A stretch of DNA of 64,000 nt from Clostridia bacterium (GTDB lineage Bacteria > Bacillota > Clostridia > TANB77 > UBA1234). Positions within the stretch are counted from its first letter, which is position 1; the number at the start of each line of letters is the position of its first letter. This document shows positions 1 through 64,000 of the stretch, piece after piece. Where the stretch lies: assembly GCA_017518295.1 (NCBI GenBank), contig JAFWVJ010000022.1, forward strand, positions 19,614 to 83,613, read 5' to 3'. The notes under the pieces are model-generated. The model was not told the DNA's origin. It saw nothing but the letters and a program-made list of their open reading frames with translations, and did no database searches. Both the position numbers and the translations under genes were made by a program.

Positions 1-354
1 AGCACGGACGAAATTGTTAAACTCAAAGAGACAGCTGTTACGATGGGATTTAGTTATCCAAGGATGTTGCTTCATTGCTTAATTCCTTACATCACACCAT
101 CGCTTGTTGCGTCATTCATCAATTTGTACGCAGTAGGCTGGACCTATGTGGTTATTGCTGAAACAAACAATACACAATATGGTCTTGGACATCTCATGTA
201 TATAGGTGGTGCTCGAGGAAAAACAGCAATGGTTTTTGCAGCAATCATTACGTTGTTTGTTTTTAGCAAACTTTTCAATATGATTGCAACGTGGATAACT
301 CGAAAGATTTTCAAATGGAGGATCGAAGATGAAAAAAAGAGTGTTACGGCTTGA
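1..354 (+). CDS. ABC transporter permease (TauC/SsuC-like inner-membrane component), 5' end cut by window edge
   Basis: Open frame from position 1 with no in-window start; hydrophobic C-terminal permease segment; immediately followed by and overlapping an ABC ATPase gene. Confidence 0.7.
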   Translation, partial: STDEIVKLKETAVTMGFSYPRMLLHCLIPYITPSLVASFINLYAVGWTYVVIAETNNTQYGLGHLMYIGGARGKTAMVFAAIITLFVFSKLFNMIATWITRKIFKWRIEDEKKSVTA

Positions 355-1105
355 TAACATCAGCCTATCATTTGGCGAGAATGAACTCTTTGCCAATATG
401 GATTATGAATTCAAGCCTGGCATTTATGCTTTTTCCGGTCCTTCAGGAGTTGGAAAAACCACATTGATGCGCATGATTGCCGGACTTGAAAAAAGGTATC
501 AGGGAACCATTAGCATCGAAAAAGATGTTGAAAAGAAACTTGATAGTACTCAGCCTGAGTATAGTTTGTTTGGGATTGATCAAATGATTGTCAGTGAAAG
601 GTCTATCATCGAGAAACCTATTCCTGAGATTCATATGGTACATCAACACTATAAAAGTTTTCCGTGGCTTACATGCATAAATAATGTTTTGATGGTATAC
701 AAAGGTCACAAGGTTAGACCGACAGCTAAAGATAGAGAAGAAGCTTTAGAAGTTCTCGATAGACTCGGAATTAAAGAGCATGCAAAAAAATTGCCCACTC
801 AGATTTCCGGTGGACAAGATCAGCGTTTATCACTCGCAAGTGCTTTTGTGAATAAGTGGAGTGATGTAGTACTCTACGATGAACCTACATCTGCACTTGA
901 TGAACAGAATGATATGCTGGTTGTTAATCTTATCAGAGAACATCAAGCTAAATATAATACCATCGAAATTATTATTACTCATGAGCAACACGTTATTGAT
1001 GCACTTAATCCCACGATAATTGAGTTTACGCCAGAGTTTAGGTTAAGACCTTCAAAACCTAAAAAGGAGGTAGCAGAAAATGAAGCTGTTCAAACAGTTT
1101 TATAA
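329..1105 (+). CDS. ABC transporter ATP-binding protein (nitrate/sulfonate/taurine type)
   Basis: Walker A GPSGVGKTT, ABC signature LSGGQ, Walker B LYDEPTSALD; RBS GGAGG 7 nt upstream of ATG. Confidence 0.9.
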   Translation: MKKRVLRLDNISLSFGENELFANMDYEFKPGIYAFSGPSGVGKTTLMRMIAGLEKRYQGTISIEKDVEKKLDSTQPEYSLFGIDQMIVSERSIIEKPIPEIHMVHQHYKSFPWLTCINNVLMVYKGHKVRPTAKDREEALEVLDRLGIKEHAKKLPTQISGGQDQRLSLASAFVNKWSDVVLYDEPTSALDEQNDMLVVNLIREHQAKYNTIEIIITHEQHVIDALNPTIIEFTPEFRLRPSKPKKEVAENEAVQTVL

Positions 1106-1814
1106 GTATTTTATTATTCTGTTTAGTTTAATTCTTTTTATCGTTTTGAGAATCGCTTTTGGTAGTAATATCTTCATCTATATTCTGACTGCCCTGATTG
1201 GCGTTGCTCTTTATTATGGTATTTCATTCTACTTCGATTACAAACAAAAAGAGTTGGAATCGAGTTATGAATATCAGAGCAAAAACATGTCAGAAAAAAA
1301 TGAAAGTGAGCTTTCTCAGATTGTAGAAAAGCTCCAGGAGATGGGCGAGAATAAATCAGGCTTTAGAAATGTCATCCTTGAGTTCTTGAGTAAAGTTGAT
1401 TCTTTTGTTCAAAAAGAAAAAGCACTTAATGAACTCATTCAGATGAATGATGATAAAGCTAAGAGATTTTTGCAAGAACGTAGTCAGGCTACAAATAGTT
1501 TTATTATTGCTAACGCAAAGAAACTTATCAAAGCCATGATTGCATATGATGCACAGTCTAAGAAAAATCGTCCTGCCAGGATTGAAGATGTAGAGATTGT
1601 TCAGGATGTGCTTAAGAGCATGGACAGTCTCACTACAAACTACGATCAGCTTTTGGAAGAAGTTGCTAAAATGGGTGATGACTTTAATCCAGAAGATCCA
1701 GGTTTAAGAGATGTTGTCGAAAATCTTCAAGAGATAAGAAAAACTTCTAACGTCGACGACAGCGATAACGAACCAGAAGAAATTCATCTTTTTGTTAATG
1801 GAGCGTCAAGCTAA
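1080..1814 (+). CDS. XpaC-like membrane protein (5-bromo-4-chloroindolyl phosphate hydrolysis protein family), two N-terminal TM helices plus coiled coil
   Basis: RBS AAGGAGG before ATG; two TM helices followed by a long charged helical region typical of the XpaC family, which co-occurs with TelA. Confidence 0.45.
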   Translation: MKLFKQFYKYFIILFSLILFIVLRIAFGSNIFIYILTALIGVALYYGISFYFDYKQKELESSYEYQSKNMSEKNESELSQIVEKLQEMGENKSGFRNVILEFLSKVDSFVQKEKALNELIQMNDDKAKRFLQERSQATNSFIIANAKKLIKAMIAYDAQSKKNRPARIEDVEIVQDVLKSMDSLTTNYDQLLEEVAKMGDDFNPEDPGLRDVVENLQEIRKTSNVDDSDNEPEEIHLFVNGASS

Positions 1815-1843
1815 CTCGCGGTTTTTTTGAAGGAGTGATAATC

Positions 1844-3337
1844 ATGAAGAATAGAAAGACACGGATCTTAGGTCTTGTTGTGATTGTAGTTATCCTTTGT
1901 GTAGGAATGATTGGAGCAGATAAAATTATTTCTGCTGTCCACAAAGAACCTGCCAAGCCCTACAATCCGAATGACGTTAAAGAAGTTACAATTTCGCTTG
2001 ATGAATGGATCGGATGGAAACCTTTGATTTATGCCAATGGTGGTTTAACAACTACTCAAGATAGTATCAATGCAAGAAATGGTATCAGAGTTCGTTACGT
2101 AGTAATGAATGATGCAAGTACTTCTTCTGCTGGGCTCATCTCTGGAGAACTTCAAGGTGCAGGTTATACAGTTAACCGTTATGCATTCTTGCAGAACAAA
2201 TTTGATGATGCCGGTGTAGAAGTATCAATGCCTTACATCACTAACTATTCAAATGGTGGTGATGGTATCATTTCAAAAGCTTCTATCAAGTCTGTAAAAG
2301 ATCTTGTCGGAAAAAAGGTTGCTGTTCCGAGATTTTCTGAAGCACAAACTTTGGTTGAATGGTTAATCACCAACGCCGGGTTGACTGAAGAAGAAATCTT
2401 GAGTATTCGTAAGAACATGGTTTACTTCGAGACAGCTGATGACACTGCGGAAGCATTCTTTGCTGGAAGCGTAGATGCGGCTGCTACCTGGGAACCTTAT
2501 CTTACACAGGCAGCAAGTTCCACTAATTCGAGAATTTTGTTCGATACATCTATGGGAACAAATCTTATCTTGGATGGACTTGTTTTCAGAAAAGATTTTA
2601 TAGAACAAAATGAAGACTTTATCGTGAAACTGATTGATGGTGCACTCGAAGCAAACAGCATGTACTTGAGAGAATTTGAATCCATTAAAGTTATGCCTAT
2701 GTTTGAACTTATGGATGCAGATGAAATCAAAGAGATGTGTGCTAACGCTTCAGTTGCAACCTGGGCAGATAACATGAATCTTTTGAATACAACTGCTGTA
2801 ACTATCTACAAAGATATGGCCAACATTTGGATTTCGGTTGGAGAAACTGCAAAACCTGAAAAGGCAGAAACAGCTTTTACAACCAAGTATGTAGAAGCTC
2901 TGCAAGCTAAATATCCAAATGATGATGTTACTTCTTTTGCTTTTTCAAGTGAAGGAAGACAAGCTGCACAGCAGATTAATAACAATTCTGCACTGCTTTC
3001 AGTAAGACTCGATATCAAGTTTGAAACAGACTCTTACAAAATCTCTAGTGATTCTTTTCCTGCACTTGTTGAATTTGCAGAAACTGCTAAAGTGCTAAAC
3101 GGTGTATATATCCAGATAGAGGGAAACACCGCAAAAGTAGATGGCGATGATGGTAAAGACTTCTCGTACAAGAGAGCAAGAAGCGTTGCAAAATATCTGC
3201 AAGCTCTTGGAATTGATTCTCGTAGATTTATTATCATAGGTAATGGAGATACTAATCCTATCGATACAAATCTTACTGAAGAAGGCAAGGCCAACAATCG
3301 TCGTACTGAAGTATTCTTCAAAACAATAGGTTACTGA
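1844..3337 (+). CDS. Membrane-anchored ABC substrate-binding protein (NMT1/SsuA-like) fused to a C-terminal OmpA-like peptidoglycan-binding domain
   Basis: N-terminal TM anchor; periplasmic-binding-protein core; C-terminus has OmpA motifs (NGDTNPID... NNRRTEV). Start moved to ATG 1844 (RBS GAAGGAG, spacing 8). Confidence 0.7.
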   Translation: MKNRKTRILGLVVIVVILCVGMIGADKIISAVHKEPAKPYNPNDVKEVTISLDEWIGWKPLIYANGGLTTTQDSINARNGIRVRYVVMNDASTSSAGLISGELQGAGYTVNRYAFLQNKFDDAGVEVSMPYITNYSNGGDGIISKASIKSVKDLVGKKVAVPRFSEAQTLVEWLITNAGLTEEEILSIRKNMVYFETADDTAEAFFAGSVDAAATWEPYLTQAASSTNSRILFDTSMGTNLILDGLVFRKDFIEQNEDFIVKLIDGALEANSMYLREFESIKVMPMFELMDADEIKEMCANASVATWADNMNLLNTTAVTIYKDMANIWISVGETAKPEKAETAFTTKYVEALQAKYPNDDVTSFAFSSEGRQAAQQINNNSALLSVRLDIKFETDSYKISSDSFPALVEFAETAKVLNGVYIQIEGNTAKVDGDDGKDFSYKRARSVAKYLQALGIDSRRFIIIGNGDTNPIDTNLTEEGKANNRRTEVFFKTIGY

Positions 3338-3428
3338 TAACTTTCATGTAGCGGATGTCCAAAAGGATGAAATGACATCCGCTACTTTTTTTGAGGTTTT
3401 TCAATCACCGAAATGGAGGTATAAGGAA

Positions 3429-5102
3429 ATGAAGAATCGGAAAATTACTATTCTTGCCATGCTTGTCGTGTTTGTTTTGATGCTTTCAGGATGCGAACTT
3501 GGTACTTCAACCAAGATTGATCCTGCCGCTGTTAACTACGACAATGTCATTTCATATATCGATGACCTGAAAATCGGCCTTTCAAAAGTAACCCCTGTTA
3601 AAGGAACTGTTCCTGAAAGAGCAGCTACTAATGATACAAGCACGATGGTCATGTATGAGCTTCCGGATATCTCAAGTTATGATCCAGTTGTAATTGGTAA
3701 GGCACCTAACAATGTTGAAGTGTTTTTACCTCTCGAAGATAACAATAGTAAAATCAGCCAAGTTGTAGAAAGTGCTGCGCGTAAGTATAACGAAGAACAT
3801 GAAGGTGTTTCTTCTATAACTCTGCGCATCCTTGAATCTGAACTTGCAAACGATTTTATTAAATCAGGAGCTTATCTTCCTAAGGGCTACATTGCCTCGA
3901 ATGAACTCTATGGCTTGATGCTCAAAGAAAATGGAATCAAAGTCAGTAAAGTTACAGATAGGCTTGTGGGAAATACAATTGGTGTAGTAATCAAGAAAGA
4001 ATCCAGTAACAAGATTAAGATTGAAGATCCTGAAAAAATGTTTGATTCAATCTTCAAATCAGTAATGAATGGCGAGATTAAGATTGGATATCCCAATCCT
4101 ACAAACAATCCGTCAGGACTTAATTTTGTTATTTCGATGCTTTCGTACTTTGATAGCACGAATCCTTTCAGCATGGAAGCAACTACAGACTTTAGCGCAT
4201 TCCAAAGTAAAGTATCAGTTGCATACTCTACAAAGCAGCTTAAAGAATCTGCAAATAGAGGAGAAACAGATGGCTTTGTGATGGAATATGAAGCTTTCCA
4301 AAACGATGCTTCGCTTAAGGACTACGGATTCGTTCCGTTTGGTGTACGTCATGATTATCCGCTGTATGCAGTGGGTGATGTGAGTGAAGCAGAAACGAAA
4401 GTACTTAGCGAGTTTGCCAAAGTATTTGAAGAAACAGGTGTCAAAGAAATGGCAACAGAAGCTGGATTTGATAAAAATGAAAACTACAAATCTAGCGTGA
4501 ATGCTGGTGCTTATGATGGCTTGATTGGTGAAGTGCTTGATTTCTTCAAGACTGAAAAGAAGTCGGGTAAGAAAGTTGCTGTATTTTTTGTATGTGACAA
4601 ATCTGGAAGTATGGCTGGTAAAAAGATTAATGCCCTAAAAGAATCTGCTCTTAATGCTATGCAGTATATAGGAGAAGACAATCTTGTAGGACTAATTACT
4701 TACGATAGTGGTGTATATCTGAACCTGCCTCTTGCAGAGTTTAATACCGAACAGCAGGAATTCTTCGCAGGAAGTATTCAGCAGCTTGGTAGTGGTGGAG
4801 GTACTGCAACAAACAATGCATTGCTTCATGCACTTAAACTGCTTGATGGCTACTACAGAGAACATCCTGATACTATCCCGATGATTTTCCTTTTGAGTGA
4901 TGGCTATACCGAAAGTGGATATTCATTAAGCGGTGTAAAGTGTCTGATTAGTGCTTTTGATATTCCGATTTATACAATCGGTTATGAAGCCAATCTCGAT
5001 GAACTTAAATCTATTGCAAATATCAATAATGGTGTATTTATTAATGCATCTACAGATGATGTAGGATATATTCTTAAATCTCTGTTTGATGCTCAAACCT
5101 AA
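3429..5102 (+). CDS. Lipoprotein with C-terminal von Willebrand factor A (vWA) domain
   Basis: Lipobox LSGC after signal peptide; MIDAS motif DKSGSM, downstream GGGT and LSDG motifs; start at ATG 3429 with GGAGG RBS. Confidence 0.75.
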   Translation: MKNRKITILAMLVVFVLMLSGCELGTSTKIDPAAVNYDNVISYIDDLKIGLSKVTPVKGTVPERAATNDTSTMVMYELPDISSYDPVVIGKAPNNVEVFLPLEDNNSKISQVVESAARKYNEEHEGVSSITLRILESELANDFIKSGAYLPKGYIASNELYGLMLKENGIKVSKVTDRLVGNTIGVVIKKESSNKIKIEDPEKMFDSIFKSVMNGEIKIGYPNPTNNPSGLNFVISMLSYFDSTNPFSMEATTDFSAFQSKVSVAYSTKQLKESANRGETDGFVMEYEAFQNDASLKDYGFVPFGVRHDYPLYAVGDVSEAETKVLSEFAKVFEETGVKEMATEAGFDKNENYKSSVNAGAYDGLIGEVLDFFKTEKKSGKKVAVFFVCDKSGSMAGKKINALKESALNAMQYIGEDNLVGLITYDSGVYLNLPLAEFNTEQQEFFAGSIQQLGSGGGTATNNALLHALKLLDGYYREHPDTIPMIFLLSDGYTESGYSLSGVKCLISAFDIPIYTIGYEANLDELKSIANINNGVFINASTDDVGYILKSLFDAQT

Positions 5103-5104
5103 TC

Positions 5105-5172
5105 GTAACGGCGACTATTAGTCGCCAAACAATAAAAAACTCCGTGAGAAATTTCTCACGGAGCTTTTTTTA
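5105..5172. terminator. Bidirectional intrinsic terminator (two hairpins) between convergent vWA lipoprotein and TelA genes
   Basis: ggcgactattagtcgcc; ctccgtgagaaatttctcacggag plus T7, with an A-run on the other side. Confidence 0.8.
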
Positions 5173-5887
5173 GATTAACAAGAGTTTGTTTTGCACTAAC
5201 AATGTTGTTTATTGAAATTTGATTTTTCAAAAGTGGAATAGTAACGTTTATGATAGTACTAATTCGTTCTAGCACTCTAGTATCTGTTGCAAGGAGCATT
5301 TCAACTTGTGCAATATTTTGCATTACAACAGTACGAGAAACTGCTAAGTTATTAAGCCGCCTTCTAAATGTATCAAGATGTTGGAATGTTTTTGGAGTTT
5401 CTTCAAATTGTGCAATTCTTTTTTGACCAGCTAATATATAAAGAGAAATTTCTTTATAATATTTTTTGTTGGTCTTAAGAATCTTTTTAAGAAAATCCAT
5501 GTCTTGCATAATAGTAAGTTGATAGTCACGTAGCCTTGCAATAATCTCTTCAATGTTATTTTTGATTTTGTTGTACTCAATTATTAAAGTATTTGTAGCA
5601 TTTCTTTTAATAAATCCGATTGGACTATTTAAAGAAGCACTATCTGTCCGCAAAGAATTAAAACTTGCAGTTAAGCTCTCAAAAATTCTATCGATATCTT
5701 CTAAGTCTTTTGTTTTTATCTGACTTAAAATTTTATCACTAGATTCTGAAAGTTTCTTTTGCGGTTCCATACCATAATTAAGCACTAAGTTAAGATCAAA
5801 AATATCAATTTGTGGAACAAGATTATAGGCAAGGGAGAGCTCTTGCTCAGTAAATTCACTCTCATCAATTAGTATCACATCTGCCAC
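5156..5887 (-). CDS. TelA/KlaA-family toxic-anion-resistance protein
   Basis: Coiled-coil protein with TelA-like N-terminal region; GTG start with GGAGG RBS at spacing 8; size like KlaA (about 250 aa). Confidence 0.6.
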   Translation of the reverse strand: MADVILIDESEFTEQELSLAYNLVPQIDIFDLNLVLNYGMEPQKKLSESSDKILSQIKTKDLEDIDRIFESLTASFNSLRTDSASLNSPIGFIKRNATNTLIIEYNKIKNNIEEIIARLRDYQLTIMQDMDFLKKILKTNKKYYKEISLYILAGQKRIAQFEETPKTFQHLDTFRRRLNNLAVSRTVVMQNIAQVEMLLATDTRVLERISTIINVTIPLLKNQISINNIVSAKQTLVNLKKAP

Positions 5888-6061
5888 TTTTATTTCCTCC
5901 TTAATAGAAAAGGTTGATATATCAATATATTATTCACGCATATAATATCATAGATTTACATAAATAGCAATACAACAAGAGTCATTTGTAAACGAAATTA
6001 TGTAAAATATTTTAACGGTTGCAACAAATTGATTTTACGTAACCTTTGGTACAAGCGACAA

Positions 6062-6088
6062 ATGTTTTTAATAAAATATTAAAAACAT
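6062..6088. promoter_or_regulatory. 27-bp perfect palindrome (12-bp arms, 3-bp spacer) in the TelA / kinase-like divergent promoter region; candidate operator
   Basis: atgtttttaata-aaa-tattaaaaacat; 13 bp upstream of the -35 of promoter 6101-6129; outer arms match those of the ~30-bp element family. Confidence 0.55.
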
Positions 6089-6100
6089 TTCAAAAATCGG

Positions 6101-6129
6101 TTGACAAATTGCATTATGCATGGTATAGT
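6101..6129 (+). promoter_or_regulatory. Sigma-A-type promoter for 6199..7275
   Basis: TTGACA-17 bp-TATAGT. Confidence 0.7.
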
Positions 6130-6198
6130 CTTCATGTATTAAAAATAGTTACTCTTTGAATTGTGTACGATTCATTAATTATAAGGGAGGATACTTTT

Positions 6199-7275
6199 AT
6201 GAGGCTTCGGGGCTACCAAGAAATCATGGGTGCTAATCGACCAGAAGAAATCTTTACTATGAATCCTGCTACTTTGCAAAAAGAATATGAAGCATATTGT
6301 GAGCAGTATAAACCGAACCAACAATTTCATGAGATAAGAAATTTTGTTGCAAGTCAGCAAATAAAATTTCTTTTCAAAAAAGCAAAAGAAATTCTTGGTT
6401 CTAAGAGGGAAGATACTGATGACTATGGTTCTACTATTTCGCTTTGCTCTGCAAATGGAGAAAGCATCGTCTTTGAATATGATGATCATATGGATCAGAG
6501 AGTATGTGATACATACATCAATGATCAAGAAATTCTTATGACTGTTGATTCAAAGTACGAAGTAAAAGGATTGTTTTCAAACTTTGTTGAAAAAGTTGAA
6601 GAGTTTATTTCTACTTGGGAGAACAAACTTCCAAACTGGAAAGATTTTCAGTATTCTATTCCACAAGTTGTTAAGTCTTTTAGAACTTCGGATAAATCCA
6701 AATATGTACTGCTTATTAAAAAGCCGTGCAAGATTTATCCTTTAAGAGAAGTACTTAACTTCTTTGGTGGAAGGATGAATGTGAAGCATGTGATTTCTAT
6801 CATCAAGCGGCTTTATAGTTATGCTTGTTGGTTGGATATTGCAGGTATGACTCACAATGGTATCTGTATAGACAATATTTACTTTTCTCCGGGAAGTGAA
6901 GTTGCGCCAGGCGAGAAATATTCTGTTAAAGATATTAGAATAGTTGGCTTGTATGGCGGATGGTTTTTCACCACAAGTAAGAATGAAAAAATTACTGCAC
7001 TTCCTATGGATGTAAGAGATATTGTTCCTGAGTTTGTCGAAAAGACAGGATACTCTTCTTTTGAAGTAGATATGCTTTCCATTAAGAAAGTTGCTCGAGA
7101 ACTTTTAGGTGATGTTACAGGCAAAAACTTGTATGGTGTTCATAGCAAACTTTGCGATTGGTTCAATAGAACCACTTGTCAAAAGAATGCTTATGAGGAG
7201 TACAGCGAATTCGAAAGAATTTGCGAAGAGGTTTTTGGTAAAGCTAGATTCGTCGATATCGACGTTTCTATATAA
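6199..7275 (+). CDS. Hypothetical protein with atypical protein-kinase-like catalytic-loop motif
   Basis: Strong sigma-A promoter TTGACA-17-TATAGT and RBS AAGGGAGG; motif HNGICIDNIYF resembles kinase catalytic loop HxDxxxxN, preceded by a VLLIKK lysine strand; no clear DFG. Confidence 0.5.
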   Translation: MRLRGYQEIMGANRPEEIFTMNPATLQKEYEAYCEQYKPNQQFHEIRNFVASQQIKFLFKKAKEILGSKREDTDDYGSTISLCSANGESIVFEYDDHMDQRVCDTYINDQEILMTVDSKYEVKGLFSNFVEKVEEFISTWENKLPNWKDFQYSIPQVVKSFRTSDKSKYVLLIKKPCKIYPLREVLNFFGGRMNVKHVISIIKRLYSYACWLDIAGMTHNGICIDNIYFSPGSEVAPGEKYSVKDIRIVGLYGGWFFTTSKNEKITALPMDVRDIVPEFVEKTGYSSFEVDMLSIKKVARELLGDVTGKNLYGVHSKLCDWFNRTTCQKNAYEEYSEFERICEEVFGKARFVDIDVSI

Positions 7276-7310
7276 GCTGCCTCAAAATAATTTAAAAGGA
7301 GGAATTTTAA

Positions 7311-8267
7311 ATGGGTGGCAGTCCTACTACATCTGCTCAGGTGAGCTCCTACTATAATACGCACAAGGATATTAAGAAGGCTACAAGTGTGCGGGAAGTA
7401 TTTAAGTCGAGTGGTCTGAATGAACTTATGGATCCTTCGAAACTGAAGAATGGATTCAGGGATTCCAGCGACTCCGTGGAAAGCCCCAACTCTCGGGCTA
7501 TTGCTATCGGATTTGATGAGACCGGTTCCATGGGACATATTCCTTTCACATTCGTGCAGGATGGTTTCCCGAGGTTCATCAATATGATTCAGGGTGGAGC
7601 CCTGGGATATGATCCTCACATTCTCTTCGCCGCGATTGGCGATGTGAAGAGTGATGATTCTCCGCTCCAGGTTTCGCAGTTTGAAGCGGACAACCGTATG
7701 CTGGATCAGCTTCGGCTTTTCTACATCGAAGGAAACGGCGGCGGAAATGATGGTGAAAGCTATCAGATTCCGTGGTACTTCCTGGCCAAGCATACCAAGA
7801 TTGCATGCTTCAACAAGAGGGCCCAGAAAGGTATCTACATTTCTATCGGCGATGATAAGCCGCACCCGGAGACAACTGTGTATCAGTTCAAAAAAATCTT
7901 CGGTGACAAAGAAAGTGTAGAAAGAGCCTACAAGACAACCGAGCTTCGCGATATGGCACTGGAAAAATGGAATCTTTTCCATGTGCTTATTTCCGAACGC
8001 GGATACGGTAGTTACCATGTGGAAGAAACCTGGAAGAGGCTTCTTGGAAATCACATCGTTATCCTGGATGATCACAGGTATGTTGCTGAAGTTTTGGCAA
8101 CCATTCTCAAGATGCAAAATGGTGTTGAGCGCAATGAAGCAATCGACATGATTGAAGACACCGATGCAAAGAAGGTTGTGCGCAGTGCCTTCAAGAATTT
8201 TGAAATCTATGAAGATGGTGCTACCGGAATCGGCGAAGCCACCAAGGAAGGTCTGGAATTCATTTAA
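7311..8267 (+). CDS. vWA-like (TerY-like) domain protein, G+C-rich gene
   Basis: RBS AAAGGAGG; MIDAS-like FDETGSMG, GNGGGNDGES and SIGDD motifs; composition clearly more G+C-rich than flanks. Confidence 0.6.
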   Translation: MGGSPTTSAQVSSYYNTHKDIKKATSVREVFKSSGLNELMDPSKLKNGFRDSSDSVESPNSRAIAIGFDETGSMGHIPFTFVQDGFPRFINMIQGGALGYDPHILFAAIGDVKSDDSPLQVSQFEADNRMLDQLRLFYIEGNGGGNDGESYQIPWYFLAKHTKIACFNKRAQKGIYISIGDDKPHPETTVYQFKKIFGDKESVERAYKTTELRDMALEKWNLFHVLISERGYGSYHVEETWKRLLGNHIVILDDHRYVAEVLATILKMQNGVERNEAIDMIEDTDAKKVVRSAFKNFEIYEDGATGIGEATKEGLEFI

Positions 8268-8353
8268 TCAAATGATACAAAAGAGAAGATGATGATTTTA
8301 TCATCTTCTCTTATTCTTCTTTTAAATTCTTTTTAAGGAAAGGAGAATTTATT

Positions 8354-9586
8354 GTGGTAAAGTCGTGCTCCATAGTTATTGGAGCTGGTCTCGGTGATGA
8401 AGGAAAAGGCCATTATACAGATATTTTGTGTAACAAACCGAACACACTTAATATTCGTTTTAATGGTGGACCGCAAGCAGCACACACTGTGGTGACTCCT
8501 GATGGAATGAAACATGTATTTCGGCATTTAGGAGCAGGGACCTTCACTGGTGCAACCACATATTTGAGTGCAGACTTTTTGATTAATCCTATCGAGTTTG
8601 TGATGGAGAAAACAAAGTTCATTAGAAAGTTTAAATATAATCCTACAGTAATTGTGAATTTGAATTCTCCAGTAACAACTCTTTACGATATGTATATCAA
8701 TCAAGCAGTGGAAGAGTATCGCGACAAATCCCGTCATGGAAGTTGTGGTATGGGCATTTGGGAAACTTGTGAGAGAAACAATAACCCAATGTTTAAAATC
8801 ACTGTAAGAGAGTTGTCTTTTAAAGAAATCTTGAGAGAAAAGCTTAAGAGGATAAGAGACATCTATGTGCCAAAGAGATTGAAAGAAGAGTATGGAATAG
8901 AAATTACCGATTTGGTAAATCTTTCTAAAGATTATCCATCTTTACTTGTAAGCGATGAGACAATCGATATGTTTTTATTCTATGCTGAAGAATTTTTGTC
9001 GATGGTAATAGTAAGAGATGACTCTATCATCAATAGTTTTGAAAACTTGGTATTTGAAGGTGCTCAAGGATTGGGACTTGATGAAAACAATCCTGATTGC
9101 AGTGTGGATTTTCTCACTCCATCAACTACAGGTGTTACAAATGCAATGAGAATTCTTAAGACTGCAAAGTATAAAGGAGAACCGGATATTTATTATATTA
9201 GTCGACCTTATGCCACAAGACATGGTATGGGACCTCTGGAACATGAAGTAGGGAAAACTCCTTACAAGAAGGTTTTAGATGAGACTAATGTAAAAAATGA
9301 ATATCAAGGAGAATTAAGATTTGCTTACATAGATTTTGATATACTTGCTAGAAGAATCAAAAGAGATATCCAAAAAATCAGTATTCCTTCCACTATAAAC
9401 ATTGGATTCACGTGTTTGGATCAGCTAGATGAACCTGTCGGAATTAGCGAAGGTGGAATTCTTATTAATAATCGCTCTGCAGATTTTATTAATAAGGCAA
9501 CTAACTATTTTAGAAAAGCTATTCCGAGTATAAATGGTTTTTCTGGAACGTATGGACTGACACGAGATGAATTTGAAGAATTTTAA
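8354..9586 (+). CDS. Divergent adenylosuccinate-synthetase (PurA)-like ligase
   Basis: GTG start with AAGGAAAGGAG RBS; PurA-like motifs GDEGKGH and RFNGGPQAAHTV but diverged from canonical GDEGKGK/GGHNAGH. Confidence 0.7.
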   Translation: MVKSCSIVIGAGLGDEGKGHYTDILCNKPNTLNIRFNGGPQAAHTVVTPDGMKHVFRHLGAGTFTGATTYLSADFLINPIEFVMEKTKFIRKFKYNPTVIVNLNSPVTTLYDMYINQAVEEYRDKSRHGSCGMGIWETCERNNNPMFKITVRELSFKEILREKLKRIRDIYVPKRLKEEYGIEITDLVNLSKDYPSLLVSDETIDMFLFYAEEFLSMVIVRDDSIINSFENLVFEGAQGLGLDENNPDCSVDFLTPSTTGVTNAMRILKTAKYKGEPDIYYISRPYATRHGMGPLEHEVGKTPYKKVLDETNVKNEYQGELRFAYIDFDILARRIKRDIQKISIPSTINIGFTCLDQLDEPVGISEGGILINNRSADFINKATNYFRKAIPSINGFSGTYGLTRDEFEEF

Positions 9587-9596
9587 ATTCAAAAAT

Positions 9597-9640
9597 AAAT
9601 ACCGCTATGCAAAATTTGCATAGCGGTATTATTTTTATTT
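9597..9640. terminator. Bidirectional intrinsic terminator
   Basis: ataccgctatgcaaaatttgcatagcggtat plus T-run. Confidence 0.8.
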
Positions 9641-9901
9641 GGTTGTATAGGAAAGACCATTTCCCAAAGACATAGTCATGCCTCGATTGGTATTGAAGGT
9701 AGTTCCATTGGGGAGCACGTAGCTGATTGAAGTAAGTCCTTTTTTGCTGTAGTTTGCATAGATTTTGGTCTTTGCAGACTTAAGTTTTGCACCGCAATCG
9801 GGGCAATAACAGCAATCCTGAGAGAATACTTTTTTACAAGCATCACAACTCATAAGGACCGTTTCACTCAGAAGCTGGCGTGCCTTATAGTTGATTCCCA
9901 T
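9635..9901 (-). CDS. Small zinc-ribbon protein
   Basis: CDAC...CYCPDCG Cys pairs; shares a bidirectional terminator with the upstream gene. Confidence 0.5.
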   Translation of the reverse strand: MGINYKARQLLSETVLMSCDACKKVFSQDCCYCPDCGAKLKSAKTKIYANYSKKGLTSISYVLPNGTTFNTNRGMTMSLGNGLSYTTK

Positions 9902-9923
9902 TGTCTTACTCCTTCAAAAATAA

Positions 9924-11606
9924 TCAGCGGGGCATAACGGCCGTTGCCTTTTTCTTGGCAGGAGCCTTCTTGGCGGGCACGGCAGGAGCAGCGGGAGCAG
10001 GTTCAGCAGTGGGAGCAGCAGCCTTATTTACCAGGCCGTTTCCGCAGTAGGGACAGAACTTGGCTTCTTCAGGCACTTCTTTGCCACACGCTTTGCACAC
10101 ATTGGCGCCGATCTTGGCACCGCACTTGTGGCAGAACTTTGCGCCGTCCTTCAGAGGTTCCCCACACTTGGGACACACATTGCCGGCTGCTTTGACTTCG
10201 CCACCACATTCGGTGCAGAACTTGACTTCGGGATCATCGAACTTTTTGCCGCAAGAAGTGCAGACATACTGTCCAGGCACAGCGGCGGCCGCGGCTGCGG
10301 GAGCACCGATTCCGGGAATCACGGAAGTAATTCCGTTCATCATATCACCCAGCGGGTTGGCATTGTTGCCACCACCCAGCAGGTTGGAAAGCAGAGTGAT
10401 CTTCATGAAATCATTCATTCCGCCTTCACCGCCATCGCCCATCATCATCATCATCATCATGATGTTGGGGCTGCCATCGGGATTGGTGATACCCAGGCTG
10501 CCGTCTTTGGAAGCCATCAGCATAGGCAGGAACATACCCAGGCCGTTGAAGCTGTCATCGTTGATGTCATCCAGGCTGAACTCAGCCTTGTCATTGTCCA
10601 TCATCTTCATCATCAGCATAGCGCCCAGGACATTGCCGCCCATGTTCTGCTTGGAGTTCGGATCCAGCAGGGTCTTACCATCGAAGGCGATAACTTCAGT
10701 GTAGAAGTTGAAGTCAGGGATCAGGGAGTCGTTGTTCACGAACGTTTCGATAGCACCAGTCTGGGCATTCACGCCAGTGAAGGTGTTATCATTGTTGATG
10801 CTCTGCACCCAGTAGTACTTGCCATCACGCTTGGTCAGCTTGCCCACGGTCAGGTTCTTAACCGGAACCACGATAATGGGGAAGTTACCCAGCTTCAGAT
10901 TCAGCATATCCTTACGGGTGCGGGTCGCGGGGTCGAAAGCATACCATTTTCCGTTTTCGGGATTCTGAACGACGATGCCGGTCAGAGTGGACTTGATCCG
11001 AGGATCCTTGTTGATACCCATTTCCATACCAGAGAAGAGCTTACCGAAACCTTTCATACTAAATCCTCCTTTATTATCCTCAATGCCGTGATATACGGCA
11101 AGAGCTTCTTTGACTTCGTTCAGTTTAAACTGAACTACACAAGTGACGGAACCTTTGTTGAAGTACATGCTGCTGTTGGGAGTAAGTTTGTTAATACCAA
11201 TACATACTTCTTTTTGACTGCAGTAAGGAAACTGCTGACAATCACGTGCTGAGAGCCAATTGGTACTAACATTCACATCAAAGCTAATATAGTCCGACTT
11301 ACGAGCAAGAACTTTTTCGAGCTGTTCGATAAATTCATTGATAGTAAACTCAACAGTTTCAAAGTAAACATGCTGATGAGGACAAAAACTAGAAAAGTTA
11401 ATCAAAAGCTTGTTGGGTTCTCCTGTCGGAATAGTAGTACGAATATTACCAGACCAAAACCGAACAAGAGAATTATCAAAGAATGGAGTAGTGCACGGAC
11501 TTCTACTGTTTACCTCAACCTGATTTGATGGACCATGAGTATAAAGGTCGAACATCCATCTTGTGGGTACAAGTTTCCGGATCAGAGAAGTATCACCCTT
11601 GGACAT
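9924..11606 (-). CDS. Large protein: unknown N-terminal domain, poly-Met/Gly low-complexity linker, four C-terminal zinc-ribbon (CxxCG) repeats, Ala/Pro/Lys tail
   Basis: RBS AGGAGGG before ATG; CxxCG...CxxCG x4; (ATG)7 trinucleotide run encodes MMMMMMM; the C-terminal half is strikingly G+C-rich. Confidence 0.7.
   Translation of the reverse strand: MSKGDTSLIRKLVPTRWMFDLYTHGPSNQVEVNSRSPCTTPFFDNSLVRFWSGNIRTTIPTGEPNKLLINFSSFCPHQHVYFETVEFTINEFIEQLEKVLARKSDYISFDVNVSTNWLSARDCQQFPYCSQKEVCIGINKLTPNSSMYFNKGSVTCVVQFKLNEVKEALAVYHGIEDNKGGFSMKGFGKLFSGMEMGINKDPRIKSTLTGIVVQNPENGKWYAFDPATRTRKDMLNLKLGNFPIIVVPVKNLTVGKLTKRDGKYYWVQSINNDNTFTGVNAQTGAIETFVNNDSLIPDFNFYTEVIAFDGKTLLDPNSKQNMGGNVLGAMLMMKMMDNDKAEFSLDDINDDSFNGLGMFLPMLMASKDGSLGITNPDGSPNIMMMMMMMGDGGEGGMNDFMKITLLSNLLGGGNNANPLGDMMNGITSVIPGIGAPAAAAAAVPGQYVCTSCGKKFDDPEVKFCTECGGEVKAAGNVCPKCGEPLKDGAKFCHKCGAKIGANVCKACGKEVPEEAKFCPYCGNGLVNKAAAPTAEPAPAAPAVPAKKAPAKKKATAVMPR
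10440..10460 (-). repeat. (CAT)7 / (ATG)7 trinucleotide microsatellite inside a coding sequence (poly-Met)
   Basis: catcatcatcatcatcatcat on the top strand, encoding MMMMMMM in 9924..11606. Confidence 0.8.
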
Positions 11607-11779
11607 GTAATCCCTCCTAAAAAATATTTGTCTCTTAAAAGAGACACCGATTAAGTATCATTACGTGAATATTTATACCATGGATTTTACGTTATGTCAA
11701 TATGTTTTTATTAAATAAAAAATAAAAAATGCCGAAATTTCAATATTTTGAAACTTATTAACAAAATATTAAAAACAGC

Positions 11780-11809
11780 TTGACAAATATTATGTTGTTT
11801 TGATATTAT
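11780..11809 (+). promoter_or_regulatory. Sigma-A-type promoter for 11948..12685, preceded by the shared upstream sequence aaaatattaaaaaca
   Basis: TTGACA-17 bp-ATATTA (or 18 bp-TATTAT); 15-nt identity with 6073-6087. Confidence 0.55.
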
Positions 11810-11947
11810 AGAAATGTTATTAACATTTTGAGAATAACATAAGTGCTGATATATCTTGATAATTATGTTAACGCGTGATATAATCGCGTAGCAAAATATA
11901 GTTTTTTGGGTTACCCTTATCTATTTTGAAAGGAGACAAAAACTGGT

Positions 11948-12685
11948 ATGATGGATCCAACTTGGCAAGCAATAATTGGTGTAACAGCACCTATTGTTGT
12001 AATAACTATTCTTGTTTGTTTAACTTCTTACTTTGATAATGGTTGGGTTCTTGGAATTGGTTTTATTGTTTATTTTGTAGGAACATTTTTACTAGCCTGG
12101 CTAGTAGGTCAATCTAATATAGACTTCGTAAGAGAATATCCGTTTAAAAATATTTGTTTTGCATCTTTGATACAACTTGCAATTATGTTTGTCACACTTC
12201 ATGTCTCAGCTTTTATTGAGGAAATGTTTTGCTCTAGTGAGGGGACAGGTTTTGTTAGTTCTTTTATTGTGATTACTATTATAGTTGCAATAATATCTGC
12301 AGCACTTATTAGTAATCACATCAAGACTTTAGATAGAGAGTTTGTAGAAACAGATGAAGTGGTTGAAGTTAGATACGAACTTTCTAGTGATGAAGATGGT
12401 AAGTTTATTTATTATGCATCTAAAAGTGCAACAGAAGAAGGATACTACTTAGTTATCTATAAAGAAAATAATGAATTCAAAACTATGAAAATAAAAGAAT
12501 CTAAACTTTCTATTTTGGATTCTGTTGAATCAGATGAAAAGAATTTTCTTATAGAGAAAAAAGCAATTCATAAAAAGCAATGCACCAACGATGATTCATT
12601 TAAAACAGAAACAAAAGTTGATACTACATATATGATATATGTGCCAGGTGGTGCAGCTAATATAGGATTTGTTACTGCAAAATAA
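11948..12685 (+). CDS. Membrane protein (4 TM) with soluble C-terminal domain
   Basis: Promoter TTGACA-17-ATATTA upstream; RBS AAAGGAG; hydropathy. Confidence 0.6.
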   Translation: MMDPTWQAIIGVTAPIVVITILVCLTSYFDNGWVLGIGFIVYFVGTFLLAWLVGQSNIDFVREYPFKNICFASLIQLAIMFVTLHVSAFIEEMFCSSEGTGFVSSFIVITIIVAIISAALISNHIKTLDREFVETDEVVEVRYELSSDEDGKFIYYASKSATEEGYYLVIYKENNEFKTMKIKESKLSILDSVESDEKNFLIEKKAIHKKQCTNDDSFKTETKVDTTYMIYVPGGAANIGFVTAK

Positions 12686-12725
12686 AAAGAAAATATATTT
12701 TTGAATTATAATCTAATTTAAGCTT

Positions 12726-12756
12726 AAAAGCAGGGAAGTATTCCCTGCTTTTTTCG
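12726..12756 (+). terminator. Intrinsic terminator
   Basis: gcagggaagtattccctgc plus TTTTTT. Confidence 0.8.
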
Positions 12757-12817
12757 TTGAAAAAAATATATGCTTTATATATAATAAAATCGCAGATTAA
12801 AGTGTGGAGGAGTGCTA

Positions 12818-13117
12818 ATGAATCAGATTAAAAGAATTGAAATCATGGAAGAAAAATATATTAAATCTCAAAAAGCTATTAAAGAATTAAATAAAGCTTT
12901 GAAAGAATATAGCAAAGCTCAAGATAGTATTCGAGAATTGGCATCATATTATTCTAGCCCAGAATGGAAAAAAGATTTTTTAGATGATGAAAAAGGAAGG
13001 CTTCCAAAAGAATTAAAAAGGGGAGTGCTTTCAGAAGATGGAGTATATAATTTATTAGATGATAATATAGAAATGCAAAAGAAGTTGTGTAGAACGGTAG
13101 AAAAAAGCATATCATAA
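12818..13117 (+). CDS. Small coiled-coil protein (DUF4298-like)
   Basis: ATG 12818 with GGAGG RBS at spacing 7 is preferred over the GTG 12812 used by the ORF track. Confidence 0.5.
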   Translation: MNQIKRIEIMEEKYIKSQKAIKELNKALKEYSKAQDSIRELASYYSSPEWKKDFLDDEKGRLPKELKRGVLSEDGVYNLLDDNIEMQKKLCRTVEKSIS

Positions 13118-13140
13118 AAATAAATATTAGGAGTAATAAT

Positions 13141-14502
13141 ATGACAAAGAAATGTGTGATTATTTTATTTGTGTTTATTATGATACTGTCTAATTACGCT
13201 TTTGCAGATGAAATTCCTTCGTTAGGAAGTAAAGCTATATATTTAGTAGAGCCAACAACTGGTAAAGTAATATATGAAAAAAATGCACATGAAAAAATGT
13301 ATCCAGCAAGCACTACTAAAATACTAACAGCATTAGTTGTAATAGAAAATTGCAAATTAGATGAAAAAGCTATAGTTTCTGAGAAAGCAATTAGTATGGT
13401 TCCAGAAGGATATTCAAACGCAGGACTAAAAGTAGGTGAAGAATTAGATATAAAAACTTTGCTATATGCTTTATTAGTTCCTAGTGCAAACGAAGCGGCA
13501 AATGTACTTGCTGAACACGTAAGTGGTAGCATAGAAGAATTTGCTGAGCTTTGTAATAAAAGGGCAAAAGAACTAGGCTGCGAGAATCTTAATTTTGTGA
13601 ATGCAAATGGAATTCATGATGAGAATCATTATTGTTCAGCATATGATTTATATTTAATTGCTAAAGAATGCCAAAAATATGACATATTTAATGAGATAGT
13701 AAAAACAAAAAGTTTTACACTACCTGCAACAAATATATATATAAAAGAAGATAGAACTTATAAAAATACAAATGAATTGTTACTATCTGGAAAATATTTT
13801 TATGATTACTGTACTGGTATAAAAACAGGATTTACAACACCGGCAGGTGAGTGTTTGGTAGGAAGCGCATTTAATAACGATATAGAATTAATATCGGTAG
13901 TGTTAGGTGGGAAAGCAAGAAATAGTAAAGGCTTAAATGAAAGATTTGCAGATACAAAAGAATTATATGAATATACTTATAGCAATTATTCAATAAAAGA
14001 AATTGCAAATTCTGGAGATATAATAGCAACTTTAAAAGTTGGAAAAGGAACAAAAGAAACAGCACAGCTAGATGCAATTGTAGATGACACTATAAAAACT
14101 ATTGTTCCAAATGAGTTAGATAAAGATAATGTTTTAAAAACAGTAATAATAAATAAAGAAATAGTTGCTCCTGTTACACGAGGACAAATTCTAGGAACGA
14201 TAACATATGATGCCGATGGATTAGTTTATACTGCTAATTTAGTGGCAAGTCACGATGTAGAGAAGAAACCATATGCATTATATAATATAATTGTCGTTTT
14301 AATATATGTTTTAACAATTGTACTATTTCTAAAAATGATTAAAAAAAGCAAAAAGAAAAATAGAGTAAGATTGTTAATGGTTGCAATCTTGATTGCTGAA
14401 ACTGCATGTGGAATTTTTATCTGTAAAGCAGAAGAAAAAAATCATATAACTACTACGAATATATTAGTTGATCATCAAATTAGTGAAGACTTAAATGTGT
14501 AG
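13141..14502 (+). CDS. D-alanyl-D-alanine carboxypeptidase (low-MW PBP) with C-terminal membrane anchor
   Basis: SxxK (ASTTK), SxN (PSANE) and KTG (KTGFT) motifs; signal peptide. Confidence 0.9.
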   Translation: MTKKCVIILFVFIMILSNYAFADEIPSLGSKAIYLVEPTTGKVIYEKNAHEKMYPASTTKILTALVVIENCKLDEKAIVSEKAISMVPEGYSNAGLKVGEELDIKTLLYALLVPSANEAANVLAEHVSGSIEEFAELCNKRAKELGCENLNFVNANGIHDENHYCSAYDLYLIAKECQKYDIFNEIVKTKSFTLPATNIYIKEDRTYKNTNELLLSGKYFYDYCTGIKTGFTTPAGECLVGSAFNNDIELISVVLGGKARNSKGLNERFADTKELYEYTYSNYSIKEIANSGDIIATLKVGKGTKETAQLDAIVDDTIKTIVPNELDKDNVLKTVIINKEIVAPVTRGQILGTITYDADGLVYTANLVASHDVEKKPYALYNIIVVLIYVLTIVLFLKMIKKSKKKNRVRLLMVAILIAETACGIFICKAEEKNHITTTNILVDHQISEDLNV

Positions 14503-14517
14503 GAAAGAGAGGAAAAG

Positions 14518-15294
14518 ATGGAACTTTTATATGGGCTTGGAATTCCGTTTTTAGGAACTGCATTAGGTGCAGCAATGGTCTTTTTTATGAAAGACAAAAT
14601 TAATAAAAAGTTAGAGAAACTTCTTTTGGGTTTTGCATCTGGAGTGATGATAGCTGCATCAGTTTGGTCACTTTTAATGCCATCGATGGAAATGGCCAAA
14701 GAACAAAATATGATAGAATGGCTTCCGGCAACGGTAGGATTTTTACTTGGAATTGCATTTTTATTATTGCTAGATAGTATAATTCCGCACTTGCATTTAA
14801 ATAGTGATAAACCAGAAGGATTGAAATCAAAACTAGAAAAAACTACAATGATGGTTTTAGCAGTAACTCTTCATAATATTCCGGAAGGAATGGCGGTTGG
14901 TGTTGTTTTTGCAGGAGCTATGGCACAAAATGCAGGGATAACAATGGCTGGTGCAATAGCTTTAGCTATAGGTATTGCTATTCAAAATTTTCCAGAAGGT
15001 GCAATTATATCAATGCCTTTAAAAAGTGAAGGTATGTCAAAACCAAAAGCATTTTTACTTGGAACATTATCTGGAATTGTTGAACCAATCGGAGCTGCGG
15101 TTACAATTGCATTAACTAGTTTAGTAGTACCTGTATTGCCATATTTTTTGTCATTTGCAGCAGGTGCAATGATTTATGTAGTAGTTGAAGAATTAATACC
15201 AGAAGCGCATTCTGGAGAACATTCAAATATTAGCACAATTGGTCTTGCAATAGGATTTGCAATTATGATGATTTTAGATGTTGCATTAGGCTAA
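14518..15294 (+). CDS. zupT: ZIP-family metal transporter ZupT
   Basis: HNIPEGMAVG and QNFPEGAIIS ZIP signature motifs; 8 TM. Confidence 0.85.
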   Translation: MELLYGLGIPFLGTALGAAMVFFMKDKINKKLEKLLLGFASGVMIAASVWSLLMPSMEMAKEQNMIEWLPATVGFLLGIAFLLLLDSIIPHLHLNSDKPEGLKSKLEKTTMMVLAVTLHNIPEGMAVGVVFAGAMAQNAGITMAGAIALAIGIAIQNFPEGAIISMPLKSEGMSKPKAFLLGTLSGIVEPIGAAVTIALTSLVVPVLPYFLSFAAGAMIYVVVEELIPEAHSGEHSNISTIGLAIGFAIMMILDVALG

Positions 15295-15359
15295 ACAAGC
15301 TTGTATTTTCAAAAAAATGTAGTAGAATTTGCTTACAATATATATTGTGAGGTGAGGAT

Positions 15360-15902
15360 ATGTTAATTGACAAATCTCAACTAATTGTACGAGAACTTGC
15401 TATGGAAGAACTTGATCCTTACTTGGAGTTTATTAAATATGTTAAAGCACATATGGAACATCCTGAATGGCTTGGTGAATTTACAAGAGAAGATTATGTT
15501 TGGATGTTAAATAATGGTTCGCATATTTATATATGGACTTTATTTGAAAATATTAATCGAGTTTTTACTGATATTAATCAATTTGTTGCTTGTGGGATGA
15601 TTATTCCAGCAAGGCAAAAAGATTTAGAAAAGTTTTTGCAGACTGATTTAAAATTTGAAGAAGTTGCAGATTTTGGGCCAGAAGCAGTTCATCCTAATTA
15701 TATTGGAAATGGACTTCAATCTGATGTAATTCAATTTCTTGAAAAAGAAGCAGTTAAAAAAGGCTTTATGCATGGCTTAGGTACTGTAGATCCGGATAAT
15801 ATTTATTCTATTAGGAATCTTATTCAAAATGGATTTAAAGTAGTTACTAGAGTTGAGCTTAAAAGAGGCACAAGAGACGTGCTTAGAAAAGACAATATGT
15901 AA
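15360..15902 (+). CDS. GNAT-family acetyltransferase-like protein
   Basis: Size and motif-A-like region (IGNGLQSDVIQFLEKEAVKKGF). Confidence 0.45.
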   Translation: MLIDKSQLIVRELAMEELDPYLEFIKYVKAHMEHPEWLGEFTREDYVWMLNNGSHIYIWTLFENINRVFTDINQFVACGMIIPARQKDLEKFLQTDLKFEEVADFGPEAVHPNYIGNGLQSDVIQFLEKEAVKKGFMHGLGTVDPDNIYSIRNLIQNGFKVVTRVELKRGTRDVLRKDNM

Positions 15903-15921
15903 TAGCATAATGCTTTTTAAT

Positions 15922-15952
15922 AAAAAGACAGGTATTATACCTGTCTTTTTTA
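15922..15952 (+). terminator. Intrinsic terminator
   Basis: agacaggtattatacctgtct plus TTTTTT. Confidence 0.8.
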
Positions 15953-16030
15953 ATATGACAAAAACAATTAAAAAACATATATATAATTGTATAAGAAGCA
16001 GTAGATTGGTATAATTATTTGGAGTAGGAG

Positions 16031-17107
16031 ATGCGTATGAGAGACTTATATAAAGTGTATCTAAAAAGCCGTTCAATTGATGAAGAAAAACTTACAAAAT
16101 TTGGGTTTAAAAAAGATAAAGAAAAATATATTTATAAAAAAGAGATTAAAGATGGTGAATTTGTAGTTATCATCGAAGTAGATAAGAAAAAGGCAATATC
16201 AAAAGTAATAGATAATTTTGATGAAAGTGAATATGCTCTAGTAGATGTAGAAGAATCTAGTGGACAATTTGTTGGTAGTATAAAAGAAAAATATGAAGAA
16301 GTGTTAGAAAAATTTGTAGAAAAATGCACTTATTTAGATAACTTTAAGTCTCAATCGGCTAAAAAGATTATTTCGTATGTTAAAGAAAAATATAAAGATG
16401 AATTAGAATTTTTGTGGGATGATTATGATGGAGCGGTATTTAGAAATAAAGATAATAAAAAGTGGTATGGCGTTATTATGAAAGTGCGTGAAAAAAGCTT
16501 TGTGACTTCTACACTTAAAAGAATGAAAACAGATGGAGTAATATCCAATCATCCTATATTAAATAAAAAAGAATACTCAGATGATGACTATATGGAAGTA
16601 TTAGATTTGCATATAGATAAAGAAAAATCTAAAAAACTAATAGATTACGAAACAATCTTTCCAGGATATCACATGAATAAAGATAGTTGGATAACTATTA
16701 TTTTAGATAAAAATACAAAGTTAAAAGAAACATATAAACTCTTAGATGATAGCTATCTAATGACTGTAAAATCTGGAGCATATATTGTGCCTTCAAATAT
16801 AAATATGTTTGATGTAATTAGCTATGTAGAAAGCAATAAAAGATTTGTATGGTATAAGCAACCAAAAGAGATGAAAGTAGGAGATTTGGTGTTCATTTAT
16901 GTTGGAGCACCATATTCGCAAATACTATATAAATGTGTAGTTACCAAAGTTAACATGCAAGTATATTCAAATAGAGATATGGAACTAGAATTAATTAAGA
17001 AGTATAAAAATAATGAGTATACTTATAACTTCTTAAAAGAACATGGATGTAGTTTTATACGCACACCAAGGAGCATTCCAGAAAGTGTTGCAAAATTACT
17101 TAAATAA
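16031..17107 (+). CDS. MmcQ/YjbR-family domain protein with C-terminal PUA/EVE-like domain
   Basis: FPGYHMNKDSWITIILD is the YjbR family signature; C-terminus resembles an EVE/PUA beta-barrel. Confidence 0.55.
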   Translation: MRMRDLYKVYLKSRSIDEEKLTKFGFKKDKEKYIYKKEIKDGEFVVIIEVDKKKAISKVIDNFDESEYALVDVEESSGQFVGSIKEKYEEVLEKFVEKCTYLDNFKSQSAKKIISYVKEKYKDELEFLWDDYDGAVFRNKDNKKWYGVIMKVREKSFVTSTLKRMKTDGVISNHPILNKKEYSDDDYMEVLDLHIDKEKSKKLIDYETIFPGYHMNKDSWITIILDKNTKLKETYKLLDDSYLMTVKSGAYIVPSNINMFDVISYVESNKRFVWYKQPKEMKVGDLVFIYVGAPYSQILYKCVVTKVNMQVYSNRDMELELIKKYKNNEYTYNFLKEHGCSFIRTPRSIPESVAKLLK

Positions 17108-17120
17108 TTAGGAGAAGTAA

Positions 17121-18447
17121 ATGGAAAAAAATGATGTTAAGCTAGTGCTAGATGTTAATGAAAAGCCAAAAGCCATACAATGGATTTTCTTAAGTATACA
17201 ACACGTATTTGCAATGTTTGGTGCAACAGTGCTTGTGCCATTATTAGTTAATCAAGGAGTAGTGGAACAAGGCGGAAGTGAATTTTTATCGACCTCAGTA
17301 ACTTTAGTTGCTGCAGGAATAGGTACTTTATTATATATACTTTGTACAAAAGGAAAGTCTCCTGTGTTTTTAGGAAGTTCATTTGCATTTATAACACCAC
17401 TAATAGTTGCTTATATGTCGGGATATGCAACTGGTAATCCAAAAGATGGAGCAGCTGCTGCATTAACTCGGAATAATGGTGGTAGGATTAGTTTATGTAG
17501 TAGTTTCATTTTTGATTCGATTAATAGGAAAAAAATGGATTGCAAAGCTTTTGCCACCTATAGTAATTGGCCCGATGATTATGATAATTGGTCTTGGATT
17601 ATCTAGTTCTGCAATAAAAAATATTGGAATTGGATCAGGGACTGAAGTTTTAGACTATAAAGGGATTATAGTTGCATTTATTACATTTGTAGTTACAGTT
17701 TTGATGCTAGTAAAAGCAAAAGGATTTTTTAAAGTAATTCCATTTTTAGTTGGTATTTTAGCAGGATATTTAACATCAATAGTTTTAGGTATGGTAGATT
17801 TTACAACTGTGTCACAAGCAGCCTGGATCCAAGTACCAAATTTTCAAATTCCATTTATTAGCTACACACCAAACCTAATGGTTGCATTAACTATGGCACC
17901 AATTGCACTAGTAACTATGGCTGAGCATATAGGAGATCATACAGCACTTAGTACTATAATTGGAAAAGACTTATTAAAAGAACCAGGATTAGAAAGAACT
18001 TTGCTAGGTGATGGAGTAGCGACTTTTGTAGCAGGTTTAATTGGTGCTCCAGCAAATACAACTTATGGAGAAAATACATCAGTAGTTGGAATGACAAAAA
18101 TTGCATCAGTTTGGGTAATAGGACTTGCAGCAATTTTTGCAATAATATTTGGATTCTTAGGAAAGTTAATTGCAGTAATTCAAACTATACCAAATCCTGT
18201 TTTGGGTGGAATATCACTTTTGCTATATGGATTTATAGCAGTAAATGGTTTAAAGATATTAATTCAAAATCAAATAGATTTTGGAAAAACAAGAAATGTA
18301 ATTATTGCATCTAGTATGCTTGTAATAGGTTTAGGAGGTGCTGTAATTACAATTGCAACAGGTGGAAATATGTCTATACCAATTTCGGGAATGACATTAG
18401 CTGCAATAGTAGGAATAATACTAAATAAATTATTGCCAGAAGAATAA
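17121..18447 (+). pseudogene. uraA: Uracil permease (NCS2 family), reading frame broken by a +1 shift near 17466-17476
   Basis: ORFs 17121..17606 and 17476..18447 are two halves of a single UraA/PyrP-like protein; each frame turns to nonsense past the junction. Confidence 0.7.
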
Positions 18448-18467
18448 TTAAGGTGGAGGATATTAAG

Positions 18468-19340
18468 ATGACTCAAGAGATAGTTAAATTTTATGCAACA
18501 GATGGAATTACATTAGATGGTTATATAAATAAATGTGAAAATAATACAAATAAGATTTTAATTCAAACTCATGGAATGACTTCTAATTGTTTTAAATATA
18601 AAGCAAATGCTATTTCAAATGAAGTCTTAAAAAATGGAATAGATTCACTTTGCTATAATAATAGAGGAAGCGAAATAGCAAAATTTATTAAAGGAAAAGA
18701 TGGCGTTGTTAGACTTGGCGGCTCTGCTTATGAAGAAATATCAGAAAGCTATTATGATATTTGTGGAGCTATACAGTTTGCTTTAGATAGAGGTTATACA
18801 GATATTTATTTGCAAGGCCATAGCTTAGGATCTACAAAAACTGTTTATGCATATAATAGATTGTTAAAAGAAAATAATGAATTAGCTAGCCATGTAAAAG
18901 CGTTGATATTACTATCACTTGTAGATTTACCTATGGTTGTTAAGTATTATGGAAAGGATTATTTAGAATATGCAAAAGAAAAAATGGAAAAAGGAGAAGG
19001 AAATAGCATGATTGCACCAGACGCATTTCCTTATCCACTTTCTGTAAAAGTATTTTTAAGATATGCAACAAATAATGGTGATATAGATTTTGCAAAGTTT
19101 GGAAATGAAGAAGATGATTTTGAAGTATTAAATAGTTTTAAAATTCCGCTATTTTTTAGATGGGGAAATGTAGAAGAAATACTATCATTAGATGTTGAAA
19201 AACAAGTAGACTTTATAAAAAGAAAAATTCATAACGATAAATTAGATGCATCATTTATAGATGGCGCAAATCATTCTTATTTTGGTAAAGAAGAACAGTT
19301 AGCAAAAGAAATTGCAGAGTTTTTAAATAAAAATATCTAA
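18468..19340 (+). CDS. Alpha/beta-hydrolase (esterase/lipase-like)
   Basis: GHSLG nucleophile elbow; ATG 18468 with GGTGGAGG RBS. Confidence 0.7.
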   Translation: MTQEIVKFYATDGITLDGYINKCENNTNKILIQTHGMTSNCFKYKANAISNEVLKNGIDSLCYNNRGSEIAKFIKGKDGVVRLGGSAYEEISESYYDICGAIQFALDRGYTDIYLQGHSLGSTKTVYAYNRLLKENNELASHVKALILLSLVDLPMVVKYYGKDYLEYAKEKMEKGEGNSMIAPDAFPYPLSVKVFLRYATNNGDIDFAKFGNEEDDFEVLNSFKIPLFFRWGNVEEILSLDVEKQVDFIKRKIHNDKLDASFIDGANHSYFGKEEQLAKEIAEFLNKNI

Positions 19341-19412
19341 CGAAAGAGAAAAAATTATGGATAAAAAATATAAATATAGATTAAAGATACTAAGATTTAT
19401 GGGGGAATAAAA

Positions 19413-19952
19413 GTGAAAATCGAAGTTAAAAAAAGAGGCTCAAAAGAATTTTATGATGAAATGCTTTATGTTATATCTTATTGCAAAAAGTTTATAAAAA
19501 AACCAAATCAAAAGGCATGGAGATATACAAATTATTTATATATGTTTATGGTAATTAGTGTAATTATGTGCGGCATATTTGTTGCTATGTATTTATTAGA
19601 TAATAAATGGTATAACATGGTAATGACCGGTGCATTTTTACTTGCTTTCTTTTTTACACTTATTCTTCTAGTAACAGTCAAAAAGAGAATAAAAATGTAT
19701 ATGGACGATAATAGCGATAAAATAATTGAAATTACAAAAGAATGTATAGATTATAGTAGCGATACAATGAATCTTAAAATGAATAAAGGAGATATAAGCT
19801 ATATAGTAATCAATAAATATTCAATATGCATTTTACCAAAAGAACTTAATAAATATGCAATTTCAATTAGCCATGATTATTTAGAAGACTTCTTAAAAGG
19901 TGCAAAAGAAGAAGGATACGAGGGTATTATAGTAGACAATAGAAAGAAATAG
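19413..19952 (+). CDS. YcxB-like membrane protein
   Basis: GTG start with GGGGG RBS; two TM helices. Confidence 0.5.
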   Translation: MKIEVKKRGSKEFYDEMLYVISYCKKFIKKPNQKAWRYTNYLYMFMVISVIMCGIFVAMYLLDNKWYNMVMTGAFLLAFFFTLILLVTVKKRIKMYMDDNSDKIIEITKECIDYSSDTMNLKMNKGDISYIVINKYSICILPKELNKYAISISHDYLEDFLKGAKEEGYEGIIVDNRKK

Positions 19953-19979
19953 TTTTAAAAGTAAAGAAGGAGATTTTAG

Positions 19980-20894
19980 ATGGTAGACACTAAAAAAGTA
20001 GTAATAATAGGCTGTGGAAACGTAGGTATGAGTTATGCATATGCACTATTAAATCAAAAGACATATGTAAATGAACTTTGCTTAATAGATTTAAATAAAG
20101 AAAGAGTAGAAGGTGAAGTAATGGACTTAAACCATTGCCTTGCATTTTCACCTTCAACAATGAAGATAGAAGTGGGAGATTATCCTTGCTGTAAAGATGC
20201 AGACTTAATAGTAATTGCAGCAGGAGCAAATCAAAAGCCAGGAGAAACAAGACTTGATTTATTAAAAAAGAATGCAAGTATATTTAAAGGAATAATAGAT
20301 AATGTAATGGCATCTGGATTTAATGGAATTTTTATGATAGCAACAAATCCAGTAGATATAATGACATATATTACTCAAAAATATTCTGGACTTCCTCATC
20401 ATAAAGTTATAGGCACAGGTACATCTTTAGATACAGCAAGATTAAGATACTTAATAGGAGACAAGCTAAAAGTAGATCCAGCAAATGTGCATGGATATGT
20501 AATTGGAGAACATGGTGATTCAGAATTTGTGCCATGGAGTAATGTAAATGTTGGACTACAAAAAATCTCTGACTTTTTGTATGAAGACGATATGAAGAAA
20601 ATAGCAGAAGAAGTTAAAAATGCTGCTTATGAAATAATAAATAAAAAAGGTGCTACATATTATGGAATAGGTATGACACTAGTAAAACTTACAAATGCAA
20701 TATTAGGAAATGAACATGCAATAGCAGTAGTATCTAATTATGATGAAACAAATGATGTATATGTTGGACTTCCTGCGGTATTAGATGGAAGCGGAGTTTC
20801 TAGAAAAATCTTTTTTGATTTAAATAAAGAAGAAGAAAAGAAATTGCAAAATAGTATAGATATAATTAAAGAAAATATAAAAGATTTATTTTAA
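19980..20894 (+). CDS. ldh: L-lactate dehydrogenase
   Basis: GCGNVG Rossmann motif, IGEHGDS catalytic His loop, RLD substrate Arg. Confidence 0.95.
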   Translation: MVDTKKVVIIGCGNVGMSYAYALLNQKTYVNELCLIDLNKERVEGEVMDLNHCLAFSPSTMKIEVGDYPCCKDADLIVIAAGANQKPGETRLDLLKKNASIFKGIIDNVMASGFNGIFMIATNPVDIMTYITQKYSGLPHHKVIGTGTSLDTARLRYLIGDKLKVDPANVHGYVIGEHGDSEFVPWSNVNVGLQKISDFLYEDDMKKIAEEVKNAAYEIINKKGATYYGIGMTLVKLTNAILGNEHAIAVVSNYDETNDVYVGLPAVLDGSGVSRKIFFDLNKEEEKKLQNSIDIIKENIKDLF

Positions 20895-20921
20895 TTTAAT
20901 ATCCATATAAGGAGGCTGAAT

Positions 20922-21455
20922 ATGCATATTGAGTTTGAAGAAAGAATTTTAGAAGTAGATAAAGATAAAATGATTTCTAAATTGGAAAGTCTTGGTGCTA
21001 TAAAAAAAGGCGAGTGGTTTCAAAAAAGATATGTTTATGATTTTAATCCAGTAAGAGAAAATGAATGGATTCGCTTAAGAACAAATGGAGAAGTTGCAAC
21101 TCTTGCATATAAAAATGTAGAAAAAAATACAGTTGATGGCACTAAAGAACTAGAAGTAGAAGTATCGGATTTTGAAGAGACAAACGAACTTTTAAATGTG
21201 CTAGGATATAAAGCAAAAGGTTATCAAGAAAATAAAAGAGTACGCTACATGTTAAATGGTGTAGAAATAGATATAGATAGCTGGCCTATGATTCCAACTT
21301 ATATGGAAATAGAAGCAGAAAGTGAAGAAAAAGTTAAAGAAATTGAAAAACTTTTGGAAGTAGATGAAAGCAAAATTACTGCACTAAACTGTGAAGATAT
21401 TTATATACAAATCTATGGAATAAATCTCAAAGAACAAAAAGATTTGAGATTTTAA
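20922..21455 (+). CDS. CYTH-domain protein (class IV adenylate cyclase / triphosphatase-like)
   Basis: ExE N-terminal motif (IEFEER), acidic patches EVEVSDFE and EIEAESEE. Confidence 0.7.
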   Translation: MHIEFEERILEVDKDKMISKLESLGAIKKGEWFQKRYVYDFNPVRENEWIRLRTNGEVATLAYKNVEKNTVDGTKELEVEVSDFEETNELLNVLGYKAKGYQENKRVRYMLNGVEIDIDSWPMIPTYMEIEAESEEKVKEIEKLLEVDESKITALNCEDIYIQIYGINLKEQKDLRF

Positions 21456-21471
21456 TAAAGGGGGATTTAAA

Positions 21472-22752
21472 ATGAAAAAATTATTACTACTAGTTATTAC
21501 AATTATAGTTTGCTTATGCTTAACAGCATGTGGTGGCCAAGAGGAACCAAAAACAAATGATAACAATGCTCAAAATAGTGAAGTAAATAACCAAGAAACA
21601 TCTAATTATGAAGAACCTGCTAAAGAAGAAACAGAGCCTCTTACAAGAGAAGTAAAAGCAGCTAATGTATGGATGAGCTTACCAGAAAATGTAGATATGT
21701 ATTGGAGAGTAGATGAAAAAAATACTTCAAATTATGGTATTGCTGTAGAAAATAAAAGAGGAAATAATGTAATGTATGGAAGTGAAGGTTGGGATTACGG
21801 ATATCCTCCTCAAAGCGAATTTAATAGACTAGAAAATCGCTATAATTACTATGAATATAAAGGCGATTATAAATGGGATTCTTATGCTCATTTTTATGAT
21901 AAAGGTTGGGATACTCATTATTTCAAAGGAAATTATCCATCAAGTCCACAAACATTCTGTATGGGAAGACAATATGTAATTTTGGATAATTATACTGACG
22001 AGCACGAAACAATTAGCATTGAAGGTATTGGCGATGTTGATACAGTTAAAGGAACTTTGGTAGATTATAACGGTACTGATTATACAGTATATTATTCAGA
22101 AAAATTAGGTTTCAACGTTAAAGTAGAAAATACAGTTCAAGCATGGTATTTAACAAAGTTTGATACAAATGTAGGATCTGGTTTTCCACATGCATTACCA
22201 AATCAAAATGAAATAGCAGCAAATTCTTCTCAAACTTATGATGATTATGTTATTGATGATGAAATTATAGAATTTGATGATGTACCAAACGGACCACTTC
22301 CAGAGGATATAATAGTAACAAAAGTAGATGAGTCTGCAGAAGGACTTGTATTTGCATATTATCAAAAGAAAGATGCACAACTAACATTTGGAGATGTTTT
22401 AACAAATTACACAAAAGATTATACTGAAATTAGAACAGGAAGCGGAAGGCAAAGATGTGCATTTTTAGGATTTAAATTAGATGAAAATGATAGAATTCAA
22501 AGAGCTTATGCATGTGTAATATATAAAGGTGTGCTTTATGCAGTTGAAGGAACCACAGACGGAAGTAAATATGAGTCTAACAAAGCAATTATGAATAAAA
22601 TGTATGGACCAGAAGAAATAGATGACAGAGGTTATCGTTATTCAGCTGTAAAAGGAGAAACACATACAGATGTATGGCAAAACGGTCGTGCAGGCACATT
22701 CCATGAAGCTGGTGCACAAATAGATCAGTATGGAAAGATATATTGTGATTAA
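21472..22752 (+). CDS. Lipoprotein of unknown function
   Basis: Signal peptide plus lipobox LTAC; low-complexity N-terminal linker. Confidence 0.6.
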   Translation: MKKLLLLVITIIVCLCLTACGGQEEPKTNDNNAQNSEVNNQETSNYEEPAKEETEPLTREVKAANVWMSLPENVDMYWRVDEKNTSNYGIAVENKRGNNVMYGSEGWDYGYPPQSEFNRLENRYNYYEYKGDYKWDSYAHFYDKGWDTHYFKGNYPSSPQTFCMGRQYVILDNYTDEHETISIEGIGDVDTVKGTLVDYNGTDYTVYYSEKLGFNVKVENTVQAWYLTKFDTNVGSGFPHALPNQNEIAANSSQTYDDYVIDDEIIEFDDVPNGPLPEDIIVTKVDESAEGLVFAYYQKKDAQLTFGDVLTNYTKDYTEIRTGSGRQRCAFLGFKLDENDRIQRAYACVIYKGVLYAVEGTTDGSKYESNKAIMNKMYGPEEIDDRGYRYSAVKGETHTDVWQNGRAGTFHEAGAQIDQYGKIYCD

Positions 22753-22764
22753 TATATAAAAAAT

Positions 22765-22802
22765 AAAAAGTTCGACATATAATATGTCGAACTTTTATTT
22801 TA
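22765..22802. terminator. Bidirectional intrinsic terminator
   Basis: agttcgacatataatatgtcgaact flanked by A- and T-runs. Confidence 0.75.
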
Positions 22803-22803
22803 C

Positions 22804-22977
22804 TTATTTTGTCATTGCCTGGGAAACAAAGAACAGATTGGAGTGCTGAACATAAACGATGTTTACGCCTCCTTCTGGTCTCCAGCCATTTTCAGTAGCG
22901 GCTTTAACTTTTTCTTCAAGTTCTGAGGTGGCAAAATAGATCTGGGAATCGTTGGTTGTGATTACTTTGTAATTCAT
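22804..22977 (-). CDS. Small protein (57 aa, DUF1737-like), below the ORF-track size cutoff
   Basis: RBS AAGGAGG 7 nt before ATG; clean 57-codon frame; forms a pair with the next gene. Confidence 0.5.
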   Translation of the reverse strand: MNYKVITTNDSQIYFATSELEEKVKAATENGWRPEGGVNIVYVQHSNLFFVSQAMTK

Positions 22978-22998
22978 GGTAGAGCCTCCTTAATTTAA

Positions 22999-23232
22999 TT
23001 AAACTTTACGAGAAGAAATAAAGTGCTTTTCTACTTCAAAAGAATTATGACAGGTAGGGCAAGTAATGCTCCAAATTTCATAAGTATCTTCAGCTTTATA
23101 AAACGTATCATCTAAATCGTGCACAGTACAACGTTCGTATTTATTAGTTTTTCTAACATCAGCAGAAGTATATTCAAGTAGTTCGTGACACTTAGGGCAA
23201 GTTACAGTTTTTGATTTTACCTGAACTGCCAT
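22999..23232 (-). CDS. Small zinc-ribbon protein (CPKCH...CPTCH)
   Basis: RBS AAGGAGG before ATG (MAVQVKSK...); two CxxC pairs. Confidence 0.55.
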   Translation of the reverse strand: MAVQVKSKTVTCPKCHELLEYTSADVRKTNKYERCTVHDLDDTFYKAEDTYEIWSITCPTCHNSFEVEKHFISSRKV

Positions 23233-23392
23233 ACTTAGGAGCCTCCTTAAAAAATTTATTTTCAAGCGAATTATAGCATGGTTTATGGAATATGTAAATT
23301 AAAAAAGAGCTTTAATGCACATTTTATAGATAAATTATGTGGTATAATAGCTTAGATGGGACTTTAAATAGAGAATATGGAGACTTTAACAA

Positions 23393-24046
23393 ATGAAAAA
23401 TACAAAAATGGCTTTTGTAATAAATATATTAATAGTGCTATTTGAAATACTTGCGATAAGTTGGATGGCAAGTGGAAGAAGCGGAGGAGTATATTCATTT
23501 CCTGGAATATATATGCTTAACTTTTTTACAATAGATTCAAACATACTTATGGGAATTGCAGCACTGATTTCTATAATAGAGGAGTTTAAAGTAATTAAAG
23601 GTAAAAAAGAAGAAGTATCTAAATTCTCGAGAGCTTTTAAGTTAATGAGCGTAGTTGGAGTAACACTTACAATGTTAGTTACAATGATATTTTTAGCACC
23701 AGCATCACCTTATGGATATTTTTCGTTATTTACTTATAGTAATTTCTTCTTGCACTTATTAAATCCACTACTTAGCATAATAGTATTTGTAATGTTTGAA
23801 AAATCTAAAAGCCTATCTTTAAAACATACATTTATAGGGATAATTCCTATGGTGATATATTCTTTCTATTATGTTTGGGCAGCGGTAACTCATTCACATG
23901 ATGGAATAGTAGAGTCGGGCTATGATTGGTATGGATTTTTTACATTTGGATTAAATAGCATAGTTATTGTACTTCCAATTATGTATGCAATTACCTATGT
24001 AATAAGTGTTGTATTGTGGAAGTTAAATAAAGAAAAAGAAAGGTAG
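23393..24046 (+). CDS. Integral membrane protein (about 6 TM)
   Basis: Hydropathy. Confidence 0.6.
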   Translation: MKNTKMAFVINILIVLFEILAISWMASGRSGGVYSFPGIYMLNFFTIDSNILMGIAALISIIEEFKVIKGKKEEVSKFSRAFKLMSVVGVTLTMLVTMIFLAPASPYGYFSLFTYSNFFLHLLNPLLSIIVFVMFEKSKSLSLKHTFIGIIPMVIYSFYYVWAAVTHSHDGIVESGYDWYGFFTFGLNSIVIVLPIMYAITYVISVVLWKLNKEKER

Positions 24047-24053
24047 TAATAAT

Positions 24054-24617
24054 ATGGATAGAGAAAAAGCTTTTGAATTATTAAAAAAATATAATAAAGA
24101 TGCATTTCATATTAGACATGTATTAACAGTAGAAGGTGCTATGAAATATTTTGCAAGAAAAAATAATGAAGATGAAAACTTTTGGGGATGTGTTGGTCTT
24201 TTGCATGATATAGATTTTGAGAATTGGCCAGAAGAGCACTGCTTAAAAGCACCTGAATTATTAAAAGAAATAAATGCACCAGAAGAATTTATACATGCTG
24301 TATGTTCACATGGTTATGGCTTATGCTGTGATGTAAAACCAGAACTTTTGATGGAAAAGATACTATTTGCAGTAGATGAATTAACAGGATTAGTCGGAGC
24401 AGCTGCGCTAATGAGACCTTCAAAGAGCGTGCAAGATATGGAAGTATCTTCATTAAAGAAGAAGTTCAAAGATAAAAAGTTTGCAGCAGGCTGTTCAAGA
24501 GATGTAATTAGACAAGGAGCAGAAATGCTAGGTTGGGAATTAGATGACTTATTTGCACAAACAATTGATGCAATGAAGGTTGATGAAGAAAAGATAAATA
24601 AATTTATGGTAGAATAA
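24054..24617 (+). CDS. HD-domain phosphohydrolase
   Basis: H...HD motif (LLHDID). Confidence 0.85.
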   Translation: MDREKAFELLKKYNKDAFHIRHVLTVEGAMKYFARKNNEDENFWGCVGLLHDIDFENWPEEHCLKAPELLKEINAPEEFIHAVCSHGYGLCCDVKPELLMEKILFAVDELTGLVGAAALMRPSKSVQDMEVSSLKKKFKDKKFAAGCSRDVIRQGAEMLGWELDDLFAQTIDAMKVDEEKINKFMVE

Positions 24618-24637
24618 ATTGTAAGTGATTTAAATGA

Positions 24638-24667
24638 AAATGATTTTTGGACCTGCCTTAAAAAACA
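24638..24667. repeat. Palindromic ~30-bp element, copy 1 (right arm degenerate)
   Basis: aatgatttttggacctgccttaaaaaacag; about 22 bp upstream of the start of 24689..25423. Confidence 0.8.
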
Positions 24668-24688
24668 GAAACAAAAGAGGAGAACGAT

Positions 24689-25423
24689 ATGAAAAAATTA
24701 ATTCCAGCAATTATAGCAGTAATTATTATAGCGGTAGTTGCAATTATAGTAATGTTAAATAATGCTAACAATGCCAACAATATCAACAATGCAAAGAAAG
24801 ATCCAATTAATTCTACATCAGGAGAGATAATTGAGGTTACTAATAACACTTCTGGTGAAGAAAACAAAGAAGAAAATAAAAACACATTAGAGGATTATTT
24901 AAATGACCAGGTTTGGCTAAGTGAGAACTTATTTATAACAAGTGGTCAATGCGATGTTGGACTGACACAAACACAACAAGTTCATTTTATAAAAACATCA
25001 GATAATACAGGGTTTCTTAAGATTGAAGTAATTGAACCATATGGAATTGATGAATATCTATTGATTGGAATGGATAATGGAACTATTAAAATTGTTGATA
25101 TAAAACGCGATACTGGATACTTTAGTTCATTCGATTTTGCACATGGAGAATTCTTGTATGATACAAATAAAAACACATTTTATTATTGCGTTGAAGATTT
25201 GGATGGAGACTATATAAAACAGGATGTTATTTTTACGATTGATGGATTTGACGTAAATATAATAAAACAAATAATTATAACAGGCGAGGATAATGATTTT
25301 GTAGAAAATAATAAAGAAGTCGAGCAAATGCTTGAAGGATATGATTTTAAAAAGATAGATAATAAGTTGTGCACGATTTATTATCCTGAAATTTATAAAA
25401 AAGATAGTAAATACGATTTTTAG
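24689..25423 (+). CDS. Membrane-anchored secreted protein, paralog family A (with 26275..27900)
   Basis: N-terminal signal anchor; conserved TLEDYLND..WLS and IFTIDGFDVNII blocks shared with the paralog; preceded by palindromic element copy 1. Confidence 0.65.
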   Translation: MKKLIPAIIAVIIIAVVAIIVMLNNANNANNINNAKKDPINSTSGEIIEVTNNTSGEENKEENKNTLEDYLNDQVWLSENLFITSGQCDVGLTQTQQVHFIKTSDNTGFLKIEVIEPYGIDEYLLIGMDNGTIKIVDIKRDTGYFSSFDFAHGEFLYDTNKNTFYYCVEDLDGDYIKQDVIFTIDGFDVNIIKQIIITGEDNDFVENNKEVEQMLEGYDFKKIDNKLCTIYYPEIYKKDSKYDF

Positions 25424-25512
25424 ATAGTATATTATGAATTATTAATCATTAATGGAAATATAGATAGTGAGTATAGCTTTAAAAATAATGCTAGAGCAAA
25501 GTCAAAAAAATA

Positions 25513-25544
25513 AAAAGACAAGGAAATGATTCCTTGTCTTTTTT
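25513..25544. terminator. Bidirectional intrinsic terminator
   Basis: aaaagacaaggaaatgattccttgtctttttt. Confidence 0.8.
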
Positions 25545-25556
25545 CGATTTTAATCA

Positions 25557-25778
25557 TCAAAGTGGAGTGCTAATTGGCACCTGCTTCCCATCTTTCCAAC
25601 ATTCAATCAGCTGGCTCTCCAATTCAGAAAGTTGCATGCAAAACGGACACTGAAAATATTTTATTCTATAAACATGCTTCATTCCGATGAATGGGAAGTG
25701 TTCATTCCGGTGAGATTCGTGGATTTGCTCCTCGCTTACACTTACTTTCTGCTTACAGTTAGAACACAAACGCTCCAT
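25557..25778 (-). CDS. Small Cys-rich (zinc-finger-like) protein
   Basis: CSNCK...CPFC; GGAGG RBS. Confidence 0.45.
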   Translation of the reverse strand: MERLCSNCKQKVSVSEEQIHESHRNEHFPFIGMKHVYRIKYFQCPFCMQLSELESQLIECWKDGKQVPISTPL

Positions 25779-25888
25779 AATATAAATACCTCCAAAATTA
25801 TTTTTATTGTTATACGGGAGATAAGAATTAATGTGTCAAACACAAATAATATTATACCACAAGTTTACATAACTTTCAAGAAATTTTT

Positions 25889-25914
25889 GAGTTTACATAC
25901 GAATTTAACATATA
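25889..25914 (+). repeat. 26-bp direct repeat, copy 1 (gagtttacatacgaatttaacatata)
   Basis: Exact 26-bp match to 33254-33279; both lie in non-coding DNA about 100-400 bp upstream of palindromic-element copies. Confidence 0.7.
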
Positions 25915-25990
25915 CAGAAACAGAATATATAGAAGCAAAAAAGATTTGAGAAGGTAAAGTAGTGCTATCGAGTCTCCTTGCCAAATTGAA

Positions 25991-26020
25991 AATGTTTTTT
26001 GGACCTGTCCCCAAAAACAA
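25991..26020. repeat. Palindromic ~30-bp element, copy 2
   Basis: aatgttttttggacctgtccccaaaaacaa; about 30 bp upstream of ATG 26051. Confidence 0.85.
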
Positions 26021-26050
26021 GCATCTTTATGGTAGAAAAGGAGCGAAGAA

Positions 26051-26273
26051 AATGAATGAAGAAAGGAAAAATGAACAAAAATCAAAAGCAGATGAACTAA
26101 CTGAAAGTCTAGATAAGGTTTTAGTAAAAGCAGGATACGGACCAACAAAAGTGACAGAAAAGATTTGTATCAAGAAGAAGTGTGGTATAATAATTCCAAG
26201 AGATTTAATTATGTTTTTCGGACCTGTCCCAAAAAACAAGTCCCAAAAAACAAGAAGCAAAAGAGGAGAATGA
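26051..26273 (+). CDS. Small hypothetical protein, C-terminus read through palindromic element copy 3
   Basis: RBS AAAGGAG before ATG 26051; the ORF-track ORF 25962..26273 starts inside element copy 2, so the internal start is preferred. Confidence 0.3.
26209..26254. repeat. Palindromic element copy 3 plus tandem duplicate of its right arm (tcccaaaaaacaag x2)
   Basis: tatgtttttcggacctgtcccaaaaaacaagtcccaaaaaacaag; upstream of 26275..27900. Confidence 0.85.
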
Positions 26274-26274
26274 C

Positions 26275-27900
26275 ATGAAAAAAATAATTCCAGCAGTTTT
26301 AGTTGTAATAGTTATTGTGGTGGTTGCAATTGTGGTTATGCTTAACAATGCAAATAAAGAAACAATTATTAACACATCAGGAGAAATTATAGAAAAAATT
26401 GAGAACACTTTTGGTGAGGAGAATAAAGAAGAGGAAGTAGAATATAATCCACAGTATGATACTTTGGATGAATATCTAAATGACACAAAATGGCTTTCTA
26501 AACTATATATACCATATTATGCAATGCGAAATGATTTATACTCAACATATGATTGGGATTATGAATATTTAACAAAGCCACAAATAGTGAGCTATGTTAA
26601 AGCAGCAAATGATATTGCTCTTGTTAAAGTACATGTTTTAGAAGAAGAAGTTCGAGATGAATACTATATTGTAGGACTTGAAAATGGAAAAATAAAAATA
26701 GCAAAAATTCCAGAAGATTATGATTGCATTAAACTACCAGAACAGGTAGGTATAAAATTATGTTATGATAAGTCTAATAATGTTTTTAAATATATTTTAG
26801 AAGGTGAAGACTATTACTATGAGGATATTTTTACTTTAGATGGATTTAATGTAAATATTATTAGTCAAGGAAACTCTTTGCCATCAGGAGATTATCATTT
26901 TGAAGATATTGATAGCAATCAATGTGAAATAGAAAATCCTTATCCGCTCAGGTATAGCAAAGAAGGTCGTTACATAGGGGAAAATTTTGAGGGAAAATAT
27001 TTTTGGAAATATGATAATTTAATTAGATATATTAATGAAACAACTAAAGATGATTACACAGATTTTATTAACAAAAACCGTAATAACTTAAAAGATTTTG
27101 CTGCAAGTCATGTAAATTATTCTTATGAACATTATAATGGTGAACGTGCACTGGACGATAGTTTAATTGATGACATTTTGGAACGTGATGGAGATTCTGC
27201 TGGATATATTGAACAAATAACTAACTATGATAGCGCCTTACCAGTAAATTGGAAAGTAGATTTTAAATTTGCAGCTATATTATATAATTTACCATTTTAT
27301 ATGGAGAATTTAATTGTAAATGGTAAAAATTCAAATACATATAAAGGATATAAAGAAACAATTGAAAAATATAAAAATGGAACCTTAGGCAATGATGAAG
27401 AACAAGAGTTTTATAAAAACTTTGATTTAGAAAAATTTATGCAAGATATAGCAAATGACAAAAAATTGAATGATTTAAGAAAAAGAATTAAGACAGATGA
27501 ATATAGTGGATTTACTTTTGAAGAAGAAGCATATTGTACAGCTGTGTATTCGGATTTATTTCAATATATGCCACCAAATCCTTCTGAAAAATACTATAAG
27601 GTTTTTTCGATTACCTTTATGAACGGAAAAAGCGATTCAATAGATGATTATTATGACAATGCTAGAGCGAAGAAAATAAAAATAAAAATAAATGATTGGG
27701 AAAAAGAAATAATTCTTAAAGATACTCCTGAATATCAAAATGTTTGGATAAATTGGGAATCAAAAGGTGATGAATATCAAAAACCAGTTACAGTATCAAT
27801 TGAAGTTTTGGAAAAATATGATGGCGATATAACAGATGATGTGTATTTCTCAGGCATATATATTAATAAAGATCAAAACTTTGTAAGTTTTGCAATTTAA
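26275..27900 (+). CDS. Membrane-anchored secreted protein, paralog family A (longer member)
   Basis: N-terminal and leader DNA nearly identical in layout to 24689; conserved YLND and DGFNVNII blocks. Confidence 0.7.
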   Translation: MKKIIPAVLVVIVIVVVAIVVMLNNANKETIINTSGEIIEKIENTFGEENKEEEVEYNPQYDTLDEYLNDTKWLSKLYIPYYAMRNDLYSTYDWDYEYLTKPQIVSYVKAANDIALVKVHVLEEEVRDEYYIVGLENGKIKIAKIPEDYDCIKLPEQVGIKLCYDKSNNVFKYILEGEDYYYEDIFTLDGFNVNIISQGNSLPSGDYHFEDIDSNQCEIENPYPLRYSKEGRYIGENFEGKYFWKYDNLIRYINETTKDDYTDFINKNRNNLKDFAASHVNYSYEHYNGERALDDSLIDDILERDGDSAGYIEQITNYDSALPVNWKVDFKFAAILYNLPFYMENLIVNGKNSNTYKGYKETIEKYKNGTLGNDEEQEFYKNFDLEKFMQDIANDKKLNDLRKRIKTDEYSGFTFEEEAYCTAVYSDLFQYMPPNPSEKYYKVFSITFMNGKSDSIDDYYDNARAKKIKIKINDWEKEIILKDTPEYQNVWINWESKGDEYQKPVTVSIEVLEKYDGDITDDVYFSGIYINKDQNFVSFAI

Positions 27901-27903
27901 ACT

Positions 27904-27933
27904 TGCCTTTTTGGACCTGTCCCAAAAAACAAG
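27904..27933. repeat. Palindromic element copy 4 (left arm degenerate), overlapping the stop of 26275..27900 and upstream of luxS
   Basis: ttgcctttttggacctgtcccaaaaaacaa. Confidence 0.8.
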
Positions 27934-27963
27934 TTTCAAAAACAAGAAGAAAGGGTTGAAGAA

Positions 27964-28453
27964 TATGAAAAAGATTGAAAGTTTTAAAGTTAATCATGAG
28001 TTGCTAAAAAGAGGTGTGTATGTTTCGCGAAAGGATTACAATTATGAAACAGGTGAAGTGATAGCAACTACTTTTGATATTCGAATGAAGGAACCTAATA
28101 GAGAGCCTGTAATGAATATTGCGGAGGTTCACACTATTGAGCATTTAGGAGCAACCTTTTTGAGAAATCATAAAGATTATAAGAAGGAAACGATTTATTT
28201 TGGACCAATGGGTTGTCGCACGGGCTTTTATGTAATTTTTAAAGGCGATTTGGATTCAAAGGATGTAGTTGGAATTATTAGAGAAATGTTTGAATTTATT
28301 TCAAAATATGAAGGAAAGATTCCAGGAGCAGATCCAAAATCTTGCGGAAATTATTTAGACCAGAATTTGCCAATGGCTAAATTTGAGGCAAAGAAATACT
28401 TGGATGAAGTTTTGAAGAAGATTAAAAAAGAAAACTTAGTTTATCCAAATTAA
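27964..28453 (+). CDS. luxS: S-ribosylhomocysteine lyase LuxS
   Basis: HTIEHL metal-binding motif, PMGCRTG, CGN; ATG 27964. Confidence 0.9.
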
Positions 28454-28454
28454 A

Positions 28455-28484
28455 AATGATTTTTGTACCTGTCCCAAAAAACAC
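28455..28484. repeat. Palindromic element copy 5
   Basis: aatgatttttgtacctgtcccaaaaaacac; between luxS and the Mbeg1-like gene. Confidence 0.85.
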
Positions 28485-28505
28485 GACAAGAATGGTGAGG
28501 TGGCT

Positions 28506-29624
28506 ATGGCAAATATAAATGATTATTTAAATTGGAGAGGCGATCTTCCAATCAACAAAAATTTCCCTTTCAATGAAATTGATGCGTTGATTTTGGCAAG
28601 ATTTTCATATTTGCCTTTTCATAAAATAAAAATGAACTCGAAAGAAACGATTGAAAACATTTCAAAAAGGATGAAAGATTTTTCGAATGATGATTTTATA
28701 TATAATGGCGACAAAGAGCTCATTTCTAATCTTGGAAAAAGCGCGAGATTCAAAGAAATGCTCGTGACGGATTTTGTAAGAAATACGAGCAAAAAACATG
28801 AAGAGCAGTTTTGCGCTATAACAATTCATGTTTCTAATAAAGAAATTTATGTTTCATATATTGGAACCGATTCCACAATAAATGGGTGGAAAGAGGATTT
28901 CAACATGATGTTTTTAGAAAAAATTCCTTGTCAAATCTCAGGTATGAATTATTTGACAAAAATTGGTGAAAAACATCCTTTTTGCAAAATAAGAATTGGC
29001 GGTCATTCAAAAGGTGGAAATATAGCAATTTTTTCTGCGTTGAATGTTGCCAAAAAAATTCAGTCAAAAATAATAAAAGTTTATAATTACGATGGTCCAG
29101 GGTTTAGAAAAGAGATCATCGAGCAGTATGAAAATAGCAGTATTTTGAATAAAGTAGAAACTTATATTCCTCAAGATTCAGTTGTTGGAAGGCTTTTGTA
29201 TCACAAAGAAAAAATAACAATAGTTCATAGCCTAGAAAAAGGCGTTTTGCAGCATGATATTTTTTCTTGGGAAGTTTTGAATGATGATTTTATTTATTCT
29301 GAAAAAATCACAGAGGAAAGCGAAGATATCGACAAGACTATAACGACATGGTTTGAAGAAACATCAAATGAACAAAGAAAAATTGTTGTTGATACGGTAT
29401 TTGATATTTTGTATTCAACAGAAAATGAAAATGTTAAAGATTTAACGCAAAATATTGCGAAAAAAGTGACAAAAGCAATAAAAGCGTATAACTCGATTTC
29501 GAAGGAAGAAAAAGAAACCATAAATAATACGGTTTCGTTGATAGTTAAAAAATATATTAATATAAGAACGGATAGAGAAAAGAAGAAGATTAAAGATTCG
29601 ATAAAAACAATTAGGAAAAGATGA
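28506..29624 (+). CDS. Mbeg1-like / DUF2974 lipase-class-3-like alpha/beta hydrolase
   Basis: GHSKGG nucleophile elbow; family-typical N-terminal region; RBS GGTGAGGTGG. Confidence 0.7.
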   Translation: MANINDYLNWRGDLPINKNFPFNEIDALILARFSYLPFHKIKMNSKETIENISKRMKDFSNDDFIYNGDKELISNLGKSARFKEMLVTDFVRNTSKKHEEQFCAITIHVSNKEIYVSYIGTDSTINGWKEDFNMMFLEKIPCQISGMNYLTKIGEKHPFCKIRIGGHSKGGNIAIFSALNVAKKIQSKIIKVYNYDGPGFRKEIIEQYENSSILNKVETYIPQDSVVGRLLYHKEKITIVHSLEKGVLQHDIFSWEVLNDDFIYSEKITEESEDIDKTITTWFEETSNEQRKIVVDTVFDILYSTENENVKDLTQNIAKKVTKAIKAYNSISKEEKETINNTVSLIVKKYINIRTDREKKKIKDSIKTIRKR

Positions 29625-29649
29625 TTTTTGGGACAGGTACGAAAAACAT
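29621..29649. repeat. Palindromic element copy 6a (opposite orientation), overlapping the TGA stop of 28506..29624
   Basis: atgatttttgggacaggtacgaaaaacat. Confidence 0.85.
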
Positions 29650-29653
29650 GTAA

Positions 29654-29684
29654 AAATGTTTTTCGGACCTGTCTCAAAAATCAT
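29654..29684. repeat. Palindromic element copy 6b, overlapping the stop of the LysR gene; full-length 31-bp palindrome
   Basis: aatgtttttcggacctgtctcaaaaatcatt. Confidence 0.85.
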
Positions 29685-30565
29685 TTAATAGTTTTAATAA
29701 TTTCTTTAATAAATTTATTATTCTCGTTATTTTTATTTGTAGCTAAATAAATTGTTCTTGTAGGGAAGGCTATGTCGCTTTTAATTTCGACTAGCTTTCC
29801 TTTTTTAATTAAGTCACTAATATAAGGCTTGTTAAATAAAGCAAAACCATAGCCTTGCACAATTAAATCTAGCGCCATTTCAAAAGAATCTATGTCTAAA
29901 AATGGCGTGATATATAGATTGTTTTCAGATAAGAAGTCATCCAAGAGAATTCTAGTAGCAGACTTTTTGCCTGTGGCAATAAAAGGATATTTTGAAATAT
30001 TATCCTTTGTGATTTTTTTGATATTAAATTTTTCAACAAATTCTTTAGAAGCAACAAATACTCTTTCGACTTTTTCCCACTCAATATATGAAATATTTTC
30101 TCTAAATAGATCATTTCTATTGATAAACCCAATATCTACAGAGTTATTAATAATAGAATCAAGAATTTGTTCATTAGACAAAATTTCAAGTTTAATATTT
30201 AAGCCAGGATTTTTTTTAATAATCTTTGGTATGGCAGGAGCTAAGATTATCCTTGCACTTCCGAAGCTGCTTGCAAAATTAAGATTCTTTGGAGATGTAC
30301 TGAATTTTGATAAAGCTTCCGGCACATTCTCTAATGATAAAATAGAATTTTCAATTATCTTAAAGATTTCTTCGCCTTCTTTAGTAAATTCAACACCATA
30401 TTTAGTTCTATAGAATAAAGTGCAATTTAATTCACGTTCTAATTTTTTTAATTGATGGGTGATGGCAGGCTGTGAAATAAAAAGATTGCTAGATGCCTTG
30501 GTGATATTTTTAGTTTTTCCAACTTCGTAAAAAATTTTATATAAATCAAGATTAATATTGTTCAT
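29681..30565 (-). CDS. LysR-family transcriptional regulator
   Basis: N-terminal HTH (ITKASSNLFISQPAITHQLKKLE); start at ATG 30565 with AAGGAG RBS rather than ORF-track 30652. Confidence 0.9.
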   Translation of the reverse strand: MNNINLDLYKIFYEVGKTKNITKASSNLFISQPAITHQLKKLERELNCTLFYRTKYGVEFTKEGEEIFKIIENSILSLENVPEALSKFSTSPKNLNFASSFGSARIILAPAIPKIIKKNPGLNIKLEILSNEQILDSIINNSVDIGFINRNDLFRENISYIEWEKVERVFVASKEFVEKFNIKKITKDNISKYPFIATGKKSATRILLDDFLSENNLYITPFLDIDSFEMALDLIVQGYGFALFNKPYISDLIKKGKLVEIKSDIAFPTRTIYLATNKNNENNKFIKEIIKTIK

Positions 30566-30716
30566 ATGGACTCCTTTTAAATATAAATATTTTAAATAAC
30601 TGATATAAAAACTATGTATTTTATTTATATCACAAAACGCACTATAATTCAATTGTAAAGTAAAAAATTATAGTAGTTTTTCGAATGTCTTAAGAAAACA
30701 AAAGGAGGAAGCATCT

Positions 30717-31748
30717 ATGTATACGCCTATTGCCTTAGATAACAAAATATCTACTAAGATCTATACTCATGGTGCAGATGTGGATGGAGTAAGTTGTGCA
30801 ATCCTTGCAAAGTTATGCTTTCCCAATGTGGATTATGATTTACTTGCCAATCCTGAGGAGTTAAATAAAAAACTTGTGGAGGATATTTATAGTCATAAAC
30901 TAGATAAATATGCGTCTATATTTATTACTGATTTGCCAATTTTTAAAAAGAGCTTAGAAGCAATTAGTGCAAATCCTACTTTGAGTAAAAAGATAGTAAT
31001 ATTTGATCATCATTTAAAGTCAATTGATGAGGGCGCAGAAAATTACGATTTTTGTAATGTTGAAGTCAAATTAAACGAAAGATATACATGTGCAACTGAG
31101 CTATTTTATAAATGGCTATATATGAAAAGATTTATTACCGAAATAGATTTGGTATATGACTATGTAGAACATGTACGTGAAAATGATACATGGGAATGGA
31201 AAAATCATTCTGCATTTGGAGTGTTTTCTCATAGGCTTTCGTATTTGCTAGATGAACTTGGCGCAGATGAATATATAAAAGTATTCTATAATAAGTTTTT
31301 ATTTGATGTGTTTCTAGGGTTTTCTAAAGAAGAAGAGAGGATTATTAATCAACATGAGGAAAAGATATTAGCTGAGCTCAGAAAGAGTAGTAACACTATT
31401 GAATACTTTGTGGATAAAGAAGGCAATAAAGTTGCAGCAATGTTTGCACCCTATTTTATAAGAAATGAGATTTCAGATTATTTAAGAAATATTCAAAAAA
31501 ATATTTCTTATGTAATAATAGTCTCCAAAGATGTAGGCAAATATGGACAAAAATCATATAGAAAGGTGGATGGCGAATGTGATTTAAACAAGATTGCTTC
31601 TATGATGAATGGAGGAGGCCACAAAAATTCTGCCAGGGTCTTGATAAGTCAAAGTCAACGACAAAAAATGGATTCTTTTGAAAGTCAAAAACAAGCACTT
31701 CAATATATAATAAATCAAAAATATATTGAAGAAACCGATCAACTATAA
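30717..31748 (+). CDS. DHH-family phosphoesterase (NrnA-like)
   Basis: DHH motif (IFDHH) and DHHA1 GGGH motif. Confidence 0.75.
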   Translation: MYTPIALDNKISTKIYTHGADVDGVSCAILAKLCFPNVDYDLLANPEELNKKLVEDIYSHKLDKYASIFITDLPIFKKSLEAISANPTLSKKIVIFDHHLKSIDEGAENYDFCNVEVKLNERYTCATELFYKWLYMKRFITEIDLVYDYVEHVRENDTWEWKNHSAFGVFSHRLSYLLDELGADEYIKVFYNKFLFDVFLGFSKEEERIINQHEEKILAELRKSSNTIEYFVDKEGNKVAAMFAPYFIRNEISDYLRNIQKNISYVIIVSKDVGKYGQKSYRKVDGECDLNKIASMMNGGGHKNSARVLISQSQRQKMDSFESQKQALQYIINQKYIEETDQL

Positions 31749-31765
31749 TTAGAGGAGGAATAACA

Positions 31766-31954
31766 ATGAGTTATGGTCTTGATAATCAGTATCATTTCAA
31801 TGGGTGCGGAGATTTCACTCGTGATGATGATTTTGAAAACGCAAAAAACAATGGCGATCTGGTACCGTGTGGAAATCACTGGAGAGATCCGATCACGGGC
31901 AAAGAATACTATAGTAATGGTGATTATGTGCCTGGAACTGGATACGATTGTTAA
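31766..31954 (+). CDS. Small Gly/Asp/Tyr-rich protein (62 aa)
   Basis: Strong RBS GAGGAGG; followed by a strong intrinsic terminator. Confidence 0.5.
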   Translation: MSYGLDNQYHFNGCGDFTRDDDFENAKNNGDLVPCGNHWRDPITGKEYYSNGDYVPGTGYDC

Positions 31955-31984
31955 TCGTGGAATGCACAATATTTTTGTTCTACT

Positions 31985-32021
31985 AACCTTGAGGTCGCAA
32001 ATTGCGACCTCAAGTTTTTTT
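31985..32021 (+). terminator. Intrinsic terminator
   Basis: cttgaggtcgcaaattgcgacctcaag plus T7. Confidence 0.85.
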
Positions 32022-32133
32022 CCAATAATTTCATGTGTGTCCCCAAGTCAAATTTTTGATTTTATCTCCGTCCCGAAATCATAATATAGACAAAAGAGGC
32101 GATATTGGGTATAGTAAAAGAGGAGGAGAAGAT

Positions 32134-33102
32134 ATGATTTTTTGGTTTATCCTATGCTTTTTGCTAGGTGGAGCAGCGGCTGGAATTGAATATTATTTAA
32201 AAATCAAAAGAGATAAAGACCAGTATTATTCATCTACTTATTACCGCTTTACGCAAAAGGATTATAAAGCTGTAATGAATGATACAGGCGCTTTAGGTGA
32301 ATATGATACATATAAAAGTCTTAAAAAGCACGAAGATATAGGTGGAAGGTTTTTATACAATGTGTATTTGCCTAAAGAGGATGGAACGACGACAGAAATA
32401 GATATGCTACTTATCACGCCAAAAGGAATCTTTGTCTTCGAAAGCAAGAATTTTAGTGGAATAATTTTTGGAGAATATGATCAAAAGAATTGGACACAGT
32501 ATTTGAATCGTCACACAAAAGAGCATTTTTATAATCCAATAAAACAAAATGAAACTCATATAAAATATTTAAAAGAACAACTGAAAATGATTTTTGGACC
32601 TGTCCCAAAAAACATAGCGATATATTCGATGGTGGTGTTTTCGAAAAGATGCAAGCTAGGGAAGGTGCCAGAATTCACGGCTGATACATTTGTAATTAAA
32701 AGAGAAAATGTGGAGCGAGTAGTAGATAATATAATAATGAGCAAAGCATCAAATGATATTACTTATAAAGAGGTAGATGAAATACAAAAAGCATTATTTG
32801 CTTATACACAAAAAACTAAGCAAGAAAAAGAGAAGCATGTAGAGGATATAAGAAGTAAAAGTGCCATTAATTATGAAAGAACATCTAAAGATGATGCACT
32901 AAAGAATAGGCTAAAAGGATTTCGCACAGAAACGGCAAGAAAATATCGAAAGCCACCATATTATATATTTAATGATGAAGAACTAGAAAAACTGATTGCT
33001 ATAAAACCAAAAACACAAGCTGAAGTATATAATATATTGCCAAAAGTAAAAGCAAATTATTATAGTAAAGAAATAGTGAAGATAATAAATGAAGAGAAGT
33101 AG
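32134..33102 (+). CDS. NERD-domain protein with C-terminal HRDC-like domain; contains an in-frame copy of the palindromic element
   Basis: RBS AGAGGAGGAG before ATG 32134; NERD core (EIDMLLITPKGIFVFESKNFSG); C-terminus like RecQ HRDC. Confidence 0.75.
   Translation: MIFWFILCFLLGGAAAGIEYYLKIKRDKDQYYSSTYYRFTQKDYKAVMNDTGALGEYDTYKSLKKHEDIGGRFLYNVYLPKEDGTTTEIDMLLITPKGIFVFESKNFSGIIFGEYDQKNWTQYLNRHTKEHFYNPIKQNETHIKYLKEQLKMIFGPVPKNIAIYSMVVFSKRCKLGKVPEFTADTFVIKRENVERVVDNIIMSKASNDITYKEVDEIQKALFAYTQKTKQEKEKHVEDIRSKSAINYERTSKDDALKNRLKGFRTETARKYRKPPYYIFNDEELEKLIAIKPKTQAEVYNILPKVKANYYSKEIVKIINEEK
32586..32615. repeat. Palindromic element copy 7, in-frame inside the NERD gene (encodes MIFGPVPKN)
   Basis: aatgatttttggacctgtcccaaaaaacat. 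Confidence 0.85.
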
Positions 33103-33133
33103 AAATGTTTTTTGGGTGTGCCCAAAAAACAAG
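33102..33133. repeat. Palindromic element copy 8 (degenerate core gggtgtgccc), directly after the NERD stop codon and before a terminator
   Basis: aaatgttttttgggtgtgcccaaaaaacaag. Confidence 0.7.
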
Positions 33134-33135
33134 TT

Positions 33136-33166
33136 AAAAAGAGGCAACTTATGTTGCCTCTTTTTT
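33136..33166 (+). terminator. Intrinsic terminator after NERD gene and element copy 8
   Basis: agaggcaacttatgttgcctct plus TTTTTT. Confidence 0.8.
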
Positions 33167-33253
33167 GATTATTAAATTATTATTACAGTTTTTTACTTCA
33201 CATATTCAATATACACATTTTTTATGAGCACAAAAATCAATAAAAAAATATAG

Positions 33254-33279
33254 GAGTTTACATACGAATTTAACATATA
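33254..33279 (+). repeat. 26-bp direct repeat, copy 2
   Basis: Exact match to 25889-25914. Confidence 0.7.
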
Positions 33280-33677
33280 GTCTTTACGATTGAAATTTTA
33301 ATTTAAGGTTTTGTTCGCTTTAAAATTCCTTCTCATAGATGATAACATTTTAAGTGAATTAAAAAATAGCTATAAAAAATCATTTTAAAAAAGAGGAGGA
33401 GATAATTATGAATAAAGAATTAGTTTTAGATTGGTTGTTAGCAAAAGAACTTATGGAACAAGAAAATGAATGTGTTGAAATTGATAGTTGCCTAAAAAAC
33501 TAAAACCATTACTTATAGATGAAGATAAATTTTATTTTGAAGCAAGTACACTATATCAAAAACGTGTTATAGAAAAATGATATAAAAAATTAATGGAACT
33601 CGCTTTGTTGAAAGTGACAGGAAATTTGTATGATGTGAAGATTGAGGTTCTTGGAAGCCGTTGTTGTGCGGAATAAA

Positions 33678-33708
33678 AAATGTTTTTTGGACCTGTCCCA
33701 AAAAACAT
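33678..33708. repeat. Palindromic element copy 9, upstream of the WG-repeat gene
   Basis: aaatgttttttggacctgtcccaaaaaacat. Confidence 0.85.
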
Positions 33709-33717
33709 AAAAAAGGG

Positions 33718-35493
33718 ATGAGCTTTATGGAGATATTTGAAATTGGCGAAGGCTATTGTGATGTTAAGCCTTTTAATACCAAACCAGATATAAATAGTAT
33801 GAAAAGTGGATTATGGGGAATAATGGATCAAAAAACAGGTAAAATAATAGTTGAGCCACAATTTATTTATGAGCCAGTTTATTTGTTTGATAACAAGATG
33901 CTTGCATGTAAAAGAAATAACAAATATGGAATTATTTCATTTGATGGAAAAGAACATCTGCCATTTGAATATGACAGCATAGAAAAAATTACTGATAACA
34001 ACAAAAATTATTTAATATGCAAAAATGAAAAAAACGGTGTTTTAAATGAAAAGCTAGAGATAACGGTTCCGTTTATTTATGATAACATTGAAAAAGCCGC
34101 CAATAGTAGTTTAGACAAAAGCAAAACCACTTTATTAGTATTAAAACAAGAAAACAGATTTGAGCTAAGAACCACTAATAATGAATTACTAGTTCCAAAT
34201 GGAATGTATGATAAATTTAGCAATGATATAACAGATGAAGAAATACTTGTGTATAAACATGATAGAAAAACAAATACAAATCTGATTGGTGTAAACAATT
34301 ACATAACACAAAAAGAGACAATAAAGCCTAAATATAAAGAATTAGAACTGTTAGATACACATTACTATTTAGTTTATAACAATGATGTTGAAGCATTTGA
34401 TATTATAAATGATAAAGAAGAATTCATTGATACTGAAAACTATTATTTTATTTATGTTGAAAAGAATGAATCAAATGATACTCATCCGGAGTACAAGTAT
34501 CGCGGCTTGAATATGGGCGATGATTTTTGCTATGTTTATTTTAATATCCTAGATGATAATACAATTGAAGGTATCGAAGAAGAAATTAATATTAGTGCGG
34601 ATGATTATAATTATGAATATAATGCACTTAAAACTATCGATGAGAAAATTAATGAAATTATAGAAGATAACAATAAAATTGATTATGATTATGCATATCT
34701 TTTTAAGAACAAACCCAAAGAAAACTATGTTAACGAGATGAATCATTTATTAAATGTGGATATTAGTTATTGTTTGGAAGAGGCAGGATTATCTGACAAG
34801 GTTATAAAGCAAATTACTTCTCTATTTTATAATGAAAAGAACAAAATAAGATTTATTGAATATCTAATTGGCGAGCATCCAACAGATGAAGAAGAAATAT
34901 TGAGACAAGCATATACTGCTTGTAGAATGCCTATAAAAGTACAAATTCCTAGTAGAGATAATAAGTTCAATTTAACATATACTGAAGAATACGAATTAAA
35001 TTGTATTTACGAAGATGAAATAAATACTATAGATCAACTCTTTAAAGATAGTGATTGTTATTTTTATGAAGATATTGAAAAAATAGTATCAATTCTTACC
35101 AGGATGATAAATAATGCTAAATATGTTGAAAGAAAAAAAGAGTTAGTCATAATAAAGAATAAATTAATGCCAAATATAGAAGCAGGAAAAGGAAAGAGTA
35201 TTTATATACACTTATCCAATAGAGTAGTTAAAAAGTATGATTTAACAGCCTATAATTTAAATAGAATAGTAGGGCAGAAGTGCAAATTGGCACTGAACGA
35301 TGGCAAAATTGTAGTTGGATATGCAGGATATGATTTTATAGATGATGAAGCAGAAGATTGTGTATGTGTATATGAAGCATATAAGAGAGAAAAAGGATTT
35401 TATTTAATGAAAAGATATAAGATTAATGATATAGGTAAAATTGATGCTAAATTGGATTTCGAAGGAGAAATTGATTTTATATTTGATGTGTGA
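33718..35493 (+). CDS. WG-repeat (KWG-like beta-repeat) protein
   Basis: Repeated ...GLWGIMDQKTGKIIV... and ...KYGIISFDGKEHLPFEYD... units; start at 33718 or 33727, downstream of element copy 9. Confidence 0.6.
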   Translation: MSFMEIFEIGEGYCDVKPFNTKPDINSMKSGLWGIMDQKTGKIIVEPQFIYEPVYLFDNKMLACKRNNKYGIISFDGKEHLPFEYDSIEKITDNNKNYLICKNEKNGVLNEKLEITVPFIYDNIEKAANSSLDKSKTTLLVLKQENRFELRTTNNELLVPNGMYDKFSNDITDEEILVYKHDRKTNTNLIGVNNYITQKETIKPKYKELELLDTHYYLVYNNDVEAFDIINDKEEFIDTENYYFIYVEKNESNDTHPEYKYRGLNMGDDFCYVYFNILDDNTIEGIEEEINISADDYNYEYNALKTIDEKINEIIEDNNKIDYDYAYLFKNKPKENYVNEMNHLLNVDISYCLEEAGLSDKVIKQITSLFYNEKNKIRFIEYLIGEHPTDEEEILRQAYTACRMPIKVQIPSRDNKFNLTYTEEYELNCIYEDEINTIDQLFKDSDCYFYEDIEKIVSILTRMINNAKYVERKKELVIIKNKLMPNIEAGKGKSIYIHLSNRVVKKYDLTAYNLNRIVGQKCKLALNDGKIVVGYAGYDFIDDEAEDCVCVYEAYKREKGFYLMKRYKINDIGKIDAKLDFEGEIDFIFDV

Positions 35494-35546
35494 TAGAGTG
35501 AAGCTAGATATGAGTTTATATTTTAAAATAAAAAGGGGGAACTAAA

Positions 35547-36131
35547 ATGCCTGATATACCCAAACCATGTAAACAGGAAGTTGAAAAGTATCTTGAACAA
35601 TGGAAAAATAACGATAAATTTGTTGATTTAGACAAGTGCTTAAATCATATGTTTGAGAAATATCCAAATAATAATGATTTAAATGGCATTTTAATAAAAG
35701 TCACACTTTTAAACACTTTTTATGGAACGAATATTAAAGATGTATATACTGTTGCTAAACATATTTTAGAATGCAATATAGATGTGTCTTTGAATAAAGG
35801 TGACGAAGCTATAATAGACAAGATTGCAAATGTAACATTCGTGGATAAAAATAATAAACAAAAAACTATGCGTCTATATTCATTTGCAACAAAATATTGC
35901 AGTTTTCATAAACCGGATTTTTACCCAATGTACGATTCTTATTTAGAAAAATTACTTAGATATTTTAGAGATGAATATAAATTTGATAATTTTAAAACTG
36001 AAGATTTAAAGAATTATTCAAAGTATAAGCAAATATTGGAGAGATTTAAAAAGCATTATCAAATTAATAATTATAGTGTTAAGGAAATTGATGAGTATCT
36101 GTGGCAGTTGGGAAAAAAGGAGTTTGCATAA
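35547..36131 (+). CDS. Hypothetical protein
   Basis: RBS AAAGGGGGA; terminator follows. Confidence 0.55.
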   Translation: MPDIPKPCKQEVEKYLEQWKNNDKFVDLDKCLNHMFEKYPNNNDLNGILIKVTLLNTFYGTNIKDVYTVAKHILECNIDVSLNKGDEAIIDKIANVTFVDKNNKQKTMRLYSFATKYCSFHKPDFYPMYDSYLEKLLRYFRDEYKFDNFKTEDLKNYSKYKQILERFKKHYQINNYSVKEIDEYLWQLGKKEFA

Positions 36132-36137
36132 AAACAT

Positions 36138-36178
36138 GAAGATGAACAAAGTATATTATTCATCTTCTTTTTGTTTTG
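36138..36178 (+). terminator. Intrinsic terminator
   Basis: gaagatgaacaaagtatattattcatcttc plus T-run. Confidence 0.8.
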
Positions 36179-36269
36179 ATTTTTTGCCATAAATGGCATA
36201 TATACAAAAAAATATTGTGATTAACTCTTAAAATAAATATAATAAAAGTATAAAAAGGAGGAAATCGAT

Positions 36270-36836
36270 ATGGGGAAGAAAAAAGTATTAAATGTAAAAG
36301 TAGCTGAAAGTAAGACAAAAGAGATTATTAAAGATGGAGAAATAGAATCTAAAAAAATAGTAGGAGATAGTAAAAAACTTGGTGATTTAATTGATCAGTT
36401 TGAAATAATTAAAAAATCAAATTTTACTAAAGAGATCTTTAATTATATTGAATTAATGACATCAATTGTAAAAAGCTATTATAGAAAAGAGTATCGTAAA
36501 GTGCCTGTTGGAACAATAGTGTCTATTGTATCAGCATTGGCTTATGTAATAAATCCTTTTGACTTGATTCCTGATGTGATTCCTGGCATTGGACAATTAG
36601 ATGATGCATTGGTTGTAGCATTTTGCTTTAAAATGGTCCAATTAGATTTAGATAAATATGCACTGTGGTTAGAAGAAAATCCAAAATTAGATCCAAGAAA
36701 AAATAGTAAAAAAGAAACTAAAAAGAAATTAACCAAAACTTCTACAGCAAAGAAATCATCTGTAAAAAAAGCAAATGCAAAGAAAGATACAGCGAAGAAA
36801 ACTGCTTCGAAGAAGCAAACTGAAAAGAAGAAATAA
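36270..36836 (+). CDS. DUF1232/YkvA-family membrane protein with Lys-rich histone-H1-like tail
   Basis: LIPDVIPGIGQLDDALVVAFC family signature; KKxxAKK repeats at C-terminus. Confidence 0.7.
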   Translation: MGKKKVLNVKVAESKTKEIIKDGEIESKKIVGDSKKLGDLIDQFEIIKKSNFTKEIFNYIELMTSIVKSYYRKEYRKVPVGTIVSIVSALAYVINPFDLIPDVIPGIGQLDDALVVAFCFKMVQLDLDKYALWLEENPKLDPRKNSKKETKKKLTKTSTAKKSSVKKANAKKDTAKKTASKKQTEKKK

Positions 36837-36885
36837 AATAAGTATAAAGCAGTAAGCATAAGTGCTTAATGAAGGGATATTATCA

Positions 36886-36922
36886 TAGTTCCCGCGGCAA
36901 AAGTCGAAGGGAACTATTTTTT
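36886..36922 (+). terminator. Intrinsic terminator
   Basis: tagttcccgcggcaaaagtcgaagggaacta plus TTTTTT. Confidence 0.8.
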
Positions 36923-36930
36923 ATGCCATT

Positions 36931-36963
36931 GACATATTATTACCTACTATGTTATAATATGTA
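36931..36963 (+). promoter_or_regulatory. Sigma-A-type promoter for the HigB-like / HTH-ImmA pair
   Basis: TTGACA-18 bp-TATAAT. Confidence 0.7.
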
Positions 36964-36988
36964 AAAGCAATTCAAAAGAGGTAATAAA

Positions 36989-37315
36989 TTGGAAATACGC
37001 AAGTCAAAAAACTATTTGAAGGATTATCAAAAGAAACTGGTAAGACTTCATAAAAACAAAGAAATACAGACTATAGAAAGTATAGAAACATTAATCATAA
37101 ATTCTATCAACTTAAAAGAACTATTACAAAATCCACTCCATATAGTTTATGGGATAGAACAAAAGCATGGTGATTTAAAAGAAATTTTTACAGCAAAAAT
37201 TAATAATAAATTAAGACTTCGAATGCGACCGGTAGGAGAATATCCATATAATTTGGTTGAAATCGAAGCAATAGAATTTTGCGAAATAGATGATAAGCAC
37301 TATGGAGAAGGTTAG
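36989..37315 (+). CDS. Putative HigB-like (RelE/ParE superfamily) toxin
   Basis: TTG start behind a perfect TTGACA-18-TATAAT promoter; C-terminal ...LVEIEAIEFCEIDDKHY resembles the HigB DYH end; next gene is an HTH-XRE protein. Confidence 0.4.
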   Translation: MEIRKSKNYLKDYQKKLVRLHKNKEIQTIESIETLIINSINLKELLQNPLHIVYGIEQKHGDLKEIFTAKINNKLRLRMRPVGEYPYNLVEIEAIEFCEIDDKHYGEG

Positions 37316-37326
37316 GAGGAAGTAGT

Positions 37327-38358
37327 ATGGTTGGTTTTGGAAGTTTCTTAAAAGATTATTTAGAATTTCATAATATTTCACAATCAGAGTTTGCTATTCG
37401 ACTTGGAATTACTCAAAAGCACATGAATGAAATTGCAAATGGCAAAGTTCCTATTACAGCTGAATTAGCAGCAAACATTAGTCGTTTAACTGGTATAGAT
37501 GCAAGCTTTATTATCAATGTTGAAAATGACAAAAAGCTAAAAGAAACTATAATAAATGACTTAGGCACAGAAAAAGCAGTAGATAAAATGCTTAAAGAAA
37601 ATTTTTCTTTAAAAGAACTTAAAGAAAGAGAATGGGTGAAGTTTTTAGATATTACTTCGCCACTTCAAAACTATTTAGATATTCTAAAGTTTTTAAAAAT
37701 AAAGGACTTGTCTATAATTCCATCTTTAGAAAAACAAGTATTATTTAAGAAGGATGGAGAAGACTTTAACAAGCTTGCATTATGGATTGCGCATTGTGAT
37801 GAAATTTGTGCAGATCAAAAAGTTAATGAATATAACAAATTAAATCTTGCATTTTTAGTAGAGGACTTAAATAAACTTGCTTATAAAGGAATTCATGATA
37901 TAAATGAAATACAAGATATTCTTAACAAATATGGATTTTATTTTGTATGTGATAAAGCACTAAAAGGAACAAAAGTAAGAGGTTGCTTTAAAGTAAGAGG
38001 ATTAACACCTACAATTTATAATACAGCAAATTATGCTGGACTAGATTCTCTATATTTTGAGATATTACATGAAATAGGACATTGCAAATCTGATTATAAC
38101 GAAGCAAAGAATAAAACTATAATAGAATCAACAGAAGAAAAGGAAAAAAGAGCAGATAGCTTTGCAATTAACAATATGATAGGTGAAGAAAAATGGATGT
38201 TAATTTTAGACTCTGATTTAACAGAAAAATCACTTTTAGATATTTCTAAAAAGTATAAAATACCTATGTGCTATATTGTTGGAAGATTAGCTAAATTTAA
38301 GAAAATTCCTTATAATAGTACTTTATATAATAAATATGACGTAATAAAAAGCGCATAG
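37327..38358 (+). CDS. HTH-XRE DNA-binding domain fused to ImmA/IrrE-family zinc metallopeptidase
   Basis: N-terminal HTH (QSEFAIRLGITQKHMNEIANG); HEIGH zinc-binding motif (ILHEIGHC). Confidence 0.85.
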   Translation: MVGFGSFLKDYLEFHNISQSEFAIRLGITQKHMNEIANGKVPITAELAANISRLTGIDASFIINVENDKKLKETIINDLGTEKAVDKMLKENFSLKELKEREWVKFLDITSPLQNYLDILKFLKIKDLSIIPSLEKQVLFKKDGEDFNKLALWIAHCDEICADQKVNEYNKLNLAFLVEDLNKLAYKGIHDINEIQDILNKYGFYFVCDKALKGTKVRGCFKVRGLTPTIYNTANYAGLDSLYFEILHEIGHCKSDYNEAKNKTIIESTEEKEKRADSFAINNMIGEEKWMLILDSDLTEKSLLDISKKYKIPMCYIVGRLAKFKKIPYNSTLYNKYDVIKSA

Positions 38359-38453
38359 AAGTAATTTGCAAGGCAATTTAATAGTAGTATTAGTTGAAGC
38401 AAATCACTTGAAGTATGGGTGGTTTGCTTTTTTGAGTAAGGAGGTATGATTAA

Positions 38454-38834
38454 ATGTATAAAATTGTTCGTATAATAGGAATAATCATTAGAAGTCAATT
38501 TTTAGCAAATGCTTTTGAATTTTATTTTGGCAAAGATGGGATGGGCTTGCTGTATGCATATATTATAAATGCTACAATTGGAGAAGCATTACTTTATATG
38601 ACTTCATTTAGTTTGGTAGGAACCTTTTATGAGAAGAATTCATTTCCTACAGTAGGAAGCTTATCATATACGGCATTTTATATATTAAATAATTGTATAT
38701 TAATTGCTTCATGTCTATTATGCAGATATTTCAACTTGCATATAGCAATTTCTATTGTTATATATACAATAATAGAAATGATATTGTATTACTTGTTTTT
38801 TAAAATTAATAACAAATCATATTTTACAAATTAA
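38454..38834 (+). CDS. Small integral membrane protein
   Basis: RBS AAGGAGG; 3-4 TM. Confidence 0.55.
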   Translation: MYKIVRIIGIIIRSQFLANAFEFYFGKDGMGLLYAYIINATIGEALLYMTSFSLVGTFYEKNSFPTVGSLSYTAFYILNNCILIASCLLCRYFNLHIAISIVIYTIIEMILYYLFFKINNKSYFTN

Positions 38835-38846
38835 TGAGGTGATTAC

Positions 38847-39614
38847 ATGGGTAGACCAATTGGAAAATGTCACATTTGTGGAAAAGAATGTGAATTAACA
38901 TATGAACATATTCCACCAAAGAAAGCATATAACCATAAACCTACAAAAATGTATATAGGAAAAGAGTACTTTAAAGATCTTGAAAAAAGAGATATCAAAG
39001 ATACAAGTAAGTTGAGATATACAGATTTTCAAAAAGGAGTAGGTGATTATACTTTATGTGAAAGGTGCAACAGTACTACTGGTAAATGGTATGCAGGAGA
39101 ATATATTAAGATATCTAATGCCATTTATGATTATTTAGGTCATCATCTAGAAGAATTAAAAGATGCTAAATCGGTTGAATTAGATTTTAAAGATGTATAT
39201 CCCTTAAAATTCTTTAAACAAATAATTGCTATGTTTTTGTCTATAATACCAAATGAATATTTGGAAAACCATAAAGAATTAAGGAAATATGTATTAGATA
39301 GAGACAGTGTTGAATTTTCTAACAAAAAATATAGAATAAGTTTGGGACTTTTGAAACAAGATTTTGAAGGATGGTCTGGAATTAATCATTTATTAATGTG
39401 TAATGGAAAAATAAAACTAATATCATTTCTTGTTGTGGCTCCATTTTATTTTGTGTTGGAATTTAATCCGGAAGAAATTGTTTTTGATAATTTGCTTGAT
39501 ATAACTAGTATCGGACACCAATATAACTATAATGATAGGATAGCTTTAAATATAAAGTCAAATCTATTTTTAGAAAGTGAAGTTTTTCCGATAAACTTGT
39601 TTTATCATAAATGA
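38847..39614 (+). CDS. HNH-endonuclease-domain protein
   Basis: CHICGKEC...EHIPPKKAYN...CERCN matches the HNH CxxC...H-N...CxxC architecture. Confidence 0.5.
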   Translation: MGRPIGKCHICGKECELTYEHIPPKKAYNHKPTKMYIGKEYFKDLEKRDIKDTSKLRYTDFQKGVGDYTLCERCNSTTGKWYAGEYIKISNAIYDYLGHHLEELKDAKSVELDFKDVYPLKFFKQIIAMFLSIIPNEYLENHKELRKYVLDRDSVEFSNKKYRISLGLLKQDFEGWSGINHLLMCNGKIKLISFLVVAPFYFVLEFNPEEIVFDNLLDITSIGHQYNYNDRIALNIKSNLFLESEVFPINLFYHK

Positions 39615-39764
39615 AATATGCATTTTTAAGCTCTAAATAATGATCGAAAATGTAAAAACCGTAGTTGACAATAATTGAAAATGCATTTTCGAGTATTATG
39701 ATATCATATGAAAACGTAAGCCAGTAATACCAATACTTTTATCAAAAATATTTTTTCAAAAATG

Positions 39765-39793
39765 TTGACATAATTGTTGCTACACAATATAAT
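39765..39793 (+). promoter_or_regulatory. Sigma-A-type promoter for the HEPN (pseudo)gene
   Basis: TTGACA-17 bp-TATAAT (perfect consensus). Confidence 0.7.
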
Positions 39794-39828
39794 AACTATA
39801 CAATAATTCAAAGGAGAAAATGAACATT

Positions 39829-40369
39829 ATGTATGAACTTAATTCTGATAATATAATGAATAAATTTGGTGATGACATTCGAAAAATGATAGGTGACTTT
39901 TCTATATTGTGGAATCTGTATGAAAAAAGTCTTTTTAAGGATGCAGAGGAAAAATATAGAATAATAAATAATAAGAGAAAAAAATGATAAGATTTTTCAA
40001 GAGAACATACATGATGGTATTATAAAAATAAAAAGTGAAAGCAGTTTTTTTCAAAATAACGAAAATGAAATAGACAAATGCTTTTTAAATTTAAATTCTT
40101 TTCTTCGAAACTATTATCATAATGATTCATATAAATATAGTGCCCAAGGTATAATTGATTTTTTTAGGGTAAATGATAATGAAAATGCAAAAAAAGAAGT
40201 TGAAAACTTGTTTGATAATCCTGTTGAGCAATGGGGGTCAAAAGAGAAGTTTCATTTATTATTAATTGTTATTTATAGGGTTAGAAACAATATGTTTCAT
40301 GGAGAAAAAGATGTTATAAAGTTAAAAGATCAAAAGAGCTTTTTTGCATATGTAATAGCATGCTTCTAA
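39829..40369 (+). pseudogene. HEPN-domain (Abi/RiboL-PSP-like) gene interrupted by a frameshift in an A7 homopolymer (39978-39984)
   Basis: Perfect promoter TTGACA-17-TATAAT; N-terminal 52-aa ORF stops at 39985; the +1 frame continues to 40369 and encodes the HEPN Rx4-6H motif (YRVRNNMFHG). Deleting one A restores a single ORF. Confidence 0.55.
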
Positions 40370-40477
40370 TGATTATTGATAATATAGATATAAAGTTGCA
40401 AAACTTATTGTAGAACAAAAATCCTTTCTTTTATCAAATTAGTGTGAATTTCTTAATAGAAAGGAGAAATTAAAATG

Positions 40478-40501
40478 AATAAAAGAATAAAAGAATAAAA
40501 G
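40478..40501 (+). repeat. Tandem 8-bp repeat (AATAAAAG)x3 between a strong RBS/ATG and the GGCT-like ORF
   Basis: Three perfect units; the unit is not a multiple of 3, so copy number sets the reading frame. Confidence 0.85.
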
Positions 40502-40545
40502 AATTATTCAGAGGTGCCAATGTAATCATAGATTACCCTGGCCAA

Positions 40546-41193
40546 TTGTACACAAATGATGAAGCAGATATTTGCGTAGAAACAAAATACGCACAAGAAT
40601 TAAGCATCATTTATTTCCAATTAAGAGATTACTTTGTTAAAGAAATCGATTATTTGAACAAATATGATTTCTATGGCAGCTTGGCTGAAAACTACAATAG
40701 GCTAATAAAAAAGAATGGAGATATTAAAGAAAATCTTCAAACATTTTTATTAACTATAAAAACAGCCTTATACTTTGCTTATGGATTAAACATGGATAAG
40801 GAACAAATGAAAGAAAGATGCCCTGGAGCTATTCCTGTTGGTATAGCAACATTGGACAATTACAAATTTGTTTTAGACTCTGCAGGAACAGCTAGTGTTG
40901 TTCCTGAAAAAGGTTCAAAAGTTGAAGGATTACTTTGGCTAATTAATACAGATGGGGAAAAGGCACTAGATAGATATGAAGGCACAAATTTGACAACTCC
41001 ATGCTATATTAAGAAACACTTAGAAATCGAATTCAACAATGAAAAATCTAAGGCTTTAGTCTATGTTTCGAATAGAGACATTATAGACAAGCCTATTAGA
41101 AAAGACTACATCAATAGAGTAGTCCAAGCAGCAAAAGATGTTAGACTTTCATCAAAGTATATCAAGGATAATCTTGATAAATATACAAATTAA
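40546..41193 (+). CDS. Gamma-glutamyl cyclotransferase (GGCT/AIG2)-like protein with N-terminal extension
   Basis: YFAYGLNMD...E GGCT motif; the in-window frame has only a TTG start with no RBS. An upstream ATG with a strong RBS is out of frame because of a 3-unit 8-bp repeat (see findings). Confidence 0.7.
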   Translation: MYTNDEADICVETKYAQELSIIYFQLRDYFVKEIDYLNKYDFYGSLAENYNRLIKKNGDIKENLQTFLLTIKTALYFAYGLNMDKEQMKERCPGAIPVGIATLDNYKFVLDSAGTASVVPEKGSKVEGLLWLINTDGEKALDRYEGTNLTTPCYIKKHLEIEFNNEKSKALVYVSNRDIIDKPIRKDYINRVVQAAKDVRLSSKYIKDNLDKYTN

Positions 41194-41196
41194 CTA

Positions 41197-41233
41197 AAAA
41201 TAGACCATTGTATAAGCAATGGTCTATTTTTAT
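41197..41233. terminator. Bidirectional intrinsic terminator
   Basis: atagaccattgtataagcaatggtctat flanked by A- and T-runs. Confidence 0.75.
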
Positions 41234-41520
41234 AAATCTATTATACTATAAACTTCAACATTATTCGCAGAAAATGCTTCAAAGTCAACTACTTTCATAT
41301 CAAAACCGCCTATATTTGGTGAAACTTCAAAAATGTTTTCTTTTGTCATAATACTACCAACATGATTTACGAAAACAGATGGTTCAATAGAGGCAATGAA
41401 TGCGATTGAATTTTTTTCGCTGCCATCATAGCCTCTTAAATCATTTATGAAAATTCCTTGATTTAAATATTTTTGTTTTTCTTCATTTATATATCTTTTA
41501 CTATCAATATAATAATTCAT
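41230..41520 (-). CDS. Hypothetical small protein
   Basis: RBS GTGAGG; bidirectional terminator shared with GGCT-like gene. Confidence 0.5.
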   Translation of the reverse strand: MNYYIDSKRYINEEKQKYLNQGIFINDLRGYDGSEKNSIAFIASIEPSVFVNHVGSIMTKENIFEVSPNIGGFDMKVVDFEAFSANNVEVYSIIDL

Positions 41521-41656
41521 AATAAAAACCTCACTTTTTGAAGATTATATAATAAAGTTTTTAGATCGTAAATATCTGTCTTATGGAAACTTAATTTTTC
41601 TTAGTATGTTCGCTAGATCTTTACAATTTGTTGTGCTAATCTAGTTGTGAAATAAA

Positions 41657-42577
41657 ATGAAGGAAGAAATAATTATGGAAACTATAGAAAAAGCAAGACC
41701 TTTTGTTAAGTGGGCTGGAGGTAAAGCAGGACTTATTCCTCAAATAACAAAGTACTATCCAGATGCTTTAAAATCAGGTCAAATAGAAAGATATATTGAA
41801 CCATTTCTTGGTGGGGGAGCAATTCTTTTAGATGTACTTCAAAAGTATGATGTAAAGGAAGCCTATGCTTATGATACAAATCAAGATTTGGTTAATGCAT
41901 ATAATGTGATAAAAACGGATGTAGATAATCTTATTAAGAAATTGCAAAAATATGAAAAAGAATATTTGCCATTGGATGAAGAAGAAAGAAAAGAGTACTA
42001 CTACGATTTAAGAGATGAATATAATTCTGCAGAAGTTAAGTCTGGAAAGCTATCATATAAAAGAGCAGCACAGTTTATATTCTTAAACAAAACATGCTTT
42101 AATGGTTTGTACAGAGTAAATGCAAGTGGTGATTTCAATGTGCCAATGGGTAATTATAAAAATCCGACAATTTGCGATACTGAAAACTTACTAAAGCTAT
42201 CTAGATTACTACAAAATGTTGAAATTATCTGTGGAGATTACCATGATACATTAGAGTTAGTTAATCCAAAAACTTTTGTGTATTTTGATCCACCTTATAG
42301 ACCATTACCGGATACTAATGGTTTTACTTCATACACAAAGGATGACTTCAATGACGAAGACCAAAAGAGGTTGGGAGAATTCTATAAGCAACTAAGTCAA
42401 AAAGATGCAAAATTGATGCTAAGTAATTCTAATCCAAAGAACACAAATGAAAGTGATACATTCTTTGATGACTTATACAAAGGCTTTTATATAAATGAAG
42501 TACAGGCGAATAGAGCAATTAATTCAGATGGCGCAAAGAGAGGCAAAATTTCTGAGCTACTGATAATTAATTATTAG
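41657..42577 (+). CDS. Dam-like N6-adenine DNA methyltransferase (DpnM-like, GATC)
   Basis: FVKWAGGK motif and DPPY catalytic motif (VYFDPPYRPL). Confidence 0.9.
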   Translation: MKEEIIMETIEKARPFVKWAGGKAGLIPQITKYYPDALKSGQIERYIEPFLGGGAILLDVLQKYDVKEAYAYDTNQDLVNAYNVIKTDVDNLIKKLQKYEKEYLPLDEEERKEYYYDLRDEYNSAEVKSGKLSYKRAAQFIFLNKTCFNGLYRVNASGDFNVPMGNYKNPTICDTENLLKLSRLLQNVEIICGDYHDTLELVNPKTFVYFDPPYRPLPDTNGFTSYTKDDFNDEDQKRLGEFYKQLSQKDAKLMLSNSNPKNTNESDTFFDDLYKGFYINEVQANRAINSDGAKRGKISELLIINY

Positions 42578-42585
42578 AGGTTACA

Positions 42586-43380
42586 ATGAAAGAAAAAACT
42601 TATTATTTTAATAAAAAAGATTTTAAGTTAATAAATAAAGATACATTAAAAGCTACTAAAAATATGAAGGATAAAACATTTGATATGATTTTTGCAGATC
42701 CTCCATATTTTTTGTCTAATAGTGGCATAACTTGTAGTGGCGGTAAGATGGTAAGTGTAAATAAAGGCGAGTGGGATAAAGCAAAGTCGCTTGAAGACAA
42801 GCATGAGTTCAACAGAGAGTGGATTAGAGAGTGTTATAGAATTTTAAAAGATGATGGAACGATTTGGATAAGTGGAACACTTCACAATATTTATTCTATT
42901 GGTATGGCACTTGAAGAAGAAGGTTTTAAAATCATTAATAATATTACATGGCAAAAAACAAACCCACCACCAAACTTAGCTTGCAAGACTTTTACACATT
43001 CAACAGAAACAGTATTGTGGGCTAGGAAAGATATTAAAGGAGCAAAATATAAATTTAACTATAAATTGATGAAAGAGCTAAATGGCAACAAGCAAATGAA
43101 AGATGTATGGACAACTTCTTTGACAAAACCATCAGAGAAGAAGTTTGGCAAGCATCCTACACAAAAACCATTAGAGTTGCTTGAAAAAATTGTACTAGCT
43201 TCAACTAATGAAAATGATTTGATATTAGATCCTTTTAGTGGAAGCGGTACTACTGGAATTGCAGCTGCAATGCATAATAGAAAATATATTGGAATTGATT
43301 TGGATAAAAGCTATTTAGATATTTCTATTAAGAGATATGAAAGCTTAAATGGAGGACTAGATGGAGAAAAGAAATTTTGA
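42586..43380 (+). CDS. Second N6-adenine DNA methyltransferase (DpnA-like, beta class)
   Basis: DPPY (IFADPPYF) near N-terminus; AdoMet motif DPFSGSGTTG at C-terminus. Confidence 0.85.
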   Translation: MKEKTYYFNKKDFKLINKDTLKATKNMKDKTFDMIFADPPYFLSNSGITCSGGKMVSVNKGEWDKAKSLEDKHEFNREWIRECYRILKDDGTIWISGTLHNIYSIGMALEEEGFKIINNITWQKTNPPPNLACKTFTHSTETVLWARKDIKGAKYKFNYKLMKELNGNKQMKDVWTTSLTKPSEKKFGKHPTQKPLELLEKIVLASTNENDLILDPFSGSGTTGIAAAMHNRKYIGIDLDKSYLDISIKRYESLNGGLDGEKKF

Positions 43381-44209
43381 TGAATGGATTGGTGGATTTA
43401 GAGAGAGCATTGCAAATTATAAATACTATGTTGATTTTGATGTTGTTTATGAAAATGTCGAAAAATTCAAGGTTGAATTGAATATTTTGAACAGCTTGAT
43501 AGGTTCGAAGAATATAGAAAAGGAGTTCTTGGATATTATTAAGCAATATCCTAATACTTTGAAATGTGTACCATTTTTATTGGCTGTTAGAAGATTGGAA
43601 ATTTTAGCTCAAGATGAAGACATGCAATACATTTATAAATTTGCTCAAATGAATTACGCTCCAGAACAATATGCTGTATTGATGAAAGAGACAGGATTAT
43701 TTGAATTGCTTGAAAACCATTTGGTAAGTAGTTTGATAGACTATGCGCTTGGCGTTGAAGTAGGATTAAACTCAAATGGAAGAAAAAATCGTGGTGGGCA
43801 TTTGATGGAAGATTTAGTCGAAAGCCACATAAAAAAAGCTGGATTTAAAGAGTATTATAAAGAGATGTACTTAAATGAGATTGAAGAAAAATGGGGACTC
43901 GATTTATCGAGTATTTCAGGAGATGGAACTTCAACAAAGAGATTTGATTTTGTTATAAAAACCGACAATATGGTTTATGGAATTGAGACTAATTTTTATG
44001 CTTCTGGTGGTTCTAAACTTAATGAAACAGCTAGAAGTTATAAGATGATAGCTGAAGAAGCCAAGAATATTAAAGAATTCAAATTTGTTTGGATTACTGA
44101 TGGAAGTGGCTGGGTGTCAGCTAGAAGAAACTTGAAAGAGACATTTGATGTGTTAGAAAATATATACTGCATAAAAGACTTAGAAGAGGGAGTACTTAAG
44201 AAATTATAA
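43361..44209 (+). CDS. DpnII-family type II restriction endonuclease (GATC)
   Basis: Size, position after two GATC-type methylases and family-like sequence; overlaps the methylase gene by 20 bp. Confidence 0.8.
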   Translation: MEKRNFDEWIGGFRESIANYKYYVDFDVVYENVEKFKVELNILNSLIGSKNIEKEFLDIIKQYPNTLKCVPFLLAVRRLEILAQDEDMQYIYKFAQMNYAPEQYAVLMKETGLFELLENHLVSSLIDYALGVEVGLNSNGRKNRGGHLMEDLVESHIKKAGFKEYYKEMYLNEIEEKWGLDLSSISGDGTSTKRFDFVIKTDNMVYGIETNFYASGGSKLNETARSYKMIAEEAKNIKEFKFVWITDGSGWVSARRNLKETFDVLENIYCIKDLEEGVLKKL

Positions 44210-44297
44210 TATAAAATACGAGAGCAAAGTATTTAGGTGAGTAGTTGGCGCATAGATGCTTTGCTTTTTTATATATAATAAAAAAGGAGGAGAGAGT

Positions 44298-45149
44298 TTG
44301 AAATTAAGTAAAGAAAAAGTGACAGATATTTTTCTTGAAATTAACGCAGTATTTGTCAATATGATTTTACAAGTAAAACCATCTATCACCGAGTTTATGG
44401 AGAAAGAACTGTTCGATGACTTTGTAGAATCATATAATAGAGCATTTAGAATGATCAGTAACAACAAGATGTTAGATGGAATGGTTATACTAAGAAACTC
44501 GTTTGAATTGATGCTAATGTTGTTTGGTGTTAGAATTGATTCAATAGTTAGAGAAGAGTATTGCAGGGAAGATAGCTATAAAAGATATTTGAAGAGAAAA
44601 GATAAAGATGATAAAGCTATAGATTATTTATCTCCAGCATATTTAAGAGATTTAATTCATAAAAAATATCCTAATATTGATGCAAATTATTCTCAACTAT
44701 ATGGAGCTTTATCAAAATATGCTCATCCGACATTTTATAGGAATATAATGAGATTTTATGAAAGAGAAAAAATAGATGTTATTGTAAGTAATTTGAACCT
44801 AGCCAATATGATTCCGACGTTGTTTTTGGAAGTTCTTTATGAACAGGGCTTAGTTTTAAAAGATAGATTTGATGACGTTTTGATGCTAAGATTTATAATA
44901 GATCGATTATCTACTTTGTATCTTGTTTATATGGACAAAAGTGATATATTAAAGGCAAATAAATACGTTTTTTCAGAGATAAATCAAGATTTTAATCGCA
45001 AACAGATTGAAAAGATGAAAAACGATTTTCTTAATACGGAAAAAATAGTAAAAGATTATAATCAAGAATTAAAAGAATCATTAAACAAATTACTATCTAA
45101 AGTAGAGTACTATAATTTAGCGAAAAAACTATCTGGCTTAGGGTTCTAG
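44298..45149 (+). CDS. Hypothetical protein adjacent to the restriction-modification system
   Basis: TTG 44298 with AAGGAGG RBS preferred over ORF-track ATG 44256. Confidence 0.5.
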   Translation: MKLSKEKVTDIFLEINAVFVNMILQVKPSITEFMEKELFDDFVESYNRAFRMISNNKMLDGMVILRNSFELMLMLFGVRIDSIVREEYCREDSYKRYLKRKDKDDKAIDYLSPAYLRDLIHKKYPNIDANYSQLYGALSKYAHPTFYRNIMRFYEREKIDVIVSNLNLANMIPTLFLEVLYEQGLVLKDRFDDVLMLRFIIDRLSTLYLVYMDKSDILKANKYVFSEINQDFNRKQIEKMKNDFLNTEKIVKDYNQELKESLNKLLSKVEYYNLAKKLSGLGF

Positions 45150-45262
45150 GAGGCTCGCAACCGCGCCGATGTTTTTCACTATGATATCCCTACCGCCATT
45201 CAAGATTTACCAAATGTTGCTGAAGATAACGAAGAATACCATACATAATAGGAGTGATTCTT

Positions 45263-45427
45263 ATGCCATTCTATATGATTGAAATTAATGAAAACCTTTC
45301 TAGAATTATAGATATTGAAGCGGAGGATGAAGAATCTACTTTGAAGATTGCTAGAGAGAAATATAAAAATGGAGAAATAGTTTTAGATAGTGATGACTAT
45401 GTTGATACAACGTTCACTGTTCAATAG
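45263..45427 (+). CDS. DpnD/PcfM-like small protein (54 aa), below the ORF-track size cutoff
   Basis: RBS AGGAG; ...IEAEDEESTLKIAREKY...DSDDYVDTTFTVQ fits the DpnD/PcfM family pattern; sits next to the DpnII-type system as in pneumococcal dpn cassettes. Confidence 0.4.
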   Translation: MPFYMIEINENLSRIIDIEAEDEESTLKIAREKYKNGEIVLDSDDYVDTTFTVQ

Positions 45428-45449
45428 AATAAGAGAGGATGTGATAATA

Positions 45450-45944
45450 ATGGCTGAATTAAGAGATTTGTATGATATAAATAGTAATAAGACAGATAAA
45501 ACATATATGAAAGGTGATCCGATTCCCGAAGGTTATTATCCAATGGTGGTAATGGTTGTTATTAGAAATTCTAAAGGTGAATTTTTAATGCAAAAAAGAG
45601 TGGAATCTAAAGGTGGAGATTGGGGAGTAACTGGTGGTCACCCTAAATCTGGAGAAACGCCTATGGAAGGTATTATTACCGAAGTTAAAGAAGAATTAGG
45701 ATTAGATTTTTCTAATGAAAGATTTGTTGAATATGATTCTGGTTGTGACGGAAAAGATTGTTACAAGATGTATTTTGTTACTAAAGATATAGATATTAGC
45801 GAAATCACAATTCAAGAGGAAGAGTTAAGTGAAGTAAGATGGTTTACCATGGATGAATTAAAAAGTATGGTAGAGTCTGGCGAACTAAACGAAGACCAAA
45901 TCGCATGCTTTAATAAAGTGTGCAAGTTTCTTGGTCGCAAATGA
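45450..45944 (+). CDS. Nudix hydrolase (paralog of the C-terminal domain of 50923..51918)
   Basis: Nudix box GGHPKSGETPMEGIITEVKEELG; about 85 percent nucleotide identity to 51437-51918. Confidence 0.85.
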   Translation: MAELRDLYDINSNKTDKTYMKGDPIPEGYYPMVVMVVIRNSKGEFLMQKRVESKGGDWGVTGGHPKSGETPMEGIITEVKEELGLDFSNERFVEYDSGCDGKDCYKMYFVTKDIDISEITIQEEELSEVRWFTMDELKSMVESGELNEDQIACFNKVCKFLGRK

Positions 45945-45970
45945 TTCTTGGGACAGGTCTCAAAATCATT
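45940..45970. repeat. Palindromic element copy 10 (opposite orientation), overlapping the TGA stop of Nudix gene 45450..45944 and preceding the truncated kinase fragment
   Basis: aatgattcttgggacaggtctcaaaatcatt. Confidence 0.8.
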
Positions 45971-46003
45971 CTTATGATATAATTACTGTTGGAGATGATA
46001 CAA

Positions 46004-46147
46004 ATGTCAAAATTATATATTATTACTGGTCCTGCTGGAGTGGGCAAGAGTACTATTTCAAAAAAGATTGCAGAGAGCCTTTCTAAATCGGTTTTAATTG
46101 AAGGTGATGATATTTATAGTCAAGTTATAGAGATTAAAAGGAGATGA
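46004..46147 (+). pseudogene. Truncated duplicate of P-loop kinase gene 48515..49024 (first about 45 codons only)
   Basis: About 95 percent nucleotide identity over about 105 bp to 48530-48640, then diverges and stops at the amylase RBS. Confidence 0.6.
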
Positions 46148-46154
46148 ATTTGTT

Positions 46155-47627
46155 TTGGAAGAAAATAATTTAAATAAAACTATGATGCAATATTTTGAAT
46201 GGTATCTTCCAAAAAATTGTGATTTATGGAATAAATTATCTAAAGAAGCAGTTAGTATCGCAAGCGCCGGCATTACATCAGTGTGGCTTCCTCCAGCATA
46301 TAAGGGAGCAGGAGGCAATCAAGATACTGGTTACGGTGTATATGATATGTATGATTTGGGAGAGTTTCTACAAAAAGGTTCTATTGGTACCAAATATGGA
46401 ACTCGTGAAGAATATTTGAATGCTATTAAAATTTTGAGAGCAAATAATATAGAAGTTATTGCAGATATTGTTTTAAATCATAAAATGGGTGCCGATAGTA
46501 CCGAAAAAGTTTTTGCATATAAAATGGATTCTAAAAATAGAAATAATAGAGTTGGAAAATTAAGAGAAATAGAAGCTTATACTAAATTTGATTTCTCTGA
46601 AAGATATAATAAATATTCATCTTTTAAATGGGATTCATCACACTTTGATGGCGTTGATTATGATGCAAAAAACAAACAGACTGGAATATTTTTGTTCTAT
46701 GGAAAATCATGGGATAAGGACGTTGATTTAGAAAATGGTAATTACGACTATTTGATGGGTGCAGATGTTGATTTCAATAATGTTGAAGTTATCGAAGAAT
46801 TCATTAATTGGGGAGTATGGTATGTCAATACAACTAATATAGATGGATTTAGACTAGATGCAGTAAAACATATTAGAGCTGAGTTTTTTAAAGAGTGGTT
46901 AGAAAAAGTCGAAGAACGAGTTGGGAAAAACCTTTATTGTGTAGGTGAGTATTGGTCTACATATCGAGATGCATTAGAATATTTTATCAATAAAAATGAT
47001 GAAAGAATTCAGGTGTTTGATGTGCCACTTCATTATAATTTATATGAAGCATCCAAACAGCATGAAAAATATGATCTTAAAAATATATTTAAAGGAACAT
47101 TAGTACAAAGTATGCCTAAAATGGCTGTGACTTTTGTTGATAATCATGATAGCGAAATTGGTCAATCACTTGAATCTTTTGTTGAAGATTGGTTTAAACC
47201 ATTAGCTTATGCATTAATCTTACTTAGAAACCAAGGGCTACCTTGTGTTTTTTATGGAGATTATTATGGCATTGAAAAATATAATTTTAAGGGTTTCAAA
47301 CTCTTAATTGAAAGAATGTTATCTATTAGAAGAAAATATGTGTATGGTACTCAAAATGATTATTTTAATGATAGAGGATTAATAGGTTGGACATTAGAAG
47401 GTGATCCATACGGAAAAGGATATGGTTGTGCAGTTGTTTTATCTAATAAACCAGGAATTCATACAAAGAAAATGTTTATTGGAGAAAGATATGCTCATGA
47501 AAAATTTGTAGATATTTTAGGTTACATGCCAAAGCCAATATATATCGATGCAAATGGTTATGGACAATTTAAATGTGACGGTATTTCAGTTTCGTGCTGG
47601 GTTCGAGAAGAAAGCATTTTTGATTAA
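46155..47627 (+). CDS. Cytoplasmic alpha-amylase (GH13)
   Basis: MQYFEWYLP N-terminus, GFRLDAVKH catalytic-region motif, FVDNHD; no signal peptide; start ambiguous (TTG 46155 or ATG 46182). Confidence 0.9.
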   Translation: MEENNLNKTMMQYFEWYLPKNCDLWNKLSKEAVSIASAGITSVWLPPAYKGAGGNQDTGYGVYDMYDLGEFLQKGSIGTKYGTREEYLNAIKILRANNIEVIADIVLNHKMGADSTEKVFAYKMDSKNRNNRVGKLREIEAYTKFDFSERYNKYSSFKWDSSHFDGVDYDAKNKQTGIFLFYGKSWDKDVDLENGNYDYLMGADVDFNNVEVIEEFINWGVWYVNTTNIDGFRLDAVKHIRAEFFKEWLEKVEERVGKNLYCVGEYWSTYRDALEYFINKNDERIQVFDVPLHYNLYEASKQHEKYDLKNIFKGTLVQSMPKMAVTFVDNHDSEIGQSLESFVEDWFKPLAYALILLRNQGLPCVFYGDYYGIEKYNFKGFKLLIERMLSIRRKYVYGTQNDYFNDRGLIGWTLEGDPYGKGYGCAVVLSNKPGIHTKKMFIGERYAHEKFVDILGYMPKPIYIDANGYGQFKCDGISVSCWVREESIFD

Positions 47628-47836
47628 AAAACTAATTCTAATTTTACTAGGAAGTTTTTGATGGATATGTAAATATATAAGTAATCTTATATTTGTTATA
47701 TCATATCAGAAAGTAATCGGGGACTATAACCATTTTCATAAAGGAATGAAACCTCATACGCATCATGGAGCAATACATAATGAAAATGATGGACCGAAAG
47801 GTGCTACAAATTTGACAACCAAAGAAAGATAAATGG

Positions 47837-47865
47837 TTGAAAGAGTCAATAAGATTTGGTATAAT
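47837..47865 (+). promoter_or_regulatory. Sigma-A-type promoter driving the tRNA-like small transcript
   Basis: TTGAAA-17 bp-TATAAT. Confidence 0.6.
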
Positions 47866-47873
47866 TATATCAA

Positions 47874-47940
47874 TAGGTAGGAGTTAGTGTGGAAAAACAC
47901 TCATTTATGAGAGTTCTGGGTTCGAGTCCTAGCTATCTAT
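47874..47940 (+). other. tRNA-like fragment (acceptor stem, T-arm GGTTCGAGTCC, no canonical anticodon or D arm) with its own promoter and terminator
   Basis: 7-bp acceptor pairing taggtag/ctatcta; T-arm ctggg-ttcgagt-cctag; about 66 nt, too short for a cloverleaf and with no 5-7-5 anticodon arm. Confidence 0.4.
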
Positions 47941-47944
47941 TATA

Positions 47945-47970
47945 GACACTGTAAAAGGTGTCTTTTTTTG
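47945..47970 (+). terminator. Intrinsic terminator ending the tRNA-like transcript
   Basis: agacactgtaaaaggtgtct plus T7. Confidence 0.8.
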
Positions 47971-48024
47971 ATTAAGCAGATGAGTTATAATAAAAAAGGA
48001 TAATTATTATAAGAGGTTTGTTTT

Positions 48025-48489
48025 ATGATTAAAGTTTTATTTGTTTGCCTTGGCAATATTTGTCGTTCACCAATGGCAGAGATGATGTTTAAAGATTTTG
48101 TTAAAAAGCATGGTATGCAAAATAAATTTCATATTGAGTCATGTGCAACTAGTTACGAAGAAGAAGGTAATGGTTTGCATTATGGGGCGATAGATATTTT
48201 AAATCGTCATAACATTCATATAGATCCTCACAAAGCTCATCGTTTGCAAAAATCAGATTACGATAAGTTTGATTATTTAATCGGTATGGAAGAGAGCAAT
48301 ATATATAACATTATGCGAATAATTGATGAAGATCCTAAGCACAAAGTTTATCGTTTGTTAGATTTTTCAAATAATCCAAGAGATATTACAGATCCTTGGT
48401 ATACAGGAAACTTTGTTAAGACTTATGATGATTTGCAAGAAGGTTTAAATGCTTTTTTAACAAGTATAATATCTAAAATTAATGATTAA
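48025..48489 (+). CDS. Low-molecular-weight protein-tyrosine phosphatase
   Basis: CLGNICRSP P-loop motif; DP motif (DITDPWY). Confidence 0.85.
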   Translation: MIKVLFVCLGNICRSPMAEMMFKDFVKKHGMQNKFHIESCATSYEEEGNGLHYGAIDILNRHNIHIDPHKAHRLQKSDYDKFDYLIGMEESNIYNIMRIIDEDPKHKVYRLLDFSNNPRDITDPWYTGNFVKTYDDLQEGLNAFLTSIISKIND

Positions 48490-48514
48490 TAAAATTTTAA
48501 AGGAGGCAAAAATC

Positions 48515-49024
48515 ATGCCAACCCTATACATTATTACTGGCCCTGCTGGAGTGGGTAAGAGTACAATTTCAAAAAAGATTGCAGAGAGCCTTTCTAAATC
48601 GGTTTTAATAGAAGGTGACGATATATATAACCATGTTGTAGGTAGCTATGTTTCACCTTGGAAAGAAGGCAATCACTTAGATATTTTTTGGAAGGTTTCT
48701 GTTGATGTTATTAAAGATTATTTAGATGCAGGTTATGATGTAGTTTTTAATTATATTATAAATCCTTCAAATCTAAATTTTCTAAAGCAAAGTTTAAAAG
48801 ACTACAATAAAAGATTTATAGTTTTACTAGTTGATGAAGAGACTTTGCTTAAAAGAGATGCTATGCGTCCGGAAGATTGTCAGATGAAAGAACGCTGCAT
48901 TGTGCTTTTAAATCATTTTAAAGAGCATAATTACGATGAAAAGTTTATTATAGATACTGGTAAGACTAGTATAGAAGATTCAGCTAAACAAGCTATAGAA
49001 GGTGATAGATTTTTAATGATATAA
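48515..49024 (+). CDS. P-loop NTPase / small-molecule kinase-like protein
   Basis: Walker A GPAGVGKST; ATG 48515 with AAAGGAGG RBS preferred over ORF-track 48482. Confidence 0.65.
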   Translation: MPTLYIITGPAGVGKSTISKKIAESLSKSVLIEGDDIYNHVVGSYVSPWKEGNHLDIFWKVSVDVIKDYLDAGYDVVFNYIINPSNLNFLKQSLKDYNKRFIVLLVDEETLLKRDAMRPEDCQMKERCIVLLNHFKEHNYDEKFIIDTGKTSIEDSAKQAIEGDRFLMI

Positions 49025-49130
49025 TACTCATATAAAAAGTTGAAAGGAGTTTTTTATAGAAATCAAAGCTATTAATTTTAGAGAAGGTGGATTTGCTACT
49101 CAGCCATTTGCATTTGGTGGAGAAGACGGA

Positions 49131-50015
49131 ATGGATAAATTTGATAAATCTATCAAATACCGTTCTGGACTTACCAATTATTTATTAGATACAGGAGATG
49201 AAGTTATCCTTGTAGATACTGGATTACCTTTTGGTACTCCAGAAGAGATACCAGATGAAAACACTCCTATATATACTGGAAAAGATATTTCTAGTTATAT
49301 GGATGCTTTTAAAGCACTTGGTTACAAACCGGAAGATGTTACTAAGATTCTTTTAACTCACAGACACGTAGATCATTCTGGAGAATTAAAAAGTTTTCCA
49401 AATGCCAAGATATACGTTAACGAAGAAGAATTAGATTCAGAAGAATTAAAAGGAATAGAAAATATTGTTCCTGTCAAATTCACAGATGGTGCTTATTATA
49501 ACTTCCCAGAAAGTCAAAAGATAGCTGATGGAGTTTATTATATAAAAGCTAAAGGTCATATTAAAGGAAATAGTATTGTTATAGTAGAAAATGATGGACT
49601 ATTATACATGATTCATGGAGATATCACTTATACAGATGAAGCTTTGTATGAAAATAAACTTTCAATAGTTTTTGATGATAAAGAAGCTGCTAGAGTAACT
49701 TTAGATAGAGTTCGTGAATTTATATCTAACCATCCAACAGTATATCTTTCAACTCATACTCCTTTAGGTCATGAAAATCTAGAAAATAAAAAAGTGGTTG
49801 ATTTAAATAATCCTCCAGAAACAATTCCTGTAGGTGAGGTTGTTTTTAAAACTGCAACTGGTAAATATGTTTGTTCAATTTGTGGTTATGTGTATGCCCC
49901 TGAAGTAGGTGATCCAAGTAATGGTATTCCTGCTGGTACAAGATTTGAAGATTTGCCAGAAGATTGGCATTGCCCAAGATGTAAGCAAGGAAAAGATAAG
50001 TTTAATAGAGCATAA
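49131..50015 (+). CDS. MBL-fold metallo-hydrolase fused to a C-terminal rubredoxin domain
   Basis: HxHxDH (THRHVDHSG); rubredoxin CxxCG...CPxC (CSICGY...CPRCKQG). The frame is open upstream to an ATA codon at ideal RBS spacing (see findings). Confidence 0.8.
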
Positions 50016-50089
50016 TTTATTGTGGTTGACATAATTTTAAATCTGTGATAGAATACTCTCGAATTAAAATATTTTAGGAGGTGCAACTC

Positions 50090-50533
50090 TTGGTAGACAA
50101 GCAACGGGTGAAAATTGAAAAGTCTCCACGGTTTCAAGATAGTAAGGTGATAGAAAATAAAACTTATGAGAACCTTGCTATTGAAGCGTATTTTCATGGT
50201 ATGTGTGGCTATCTTGCTTTTAGGAATGTTACTTTCAAAAATTGTGATTTTGTTGAAAGGCCTCACGCAGCTTCTTTTTTCGATTGTGTTAACTTTGAAG
50301 GATGTACTTTTGAAAACTGTCATTTTAAAGAAACACAAATTCGTTGGTCTTACTTTAAAAAGTGCAAGTTTATCGGATGTACTGGCTCCTTTGGTTGGTT
50401 TTATGGTGTTCGCTTTTATAAAAGCTGCACATATGAAGCAACCCATATAAACATTTTGAATCCAACTAGCTATGTTGGTTATTTCAATTTGTACAAAGGA
50501 GTTAGACAGGCACCAGCTTTTATTGGGGAATAA
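50090..50533 (+). CDS. Pentapeptide-repeat protein
   Basis: Repeated A[DN]LxF-like units (FKNCDFVE, FEGCTFENCHF, FKKCKFIGC); TTG 50090 with AGGAGGTG RBS. Confidence 0.6.
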   Translation: MVDKQRVKIEKSPRFQDSKVIENKTYENLAIEAYFHGMCGYLAFRNVTFKNCDFVERPHAASFFDCVNFEGCTFENCHFKETQIRWSYFKKCKFIGCTGSFGWFYGVRFYKSCTYEATHINILNPTSYVGYFNLYKGVRQAPAFIGE

Positions 50534-50572
50534 ATTCCTCAATGAAAAATAAAAAATTTGGAGGTATCAACT

Positions 50573-50827
50573 ATGAGTCTCAACAGCAATGATCGTGTCG
50601 GCCGGTTTGAATTCATGAGGGTTTTCGGTAGCGGTTGCTTTCCCTGCAATTGTCACAATAACCGGTTTGCCCTGGAATCTTATAACGTAAGTTACAAGGT
50701 CCAGAGCCCCTACGACAATCCGCAGAAGATTACCGAAATCCACGTCTACTGTAACGAGTGCTCCAAGCGCAAGACCTTTAATGTTGAATCCAAGGGTCTC
50801 ACTGAATTTGATGTAAGTGGTCTTTAA
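50573..50827 (+). CDS. Small Cys-rich protein, G+C-rich gene of apparently foreign composition
   Basis: RBS GGAGG spacing 8; CxxC...CxxC; clearly G+C-rich relative to flanks; strong terminator follows. Confidence 0.45.
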   Translation: MSLNSNDRVGRFEFMRVFGSGCFPCNCHNNRFALESYNVSYKVQSPYDNPQKITEIHVYCNECSKRKTFNVESKGLTEFDVSGL

Positions 50828-50828
50828 T

Positions 50829-50866
50829 AAAAGGGCTCCTATACTTTTGTATAGGAGTCCTTTTTG
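50829..50866 (+). terminator. Intrinsic terminator
   Basis: gggctcctatacttttgtataggagtcc plus TTTTT. Confidence 0.8.
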
Positions 50867-50922
50867 TATTTATTTATAATTATATTTAGTGATATAATAA
50901 AGCCGACTTAGGAGGTGCTAAT

Positions 50923-51918
50923 TTGAAACACAAAATTTTTAATGAAGATAATTTAAAAGATGAAGATATGGATGGCTCTGTTGTTAGAGTTAAAGCTTTT
51001 ATCATTAATAATAATGACGAAGTTATTATGGCTTCGTCTAATGGTGGTGTTCAATTAATTGGCGGACATGTCGAAGATGGAGAGTCAGAAGTTGAAACTC
51101 TAAAGCGTGAGATATTAGAAGAAGCTGGTATCGAAGTTTCAAATGAAGAAATTTCGAATGTCTTTTACGAAGTTAGGCACTATACAAAAAATTATTATAA
51201 TTCTGGTAAAAACGTTTTATCTATAATTCATTATTATTTAGTTCATACAGATAAATCTCCAAATCTAGAAAAAGTGCATCGCACAAGTCAAGAAAAAAGA
51301 TATGCTTTTGAATTAAAATATATTCCTTTAGATTCTTTTGAAGAAGTTTTAAGCGAATATCTTAATAACGACAAAGAAATAAACAGAATAATTGCTGCTG
51401 AAACTATAGAAGCATTTAAAAATATTCCTGAGCTAAGAGATTTGTATGATATAAACAGTAATAAAACAGATAAAACATATAGAAAAGGTGATAAGGTTCC
51501 TGAAGGTTATTATCCTATGGTAGTTATGGTTGTAATTAGAAATTCTAAGGGCGAATTTTTAATGCAAAAAAGAGTAGAGTCTAAAGGCGGAGATTGGGGA
51601 GTAACAGGTGGTCATCCAAAATCTGGAGAAACTCCTATTGAAGGAATAATTACCGAAGTAAAAGAAGAATTAGGATTAGATTTTTCTAATGAGAATTTTA
51701 TCGAATATGATTCTGGTTGTGATGGAAAAGATTGCTACAAGATGTACTTTGTTACAAAAGATGTAGATATAAACGACATCAAAATTCAAGAAGAAGAGCT
51801 TACTGAAGTTAGATGGTTTACTATGGATGAACTAAAAAGCATGGTAGATTCTGGAGAATTAAATGAAGATCAAATAGCATGCTTTAATAAAGTGTGTGAT
51901 TTTTTAAATAAAAAATAA
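50923..51918 (+). CDS. Tandem double Nudix-domain hydrolase
   Basis: TTG start with GGAGG RBS; two Nudix boxes (GGHVEDGESEVETLKREILEEAG and GGHPKSGETPIEGIITEVKEELG). Confidence 0.8.
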   Translation: MKHKIFNEDNLKDEDMDGSVVRVKAFIINNNDEVIMASSNGGVQLIGGHVEDGESEVETLKREILEEAGIEVSNEEISNVFYEVRHYTKNYYNSGKNVLSIIHYYLVHTDKSPNLEKVHRTSQEKRYAFELKYIPLDSFEEVLSEYLNNDKEINRIIAAETIEAFKNIPELRDLYDINSNKTDKTYRKGDKVPEGYYPMVVMVVIRNSKGEFLMQKRVESKGGDWGVTGGHPKSGETPIEGIITEVKEELGLDFSNENFIEYDSGCDGKDCYKMYFVTKDVDINDIKIQEEELTEVRWFTMDELKSMVDSGELNEDQIACFNKVCDFLNKK

Positions 51919-51973
51919 TTTTAGAATAGATTTAAAAATATGGATTTGAAGAAGTTATTATAAGGAGGTTTTT

Positions 51974-53020
51974 ATGAAAATGATTTCAAAGATTATTTTA
52001 CCAATTATTTTTTCTATAATTATTACAGGTTGCAATGCAACTAATAATACGATTGAACCAGTTAAAGAAGAAGTAAAAGAAAGTAATGTTGAAGTTGTAA
52101 ATAAAGATACTAATACAGAAATTAAAGAAGAAAATAAAGTAGATAATAAAGAAGAGCAACCAGTTGATGAGAAAGATTTAGCTGTTGTGTATTTTTCGGT
52201 TACAGGTAATACAAAAACAGTTGCTGAATACATTAAATCTGAATTAGATGCAGATATTTTCGAAATTGTTCCAAAACAGCAATATGTAGATGCAGATTTA
52301 CAATATAATGATAGAAATACAAGGGCTACGAAAGAGCAAGACGATAAAACCTCTAGACCAGAAATAAAAAATGATATAGATATTTCTAAGTATGATACTA
52401 TTCTTTTGGGTTATCCAATTTGGTGGGGTGATTGCCCAAGGATTATTCAAACTTTTATAGAAACAGATAAACTAAATGGAAAAAATGTTATTCCATTTTG
52501 CACTTCTGGAAGCTCTGGCATATCTGGTAGTGAAAGCACGCTAAAACAATATAAAGATGTTAATTGGCAGCCTGGTAAAAGATTAACTACTTCTAAAGAT
52601 GAAGTTACTAATTGGGTAAGAAGCTTAGATATAAAAAGCTCTGATAAATCAAAGGAGAATAACAATTTGAATACAATTAAGATAGAAGTAAATAATAAAG
52701 AATTAATAGTTGAATTAGAAGAAAATGAGGCTACAAACGAATTAGTTCAAAAACTTAATTCTGGAAATGTAGTTGTAGAAGCAAATGAGTATGGCGGATT
52801 TGAAAAAGTGGGTTCACTAGGTTTTTCACTTACAAGAGAAGATAAACAAGTAACAACTAAGGCAGGTGATTTAGTGCTTTATCAAGGAAATCAAATTTCT
52901 TTATTTTATGATTCTAATTCATGGAGCTATACAAAGCTTGGAAAAGTTACCAATATGTCTGCTAATGAATTAAAAGAAGTTTTGGGTAGTGGAGATGTTA
53001 CTCTAACATTGAAAAAATAA
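51974..53020 (+). CDS. Lipoprotein with flavodoxin-like and cyclophilin-like (non-PPIase) domains
   Basis: Lipobox ITGC; flavodoxin motif SVTGNTK; C-terminal cyclophilin-like family block. Confidence 0.65.
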   Translation: MKMISKIILPIIFSIIITGCNATNNTIEPVKEEVKESNVEVVNKDTNTEIKEENKVDNKEEQPVDEKDLAVVYFSVTGNTKTVAEYIKSELDADIFEIVPKQQYVDADLQYNDRNTRATKEQDDKTSRPEIKNDIDISKYDTILLGYPIWWGDCPRIIQTFIETDKLNGKNVIPFCTSGSSGISGSESTLKQYKDVNWQPGKRLTTSKDEVTNWVRSLDIKSSDKSKENNNLNTIKIEVNNKELIVELEENEATNELVQKLNSGNVVVEANEYGGFEKVGSLGFSLTREDKQVTTKAGDLVLYQGNQISLFYDSNSWSYTKLGKVTNMSANELKEVLGSGDVTLTLKK

Positions 53021-53052
53021 ATAGTATATATAGCAAGGGAGATAGTTTTAAA

Positions 53053-53790
53053 GTGAAAGTAGAATGCAAAAACAATTTTAAGATTTTTTATTCATTTTTA
53101 AATAGAGGATTAAGTTTAAGAGTTCAAGATGCTTTTAACTTTGCTCAAAATAATGCAACTGAGTATTTCAAAAAATTTGATGGTGACAATATGTCAGTTA
53201 GAATAAAAGATAATGCCGTTTGGGTAGTTGCTAAGAGTAGAGTTCATTTTTATAAAGATCTTACTTGGCTAGACCAAGTTCAAGGTGAAACATATACTAC
53301 CATGGTTAAAGCTGCTAAAATAGAAACAGAAACAAAATTTACTAATGAAAATGGTGATGTAGTTTTTGCTATAACTCATCAACATTGTCCTTTAAATATG
53401 GAGACAAGAAGAATTATCCGAGTAGACGATATTACTTTTCCAAAAGATATGGAATTAGATCCTTCTCTTTTTGAAGATGATTATCTAAAGATGCGTGATA
53501 CTTTTGATGAAGAAGATTTTGTATATGAACAAAAGGCTTATTCTCAAGATATTGACTATAGCAATCACGTAAATAATGTTGCTTATATAAGATTTATGAT
53601 GAATGCTTTAACAAATGACTATATAGATAGCATCAAAATTACTGATGCTGAAATTCATTATTTAGCAGAAAGTAAAGAAGGCCAGGTTTTGAGAATCTAT
53701 AAAAAAGATTTAGATAATGAGATGAGATTTTTAATCAAAGAAGTCGAAAGAGAGATAATTAGAGCTAGTGTAAGATATGAGAAAAAATAG
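53053..53790 (+). CDS. Acyl-ACP thioesterase (FatA/B-like, hotdog fold)
   Basis: GTG start with GGAG RBS; C-terminal DYSNHVNNVAYIRFMM motif. Confidence 0.75.
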   Translation: MKVECKNNFKIFYSFLNRGLSLRVQDAFNFAQNNATEYFKKFDGDNMSVRIKDNAVWVVAKSRVHFYKDLTWLDQVQGETYTTMVKAAKIETETKFTNENGDVVFAITHQHCPLNMETRRIIRVDDITFPKDMELDPSLFEDDYLKMRDTFDEEDFVYEQKAYSQDIDYSNHVNNVAYIRFMMNALTNDYIDSIKITDAEIHYLAESKEGQVLRIYKKDLDNEMRFLIKEVEREIIRASVRYEKK

Positions 53791-53806
53791 GAGTATATAT
53801 TAAAAT

Positions 53807-53849
53807 AAATGCGCATTGTTAACATAATTGTTGACAATGTGCGTTTTTT
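53807..53849 (+). terminator. Intrinsic terminator (imperfect long stem)
   Basis: gcgcattgttaacataattgttgacaatgtgcg plus TTTTTT. Confidence 0.6.
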
Positions 53850-53926
53850 ATTATATTATGCTCGTACAAGTTTAATTCTTTTTATATAAATTCTTTATCT
53901 ATGACTGTAGAGAAGGAGGAGATGGC

Positions 53927-55069
53927 ATGCAGACTGTTGTTAAACTTTCAGGAAGAATTACTACTATAAATGGTAACCAAGTAGAAGAATACATTCGTAG
54001 CCAAATCTCTAGCGATACAGATAGCTTAATACTCGATGCTGAAAATTTGGAATATATTTCTAGTGTTGGTCTTCGGATTACTCTAAAGCTCAAGAAAGAG
54101 ATTCCAAATACTTCGGTTATAAACTGCAATTCAAATGTTTATGAGATTTTTTCGGTTTCTGGTTTTGCAGAAATGATGGAAATTACAAAAGCTTATAGAC
54201 AGATTTCTATTAAAGGATGCCAAAAGATTGGCTCCGGATTTTTTGGAGATGTTTATCGGCTAGATGATGAGACTATTGTGAAAGTATATAAGCGTCCAGA
54301 TTGCTTAGAAATGATAAAAAGTGAGCAGCAGCTTGCTAAAAAAGCTTTTGTCATGGGAATTCCTACTGCAATTCCTTACGATATTGTAAGAGTAGGAAAT
54401 CTTTATGGCACTGTTTTTGAACTTTTGGATGCGGTTACGGTTGTTGATTTAATTAATGATGAAGACTCTATTAAAGAGTTTTGTAAAAAAGCAGTTTCGG
54501 TTTTAAAGCAGATGCATTCAACTCATGTAGATAAAAAAGATTTTCCGCGTAAAGTTGATCAGGTCTTTTTGCAATTAGAAGGCTGCAAAGAATGCTTCTC
54601 GGAAAAGACATATCAAAAGCTTATGATGCTTTTGCAAAATCTTTCAGAAGTTGATACGCTCATTCATTCAGACTTTCATATTAAAAATATTATGATGCAA
54701 AATGATGAGCTACTCTTAATCGACATGGACAAGCTTTCTATTGGGCAACCGCTCTTTGAGTTTGCTGCTATGTATGCTACGTATGTTGCTTTTGGATGCA
54801 TAGATAAAAATAATTGCATGGAATTTTTGGGCATCCCGAATGAAAAAGCAGAGCTTATTTTTAATACTACTTTTGATTTATACTATGAAGACAAGACTAA
54901 ACATCAAAAAGCAGAAATCTTTAAGAGAATAAAGCTTTTTGCATACTTGTTTGTTTTGTATCTTCGTAAGCACTATGGCAATTTGGAGGATAAGTTAGTA
55001 AGAGATACAATTTCTTATTCTGCAAACTATGTTGCAAACCTTGCAAATCAAATTGATTCGCTCGAATAA
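53927..55069 (+). CDS. STAS domain (anti-sigma-antagonist-like) fused to an APH/eukaryotic-like kinase domain
   Basis: STAS features including conserved Ser (LEYISSVGLRI); Gly-rich loop GSGFFGDVY, Lys strand VKVYK, catalytic loop IHSDFHIKNIM, IDMD. Confidence 0.7.
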   Translation: MQTVVKLSGRITTINGNQVEEYIRSQISSDTDSLILDAENLEYISSVGLRITLKLKKEIPNTSVINCNSNVYEIFSVSGFAEMMEITKAYRQISIKGCQKIGSGFFGDVYRLDDETIVKVYKRPDCLEMIKSEQQLAKKAFVMGIPTAIPYDIVRVGNLYGTVFELLDAVTVVDLINDEDSIKEFCKKAVSVLKQMHSTHVDKKDFPRKVDQVFLQLEGCKECFSEKTYQKLMMLLQNLSEVDTLIHSDFHIKNIMMQNDELLLIDMDKLSIGQPLFEFAAMYATYVAFGCIDKNNCMEFLGIPNEKAELIFNTTFDLYYEDKTKHQKAEIFKRIKLFAYLFVLYLRKHYGNLEDKLVRDTISYSANYVANLANQIDSLE

Positions 55070-55074
55070 TTTAA

Positions 55075-55108
55075 AAAAGACGACCTATAAAAGGTCGTCT
55101 TTTTATTA
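55075..55108. terminator. Bidirectional intrinsic terminator
   Basis: aaaaagacgacctataaaaggtcgtcttttt. Confidence 0.8.
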
Positions 55109-55115
55109 TATTTCA

Positions 55116-55685
55116 TTAGTTTTCTGTAATCGTACATTCGCAAAAATATCCTTGGTCATCATACTTGAAATCGCCAATCGTATATTTTTTAGCTGCATTA
55201 ATTATATCTGGTTTATGTACAATTATTATCGGAAATACATCTCCATTAGCTTTGGTTTGTGTATTTTGCTCTTCAATCGTTTTGATAAAAGCATTAACTA
55301 TTGAACCAGACTGAGAATTGCCTTCAAAATATATAAATCTATTATTATAGCTTAATCTTGTATTATAACCGGTATAAGGTTTGTCTTTTTCTAGCTCTAT
55401 CTTTGCCTTAAAATCGCTAAATACTAGTAGTCTATTTTGCACAAAGAAGATACCAAAGGCTATTAGCACGCAATTGACAATTATCTTTGCTTTTTTATTT
55501 TTAATTATTATATTTAGAATAAACAGTAATACTACAAGTATTACTACTGTAACTATCATTGCTGTCATGAATTCATTATTATCATATCTATTTGATGCAT
55601 GGCCGACCATTTGGTGCATTCCATACATAGTGTCAAATCCATAGCTTTCATACACAATATCTCCCAAAATCCAATTATTAAACAT
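55116..55685 (-). CDS. Membrane-anchored hypothetical protein
   Basis: One TM helix; shares a bidirectional terminator with the upstream gene. Confidence 0.55.
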   Translation of the reverse strand: MFNNWILGDIVYESYGFDTMYGMHQMVGHASNRYDNNEFMTAMIVTVVILVVLLFILNIIIKNKKAKIIVNCVLIAFGIFFVQNRLLVFSDFKAKIELEKDKPYTGYNTRLSYNNRFIYFEGNSQSGSIVNAFIKTIEEQNTQTKANGDVFPIIIVHKPDIINAAKKYTIGDFKYDDQGYFCECTITEN

Positions 55686-55876
55686 CTTTAAATCACCTCA
55701 TTACTATTATAACTTAATTTTATGATAATATCAAAGTTCGTAGTGGCGACATTTGGTCATCGATTTTATTAAAAATATGTTACATTTTCCTGATTAATTT
55801 GTAGTGTTTTCAATACTTTTGTAAAATTATTATGAGAAATTATAGTTTAGTTTGATAAACGAAAGGTTTTGAGAAT

Positions 55877-58030
55877 ATGTTAAACAAAAACACTTTTAAA
55901 AAATATATATTTATAACGATGCTAATAACATTATTTATGCTTATTAATTCGGTTTCATATGCGTATATGATTGGTTATATTGAAAATTCAGATGTTGGTG
56001 AGATATCTTTTGATGATAATGATTATTATACAGTAGATTTAGAAAACTCATTTTCAAATGATATGAATGATGTATATGAAAAATTAATTATCTATTCGGA
56101 ATGTGAGTCTGGTAGTTATGACTTTGTTGTTCATGCGTGCGTTTCGCCAGAATACCTAATTAATGCACCGGTTGTATATTATAAAGAAGGTGCTCTTATT
56201 AGAATTTCTGGTGGTCCTTTAGCTGGATTGATAGATTGTGAAGATTCTAGTAGTGAAAAAATGACTGCTTATGCTGATTATGTAGTGGCTCAAATTAGTG
56301 GTAAGGCAATGAATACTATGTATCACTTGGGTATTAACAATGAAGTAACCATTTATGATGGAAGCCTTTGTTTAACTAATGGCTTAGGTGCAGGAAATTA
56401 TAATGTAGGAGATAGAATTTATGTAGATGACAATCTAAAAATTGTTTATGTTTTTTCAATTGAAGGATTGAATTTATTAGATAGTGTTGCATTATGTGAA
56501 AGTAATCATAATTATGCAGTTTATGAAAGATATGTTCCATATAGTTTTATGCTTCCTGATGATTACGAATCTACTAGTGTAATAGTTGCAAATGGTGTTT
56601 CGTATGATATTAATGAGAATTTTATTCAAGATGGTTCGCTTTCAGTTTCAACATCACAATTAAAGAATAGGATTATAGCATATAAAACAAGAAAAGATGG
56701 AGAGATTGATGTATATAGTTGGCTTATTCCAAAGATGCTTTATTATTCTTCAAATGTTAAATCAATAAATGGTAATACTATTACTTTTGAAGGTGGATTT
56801 TTGGATGGCGAACATATTATAAATAGTCCTTTTGATGAAACTGTTAATAAGTATTGGGATTATACAGTGTATCATTCTAATGGTACAGTAGTAGCAGGAA
56901 GTTATAATTCTAACATAATTACGTTAGATGAAGATGAGGTTTTCGGACGTGGTTTGACTTCAGCAACTTTTAGTAGTGGTGATAGAATTTGTGTAGATAA
57001 TAATTCTAAAGTAATATATGTATGTACAATAGAAAATCTTGGAATTAAAGATAGCATTGATAACCAAGGCGAGGTAGTACGTTATGTTCCACCAGTTTAT
57101 TACGATATTTCTTACGATAAAAATGGTGGAAGCGGAGATATGTCTGGTGACACTGTTTTAGAAAACACAGTTTATACAATTTTAGAAAACGGATTTGAAG
57201 CACCAGAAGATAAGCAATTTAAATGTTGGGAGGTTGGTTCATCAGAAAAACAACCTGGTGATGAAATAACAATTTCTGGTGATACAATTATAAAGGCAAT
57301 CTGGGAAGAAATTCCTGATGTTGATCCTTCAGAAGGTAACGAACCTGGAGATAATGGTTCAGGTGATAATGGTTCTGGAGATAACGGCTCAGGAGATGTT
57401 AATCCAGGTAATAGTGGTTCGCAAAATAACTCATCTTCTAAAAAATCTTCTGGTACTGTTGTAACTAAAAAGAAAAAAGAAGAAATTAAAGATGCGTGGA
57501 GCAATGCAGATGATTGGGCAGTAGAAGAATTAAAAAGAGCACAACAAAAAGGATTAATTCCAGCAGTATTAAATGGAAAAGATTTTTCAAATGCAATCAC
57601 AAGAGAAGAATTTGCTGCTGTTTCATTAAAACTTTATGAAACAATTAGTAATAAAAAAGCAAAGTTACCAAAAGAAAATCCATTTATAGATACTCAAAAT
57701 GAAGAAGTTTTAAAGGCATATAGTGTAGGAATTACAGTTGGTATTTCAGATAATGAATTTGGTAATGGAACTATTACTCGTGAACAGATGGCTACCATGT
57801 TGACACGTGCTTTAAAAGCAGCAGGTATTAATGTAAAAGAAAATTTAAATTCAATTCCAAAGTTTGCAGATGATAGTCTTTTACAGGATTGGTCTAGAGA
57901 TTCAGTTTATTTCATGGCTTCTAAACAAATTATTTTAGGTACAGGTAATAACGAATTTAGTCCACTTGGCACAGCCAAAATAGAAGAAGCTTTGCTAATT
58001 GTTTTAAGATGTGTTGAATCCTTTAAATAG
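55877..58030 (+). CDS. Surface (S-layer-associated) protein with three C-terminal SLH domains and a (GDNGS)3 linker
   Basis: Signal peptide; SLH repeats; 15-bp x3 tandem DNA repeat encodes GDNGSGDNGSGDNGS. Confidence 0.8.
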   Translation: MLNKNTFKKYIFITMLITLFMLINSVSYAYMIGYIENSDVGEISFDDNDYYTVDLENSFSNDMNDVYEKLIIYSECESGSYDFVVHACVSPEYLINAPVVYYKEGALIRISGGPLAGLIDCEDSSSEKMTAYADYVVAQISGKAMNTMYHLGINNEVTIYDGSLCLTNGLGAGNYNVGDRIYVDDNLKIVYVFSIEGLNLLDSVALCESNHNYAVYERYVPYSFMLPDDYESTSVIVANGVSYDINENFIQDGSLSVSTSQLKNRIIAYKTRKDGEIDVYSWLIPKMLYYSSNVKSINGNTITFEGGFLDGEHIINSPFDETVNKYWDYTVYHSNGTVVAGSYNSNIITLDEDEVFGRGLTSATFSSGDRICVDNNSKVIYVCTIENLGIKDSIDNQGEVVRYVPPVYYDISYDKNGGSGDMSGDTVLENTVYTILENGFEAPEDKQFKCWEVGSSEKQPGDEITISGDTIIKAIWEEIPDVDPSEGNEPGDNGSGDNGSGDNGSGDVNPGNSGSQNNSSSKKSSGTVVTKKKKEEIKDAWSNADDWAVEELKRAQQKGLIPAVLNGKDFSNAITREEFAAVSLKLYETISNKKAKLPKENPFIDTQNEEVLKAYSVGITVGISDNEFGNGTITREQMATMLTRALKAAGINVKENLNSIPKFADDSLLQDWSRDSVYFMASKQIILGTGNNEFSPLGTAKIEEALLIVLRCVESFK

Positions 58031-58187
58031 TTTAAATATTTGGATTTAAAGAATATTATGAAGTCGCAGTTTTGCGGCTTCTTTTTTATAGGTTACAAAG
58101 AAAAAGTTGACATAAATATTGACATTAGCCTCTTTGCCATTATAAAATACAGCATGTGTTAAAAAATTTTATAAGGAGAGAGACAAA

Positions 58188-58814
58188 ATGACTATTTTTG
58201 ATCTTAAGGAATCACCACTTTCACTTTATCGGAGCCAGGATTTTGATTTTGCTTATGAAGAACGAATGGCTATAGGAATGGCTTCGACTATCTATTTTTT
58301 ATTTAGTGGCATTAATGCAAGTAAAAGAGGTTATAAAAGTTTAGTTTGCTTTCCTACTTTTGATAGGATTAAAAAAGTAGATTTTAGTGTGCTAAAAAAT
58401 CTTTTTGCTGCTGGTATTGAATATTGTAAGACCAGAGATGTTTCTATACGTAGTCATAAAGTTGCTGATATGATTCTTTATTTCAATTTAGAGGGAAATG
58501 TTTGTGGAAGTCATACTTTTTTATCTATTGCTCAAGTTCGTAATGTTAAATCGACTCATGATATCGAAAGAAATATCTATTTAACAGTTAGTATGTTGGG
58601 AGAATTTCTTTTGAAAAATGGAATTGAAAAACTTGTTTCTGCTCCAAAGAACAAGAAGGTTTATTCTATTAATGCAAAACCAGTTGATACTAAGCATAAA
58701 AAAAGCAATGTAAGCAAGGCTGAATTGCTCGATCTTATAGATGGAGCTGTTGAAACTATCGAAAAGAATCTTGCAGTAATCAAAAAGGTAAGACAAGAAT
58801 TGGCGAAGGAGTGA
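58188..58814 (+). CDS. Hypothetical protein (first gene of a two-gene unit)
   Basis: RBS AAGGAGAG; 4-bp overlap with next gene. Confidence 0.55.
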   Translation: MTIFDLKESPLSLYRSQDFDFAYEERMAIGMASTIYFLFSGINASKRGYKSLVCFPTFDRIKKVDFSVLKNLFAAGIEYCKTRDVSIRSHKVADMILYFNLEGNVCGSHTFLSIAQVRNVKSTHDIERNIYLTVSMLGEFLLKNGIEKLVSAPKNKKVYSINAKPVDTKHKKSNVSKAELLDLIDGAVETIEKNLAVIKKVRQELAKE

Positions 58815-59497
58815 ACAAAGTGGCATACTTTTTTGAAACTCTTGATCAGTGGATTGCCGATGTTGATGCTTATATTAATGAGCTTAGTAAACATACTTTT
58901 GTGAAAGATGGCGTAGCACAGGAGCAGCTTATTGGTATTGATGGCAAACCTACCGAAGATAAAAGTCTTTTTGGTAGCCGTAATAGTATATTTAAAAATT
59001 TTAAGTTTAACTATAGCATCTATATTCGGGAAAATGATAGACACGATATAGATAAATTCCAGCAAGAAAACTCTTATCAGTATCTTTGGCGTGATAATCA
59101 TTTTGATAATGCAATTGCTCATTTTAATACTATTCATAATACACTTGTTGAAGCCGATAAAGAAATTATCGCTATGAAGGCAGAGTATGAATCAGAAGAT
59201 GCTGACAAAGCAGCTATCGATGATTGGGCACAAGACAAAGTGGAAGAAATGCTTAGGCTTGTCCTATTGCTTACTAAGATTTTTGAAAAGGCACAATATG
59301 CTGGCAACGCTGGTATTATGACTGATATGATGATGAGCTACACCATGAAAGGACGTGCATTTTTGGATGATCCTGAATGGCAAGATGTCAAAGGTCTCAA
59401 AAAGATAGAAGAGATGCGTGGCATTATTGCTCATGTTACTGATGTTATTGAAAATAACTTAAAGTGTAAATCTATTAAAGATTTTCAAACACTATAA
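58811..59497 (+). CDS. Hypothetical protein (second gene of a two-gene unit)
   Basis: Translationally coupled (ATGA overlap) to 58188..58814. Confidence 0.55.
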   Translation: MNKVAYFFETLDQWIADVDAYINELSKHTFVKDGVAQEQLIGIDGKPTEDKSLFGSRNSIFKNFKFNYSIYIRENDRHDIDKFQQENSYQYLWRDNHFDNAIAHFNTIHNTLVEADKEIIAMKAEYESEDADKAAIDDWAQDKVEEMLRLVLLLTKIFEKAQYAGNAGIMTDMMMSYTMKGRAFLDDPEWQDVKGLKKIEEMRGIIAHVTDVIENNLKCKSIKDFQTL

Positions 59498-59534
59498 TAA
59501 AAACTCGGAGATTTTTCTCCGAGTTTTTTATTTT
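59498..59534. terminator. Bidirectional intrinsic terminator (twin of 60374-60406)
   Basis: aaactcggagatttttctccgagtttttt. Confidence 0.8.
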
Positions 59535-59560
59535 GCTAAATTAATTTTGCAACCATTAGA

Positions 59561-59752
59561 TTATTTTTCCCAAGGTGCAGGGTTTTTATTTTTTGATTTT
59601 GGACATCTTATTTTTGCCTCAGTTACTTCATCTGGAATTTTTTCATACATCTCACATGTATCTGGTGTTTCTGGATTATAGTAAGCACAAAATTCGCATT
59701 GAGTTTTGGCAAATTGAATGTCGCCTTTTTGCCAAGTAAATTTATCGTTCAT
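59561..59752 (-). CDS. Small Cys-containing protein (63 aa)
   Basis: ATG 59752 with GGAGG RBS preferred over ORF-track 59815; CEFC...C...C. Confidence 0.45.
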   Translation of the reverse strand: MNDKFTWQKGDIQFAKTQCEFCAYYNPETPDTCEMYEKIPDEVTEAKIRCPKSKNKNPAPWEK

Positions 59753-59849
59753 AATATTCCTCCGTGTTTTAAAAACTTCATAATAATTATACCATAACCA
59801 TTTTGCTAAGGCCAATAAAATGGTATAATCTTACGAGGAGAGGGATTTT

Positions 59850-60323
59850 ATGAAACAAGAAAAAACTAATGTGATGCGTATTTTGGATGCGCAAAAAATT
59901 GAATATAAATCTTATAATTATGTAGGTACAAATGCTATTTCGGGAGTAGAGGTTGCAAAAGTTTTAAATCAAAATGAAGCACAAGTTTTTAAGACTTTAG
60001 TTACAATAGGACATTCAAAAGAACACTATGTTTTTGTAATTCCGGTTGCCAAAGAATTAGATCTTAAAAAAGCTGCAAAAGCAGTTGGCGAAAAAAGCAT
60101 TGAGATGCTAAAGCAAAAAGATTTACTTGGATTAACTGGATACATACATGGTGGCTGTTCGCCAATTGGAATGAAAAAGTTTTTTAAGACCACTATTGAT
60201 AGTTCGGCAGCTAACTTTGAAACGATTATTTTTAGTGCTGGTAAAATAGGATACCAAGTGGAAGTTGGTTTAGATAATCTTAAAAAAGCAATTGAGTTTC
60301 AGCTTGCTGAAATTTGTATTTAA
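59850..60323 (+). CDS. ybaK: Cys-tRNA(Pro) deacylase YbaK
   Basis: YbaK/EbsC family motifs (GYIHGGCSPIG). Confidence 0.85.
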   Translation: MKQEKTNVMRILDAQKIEYKSYNYVGTNAISGVEVAKVLNQNEAQVFKTLVTIGHSKEHYVFVIPVAKELDLKKAAKAVGEKSIEMLKQKDLLGLTGYIHGGCSPIGMKKFFKTTIDSSAANFETIIFSAGKIGYQVEVGLDNLKKAIEFQLAEICI

Positions 60324-60373
60324 TAATGTATGCAGAAATTTATATTTAATGGATAAGCATTATATTTAAATAT

Positions 60374-60406
60374 AAAAAACTCGGAGAATTTTCTCCGAGT
60401 TTTTTG
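60374..60406. terminator. Bidirectional intrinsic terminator (twin of 59498-59534)
   Basis: aaaactcggagaattttctccgagtttttt. Confidence 0.8.
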
Positions 60407-60408
60407 TC

Positions 60409-60921
60409 TTAATTATCGTTTGAGTTAATATAGTAGGAAAGGCCTTCAGCATTCGGATCAATAAATCCATTGAAGCCTTCTTCAGTAACAACGAAATAAT
60501 AGCCATCTTGTTCAAAAAGAACAATTGCAATTTCTTCATAGCGCATTCCACACGCGCCATAGCCGAATTCTTCGGGTGTCATGCCAGGCTTGGGAGAAAG
60601 ATATACAGGAGTTTCACCAATATAGATCAATGGATAATATGTCTCAACAATAAAACCAGTCGTAACATATCCTGTTTTACCATCGTCATATTCGATGTTG
60701 GTATATTCTCCACGGCGTTCCAGAATCTTTACTTCTTCAAGAAAATGCAAAGTAACAAATTCTTCGTTGTTTTCGAGACTCCGGCATTTTACATTAGGCC
60801 GACAAAGGTAGCAGGTAGGTTCGCTATTAGGAGTAAAAAGTCCTTCATCTTCTTCAGCCAAGCAGGAAAAAACAGTTGCACAAAGAATCAGCGTGAGAAC
60901 GATGCAAAGAATCTTTTTCAT
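60409..60921 (-). CDS. Secreted/lipoprotein of unknown function
   Basis: Signal peptide; Cys-containing mature region. Confidence 0.6.
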   Translation of the reverse strand: MKKILCIVLTLILCATVFSCLAEEDEGLFTPNSEPTCYLCRPNVKCRSLENNEEFVTLHFLEEVKILERRGEYTNIEYDDGKTGYVTTGFIVETYYPLIYIGETPVYLSPKPGMTPEEFGYGACGMRYEEIAIVLFEQDGYYFVVTEEGFNGFIDPNAEGLSYYINSNDN

Positions 60922-60974
60922 TAGTCATTATCCTCCATTTTTTTATTTAGCAATTTTTGCTAGATAACGAACAA

Positions 60975-61484
60975 TTAATTGACCTTAAGGATAATACCAT
61001 TATAAGTACAGTTCTGCACCGTATAGGTGAAGGAGTCACCGGCCCTTTTGCCCATCAGATGCTGACCAATCAGGTCGTAAGGAGCAACAAGCTTAATGCC
61101 ACAACCGTACATAGCCTGAATGTCACCATCCTCACTAGAGAAATGGCCAAGGCTGATCCGGTAATACTCATCGTAATCTTCCTGATTAGGAGCGACAACA
61201 TGAGCCTTCACGAAATCACCAGGACGGATAGCATCGGGAGCGTAGTCAGCAAAATCTTCTTTGATCATTTTGCGAAGCTGATCATCATAGCCATAAAGTA
61301 CATCACGAAGAGTCTGTTCTTTAACAGAATAATGCATCATGGCTTCAAACTTAGCTTCAACAGATTCATACTTAGATTCATCAGCGTCATATGTATCGTA
61401 CATAAGCTGTTCAAGAGCTAATTCAGAATCAGAAATCTTGTTGTAAATTTCGGCGTATTTGTCATACTTGTTAGAATCAAACAC
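60975..61484 (-). CDS. GreA/GreB-family-like protein (C-terminal FKBP-like domain), G+C-rich gene
   Basis: C-terminal ...VAPYDLIGQHLMGKRAGDSFTY... resembles the GreA C-terminal motif; AAGGAGG RBS; composition more G+C-rich than flanks. Confidence 0.5.
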   Translation of the reverse strand: MFDSNKYDKYAEIYNKISDSELALEQLMYDTYDADESKYESVEAKFEAMMHYSVKEQTLRDVLYGYDDQLRKMIKEDFADYAPDAIRPGDFVKAHVVAPNQEDYDEYYRISLGHFSSEDGDIQAMYGCGIKLVAPYDLIGQHLMGKRAGDSFTYTVQNCTYNGIILKVN

Positions 61485-61713
61485 TACTAAAACCTCCTTT
61501 TCGTTGCTAAAATTTTGTCAAAGGTAAAAATCTTTAAAGAAGTTATAAAATCTTACATACATGTAAAAAAGTAATATATAGTGAAGTACGTGGCCATTAT
61601 AATATGGATTTACATAAAAATCAATAAATGCGTGACATTTGTCTATTTTTTTGCTATTATTTACATGTTATAGCTAAAATTTAAGCATAAAAGCCTAAAA
61701 GGAGGTAATAAAT

Positions 61714-61965
61714 ATGAAGCATTATACATATCATCCAGAAGGGGTATGTTCAGTACAAATTGATTACGATATAGAAGATGGAAAGATTTATAACTTAAAA
61801 TATATTGGTGGATGCAATGGAAATCTAAAAGCAATCGGTTCTTTAGTAGAAGGAATGAAGGTAGAAGATGTAATTGCAAAATTAAAAGGTATTGAATGTG
61901 GTATAAAAGAAACTTCTTGTGGAGACCAATTAGCAAAAAGCTTAGAAAAAATTATTAATGAATAA
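61714..61965 (+). CDS. TSCPD-domain small protein (TIGR03905-like)
   Basis: GGCNGNLKAIGSLVEGM...GIECGIKETSCGDQLA family pattern. Confidence 0.6.
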   Translation: MKHYTYHPEGVCSVQIDYDIEDGKIYNLKYIGGCNGNLKAIGSLVEGMKVEDVIAKLKGIECGIKETSCGDQLAKSLEKIINE

Positions 61966-61967
61966 AG

Positions 61968-61998
61968 TAGTGGCGGCCATTGGCCGCCATTTTTTTAT
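61968..61998 (+). terminator. Intrinsic terminator
   Basis: tggcggccattggccgcca plus T7. Confidence 0.8.
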
Positions 61999-62074
61999 GC
62001 GTTAAAAAATAAATCATATTATTGTGAAATTGATTTTTTATTAATATAATTAAAAATAGAGCGGAGGGATTTTT

Positions 62075-62848
62075 ATGAAAAAAATATTATTGATTTTGAT
62101 GAGTGTTTTATTATTAGTAGTTCTTTCTGGTTGTTTTGAAGGTAAGCCATCAGGAAATGATTCTGGTGAAAAAATAGTAGAAACTAATAATACTAATATA
62201 GAAAATAATGTAGAAGATAATAATGAACAAGAAAAAATAGATGAAGCTTTAGCAGCAATTAGAGCAGCTTTAAAAGATGAAGAATGGGTTAATAATAATC
62301 TTAAACTTCAAAAGAACTGTTTTGGTGAAGATGTTGTTTCTGATGAACAAGAACTTACTTTTGCTAAGTTTGGTAAAGATAAAGCTATTGTTTGTACATA
62401 TTCTTATGGAAGTGAAAATTTTGGTATAGCAGCCACTGTAGTTTATTATAAAGATGGCAAAGTATATACAGTAGGAAATCCTAGCGTGCAAGAACCATAT
62501 CACCCAGGCCATTCTGGATTTAGTTATGATTTTGAAAAAGAAGCAATGATTTCTCACTATATGCACATGGGATATTATGGCCAAACTGTTTATAAGTATC
62601 ATGATGGTAGTTTTGAAAAACTTGCAGATTATGAATGGGCAGAATTTGACGATCAAGGAAACTTTATAGAAAACGAATCAGGAGATCCTCAAGCAGATTA
62701 TACTTTCACAATAGGTGATGAAGTAAAAAGAGGAAGAGATGATTTCTTAACTGTTGAAAAAATGATCAAAGAAGATTTAAAAGATTATGATTTTAATATA
62801 ATGGATACAGTTTTAACACCAGAGAATGTTGATTTGATATTAAAATAA
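62075..62848 (+). CDS. Lipoprotein of unknown function
   Basis: Signal peptide plus lipobox LSGC. Confidence 0.6.
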   Translation: MKKILLILMSVLLLVVLSGCFEGKPSGNDSGEKIVETNNTNIENNVEDNNEQEKIDEALAAIRAALKDEEWVNNNLKLQKNCFGEDVVSDEQELTFAKFGKDKAIVCTYSYGSENFGIAATVVYYKDGKVYTVGNPSVQEPYHPGHSGFSYDFEKEAMISHYMHMGYYGQTVYKYHDGSFEKLADYEWAEFDDQGNFIENESGDPQADYTFTIGDEVKRGRDDFLTVEKMIKEDLKDYDFNIMDTVLTPENVDLILK

Positions 62849-62859
62849 GGAGAAGTTAT

Positions 62860-63129
62860 ATGACTAATAGTGAATATTTTGATAAATTAAAATTAAAAAA
62901 TGAATTAAGATTAATTGATGAGGTTAAAGTTAAACTTCCAGATGGAACTTTTGGAAGTATAATTACAGATAGAATAGTCGGCTCTGATGGAGAAGTTGAA
63001 ATCTTGTTAGAGGATGGAAATAGAGTAAAAGCAAATCTTAAAGATTTGGTATACGTTGATCCTGGAATTACGCTAAAAGACATAGATGAAGCATTAGAAG
63101 CACGTAAAGAGAACGAGCGTAAAATTTGA
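62860..63129 (+). CDS. Small hypothetical protein
   Basis: RBS AAGGAG; 89 aa. Confidence 0.5.
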   Translation: MTNSEYFDKLKLKNELRLIDEVKVKLPDGTFGSIITDRIVGSDGEVEILLEDGNRVKANLKDLVYVDPGITLKDIDEALEARKENERKI

Positions 63130-63154
63130 CATAATTTTGTCGCTTTGGTATAAT
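63126..63154 (+). promoter_or_regulatory. Sigma-A-type promoter for 63197..>64000
   Basis: TTGACA-17 bp-TATAAT. Confidence 0.7.
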
Positions 63155-63196
63155 TACAACGTTGCGCTAGGTTAAAAGTGCAACGTAGGGGGAAAA

Positions 63197-64000
63197 ATGA
63201 GAAAAAGTACTATTCTAAAGATGGGTAGAAACTTAGCATTTTTCGTTGCTCTTATTGCAATCACGTTTTACTTTGTTTTTAAAGATCAAGATTTATTTGA
63301 GCTATGGGAAGTGTTAAAGTCTTCTAATTTAATATATATATCAGTAGCAATTCTTTGTATGTTTGTTTATTTCTTTATGGAATCATACAATGTAAGAAGG
63401 ATTCTTTATGTGTTTGGCGAAAAGAAGATTTCTATTTTTAGAGGCATAAAATATACTCTAATAGGATTTTTCTTTAGTGCTATTACACCTTGTGCATCTG
63501 GTGGACAACCAATGGAAATCTATTATATGAATAAAGATGGGCTTTCTATTGCAAGATCTACGATGGCACTTTTAATTCAGCTTTGTGGATACCAAATTTG
63601 CACAATTTCACTTGCGGTAATTAGTGCATTTATAACTCCTTCTTTATTACAAGGTAGCGTTTTGTGGCTGCTTATATTAGGTCTTTTATTAAATGGTTCA
63701 GCATTAACTGTAATGCTTATTTGTATATTTTCAAAAAGACTTACAAGAAAATTAATTAATTTAGTTATAAAGATTGCAAAAGCATTTAGGAAAAAGAATA
63801 TAGAAGCTTTTAAGAAAAACTTAGAAGATGGTCTTAAAAAATATGAAGATAGTGCAGAGTTTATACACACACATAAAAGTGAATTTGTAAAAGCAATTTT
63901 AAGAGTGCTTGTTCAAATAATCTTTTATCATTCAGTTCCATATTTTGTATATAGATCATTTGGACTTGATGCATTAAATTACATACAATTCTTAACTATG
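63197..64000 (+). CDS. Flippase-like / lysyl-phosphatidylglycerol-synthase transmembrane-region (UPF0104) family membrane protein, 3' end cut by window edge
   Basis: Perfect promoter TTGACA-17-TATAAT, RBS GGGGG; multi-TM with ITPCASGGQPME block; open to position 64000. The ORF track shows only a spurious antisense ORF here. Confidence 0.6.
   Translation, partial: MRKSTILKMGRNLAFFVALIAITFYFVFKDQDLFELWEVLKSSNLIYISVAILCMFVYFFMESYNVRRILYVFGEKKISIFRGIKYTLIGFFFSAITPCASGGQPMEIYYMNKDGLSIARSTMALLIQLCGYQICTISLAVISAFITPSLLQGSVLWLLILGLLLNGSALTVMLICIFSKRLTRKLINLVIKIAKAFRKKNIEAFKKNLEDGLKKYEDSAEFIHTHKSEFVKAILRVLVQIIFYHSVPYFVYRSFGLDALNYIQFLTM

What the first reader, a model, noticed from the sequence alone, without database searches (positions are those of the whole stretch)
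36931..46147. Defence island: HigB-like/HTH-ImmA, HNH protein, HEPN, phase-variable GGCT-like gene, complete DpnII-type RM system with DpnD-like gene, Nudix
A contiguous ~9-kb block collects defence genes. The palindromic element closes the block at 45940.

Its members are a toxin-like small gene with an HTH-XRE + ImmA metallopeptidase partner, a membrane protein, an HNH nuclease-domain protein and the interrupted HEPN gene. They continue with the repeat-switched GGCT-like gene, a small reverse-strand gene, and Dam-like and DpnA-like methylases with a DpnII endonuclease. A 297-aa unknown gene, a 54-aa DpnD/PcfM-like gene (below the ORF-track cutoff) and a Nudix hydrolase complete it.

The two-methylase plus DpnII endonuclease arrangement with a DpnD-like gene mirrors the pneumococcal dpn cassette organisation.

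The unknown genes embedded here (38847, 41230 on the reverse strand, 44298) are good candidates for uncharacterised defence functions.
Basis: partly seen in the sequence, partly recalled or inferred. Interest (0 to 1): 0.55.

Follow-up and report, generated by a model that had tools for sequence, protein, structure and literature searches.

The report
Defence island around a DpnII-type restriction system
A 9-kb stretch of an uncultured gut Clostridia genome really is a cluster of anti-phage genes built around an ordinary GATC restriction-modification system, and two of its companion genes are broken by small frameshifts rather than visibly 'switched'.

Summary
The gene content is confirmed at the stated coordinates. 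The core (41657-44209) is a complete three-gene DpnII/LlaDCHI-type restriction-modification system: a Dam-like methylase closest to DpnM, an N6_N4 methylase and a DpnII endonuclease. GATC is the most depleted 4-bp palindrome in the window (O/E 0.52).

The 108-aa gene plus the HTH-metallopeptidase gene resemble components A and B of the tested PD-lambda-2 system. The 255-aa protein is a divergent HNH family.

The "HEPN" gene has an invariant RNNMFH motif but no profile hit, and a frameshift in an A7 tract breaks it. The GGCT gene is cut from its conserved start by a third copy of an octamer. Six independent assemblies carry the same state and two relatives have no repeat, so phase variation is not supported.

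One related contig carries intact HEPN-like, GGACT, methylase, methylase and DpnII genes as a single block. In all four contexts seen, the HEPN-like gene has a GGACT gene within two genes downstream.

The 283-aa unknown is a rare DUF5677-like protein. In three lineages it sits downstream of three different restriction genes, twice near DpnD/PcfM.

In pneumococcus DpnD belongs to the DpnI cassette, not DpnII. Overall this is a real but largely ordinary island with two modest leads.

The parts
36929..36958 (+). Promoter-like site P1 (TTGACA, 18-nt spacer, TATAAT, with TG) 30 bp upstream of the first gene of the block
   Evidence: One of only two 12/12 consensus matches in 36.5-46.3 kb. This is a consensus match only.
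36989..37315 (+). 108-aa toxin-like protein of the RelE/HigB/YoeB superfamily (PD-lambda-2 A-like)
   Evidence: The window protein has no Pfam hit. The family has 48 representatives. R76, H104 and Y105 are invariant or nearly invariant. 7 of 19 members hit HigB-like_toxin (best 2.9e-5), 4 hit YoeB and 3 hit YafQ. The PDB profile's top hits are YoeB and HigB at E 0.02-0.8.
37327..38358 (+). 343-aa protein with a HigA/XRE helix-turn-helix fused to an HExxH zinc-metallopeptidase (PD-lambda-2 B-like)
   Evidence: HTH_3 1.4e-4. TIGR02607 antidote_HigA 4.5e-9. PADLOC PD-Lambda-2_B 4.6e-19 over residues 18-323. PHROG metallo-protease 1.7e-10. The HEIGH motif is visible in the sequence.
38454..38834 (+). 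126-aa small hydrophobic (membrane) protein of unknown function
   Evidence: Hydropathy. No family hit. Weak similarity (31% over 68 aa) to a 99-aa protein in the related island L105.
38847..39614 (+). 255-aa protein with a divergent N-terminal HNH (His-Me finger) domain and a C-terminal alpha/beta domain of unknown function
   Evidence: Rare family of 29 clusters. Invariant CxxC...EH...N...CxxCN. 26 of 29 members hit HNH_5, best 9.8e-5. The top PDB profile hit is the IscB HNH segment. The AF2 model has pLDDT 90. Foldseek against PDB found nothing significant.
39765..39793 (+). Promoter-like site P2 upstream of the HEPN-like/GGCT pair
   Evidence: The second of the two 12/12 consensus matches.
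39820..40369 (+). HEPN-like gene interrupted by a frameshift in the A7 tract at 39978-39984
   Evidence: Removing one A restores a 182-aa ORF. Intact homologues are 194-203 aa and cover 86-99% of it. GDFSILWNLYE and RVRNNMFHG (Rx4H) are invariant. No Pfam, PADLOC or PDB profile hit.
40475..41193 (+). GGACT/AIG2-fold protein with a conserved N-terminal domain. Its ATG at 40475 is cut off from the ORF by three copies of the octamer AATAAAAG (40478-40501).
   Evidence: GGACT 6.4e-13 and AIG2_2 1.7e-9. phrog_2520 gamma-glutamyl cyclotransferase 1.6e-21. Only two octamer copies give a 236-aa ORF; three or more give a stop after 7 codons. Intact orthologues in L105 (70%) and L106 (91%) start MNNLFRGAG / MNEMFRGAG and have no repeat.
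41195..41232 (.). 16-bp-stem hairpin between the convergent GGCT and 96-aa genes, likely a bidirectional terminator
   Evidence: Terminator scan and the sequence itself.
41230..41520 (-). 96-aa reverse-strand gene of unknown function
   Evidence: Only sub-threshold hits: LPD28 4e-4 and PDC-M62A 9e-4. The orthologous island L105 has no such gene.
41657..42577 (+). M1: Dam-family (alpha-class, D12) N6-adenine methylase of DpnM type. The gene caller starts it at 41675 (300 aa).
   Evidence: PF02086 4e-63. TIGR00571 3.7e-88. Best PDB match is DpnM 2DPM at 1.2e-55.
42586..43380 (+). M2: N6_N4 methylase in the position of DpnA
   Evidence: PF01555 1e-64. PADLOC MTase_II 1.2e-102. It overlaps the R gene by 20 nt.
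43361..44209 (+). R: DpnII-family type II restriction endonuclease (expected site GATC)
   Evidence: PF04556 1.1e-105 over the full length. PADLOC REase_II 2.1e-95. 59% identical to the endonuclease of S. aureus plasmid NZ_CP094796 and 35% to that of pSRQ700.
44298..45149 (+). 283-aa all-alpha DUF5677-like protein that recurs downstream of restriction genes
   Evidence: 28 clusters among 5.8 billion sequences. 20 of 22 members hit PF18928, best 5.3e-7. Homologues follow HsdR directly in L007-L011 and follow HsdR-YgjP in L012. The AF2 model has pLDDT 87. No structural match in PDB or BFVD.
45263..45427 (+). 54-aa DpnD/PcfM-family protein
   Evidence: PF14207 3.2e-14, 53.1 bits against a cut-off of 25. 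A DpnD-PcfM gene also lies near the DUF5677-like homologue in L012.
45450..45944 (+). 164-aa single-domain Nudix hydrolase, a paralogue of the C-terminal half of the gene at 50923-51918
   Evidence: NUDIX 2e-17. PADLOC candidate PDC-S07 5.6e-11. 88% nt identity over 470 nt to 51428-51896.
45941..45973 (.). Copy of a roughly 30-nt palindromic intergenic element
   Evidence: 10 matches to the 18-mer core against 0.02 expected. An eleventh, more divergent copy is at 33105-33129. The copies form hairpins and lie mostly just after stop codons.
45989..46147 (+). Truncated 5' fragment of a P-loop kinase gene, a partial duplicate of 48482-49024
   Evidence: 46004-46130 is 88% (93% over 105 nt) identical to 48515-48641. 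P-loop hits.

Best explanation
The block is a composite defence island in an uncultured Clostridia bacterium from metagenome assemblies (only source name: 'Clostridia bacterium' MAG). It is made of separately transcribed modules.

1. An active-looking DpnII/LlaDCHI-type type II restriction-modification operon, M1-M2-R, with the M2 and R genes overlapping by 20 nt. By homology, the endonuclease cuts unmethylated GATC in incoming DNA. The DpnM-like methylase protects the host's double-stranded DNA. The second methylase sits where DpnA sits in pneumococcus, where DpnA methylates single-stranded DNA. This mechanism is inferred from family membership and was not measured here.

2. An operon starting at a consensus promoter (36929). 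It encodes a RelE/HigB-like protein and a HigA-HTH/zinc-peptidase fusion, the A and B parts of a PD-lambda-2-like toxin-antitoxin-derived abortive-infection system. A small membrane protein and a divergent HNH nuclease follow in the same operon.

3. A two-gene unit, HEPN-like (predicted RNase from its Rx4H motif) plus an N-terminal-domain GGACT-fold enzyme, running from its own consensus promoter to a strong hairpin. In another organism the same pair sits intact directly upstream of an orthologous DpnII operon. In the window lineage both genes are knocked out by simple-sequence frameshifts: an A7 tract in one and a third copy of an octamer in the other.

4. Downstream of R lie a rare DUF5677-like protein and a DpnD/PcfM protein. 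The DUF5677-like family recurs downstream of three different restriction genes, so the pair is best read as an RM-linked accessory whose biochemical role is unknown.

The Nudix gene and the kinase fragment at the right edge look like recombination debris or paralogues rather than defence genes.
For: Restriction-modification system:
- Full-length, high-scoring family matches, with DpnM as the best solved relative.
- The same M-M-R order and overlaps occur on S. aureus plasmid NZ_CP094796 and L. lactis pSRQ700.
- GATC is observed 100 times against 190.7 expected (O/E 0.52), the lowest of all 16 palindromic tetramers.

PD-lambda-2-like pair: PADLOC B model 4.6e-19, family-level HigB/YoeB hits, and the published architecture and phenotype (PMC9519451).

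HNH: invariant motif and 26 of 29 members hitting HNH_5. One homologue lies beside Mrr_cat, AAA_21+RloB and RelB-PIN genes.

HEPN-like and GGACT:
- Intact homologues exist and the motif is invariant.
- L105 carries HEPN-like-GGACT-M1(82%)-M2(87%)-R(90%) plus an integrase.
- L019 and L020 carry the HEPN-like gene with a GGACT gene two genes downstream.
- The frameshift and the octamer effects were computed directly.
- Six assemblies have an identical state.
- L105 and L106 lack the repeat.

DUF5677-like. The neighbouring HsdR proteins are only 26% identical to each other while the DUF5677-like proteins are 49% identical.

Operon layout: two 12/12 promoter matches and the hairpin.
Against: - No functional data exist. 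Methylation, cleavage and phage resistance are all untested.
- The island could not be shown to be variable. Every contig carrying these genes is over 99.9% identical to the window. The closest other genome found (amylase 82% identical) shares no synteny.
- PD-lambda-2 component C, which is required for defence in E. coli, has no detectable counterpart. The PADLOC A model does not hit the 108-aa protein.
- HEPN is motif-only.
- The HEPN-like/GGACT link rests on four contexts, of which L019 and L020 are related to each other. The GGACT proteins of L019 and L020 are not close orthologues of the window's. None of 38 loci with GGCT relatives contains the HEPN-like gene, although most of those contigs are short. 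L106 has a different gene within 300 bp upstream.
- The DUF5677-like association rests on three lineages.
- A DUF5677 protein tested in E. faecalis was not among the ORFs reported as protective (PMC12632615).
Confidence: 0.75

Rival explanations
1. The HEPN-like and GGCT genes are contingency (phase-variable) loci. The A7 tract and the octamer array change length at high frequency, so subpopulations switch the two-gene module on and off.
For: Both disruptions sit exactly in simple-sequence tracts. Each is reversible by one slippage event: A7 to A6, and three octamers to two. Everything else in the island is intact. Two independent simple-repeat frameshifts in the two genes of one module is a notable coincidence.
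Against: - The tracts are short: 7 A and 3 units.
- Only one copy number is ON. Any number of three or more puts the repeat's own TAA in frame.
- Six assemblies from different samples show no length difference.
- The 91%- and 70%-identical orthologues have no repeat at all, so the array is a recent lineage-specific duplication and not a conserved switch.
- Assemblies give only consensus sequence, so minority alleles were not examined.
Confidence: 0.12
2. Only the restriction-modification operon is a defence system. The other genes are unrelated cargo or decaying remnants of a mobile element, and their co-location is incidental.
For: - Several members have no significant family hit: the 126-aa and 96-aa proteins, and the HEPN-like gene.
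- Two genes are already pseudogenised.
- The Nudix gene and the kinase fragment are paralogue debris.
- No integrase lies in the block.
- A tested DUF5677 protein was not among those reported as protective.
Against: - PADLOC hits the HTH-peptidase at 4.6e-19 against a validated system.
- Homologues of the 255-aa, HEPN-like and DUF5677-like proteins lie beside restriction, GmrSD, Mrr, RloB and toxin-antitoxin genes in unrelated contigs.
- The HEPN-like-GGACT-M-M-R order is conserved in L105.
Confidence: 0.15
3. The interrupted HEPN-like gene is still expressed at a low level. Transcriptional slippage, or a -2 ribosomal slip, on the A7 run would give a small dose of a toxic RNase. On this reading the frameshift is a dosage device and not a knock-out.
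For: The required shift (+1, equivalent to -2) can be made by a Lys-tRNA re-pairing two bases back on the A run. This follows from the sequence and is inference.
Against: - Intact homologues have no A-run frameshift.
- A7 is short for efficient slippage.
- No conserved stimulatory structure was looked for or seen.
- The partner gene is also disrupted.
Confidence: 0.05

Closest known systems
Streptococcus pneumoniae DpnII cassette (dpnM-dpnA-dpnB) and Lactococcus lactis LlaDCHI on pSRQ700
   Same: Three co-directional genes in the same order: a Dam-like methylase, an N6_N4 methylase and a DpnII-family endonuclease. M1 is closest to DpnM among solved structures (1.2e-55). On pSRQ700 and on staphylococcal plasmids the genes are packed in the same way.
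   Different: - The endonuclease is only 35% identical to the pSRQ700 enzyme and 59% to the staphylococcal plasmid enzymes.
- The operon is followed by a DUF5677-like gene and a DpnD/PcfM gene. In pneumococcus DpnD belongs to the alternative DpnI cassette, not to DpnII (PMC4471560).
- Cassette-like replacement at a fixed chromosomal site could not be shown.
- GATC specificity and single-strand methylation by M2 are untested.
PD-lambda-2 (Vassallo et al. 2022, PMC9519451)
   Same: An upstream HigB-like small protein is followed by a HigA-type HTH fused to a C-terminal metallopeptidase. The PADLOC B model hits at 4.6e-19 and covers most of the protein.
   Different: - No homologue of the third component (related to a P4 antitoxin), which is required for defence in E. 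coli.
- The next genes are a small membrane protein and an HNH protein.
- The A-like protein is too divergent for the PADLOC A model.
- Which partner is toxic is unknown here.
Accessory or back-up genes linked to restriction systems (PrrC inside EcoprrI, RloC; YgjP-like genes in type I operons)
   Same: A gene of unrelated function is kept immediately next to restriction subunits of different types. The DUF5677-like family follows two divergent HsdR genes and one DpnII gene. The comparison with PrrC and RloC comes from general knowledge, not from a test here.
   Different: There is no sequence or fold similarity to PrrC or RloC: no ATPase domain and no anticodon-nuclease motif. No structural match was found at all. 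Function is unknown.
HEPN toxin systems (HEPN-MNT, AbiD/F-type, Csm6-type Rx4-6H RNases)
   Same: An invariant R-N-x3-H-G motif lies near the C-terminus of a small protein with no match to any known family. The protein is encoded in a two-gene unit in defence-gene neighbourhoods.
   Different: There is no match to any HEPN profile or solved HEPN structure. The partner is a GGACT/AIG2-fold enzyme and not a nucleotidyltransferase.

Membership tests
DpnII/LlaDCHI-type type II restriction-modification system | Endonuclease of the DpnII family (PF04556) | tested here: met
   1.1e-105, residues 5-281 against profile positions 1-278 of 278. PADLOC REase_II 2.1e-95.
DpnII/LlaDCHI-type type II restriction-modification system | Dam-family (D12) methylase related to DpnM | tested here: met
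   PF02086 4e-63. TIGR00571 295.7 bits against a cut-off of 114.85. Best PDB match is 2DPM (DpnM) at 1.2e-55.
DpnII/LlaDCHI-type type II restriction-modification system | Second methylase of the N6_N4 family in the DpnA position, with gene order M1-M2-R | tested here: met
   PF01555 1e-64. Order and overlaps as on pSRQ700 and S. aureus plasmid NZ_CP094796. No direct comparison with the DpnA sequence was made.
DpnII/LlaDCHI-type type II restriction-modification system | Recognition of GATC, with G6mATC methylation protecting the host | not testable with these tools
   Indirect evidence only: GATC O/E is 0.52, the lowest of 16 palindromic tetramers in the window.
   The literature places dpnD with dpnC in the DpnI cassette. 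The DpnII cassette is dpnM, dpnA and dpnB (PMC4471560).
DpnD/PcfM family (PF14207) | Profile match above the gathering threshold | tested here: met
   53.1 bits against a cut-off of 25, E 3.2e-14, profile positions 1-45 of 46.
PD-lambda-2 | Component B: HigA-like HTH fused to a peptidase | tested here: met
   PADLOC PDLC03982 4.6e-19, residues 18-323. antidote_HigA 4.5e-9. HEIGH motif.
PD-lambda-2 | Component A: HigB-like protein upstream | tested here: inconclusive
   No PADLOC hit. At family level, 7 of 19 members hit HigB-like_toxin (best 2.9e-5) and the PDB profile finds YoeB and HigB at E 0.02-0.8.
PD-lambda-2 | Component C: protein related to a P4 antitoxin, required for defence | tested here: not met
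   No PD-Lambda-2_C hit for any neighbouring protein. The requirement is taken from PMC9519451.
HNH / His-Me finger nucleases | CxxC ... (D/E)H ... N ... CxxC(N/H) signature conserved across the family | tested here: met
   C8, C11, E20, H21, N29, C71, C74 and N75 are invariant in 29 sequences of 23-40% identity.
HNH / His-Me finger nucleases | Significant profile or structural match to a known HNH domain | tested here: inconclusive
   The window protein scores HNH_5 E 0.11. 26 of 29 members hit HNH_5, best 9.8e-5, below the gathering score. IscB HNH is the top PDB profile hit at E 0.85. Foldseek against PDB gave nothing significant.
HEPN | Rx4-6H motif conserved near the C-terminus | tested here: met
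   RVRNNMFHG is invariant in 11 sequences.
HEPN | Match to a HEPN profile or a four-helix HEPN fold | tested here: inconclusive
   No hit from Pfam, PADLOC, NCBIfam or the PDB profile search.
Phase-variable (contingency) locus | A repeat tract whose length sets the reading frame | tested here: met
   Two octamers give a 236-aa ORF. Three, as in the window, give a stop after 7 codons.
Phase-variable (contingency) locus | Tract-length differences between closely related strains or assemblies | tested here: not met
   L001-L006 align to the window without any gap. Orthologues in L105 and L106 have no repeat. Read-level heterogeneity was not testable.
GGACT/AIG2-like gamma-glutamyl(amine) cyclotransferase fold | Profile match above threshold | tested here: met
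   PF06094 49.8 bits against a cut-off of 22.8, and PF13772 38.4 against 27. phrog_2520 1.6e-21.
DUF5677 (PF18928) | Profile match | tested here: inconclusive
   The window protein has no hit. 20 of 22 family members hit, best 5.3e-7. One homologue carries a precomputed PF18928 tag.

The most novel reading that the evidence does not exclude
Two uncharacterised modules ride with restriction systems.

(a) A rare all-alpha DUF5677-like protein, often with a DpnD/PcfM microprotein, is a general accessory of restriction endonucleases of unrelated types (type I HsdR and type II DpnII). It could be a regulator of restriction, or a sensor or back-up for it.

(b) A HEPN-like RNase paired with a GGACT-fold enzyme is a new toxin/effector pair that can travel as one cassette with the DpnII operon. 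In this lineage it has been silenced by two reversible simple-sequence frameshifts.
Probability: 0.3. Interest if true: 0.55.

Novelty: new member of a known kind. Interest (0 to 1): 0.35.

Why it matters
The main result is reassurance. The island call is right and its core is a textbook GATC restriction-modification system, so it needs no special follow-up.

Two by-products could matter to people who catalogue defence systems.

1. A very rare protein family (28 clusters among 5.8 billion sequences) sits downstream of three different restriction genes, twice near DpnD/PcfM. DpnD has had no assigned function since the pneumococcal DpnI cassette was described.

2. A HEPN-like/GGACT gene pair is found intact directly upstream of an orthologous DpnII operon elsewhere.

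Both are cheap to test by cloning. Either would add an RM-linked accessory function if it proved positive.

Tried and rejected
- Other collections. The 283-aa protein has no relatives in annotated plasmids, phages or IMG/VR. The HEPN-like family has none in IMG/VR.
- Island boundaries by comparison. All contigs carrying the flanking genes are essentially the same strain. A genome-contig scan with the adjacent amylase found its best relative at 82% identity, with none of the window's other genes within 10 kb. Boundaries and variability therefore remain unproven.
- Octamer length variants. A gapped DNA pattern search of metagenome contigs found nothing.
- The 96-aa reverse-strand gene. I considered that it is the same as a 96-aa reverse-strand gene in L007. 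They show no similarity.
- The GGACT proteins of L019 and L020. I considered that they are orthologues of the window's. BLASTP finds no similarity at E below 1e-3, so that link is at domain level only.
- The palindromic element. I considered that it marks the island end and rejected this, because about 11 copies are scattered over 24.6-46 kb.
- RNA genes. There are no tRNA or Rfam hits anywhere in the window.

Full report
**What is there**

The window is low-GC DNA, about 26-32% GC across the block. The only source name for any of its proteins is 'MAG: hypothetical protein IKI57_07215 [Clostridia bacterium]'. Contigs from several independent metagenome assemblies are 99.98-100% identical to the window over 9.6-21 kb and align without a single indel. 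The sequence features discussed below are therefore properties of a lineage and not assembly artefacts.

**The restriction-modification core (41657-44209)**

- M1 is a Dam-family D12 methylase (PF02086 4e-63; TIGR00571 3.7e-88). Its best solved relative is pneumococcal DpnM, 2DPM, at 1.2e-55.
- M2 is an N6_N4 methylase (1e-64; PADLOC MTase_II 1.2e-102).
- R matches the DpnII endonuclease family over its whole length at 1.1e-105.
- M2 and R overlap by 20 nt.
- The same M-M-R arrangement occurs on S. aureus plasmid NZ_CP094796 (R 59% identical) and on L. lactis pSRQ700, the LlaDCHI plasmid (35%).
- GATC occurs 100 times in the window against 190.7 expected from a trinucleotide Markov model. This O/E of 0.52 is the lowest of all 16 palindromic tetramers. 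It is what long exposure to GATC restriction would produce, but it is indirect evidence.
- In one assembly (L004) the R gene carries Y22* plus two nearby missense changes while both methylases are intact. That is an R-minus M-plus variant.

**The first operon (36929-39614)**

One of only two perfect sigma-70 consensus matches in 36.5-46.3 kb lies 30 bp upstream of the 108-aa gene.

The 108-aa protein has no direct family hit. An exhaustive HMMER search found 48 representatives. R76 is invariant and a C-terminal H-Y is conserved. Seven of 19 members hit HigB-like_toxin (best 2.9e-5) and others hit YoeB or YafQ. The family profile's top PDB hits are YoeB and HigB at E 0.02-0.8. RelE/HigB-superfamily membership is thus supported at family level.

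The next gene fuses a HigA-type HTH (TIGR02607 4.5e-9) to an HExxH peptidase. It hits PADLOC PD-Lambda-2_B at 4.6e-19 over nearly its whole length. PD-lambda-2 is an experimentally validated abortive-infection system. In it, B alone is toxic, A rescues, and a third protein related to a P4 antitoxin is required for defence (PMC9519451). No counterpart of that third component is detectable here. Instead a 126-aa hydrophobic protein and a 255-aa protein follow.

The 255-aa protein belongs to a rare family of 29 clusters. CxxC-x8-EH-x7-N ... CxxCN is invariant. 26 of 29 members hit HNH_5 below threshold. The IscB HNH segment is the best PDB profile match. A confident AF2 model (pLDDT 90) found no whole-chain structural neighbour. 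Homologues occur as single genes, once beside Mrr_cat, AAA_21+RloB and RelB-PIN genes and once beside Fic and integrase genes.

**The HEPN-like/GGCT unit (39765-41232)**

The second perfect promoter match precedes the HEPN-like gene. A 16-bp-stem hairpin follows the GGCT gene.

Removing one A from the A7 tract at 39978-39984 fuses the two ORF pieces into a 182-aa protein. That protein aligns over 86-99% of its length with intact homologues of 194-203 aa. GDFSILWNLYE and RVRNNMFHG are invariant. The second motif fits the HEPN Rx4-6H signature. No HEPN profile or solved structure matches, so 'HEPN' remains a motif-level call.

For the GGCT gene, the ATG at 40475 is followed by AATAAAAG x3. With two units the ORF is 236 aa. 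With three or more the repeat's own TAA falls in frame.

Orthologues in L105 (70% identity) and L106 (91%) start MNNLFRGAGVIIDYPGQLYTNDEADICVET and MNEMFRGAGV... and have no repeat. This shows two things. The true start lies upstream of the TTG at 40546 that opens the mechanically listed ORF. The octamer array is also a recent, lineage-specific duplication.

Together with the lack of any length difference among six assemblies, this argues for a fixed knock-out and not for a phase switch. Minority alleles in reads could not be examined.

**Linkage of these two genes to each other and to the RM operon**

- L105 carries NUDIX - SRA - GmrSD_N - HEPN-like (intact, 203 aa) - GGACT (intact, 233 aa) - D12 methylase (82%) - N6_N4 methylase (87%) - DpnII (90%) - HATPase_c - small membrane protein - integrase. 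This is the window's order, minus the 96-aa reverse-strand gene.
- In L019 and L020/L021 the HEPN-like gene is followed by two other genes and then by a double-GGACT protein.
- Every HEPN-like context examined therefore has a GGACT gene within two genes downstream.
- The reverse does not hold. None of 38 loci with GGCT relatives, most of them short contigs, contains the HEPN-like gene, and L106 has a different gene directly upstream.
- The GGACT proteins of L019 and L020 are not close orthologues of the window's.

**Genes downstream of R**

The 283-aa protein (ATG at 44298) belongs to a family of only 28 clusters, none of them named. Twenty of 22 members hit DUF5677, best 5.3e-7. Its model is all-alpha (pLDDT 87) and has no significant structural neighbour in PDB or BFVD.

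In L007-L011 the homologue starts at the base after the HsdR stop. In L012 it follows HsdR-YgjP, and a DpnD-PcfM gene lies 740 bp further on. The two HsdR proteins are 26% identical to each other while the adjacent DUF5677-like proteins are 49% identical. The association is therefore with different restriction partners and is not one inherited block.

The 54-aa gene is a clear DpnD/PcfM member. In S. pneumoniae dpnD accompanies dpnC in the DpnI cassette, whereas the DpnII cassette is dpnM-dpnA-dpnB (PMC4471560).

A DUF5677 ORF tested in E. faecalis was not among those reported as protective (PMC12632615).

**Right edge**

The Nudix gene is 88% identical at DNA level to the C-terminal half of the two-domain Nudix gene at 50923-51918. 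The following 127 nt duplicate the 5' end of the kinase gene at 48482. I read these as paralogue or recombination debris. The PADLOC candidate hit (PDC-S07, 5.6e-11) is generic Nudix similarity.

**Limits**

No strain or relative lacking the island was found, so its variability and exact ends are unproven. All mechanisms are inferred from homology.

**Verdict**

This is a genuine, mostly ordinary defence island. Its core is a known kind of system. One module resembles a validated TA-derived system but is incomplete by that system's definition. One two-gene module is inactivated. Two gene-neighbourhood associations, DUF5677-like/DpnD with restriction genes and HEPN-like with GGACT, are new leads of moderate interest.

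Noticed in passing
window 24646-45973 (copies at 24646, 25998, 26217, 27910, 28462, 29626, 29662, 32593, 33105, 33686, 45946): A roughly 30-nt imperfect palindrome, consensus ATGTTTTTTGGACCTGTCCCAAAAAACAT. The 18-mer core has 10 matches against 0.02 expected, and an eleventh, more divergent copy lies at 33105. The copies can form an 8-11-bp hairpin and mostly sit just after stop codons. One copy lies inside the NERD-HRDC ORF. It looks like a REP-like intergenic element of this genome and has no Rfam match.
   Followed up: partly
window 45454-45922 vs 51428-51896; 46004-46130 vs 48515-48641: Two partial duplications (88% and 88-93% nt identity) of genes that lie 6 kb and 2.5 kb downstream. At the island's right edge they appear in the opposite order. 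The amylase and LMW-phosphatase genes sit between the kinase fragment and the intact kinase gene. The origin is unexplained; it could be a recombination joint or a donor flank.
   Followed up: partly
L004 (ENA ERZ27256867), equivalent to window 43392, 43426, 43462: One assembly of the same lineage has three substitutions within 70 bp at the start of the DpnII gene: G11D, Y22* and E34D. These are three of only four differences in 16.6 kb. The variant lacks restriction but keeps both methylases.
   Followed up: yes
whole window: GATC is the most under-represented palindromic tetramer: 100 observed against 190.7 expected, O/E 0.52. The next lowest is CTAG at 0.76.
   Followed up: yes
window 41564 and 41616: Two GATC sites lie in the 136-bp region between the 96-aa reverse-strand gene and M1. 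DNA similarity to L105 begins at 41595. This could allow methylation-sensitive control of the operon, which was not tested.
   Followed up: no
The island may begin further upstream than 36931.
   Followed up: no
L007 560-16867 (ENA ERZ27273536, 1.48-Mb contig): A large RM-rich island: HsdM-HsdS-210aa-HsdR-DUF5677-like-DUF7695 (zinc-ribbon-like, 88 aa)-52aa-495aa-D12 methylase-AAA_15 ATPase. The variable right flanks among L007-L011 suggest a hotspot.
   Followed up: no
L019 5058-8969; L020 851-8957: A conserved cluster of DUF1810, an unknown gene, the HEPN-like gene, a ~300-aa gene, a 121-179-aa gene and a double-GGACT gene (54-66% identity between the two loci). Helicase, DUF4238 and GmrSD_N genes are nearby. 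This is possibly a larger uncharacterised system of which the window keeps only two genes.
   Followed up: partly
window 39615-39800: The intergenic region before the HEPN-like gene contains repeated AAATGCATTTT motifs and a 14-15-nt tandem repeat at 39732-39763 next to the consensus promoter. These may be operator sites.
   Followed up: no

Follow-up and report, generated by a model that had tools for sequence, protein, structure and literature searches.

Two frameshifts and the probable recent decay of a gene from an unannotated protein family with HEPN-like features in an uncultured Clostridia bacterium

Introduction

HEPN proteins are defined by an Rx4-6H motif in which a polar residue (N, D or H) follows the arginine and which closes helix 3 and extends into the loop that precedes helix 4 (PMC3710099). 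A second conserved position, an acidic residue upstream of this motif, typically lies in an Ex3[KR] context in helix 2. Among the domains listed as HEPN are DUF4209 and HEPN_Apea (PMC3710099).

Two further classes of described loci are relevant for a gene that is interrupted within a homopolymer. In simple-sequence contingency loci, the length of the tract varies between isolates or between samples and a single tract change restores the full open reading frame (ORF). In frameshift pseudogenes, the frame is disrupted in comparison to intact homologues, and this disruption is present in real sequence. Poly-A tracts of seven are below the lengths that are usually hypermutable.

Here, we analyzed a 64-kb stretch of DNA (31% G+C), referred to as the window in its full length, from an uncultured Clostridia bacterium known from a metagenome-derived genome. 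A first-pass annotation had described in it a HEPN (Abi-like) gene split by a single-base shift in a run of seven A (A7). It had considered this gene to be either recently decayed, the product of a homopolymer sequencing error or a slippage-controlled toxin gene, and had called for a comparison with orthologs.

Results

The reading frame is broken at two sites

The gene is encoded in three pieces, which are listed here together with the upstream signals and the sites of disruption.

39765-39793, plus strand: perfect sigma-70-type promoter (TTGACA, 17 nt, TATAAT) upstream of the broken gene
39813-39816, plus strand: ribosome-binding site GGAG, seen in the sequence itself, preceding ATG 39820 and ATG 39829
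39820-39987, plus strand: piece 1 of the pseudogene (frame 1), N-terminal part with the conserved DFSILWNLYE helix, stop codon TGA 39985-39987
39978-39984, plus strand: first frameshift site, A7 run with one A above the need of the frame
39986-40369, plus strand: piece 2 of the pseudogene (frame 2), 127 codons with the domain core, stop codon TAA 40367-40369
40332-40345, plus strand: second frameshift site, one base missing, most likely in the A4 run 40332-40335, otherwise in the T6 run 40340-40345
40336-40413, plus strand: piece 3 of the pseudogene (back in frame 1), conserved C-terminal helix ELFCICNSMLLMIIDNIDIKLQNLL and stop codon TAG 40411-40413

The promoter matches the consensus at 12 of 12 positions, in agreement with the first-pass annotation. 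Three perfect TTGACA-N17-TATAAT sites were seen in the 64 kb compared to 0.18 expected by chance; besides the one described here, these are located at 36929-36958, preceding an operon at 36989-38358, and at 63126-63154. A palindrome located by eye upstream of the promoter (GAAAATGCATTTTC, 39677-39690) was rejected as a candidate operator, its core motif being unenriched in the window. Piece 1 comprises 55 codons when counted from ATG 39820 and 52 codons when counted from ATG 39829. The latter start codon was favoured because homologues begin with MYE... at the matching position, and with this start the earlier description of 52 N-terminal codons ending at TGA 39985 is correct. At its end, frame 1 reads AGA AAA AAA, followed by the TGA and directly thereafter by TAA.

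Other elements of the first-pass description were likewise found in place, namely the A7 run at 39978-39984 and the continuation in the next frame, 127 codons long up to 40369 and containing YRVRNNMFHG. The motif RVRNNMFHG is encoded at 40277-40303, with the arginine R155 at 40283-40285 and the histidine H160 at 40298-40300. It had also been proposed that removal of one A restores a single ORF of about 180 codons. Deletion of one A from the A7 run indeed opens an ORF of 182 codons, but this ORF is still truncated compared to the family, since it lacks the conserved C-terminal helix. In an alignment, the ...KLxxQ of every homologue is followed by KELFxICNxxLxxLLxPIE..., whereas the window reads KSFFAYVIACF followed by a stop codon, and the tail SFFAYVIACF of piece 2 is non-homologous to the family. 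The conserved ending is encoded in frame 1 of the window as KELFCICNSMLLMIIDNIDIKLQNLL, followed by the TAG at 40411-40413. The finding of this helix back in frame 1 indicates a second change, the loss of one base close to the A4 run at 40332-40335, and repair at this run yields DQKELF. The gene is thus disrupted by two frameshifts and not by a single-base shift, which is why the removal of one A fails to restore it.

Different repairs were scored with a family HMM from which the window sequence had been left out. Repair of both sites gave 138.9 bits when the second site was repaired via the A run (197-aa protein) and 135.5 bits via the T run, compared to 118.7 bits for the repair of A7 only; the frame-1 tail alone scored 14.2 bits (E = 1e-5). 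In a six-frame HMM search, the window gene was recovered in three pieces covering family positions 10-61 (piece 1, E = 1e-9), 49-161 (piece 2, E = 1e-24) and 145-175 (piece 3, E = 9e-5), whereas about 25 distinct homologous loci elsewhere each formed one uninterrupted ORF (positions ~5-175). In all three pieces, the frame stays open until the homology passes to the next frame. The residues conserved in the family are all kept in the broken gene, and its promoter and ribosome-binding site are intact. A general lesson is that a single homopolymer "repair" may look convincing while a further downstream frameshift stays hidden.

The gene belongs to an unannotated family with hallmarks of HEPN proteins

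With the singly repaired 182-aa protein as query, 22 intact unnamed homologues of 182-203 aa were found that cover both halves of the query with 29-48% identity. A profile search against 1.84 billion representative proteins extended the family to 739 relatives at E ≤ 1e-3, most of which have 150-200 aa; "hypothetical protein" was the sole source name among the homologues of the wide-profile search, and none carried a Pfam label. In 147 relatives, R155 and H160 were the only invariant columns, and both were also invariant in an alignment built without the window sequence. F27, W31, E35, R153, N156, N157, F159, G161, K163 and F175 were at least 90% conserved in the same set, resulting in the family signature hhWNLaE ... 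RxRNNxFHGxK ... QxELF.

These features were compared with the definition of HEPN proteins. R155 and H160 form an Rx4H motif, and the polar residue directly after the arginine is N156. In an AlphaFold2 (AF2) model of the repaired protein (pLDDT 81), the motif is predicted to close a helix (140-159) that is followed by a loop and a helix at 165-186, and an AF2 model of a 148-aa relative (pLDDT 84) predicts the same layout with a helix at 106-123, a loop and then further helices. The motif is thus placed in both predictions at a helix end before the loop leading to the last helix or helices, the position given for it in the HEPN definition. The upstream acidic residue E35 (WNLYE) belongs to the first of the predicted long helices and is not part of an Ex3[KR] context.

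When the repaired protein was compared with Pfam, NCBIfam and PADLOC, nothing matched, and none of the Abi_2, AbiU2, AbiV, AbiJ and PADLOC models was matched. Among the 147 relatives, no Pfam HEPN model matched at E ≤ 0.01; in a scan up to E ≤ 10, the best sub-threshold matches were DUF4209 (E = 0.045) and HEPN_Apea (E = 0.16), each in 2 of the 147 members. A profile search of PDB sequences returned 0 matches, and Foldseek gave no significant match, with HepT, 1wwp and HepS in the top 50 at E = 3.5-6.7. Matches to PHROGs were weak and restricted to families of unknown function. A tblastn search against plasmids gave three matches, all to a "hypothetical protein", and the corresponding search against phages gave none. 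The label "HEPN (Abi-like)" of the first-pass annotation is plausible, given that Rx4H is invariant and that the topology is predicted to be HEPN-like, whereas the HMM test proposed along with it matched no HEPN or Abi model. We designate the family as HEPN-like and consider it somewhat more likely than not to be a new HEPN family.

The family gene is paired with a GGACT/AIG2-like gene

Downstream of the broken gene, the window contains two further features of this cluster.

40475-41193, plus strand: GGACT/AIG2-like partner gene, start codon ATG 40475, rest open from 40546 to 41193
41195-41232, no strand assigned: terminator-like hairpin just after the GGACT stop codon, the only one in the scanned region 38700-41700

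The position of the hairpin suggests that the HEPN-like gene and GGACT are transcribed together, as a single unit, from the promoter at 39765. The hairpin was called on the minus strand by the scan; its stem is palindromic and would presumably work in both directions.

The GGACT gene is damaged as well. Three copies of the 8-bp unit AATAAAAG at 40478-40501 place an in-frame TAA at 40496-40498, which is codon 8. When copy numbers from 0 to 7 were tried, the frame was open only with 2 copies, and with at least 3 copies the stop codon is supplied by the repeat. The 3-copy allele was present on 26 contigs and the 2-copy allele, which encodes an intact 236-aa protein, on one (L016). As this contig shares both frameshifts of the HEPN-like gene, both 8-bp alleles sit on an already broken background. 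Moreover, the window protein reads YGLNM where five of five homologues compared have YGSN[ML], corresponding to a Ser-to-Leu exchange in a conserved motif.

In all close relatives, the family gene heads a small cluster of genes on the same strand that ends with a GGACT/AIG2-like gene. A GGACT gene is located downstream in the window and in seven further loci (L001, L002, L004, L006, L021, L025, L026), and a conserved gene for a protein of about 290-300 aa lies between the two in L001, L002/L024, L004, L021, L025 and L026. In L006, GGACT directly adjoins the family gene and is followed by a DpnII-type restriction-modification (R-M) system, as in the window. Protein identity between L006 and the window declines steadily toward the HEPN-like gene, from 89.6% for DpnII to 87.5% for the second methylase, 81.7% for the Dam-like methylase, 70.9% for GGACT and 37.6% for the HEPN-like gene. 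The R-M system of the window is complete (41657-44209), comprising a D12-class Dam-like methylase, an N6_N4 methylase and the DpnII endonuclease, and is syntenic with that of L006 at 82-90% protein identity. Two loci with closer GGACT orthologues (L019, L020) were considered as a source of a near orthologue of the broken gene and discarded, as their upstream gene differs.

Distant relatives are found without a GGACT gene and adjoin DUF262/GmrSD-HNH nucleases, methylases, McrBC-like or AbiE-like genes. Such neighbourhoods are listed for Abi2, RiboL-PSP and MAE_28990 (PMC3710099). In three of these distant members (L007, L009, L010), a conserved ORF of about 105 aa is located 3′ of the family gene, with a slight overlap in L007 and L009, and in a 304-aa protein (P0043) a similar segment, judged by eye, seems to be fused to the C-terminus. 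The ORF may encode a partner or antitoxin in the subfamily lacking GGACT.

A literature search for a link between HEPN and AIG2/GGACT proteins, or between AIG2/GGACT and anti-phage defence, yielded nothing relevant. The closest subfamily is consistently paired with a GGACT/AIG2-like gene in defence islands, and this pairing is experimentally testable. We tentatively raise the possibility, which we rate as rather unlikely, that the intact relatives represent an undescribed defence module composed of a HEPN-like RNase (RxRNNxFHGxK), usually a weakly wHTH-like protein of about 300 aa and a GGACT/AIG2-like enzyme. In the lineage studied here, slippage-type mutations would keep this module switched off, and the 8-bp repeat of GGACT would still toggle between 2 and 3 copies. 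If true, this would define a previously undescribed HEPN clade, and its partner enzyme would be of a kind that has never been connected with HEPN toxins.

Further disrupted or defence-related genes occur in the window. The region 36989-38358 contains a 108-aa ORF followed by the gene for a protein of 343 aa that has an HTH domain as well as a HEIGH motif and matches PADLOC PD-Lambda-2_B (E = 4.6e-19), so that a portion of a known candidate defence system may be located just upstream. A NERD-HRDC gene at 32035-33102 is preceded by an overlapping 103-aa ORF (31773-32084) without Pfam match. In other assemblies, genes of 62 aa and 322 aa were called in the region 31773-33102, which may represent another disrupted 5′ end. 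A uracil/xanthine permease gene (Pfam Xan_ur_permease, 17121-18447) is interrupted near 17465-17475 by a frameshift that does not lie in a homopolymer and that leaves two ORFs, of 161 and 323 aa. Its truncated 161-aa product was present on 26 contigs, making it a second fixed frameshift pseudogene, so that such pseudogenes are not confined to the island.

The same disrupted allele is present in all sampled assemblies

The intact gene upstream of the promoter (38847-39614) was used as reference, and its exact 255-aa product was found on 27 public-assembly contigs. The truncated 52-aa product of the broken gene was present on 26 contigs and the 55-aa form on one more (26+1), compared to the 27 for the intact neighbour. 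In GenBank, the 55-aa form (MBR3281602.1) and the C-terminal fragment (MBR3281603.1) are annotated as separate hypothetical proteins. DNA was compared for loci from five samples, L014 (ERZ28018792), L015 (ERZ28653974), L016 (ERZ27256870), L017 (SRR31077518) and L018 (SRR12529272). Except for the 8-bp repeat in L016, all five agreed with the window at every base between 39700 and 40560. Two apparent protein variants, P0025 and P0031 from L017 and L018, were dismissed, as their DNA is identical to that of the window; the Logan gene calls for these contigs had read TGA as Trp and gave products of 53 aa (...KKW) and 260 aa.

In this analysis, which was based on consensus assemblies, products of A5, A6, A8 or A9 alleles, or of a gene repaired at the second site, were absent among 15 billion proteins. 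When JGI metagenomes were scanned with a DNA pattern for A runs of other lengths, no copy of the locus was recovered. The sampled population is near-clonal (0-4 SNPs per 12 kb), and the presence of the allele everywhere therefore says little about the age of the mutations. In the comparison with orthologs, no other tract-length allele was on record, and the homologous loci were uninterrupted instead of being equally disrupted. Together with the two frame breaks and the preservation of conserved residues, promoter and ribosome-binding site, these results support the first-pass proposal of a recently decayed gene.

Four other explanations were weighed against it. The gene could be phase-variable, with slippage in A7 toggling a toxin in parallel to the 8-bp repeat of its neighbour, as in the slippage-controlled toxin gene of the first-pass annotation. 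The break does lie in a homopolymer under a perfect promoter, and the GGACT neighbour is polymorphic in its repeat. However, A7 was the only allele recorded on the approximately 27 contigs (consensus assemblies), and no single change of the tract restores the full ORF; the A6 product is still without the conserved last helix, so that two independent events would be needed. Furthermore, the window contains 32 A7, 13 T7 and 1 T8 runs, and with 46 A/T runs of at least 7 in 64 kb the tract is unremarkable. We thus regard phase variation as improbable.

A function of the N-terminal stub of 52-55 aa, e.g., as a dominant-negative or antitoxin-like fragment, appears slightly more improbable still. Its promoter, ribosome-binding site and first helix DFSILWNLYE are intact and it is called as a gene on 27 contigs, but none of the 739 relatives has that size except for fragments of the same lineage, the near-clonal population yields no evidence of selection, and the homology continuing downstream in other frames points to recent truncation.

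Some full-length protein might also be formed by transcriptional slippage or by programmed recoding, with a +1 ribosomal shift at AAA-AAA-UGA (prfB-like) and then a -1 shift in which tRNA-Lys slips on A-AAG at 40333-40336. Both sites are formally slippery, and a -1 slip on CAA-AAG-A gives ...DQKELF... as in the homologues. Nevertheless, the shifts are unconserved, as every one of the roughly 25 distinct homologous loci consists of one ORF, inspection of the sequence by eye revealed no stimulatory element, and hardly any product would result from two inefficient events in succession, which makes recoding very unlikely. Finally, a sequencing or assembly artefact is effectively refuted: homopolymer indels are a classic error type and one assembly alone cannot exclude a miscounted A7, but the DNA is identical in five assemblies that differ in sample and assembler, 27 contigs carry a gene call for the truncated product and the same gene carries another independent frameshift.

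Discussion

The results make it very likely that the locus is a recently decayed pseudogene in a decaying module. The ancestral gene would have encoded a protein of about 195 aa with the hallmarks of a HEPN-type metal-independent RNase and with R155 and H160 in RxRNNxFHGxK as catalytic pair. Two independent homopolymer indels, an expansion of A6 to A7 at 39978-39984 and the loss of one base near 40332-40345, have broken it into three pieces, so that probably only the N-terminal stub of 52-55 residues could still be made from the strong promoter and ribosome-binding site. Judging from the intact relatives, the gene would originally have headed a small defence-island operon in which it was followed by the GGACT/AIG2-like gene, often with the gene of about 300 aa in between, and its intact product may have been a toxic RNase effector. 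The whole module seems to be decaying in this lineage, with GGACT interrupted by the 8-bp tandem duplication and altered by the Ser-to-Leu exchange in the YGSN motif. The comparisons directly show both frameshifts, their occurrence in independent assemblies, the intact state of the homologues and the order of the genes, whereas we infer an activity as RNase, a role in defence and the sequence in which the module decayed.

Several observations stand against a simple decay. Both indels are located in homopolymers and thus belong to the most easily reverting class of mutations, the promoter, the ribosome-binding site and all conserved residues are preserved, each of the three pieces stays open for as long as its homology lasts, and the 8-bp repeat of the partner gene is polymorphic with 2 or 3 copies. 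The finding itself, a recently decayed accessory gene and no switch, is ordinary. Its mild novelty is limited to the unannotated HEPN-like family with the recurrent GGACT partner; as a by-product, about 740 representatives with an invariant Rx4H motif were recognized outside the coverage of Pfam, NCBIfam and PADLOC.

In comparison with known HEPN RNases (Abi2/AbiD-AbiF, RiboL-PSP-HEPN, MAE_28990, ApeA, HepT/DUF86; PMC3710099), the family shares the invariant Rx4H motif with an asparagine after the arginine, the predicted location of this motif, where a long helix ends and the loop toward the last helix begins, and the character of a small, all-alpha, standalone protein. Its genes likewise occur in R-M and defence islands near ParB/DUF262 (GmrSD_N)-HNH nucleases and methylases (L006, L008, L010). 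It differs from these RNases in that it has no significant match to HEPN-clan Pfam, PADLOC or NCBIfam models or in Foldseek, in the acidic residue E35 outside an Ex3[KR] context and in the GGACT partner, which in the literature searched is reported for no HEPN family.

The resemblance to simple-sequence contingency loci consists in a homopolymer break in the 5′ part of a strongly promoted gene and in the adjacent repeat-polymorphic gene. In contrast to such loci, A7 is invariant over about 27 contigs, two repairs are needed and the tract is short and common in the genome. The locus resembles ordinary frameshift pseudogenes in decaying accessory modules, from which it shows no material difference: the frame is disrupted, in real sequence, relative to intact homologues, multiple independent disruptions are present, the partner gene is damaged and the window contains a further fixed pseudogene, that of the permease. 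In the present case, the decay is very recent, since the conserved sites are free of missense changes and the regulatory signals are intact.

Follow-up and report, generated by a model that had tools for sequence, protein, structure and literature searches.

Directly behind the start codon of a GGCT/AIG2-like gene, the window (the whole 64-kb stretch of DNA that was analysed) carries three tandem copies of an 8-bp unit, and the question that this locus raises is whether the tract is a tuned genetic switch or the trace of a recent knock-out. In an earlier note on the same DNA, the repeat had been taken to set the reading frame of the N-terminus of the gene product, and it had been put forward as a phase-variation switch that is OFF with three units and ON with two. 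The elements at the 5'-end of the gene are as follows.

40460-40466, plus strand: ribosome-binding site (RBS) AAAGGAG, 8 nt before the ATG; an equivalent AGAAAGGA is found 8-9 nt before the ATG in the related loci L001, L005 and L092
40475-40477, plus strand: native start codon of the GGCT-like gene; the homolog N-termini MNEMFRGA, MNNLFRGA and MNKLFAGA align to the product from this ATG
40478-40501, plus strand: simple sequence repeat (SSR) (AATAAAAG)x3, exact, covering codons 2-9; two units are in frame, three are predicted to be null
40496-40498, plus strand: premature TAA from the third repeat unit, closing a 7-codon ORF
40546-41193, plus strand: body of the GGCT/AIG2-like gene, called as a 215-aa ORF from a TTG; the intact gene would be 40475-41193 minus 8 nt

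The coordinates, the spacing of 8 and the order of RBS, ATG and repeat given in the earlier note all hold. The AAT that follows the third copy matches bases 1-3 of a further unit, and Tandem Repeats Finder reports the tract at 40471-40504 with a period of 8, 4.1 copies, 96% matches and a score of 59. From the ATG, the three-unit sequence reads ATG AAT AAA AGA ATA AAA GAA TAA, i.e. MNKRIKE followed by a stop, and the sequenced allele is thus OFF after seven codons, as had been proposed. Alleles with 0-7 repeat units were constructed in silico and translated. Only n = 2 was found to be intact, giving 236 aa in one frame with the TTG-40546 ORF, while every other number of units gave 7-22 aa. The zero-unit and one-unit alleles are out of frame and, as the junction between units 2 and 3 creates the TAA, the same stop closes all alleles with three or more units, including the four-unit allele that had likewise been predicted to be OFF. 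The GGCT-like gene therefore has a single ON state, n = 2, and expansion of the repeat leads away from it, a feature absent from the earlier note. In two respects the tract resembles a contingency locus, being an uninterrupted non-triplet tandem repeat inside an ORF in which a change in unit number toggles (in silico) between an intact and a truncated product; the ON states recurring at every third unit in such loci are absent here, all alleles with n>=3 being OFF.

The tract is the sole exact repeat with at least three copies of a unit of at least 7 bp in the 64-kb window, and a comparable repeat arose in none of 200 second-order Markov simulations. For the 16-mer made of two units, the expectation was 0.09 per shuffle. 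The repeat exceeds chance, including for AT-rich DNA.

A homolog search over 5.8 billion protein clusters gave 17 full-length relatives of 229-268 aa, all of which possess the segment encoded upstream of TTG 40546, and this bears out the claim that the repeat sets the frame of the native N-terminus. The segment includes an invariant Gly-Ala pair (G11/A12, LFxGAG), and the AF2 model of P0001 has a beta-strand at residues 10-13, upstream of the residue matching the TTG. The RBS-ATG arrangement is kept in L001 and L092. As the relatives share both this N-terminus and an RBS 8-9 nt before the ATG, ATG 40475 is the orthologous, native start of the GGCT-like gene. No purine-rich RBS precedes TTG 40546, as already noted. 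Lacking an RBS and strand 1, the TTG-40546 ORF is a truncated gene-caller remnant in which the conserved N-terminal strand of the structural model is missing.

The two-unit allele reads MNK-RIKE-LFRGA, which amounts to a 12-nt insertion compared with the MNKLF or MNNLF of the relatives. Because these read MNK directly onto LF, the two-unit form is a lineage-specific insertion of 12 nt; the repeat is absent from the relatives L001, L005, L092 and L099.

The 215-aa and 236-aa products were then looked up as exact sequences in public data. The former (P0121) is deposited as MBR3281604.1 under the name 'MAG: gamma-glutamylcyclotransferase [Clostridia bacterium]'. The latter, predicted for two units (P0122), is encoded by a single contig, ERZ27256870:k141_911852 (122,580 bp), which aligns with window positions 30475-51193 along 20,711 bp without a mismatch, the only difference being an 8-bp gap that corresponds to one repeat unit. 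The two-unit ON allele foreseen in the earlier note thus exists, and the comparison of repeat number among related strains that it had suggested did not return three units throughout. The allele state was inspected in the DNA of six assemblies. Two units are present in one (L004/L098), and three in five further assemblies (L002/L008, L003/L010, L009, L011) from four other samples (ERZ28018792, ERZ27256850, ERZ28653974 and SRR12529319), which differ from the window by 0-4 SNPs over 10-20 kb; no four-unit allele occurs among the six. At least 26 contigs (40 index blocks) carry the truncated 215-aa product versus 1 contig for the intact product, though alleles with n = 1 or n>=4 would share the 215-aa call and could hide among the 20 contigs beyond those inspected. 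A scan of JGI metagenomes with a gapped pattern spanning the repeat gave no match, and with a conserved coding 44-mer it gave the known sister-lineage contig alone. Scanning of GTDB genomes with the family alignment returned 80 loci, none from the species of the window and with L012 and L039 as the only full-length relatives; the YFAYGLNM of the window does not match the scan seed YFAYGSNM.

There is thus an on/off polymorphism in an essentially clonal background and, as in contingency loci, repeat number differs between close strains, here with 0 SNPs in 20,711 bp. Slippage at the repeat is the mechanism that we infer for the difference in copy number. A single mutational event suffices for the data, presumably from two to three units, and reversion from three to two is equally compatible, since L092, at only 79% identity, is too distant to polarise the direction. 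For the SNPs of L009 and L010 with L092 as outgroup, one of three covered sites is informative and makes the state of the window ancestral.

The surroundings of the gene bear on whether such an allele is better read as a lesion or as a switch position, and include the following elements.

39765-39793, plus strand: perfect sigma-70 promoter, TTGACA-17-TATAAT (12/12 matches), the sole perfect match in 39600-41700
39820-40369, plus strand: HEPN-like gene, first in the putative operon, a pseudogene by +1 frameshift (frame 0 stops at 39985-39987, and the +1 frame then runs to 40369)
39978-39984, plus strand: A7 homopolymer, the frameshift site of the HEPN-like gene; A6 would be in frame
41195-41232, either strand: hairpin with a 16-bp stem and T/A runs on both sides, a predicted bidirectional intrinsic terminator that closes the putative operon

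With a promoter before the first gene and a terminator after the second, the HEPN-like and GGCT-like genes look like one operon. ATG 39820 of the HEPN-like gene is preceded by the same kind of RBS as the GGCT-like gene, and both RBSs are intact. The A6 version of the HEPN-like gene would encode 182 aa; its alignment with the 203-aa homolog of L092, which is intact, spans the frameshift site at 38% identity (E 8e-34), and 22 intact homologs of 182-203 aa were found. In 12 of 12 family members the sequence RVRNNMFHG is invariant, and it contains RNNMFH (R-N-x3-H), which conforms to the Rx4-6H motif of HEPN proteins. The protein has no match in PADLOC or Pfam. The window and all six other assemblies, the two-unit contig included, have A7, and no A6 version was found in a collection of 15 billion proteins. 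Runs of this kind are ordinary here, with 32 A7 and 13 T7 in 64 kb. Both the HEPN-like gene (by A7) and the GGCT-like gene (by the third unit) are therefore broken where their homologs are continuous and intact, as expected of pseudogenes.

The GGCT-like protein exceeds the curated cut-offs of PF06094 (49.8 bits, cut-off 22.8) and PF13772 (38.4 bits, cut-off 27) and has the GGCT beta-barrel fold; its N-terminal domain has no match in PADLOC or Pfam. Oakley et al. in 2008 are said to have described YGS(N/L) as the substrate-pocket motif and a Glu as the catalytic residue of GGCT. The Ser of the corresponding YFAYGSNM (YGSNM) is invariant in 17 of the 17 full-length homologs aligned, and both the two-unit and the three-unit allele have Leu in its place (Leu102, codon 102 of the 236-aa product, window 40778-40780). 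The other signature residue, the invariant Glu166 in LDRYEG, is retained in the window. The signature is therefore broken at the Ser and kept at the Glu, and the enzyme may have been impaired before the frameshift arose. Conserved-site changes specific to the lineage of the window number four, versus two in the sister lineage. Compared with the sister lineage, dN/dS amounts to 0.11-0.15, the level also seen among members of that lineage, and the rise toward 1 expected of relaxed selection was not seen; with dN/dS still low, any inactivation would have to be recent.

On balance, we give slightly better than even odds to the three-unit allele being a tandem duplication that recently inactivated the gene, within a decaying module of two genes in a defence island; such a knock-out is more probable than a tuned genetic switch. 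The in-frame state of this lineage is the two-unit one, MNK-RIKE-LFRGA, in which replication slippage would have duplicated one unit in tandem. In the resulting three-unit allele translation would end after seven codons and leave a null gene, a loss of function inferred from the reading frame. The event would be the latest hit in an operon already decaying by A7 in the HEPN-like partner and by Leu102, and it would be recent because promoter, RBS and terminator are intact, dN/dS is 0.11-0.15 and the alleles are otherwise identical over 20.7 kb. If exactly one unit were lost, the ORF would be whole again; the lesion is thus reversible in principle, probably at a modest rate. That reversion takes place only at the rate of an ordinary hotspot belongs to the reading favoured here and shares its probability.

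The frameshift of the HEPN-like partner in every assembly and the change of Ser102 to Leu in both alleles argue for decay. Against it argue the absence as yet of relaxed selection, the perfect consensus promoter and the two intact RBSs, the position of the repeat at the usual site of phase-variable tracts together with its statistically exceptional character and lineage-specific origin, and the zero-SNP background, as would be expected if the mutation rate were locally elevated.

The main rival reading is a genuine phase-variable contingency locus, at which frequent slipped-strand mispairing moves the gene between ON (two units) and OFF (three units) and selection keeps the switch. We regard this as possible but rather doubtful. 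The tract does follow the start codon directly, is non-triplet and toggles the frame with a change of one unit, but a copy number of 2-3 is the minimum tract length, only just reaching the threshold of three units set for octanucleotides in surveys of H. influenzae (PMC2651432). It is unique in the window, beyond chance and lineage-specific, but n = 2 is the sole ON state and expansion moves irreversibly away from it. Two alleles are found on an identical 20.7-kb background, yet OFF is nearly fixed (at least 26 contigs against 1) and the six assemblies lack a four-unit allele. Intact expression signals, and purifying selection until recently, have to be set against a partner gene whose frameshift is fixed and an invariant motif residue that is altered even in the ON allele. 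SSR switching rates reportedly drop steeply as copy number declines (De Bolle 2000 and Bayliss 2012, listed in PMC11868660). SSR switching is nevertheless known for defence genes (phasevarions), a setting in which ON/OFF switching of costly genes is familiar (PMC7383803), and low-copy tandem repeats in M. tuberculosis can vary at 1e-2 to 1e-3 (PMC12817950). By a strict definition of phase variation, a change at a single locus must be reversible and reach a minimum switching rate (PMC11868660); the single-locus change alone is demonstrated here. Of the switch proposed at the outset, a frame-toggling polymorphism that occurs in nature has thus stood, while its tuning by selection is disfavoured by the low copy number, the single ON state, the excess of OFF contigs, the dead partner and Leu102.

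Several known systems invite comparison. The SSR loci of H. influenzae, Neisseria and Campylobacter (tetranucleotides in lic1 and mod; hepta- and octanucleotides, PMC2651432) have the same non-triplet repeat in the 5'-part of an ORF, a change by one unit in either direction likewise shifts the frame and switches the gene between off and on, and copy number varies between very close strains. Confirmed tracts commonly have many more copies than the 2-3 of the locus described here, which has only one ON state since the unit makes an in-frame TAA from the third copy on. Those loci switch surface structures, whereas this gene is cytoplasmic and enzyme-like and is a candidate switch known from assemblies alone. 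The organism also differs, being an uncultured lineage of Clostridia known as MAGs from the ruminant gut; two of the contig records carry what we take to be labels of ruminant-gut MAG studies.

Capsule ON/OFF variation in pneumococci was reportedly traced by Waite et al. in 2001 to spontaneous tandem duplications in the cap3A/cps genes. The logic is the same, in that ON is the unduplicated state, OFF is a short frameshifting duplication and precise excision restores function; in pneumococci many positions are subject to duplication and reversion has been measured, whereas here one pre-existing two-copy 8-mer is involved and the alleles are known from assemblies. A further parallel is offered by M. 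tuberculosis, with its variation of low-copy tandem repeats (PMC12817950) and its homopolymer frameshifts, as in glpK (bioRxiv 10.1101/717272). There, too, two- and three-copy variants occur in near-isogenic populations and frameshift alleles have been interpreted as reversible adaptation. However, the mycobacterial repeats are promoter elements of ~50 bp that modulate transcription and vary inside single cultures (PMC12817950), whereas the present repeat is an 8-bp coding tract for which the variation observed is between samples. With ordinary pseudogenisation the locus shares the two frameshifts at slippage-prone sequence (A7 and the three-fold 8-mer) in adjacent genes of one operon, as well as the substitution in an invariant motif and the near-fixation of OFF. 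It differs in that one of the lesions is polymorphic on an identical background, the expression signals are perfect and dN/dS is low.

A broader version of the switch would extend to both genes, each with its own slippage tract (A7 and the three-fold 8-mer), in an undescribed HEPN-like/GGCT-like conflict module. The setting is suggestive: the operon lies in a defence island, and the earlier description of the gene as coding for a GGCT/AIG2-like enzyme adjacent to such an island agrees with the Pfam profiles and with the PADLOC and restriction-modification (RM) neighbours. The principal neighbours are listed below.

37327-38358: 343-aa protein, HTH (N-terminal) plus Peptidase_U49-like (PADLOC PD-Lambda-2_B, 4.6e-19)
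41657-44209: complete DpnII-type RM cassette, comprising a D12 Dam-like methylase, a second N6/N4 methylase and the DpnII endonuclease

The cassette is followed by a gene for a 283-297-aa protein of unknown function and then by a DpnD-PcfM family gene; a small gene at ~45260-45430 was placed from the annotation of L008, and a NERD-domain protein is encoded further upstream in the island. A mobile-element origin of the operon was also considered, and blastn gave no match in plasmid or phage collections.

Related loci with genes drawn from the HEPN-like, HTH and GGCT-fold families were located at these positions.

L092: 2951-4333
L094: 5001-7969
L095: 5001-7957
L096: 25-2981
L012: 917-2746
L093: 3868-5780
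L099: 3025-4690

L092 has an intact pair of a 203-aa HEPN-like and a 233-aa GGCT-like gene, in this order, directly upstream of a DpnII cassette whose DNA is 79% identical to that of the window. In the more distant relatives L012, L093 and L099, a ~300-aa HTH protein is the partner of the GGCT protein, and in L094, L095 and L096 such an HTH protein is encoded between the HEPN-like gene and that of a double-GGACT protein. The neighbours in L092, L094 and L099 are RM systems (DpnII, MmeI) or GmrSD genes, L093 has a SNF2-type helicase upstream, and L012 is without evident defence neighbours. The network thus joins three families: HEPN-like proteins (~200 aa), HTH proteins (~300 aa) and GGCT-fold proteins, the last with either an N-domain plus GGCT or a double GGACT. 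Neither Pfam, PADLOC v2 nor the literature found contains this three-family association, and no literature link between GGCT and HEPN was found. On gene content, the neighbourhood is a candidate for an uncharacterised conflict system. That it also operates as a reversible two-gene switch is, in our estimate, unlikely. If true, cells of one clonal gut population would differ in the combination of ON and OFF settings for a toxic RNase-like effector and for its GGCT-fold partner, adding a layer of bet-hedging to an uncharacterised defence system of rumen Clostridia.

Even less probable is that the three-unit allele is still expressed, with MNKRIKE as a leader peptide and either reinitiation at TTG 40546 or a -1 slip of tRNA-Lys on A_AAA_G (40489-40493). 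A -1 slip at AUA AAA G would reach the GGCT frame before the TAA, but there is no canonical X_XXY_YYZ heptamer at the site. The TTG ORF is open for 215 aa, but it has no RBS, and its product is without the invariant Gly-Ala and strand 1 of the N-domain. The region of the RBS and ATG is unstructured; downstream, the structure is not significant (fold z = -2.0) and no Rfam element was found. The homologs are all single continuous ORFs, so that no conservation of such a device is seen. A programmed frameshift or RNA element was accordingly set aside as unsupported. That the difference in repeat number arose from assembly collapse or expansion or from sequencing error is scarcely credible even with the two-unit sequence known from one metagenome assembly alone, since the 28-bp periodic stretch is shorter than k plus one unit for any k>=21 and, from its sequence, should offer no repeated k-mer to a de Bruijn assembler, 8-bp indels are not made by short-read platforms, three units are reproduced in five assemblies and the two-unit contig shows no other difference along 20.7 kb; the allele difference is therefore taken to be real.

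Taken by itself, the locus is one more short-repeat frameshift polymorphism, and a clean case in that public metagenomes yielded the ON allele that had been predicted. It shows that tracts of so few copies do change in uncultured bacteria of the gut in nature, and that gene calling turns them into truncated 'genes' without any warning, the 215-aa product having been deposited as a gamma-glutamylcyclotransferase. The gene pair is the more useful by-product, since it brings to light a small family, so far without annotation, whose HEPN-type RNxxxH motif is invariant and whose members are repeatedly linked to GGCT-fold proteins, either directly or by way of the ~300-aa HTH protein.

Some further features of the window were recorded. 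Before the 343-aa protein, a 108-aa ORF at 36989-37315 has a faint match to ParE-like toxins. The 255-aa protein encoded at 38847-39614 has a CxxC...H N-terminus (CHICGKECELTYEH) and faint matches to HNH and Endonuclease VII (E ~0.1-0.2), and together with a 126-aa membrane-like ORF at 38454-38834 it may represent a further gene pair of the defence island. In L010 (12899-13017, window 43444 onward), the match of XIEF21-1_SAMN15830038_METAG-scaffold_3098 to the window ends inside the DpnII endonuclease gene, at the contig end, which points either to rearrangement at the strain level or to chimerism at the end of the scaffold. Two copies of a NUDIX gene, at 45454-45922 and 51428-51896, share 88% identity over 470 bp, and a paralogous segment of 105 bp is repeated at 46014-46118 and 48525-48629 with 93% identity. 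Last, a local GC peak of 0.44, against ~0.30 elsewhere, with reversed GC skew was found at 10001-12000, at the position of a 560-aa minus-strand ORF (9924-11606).
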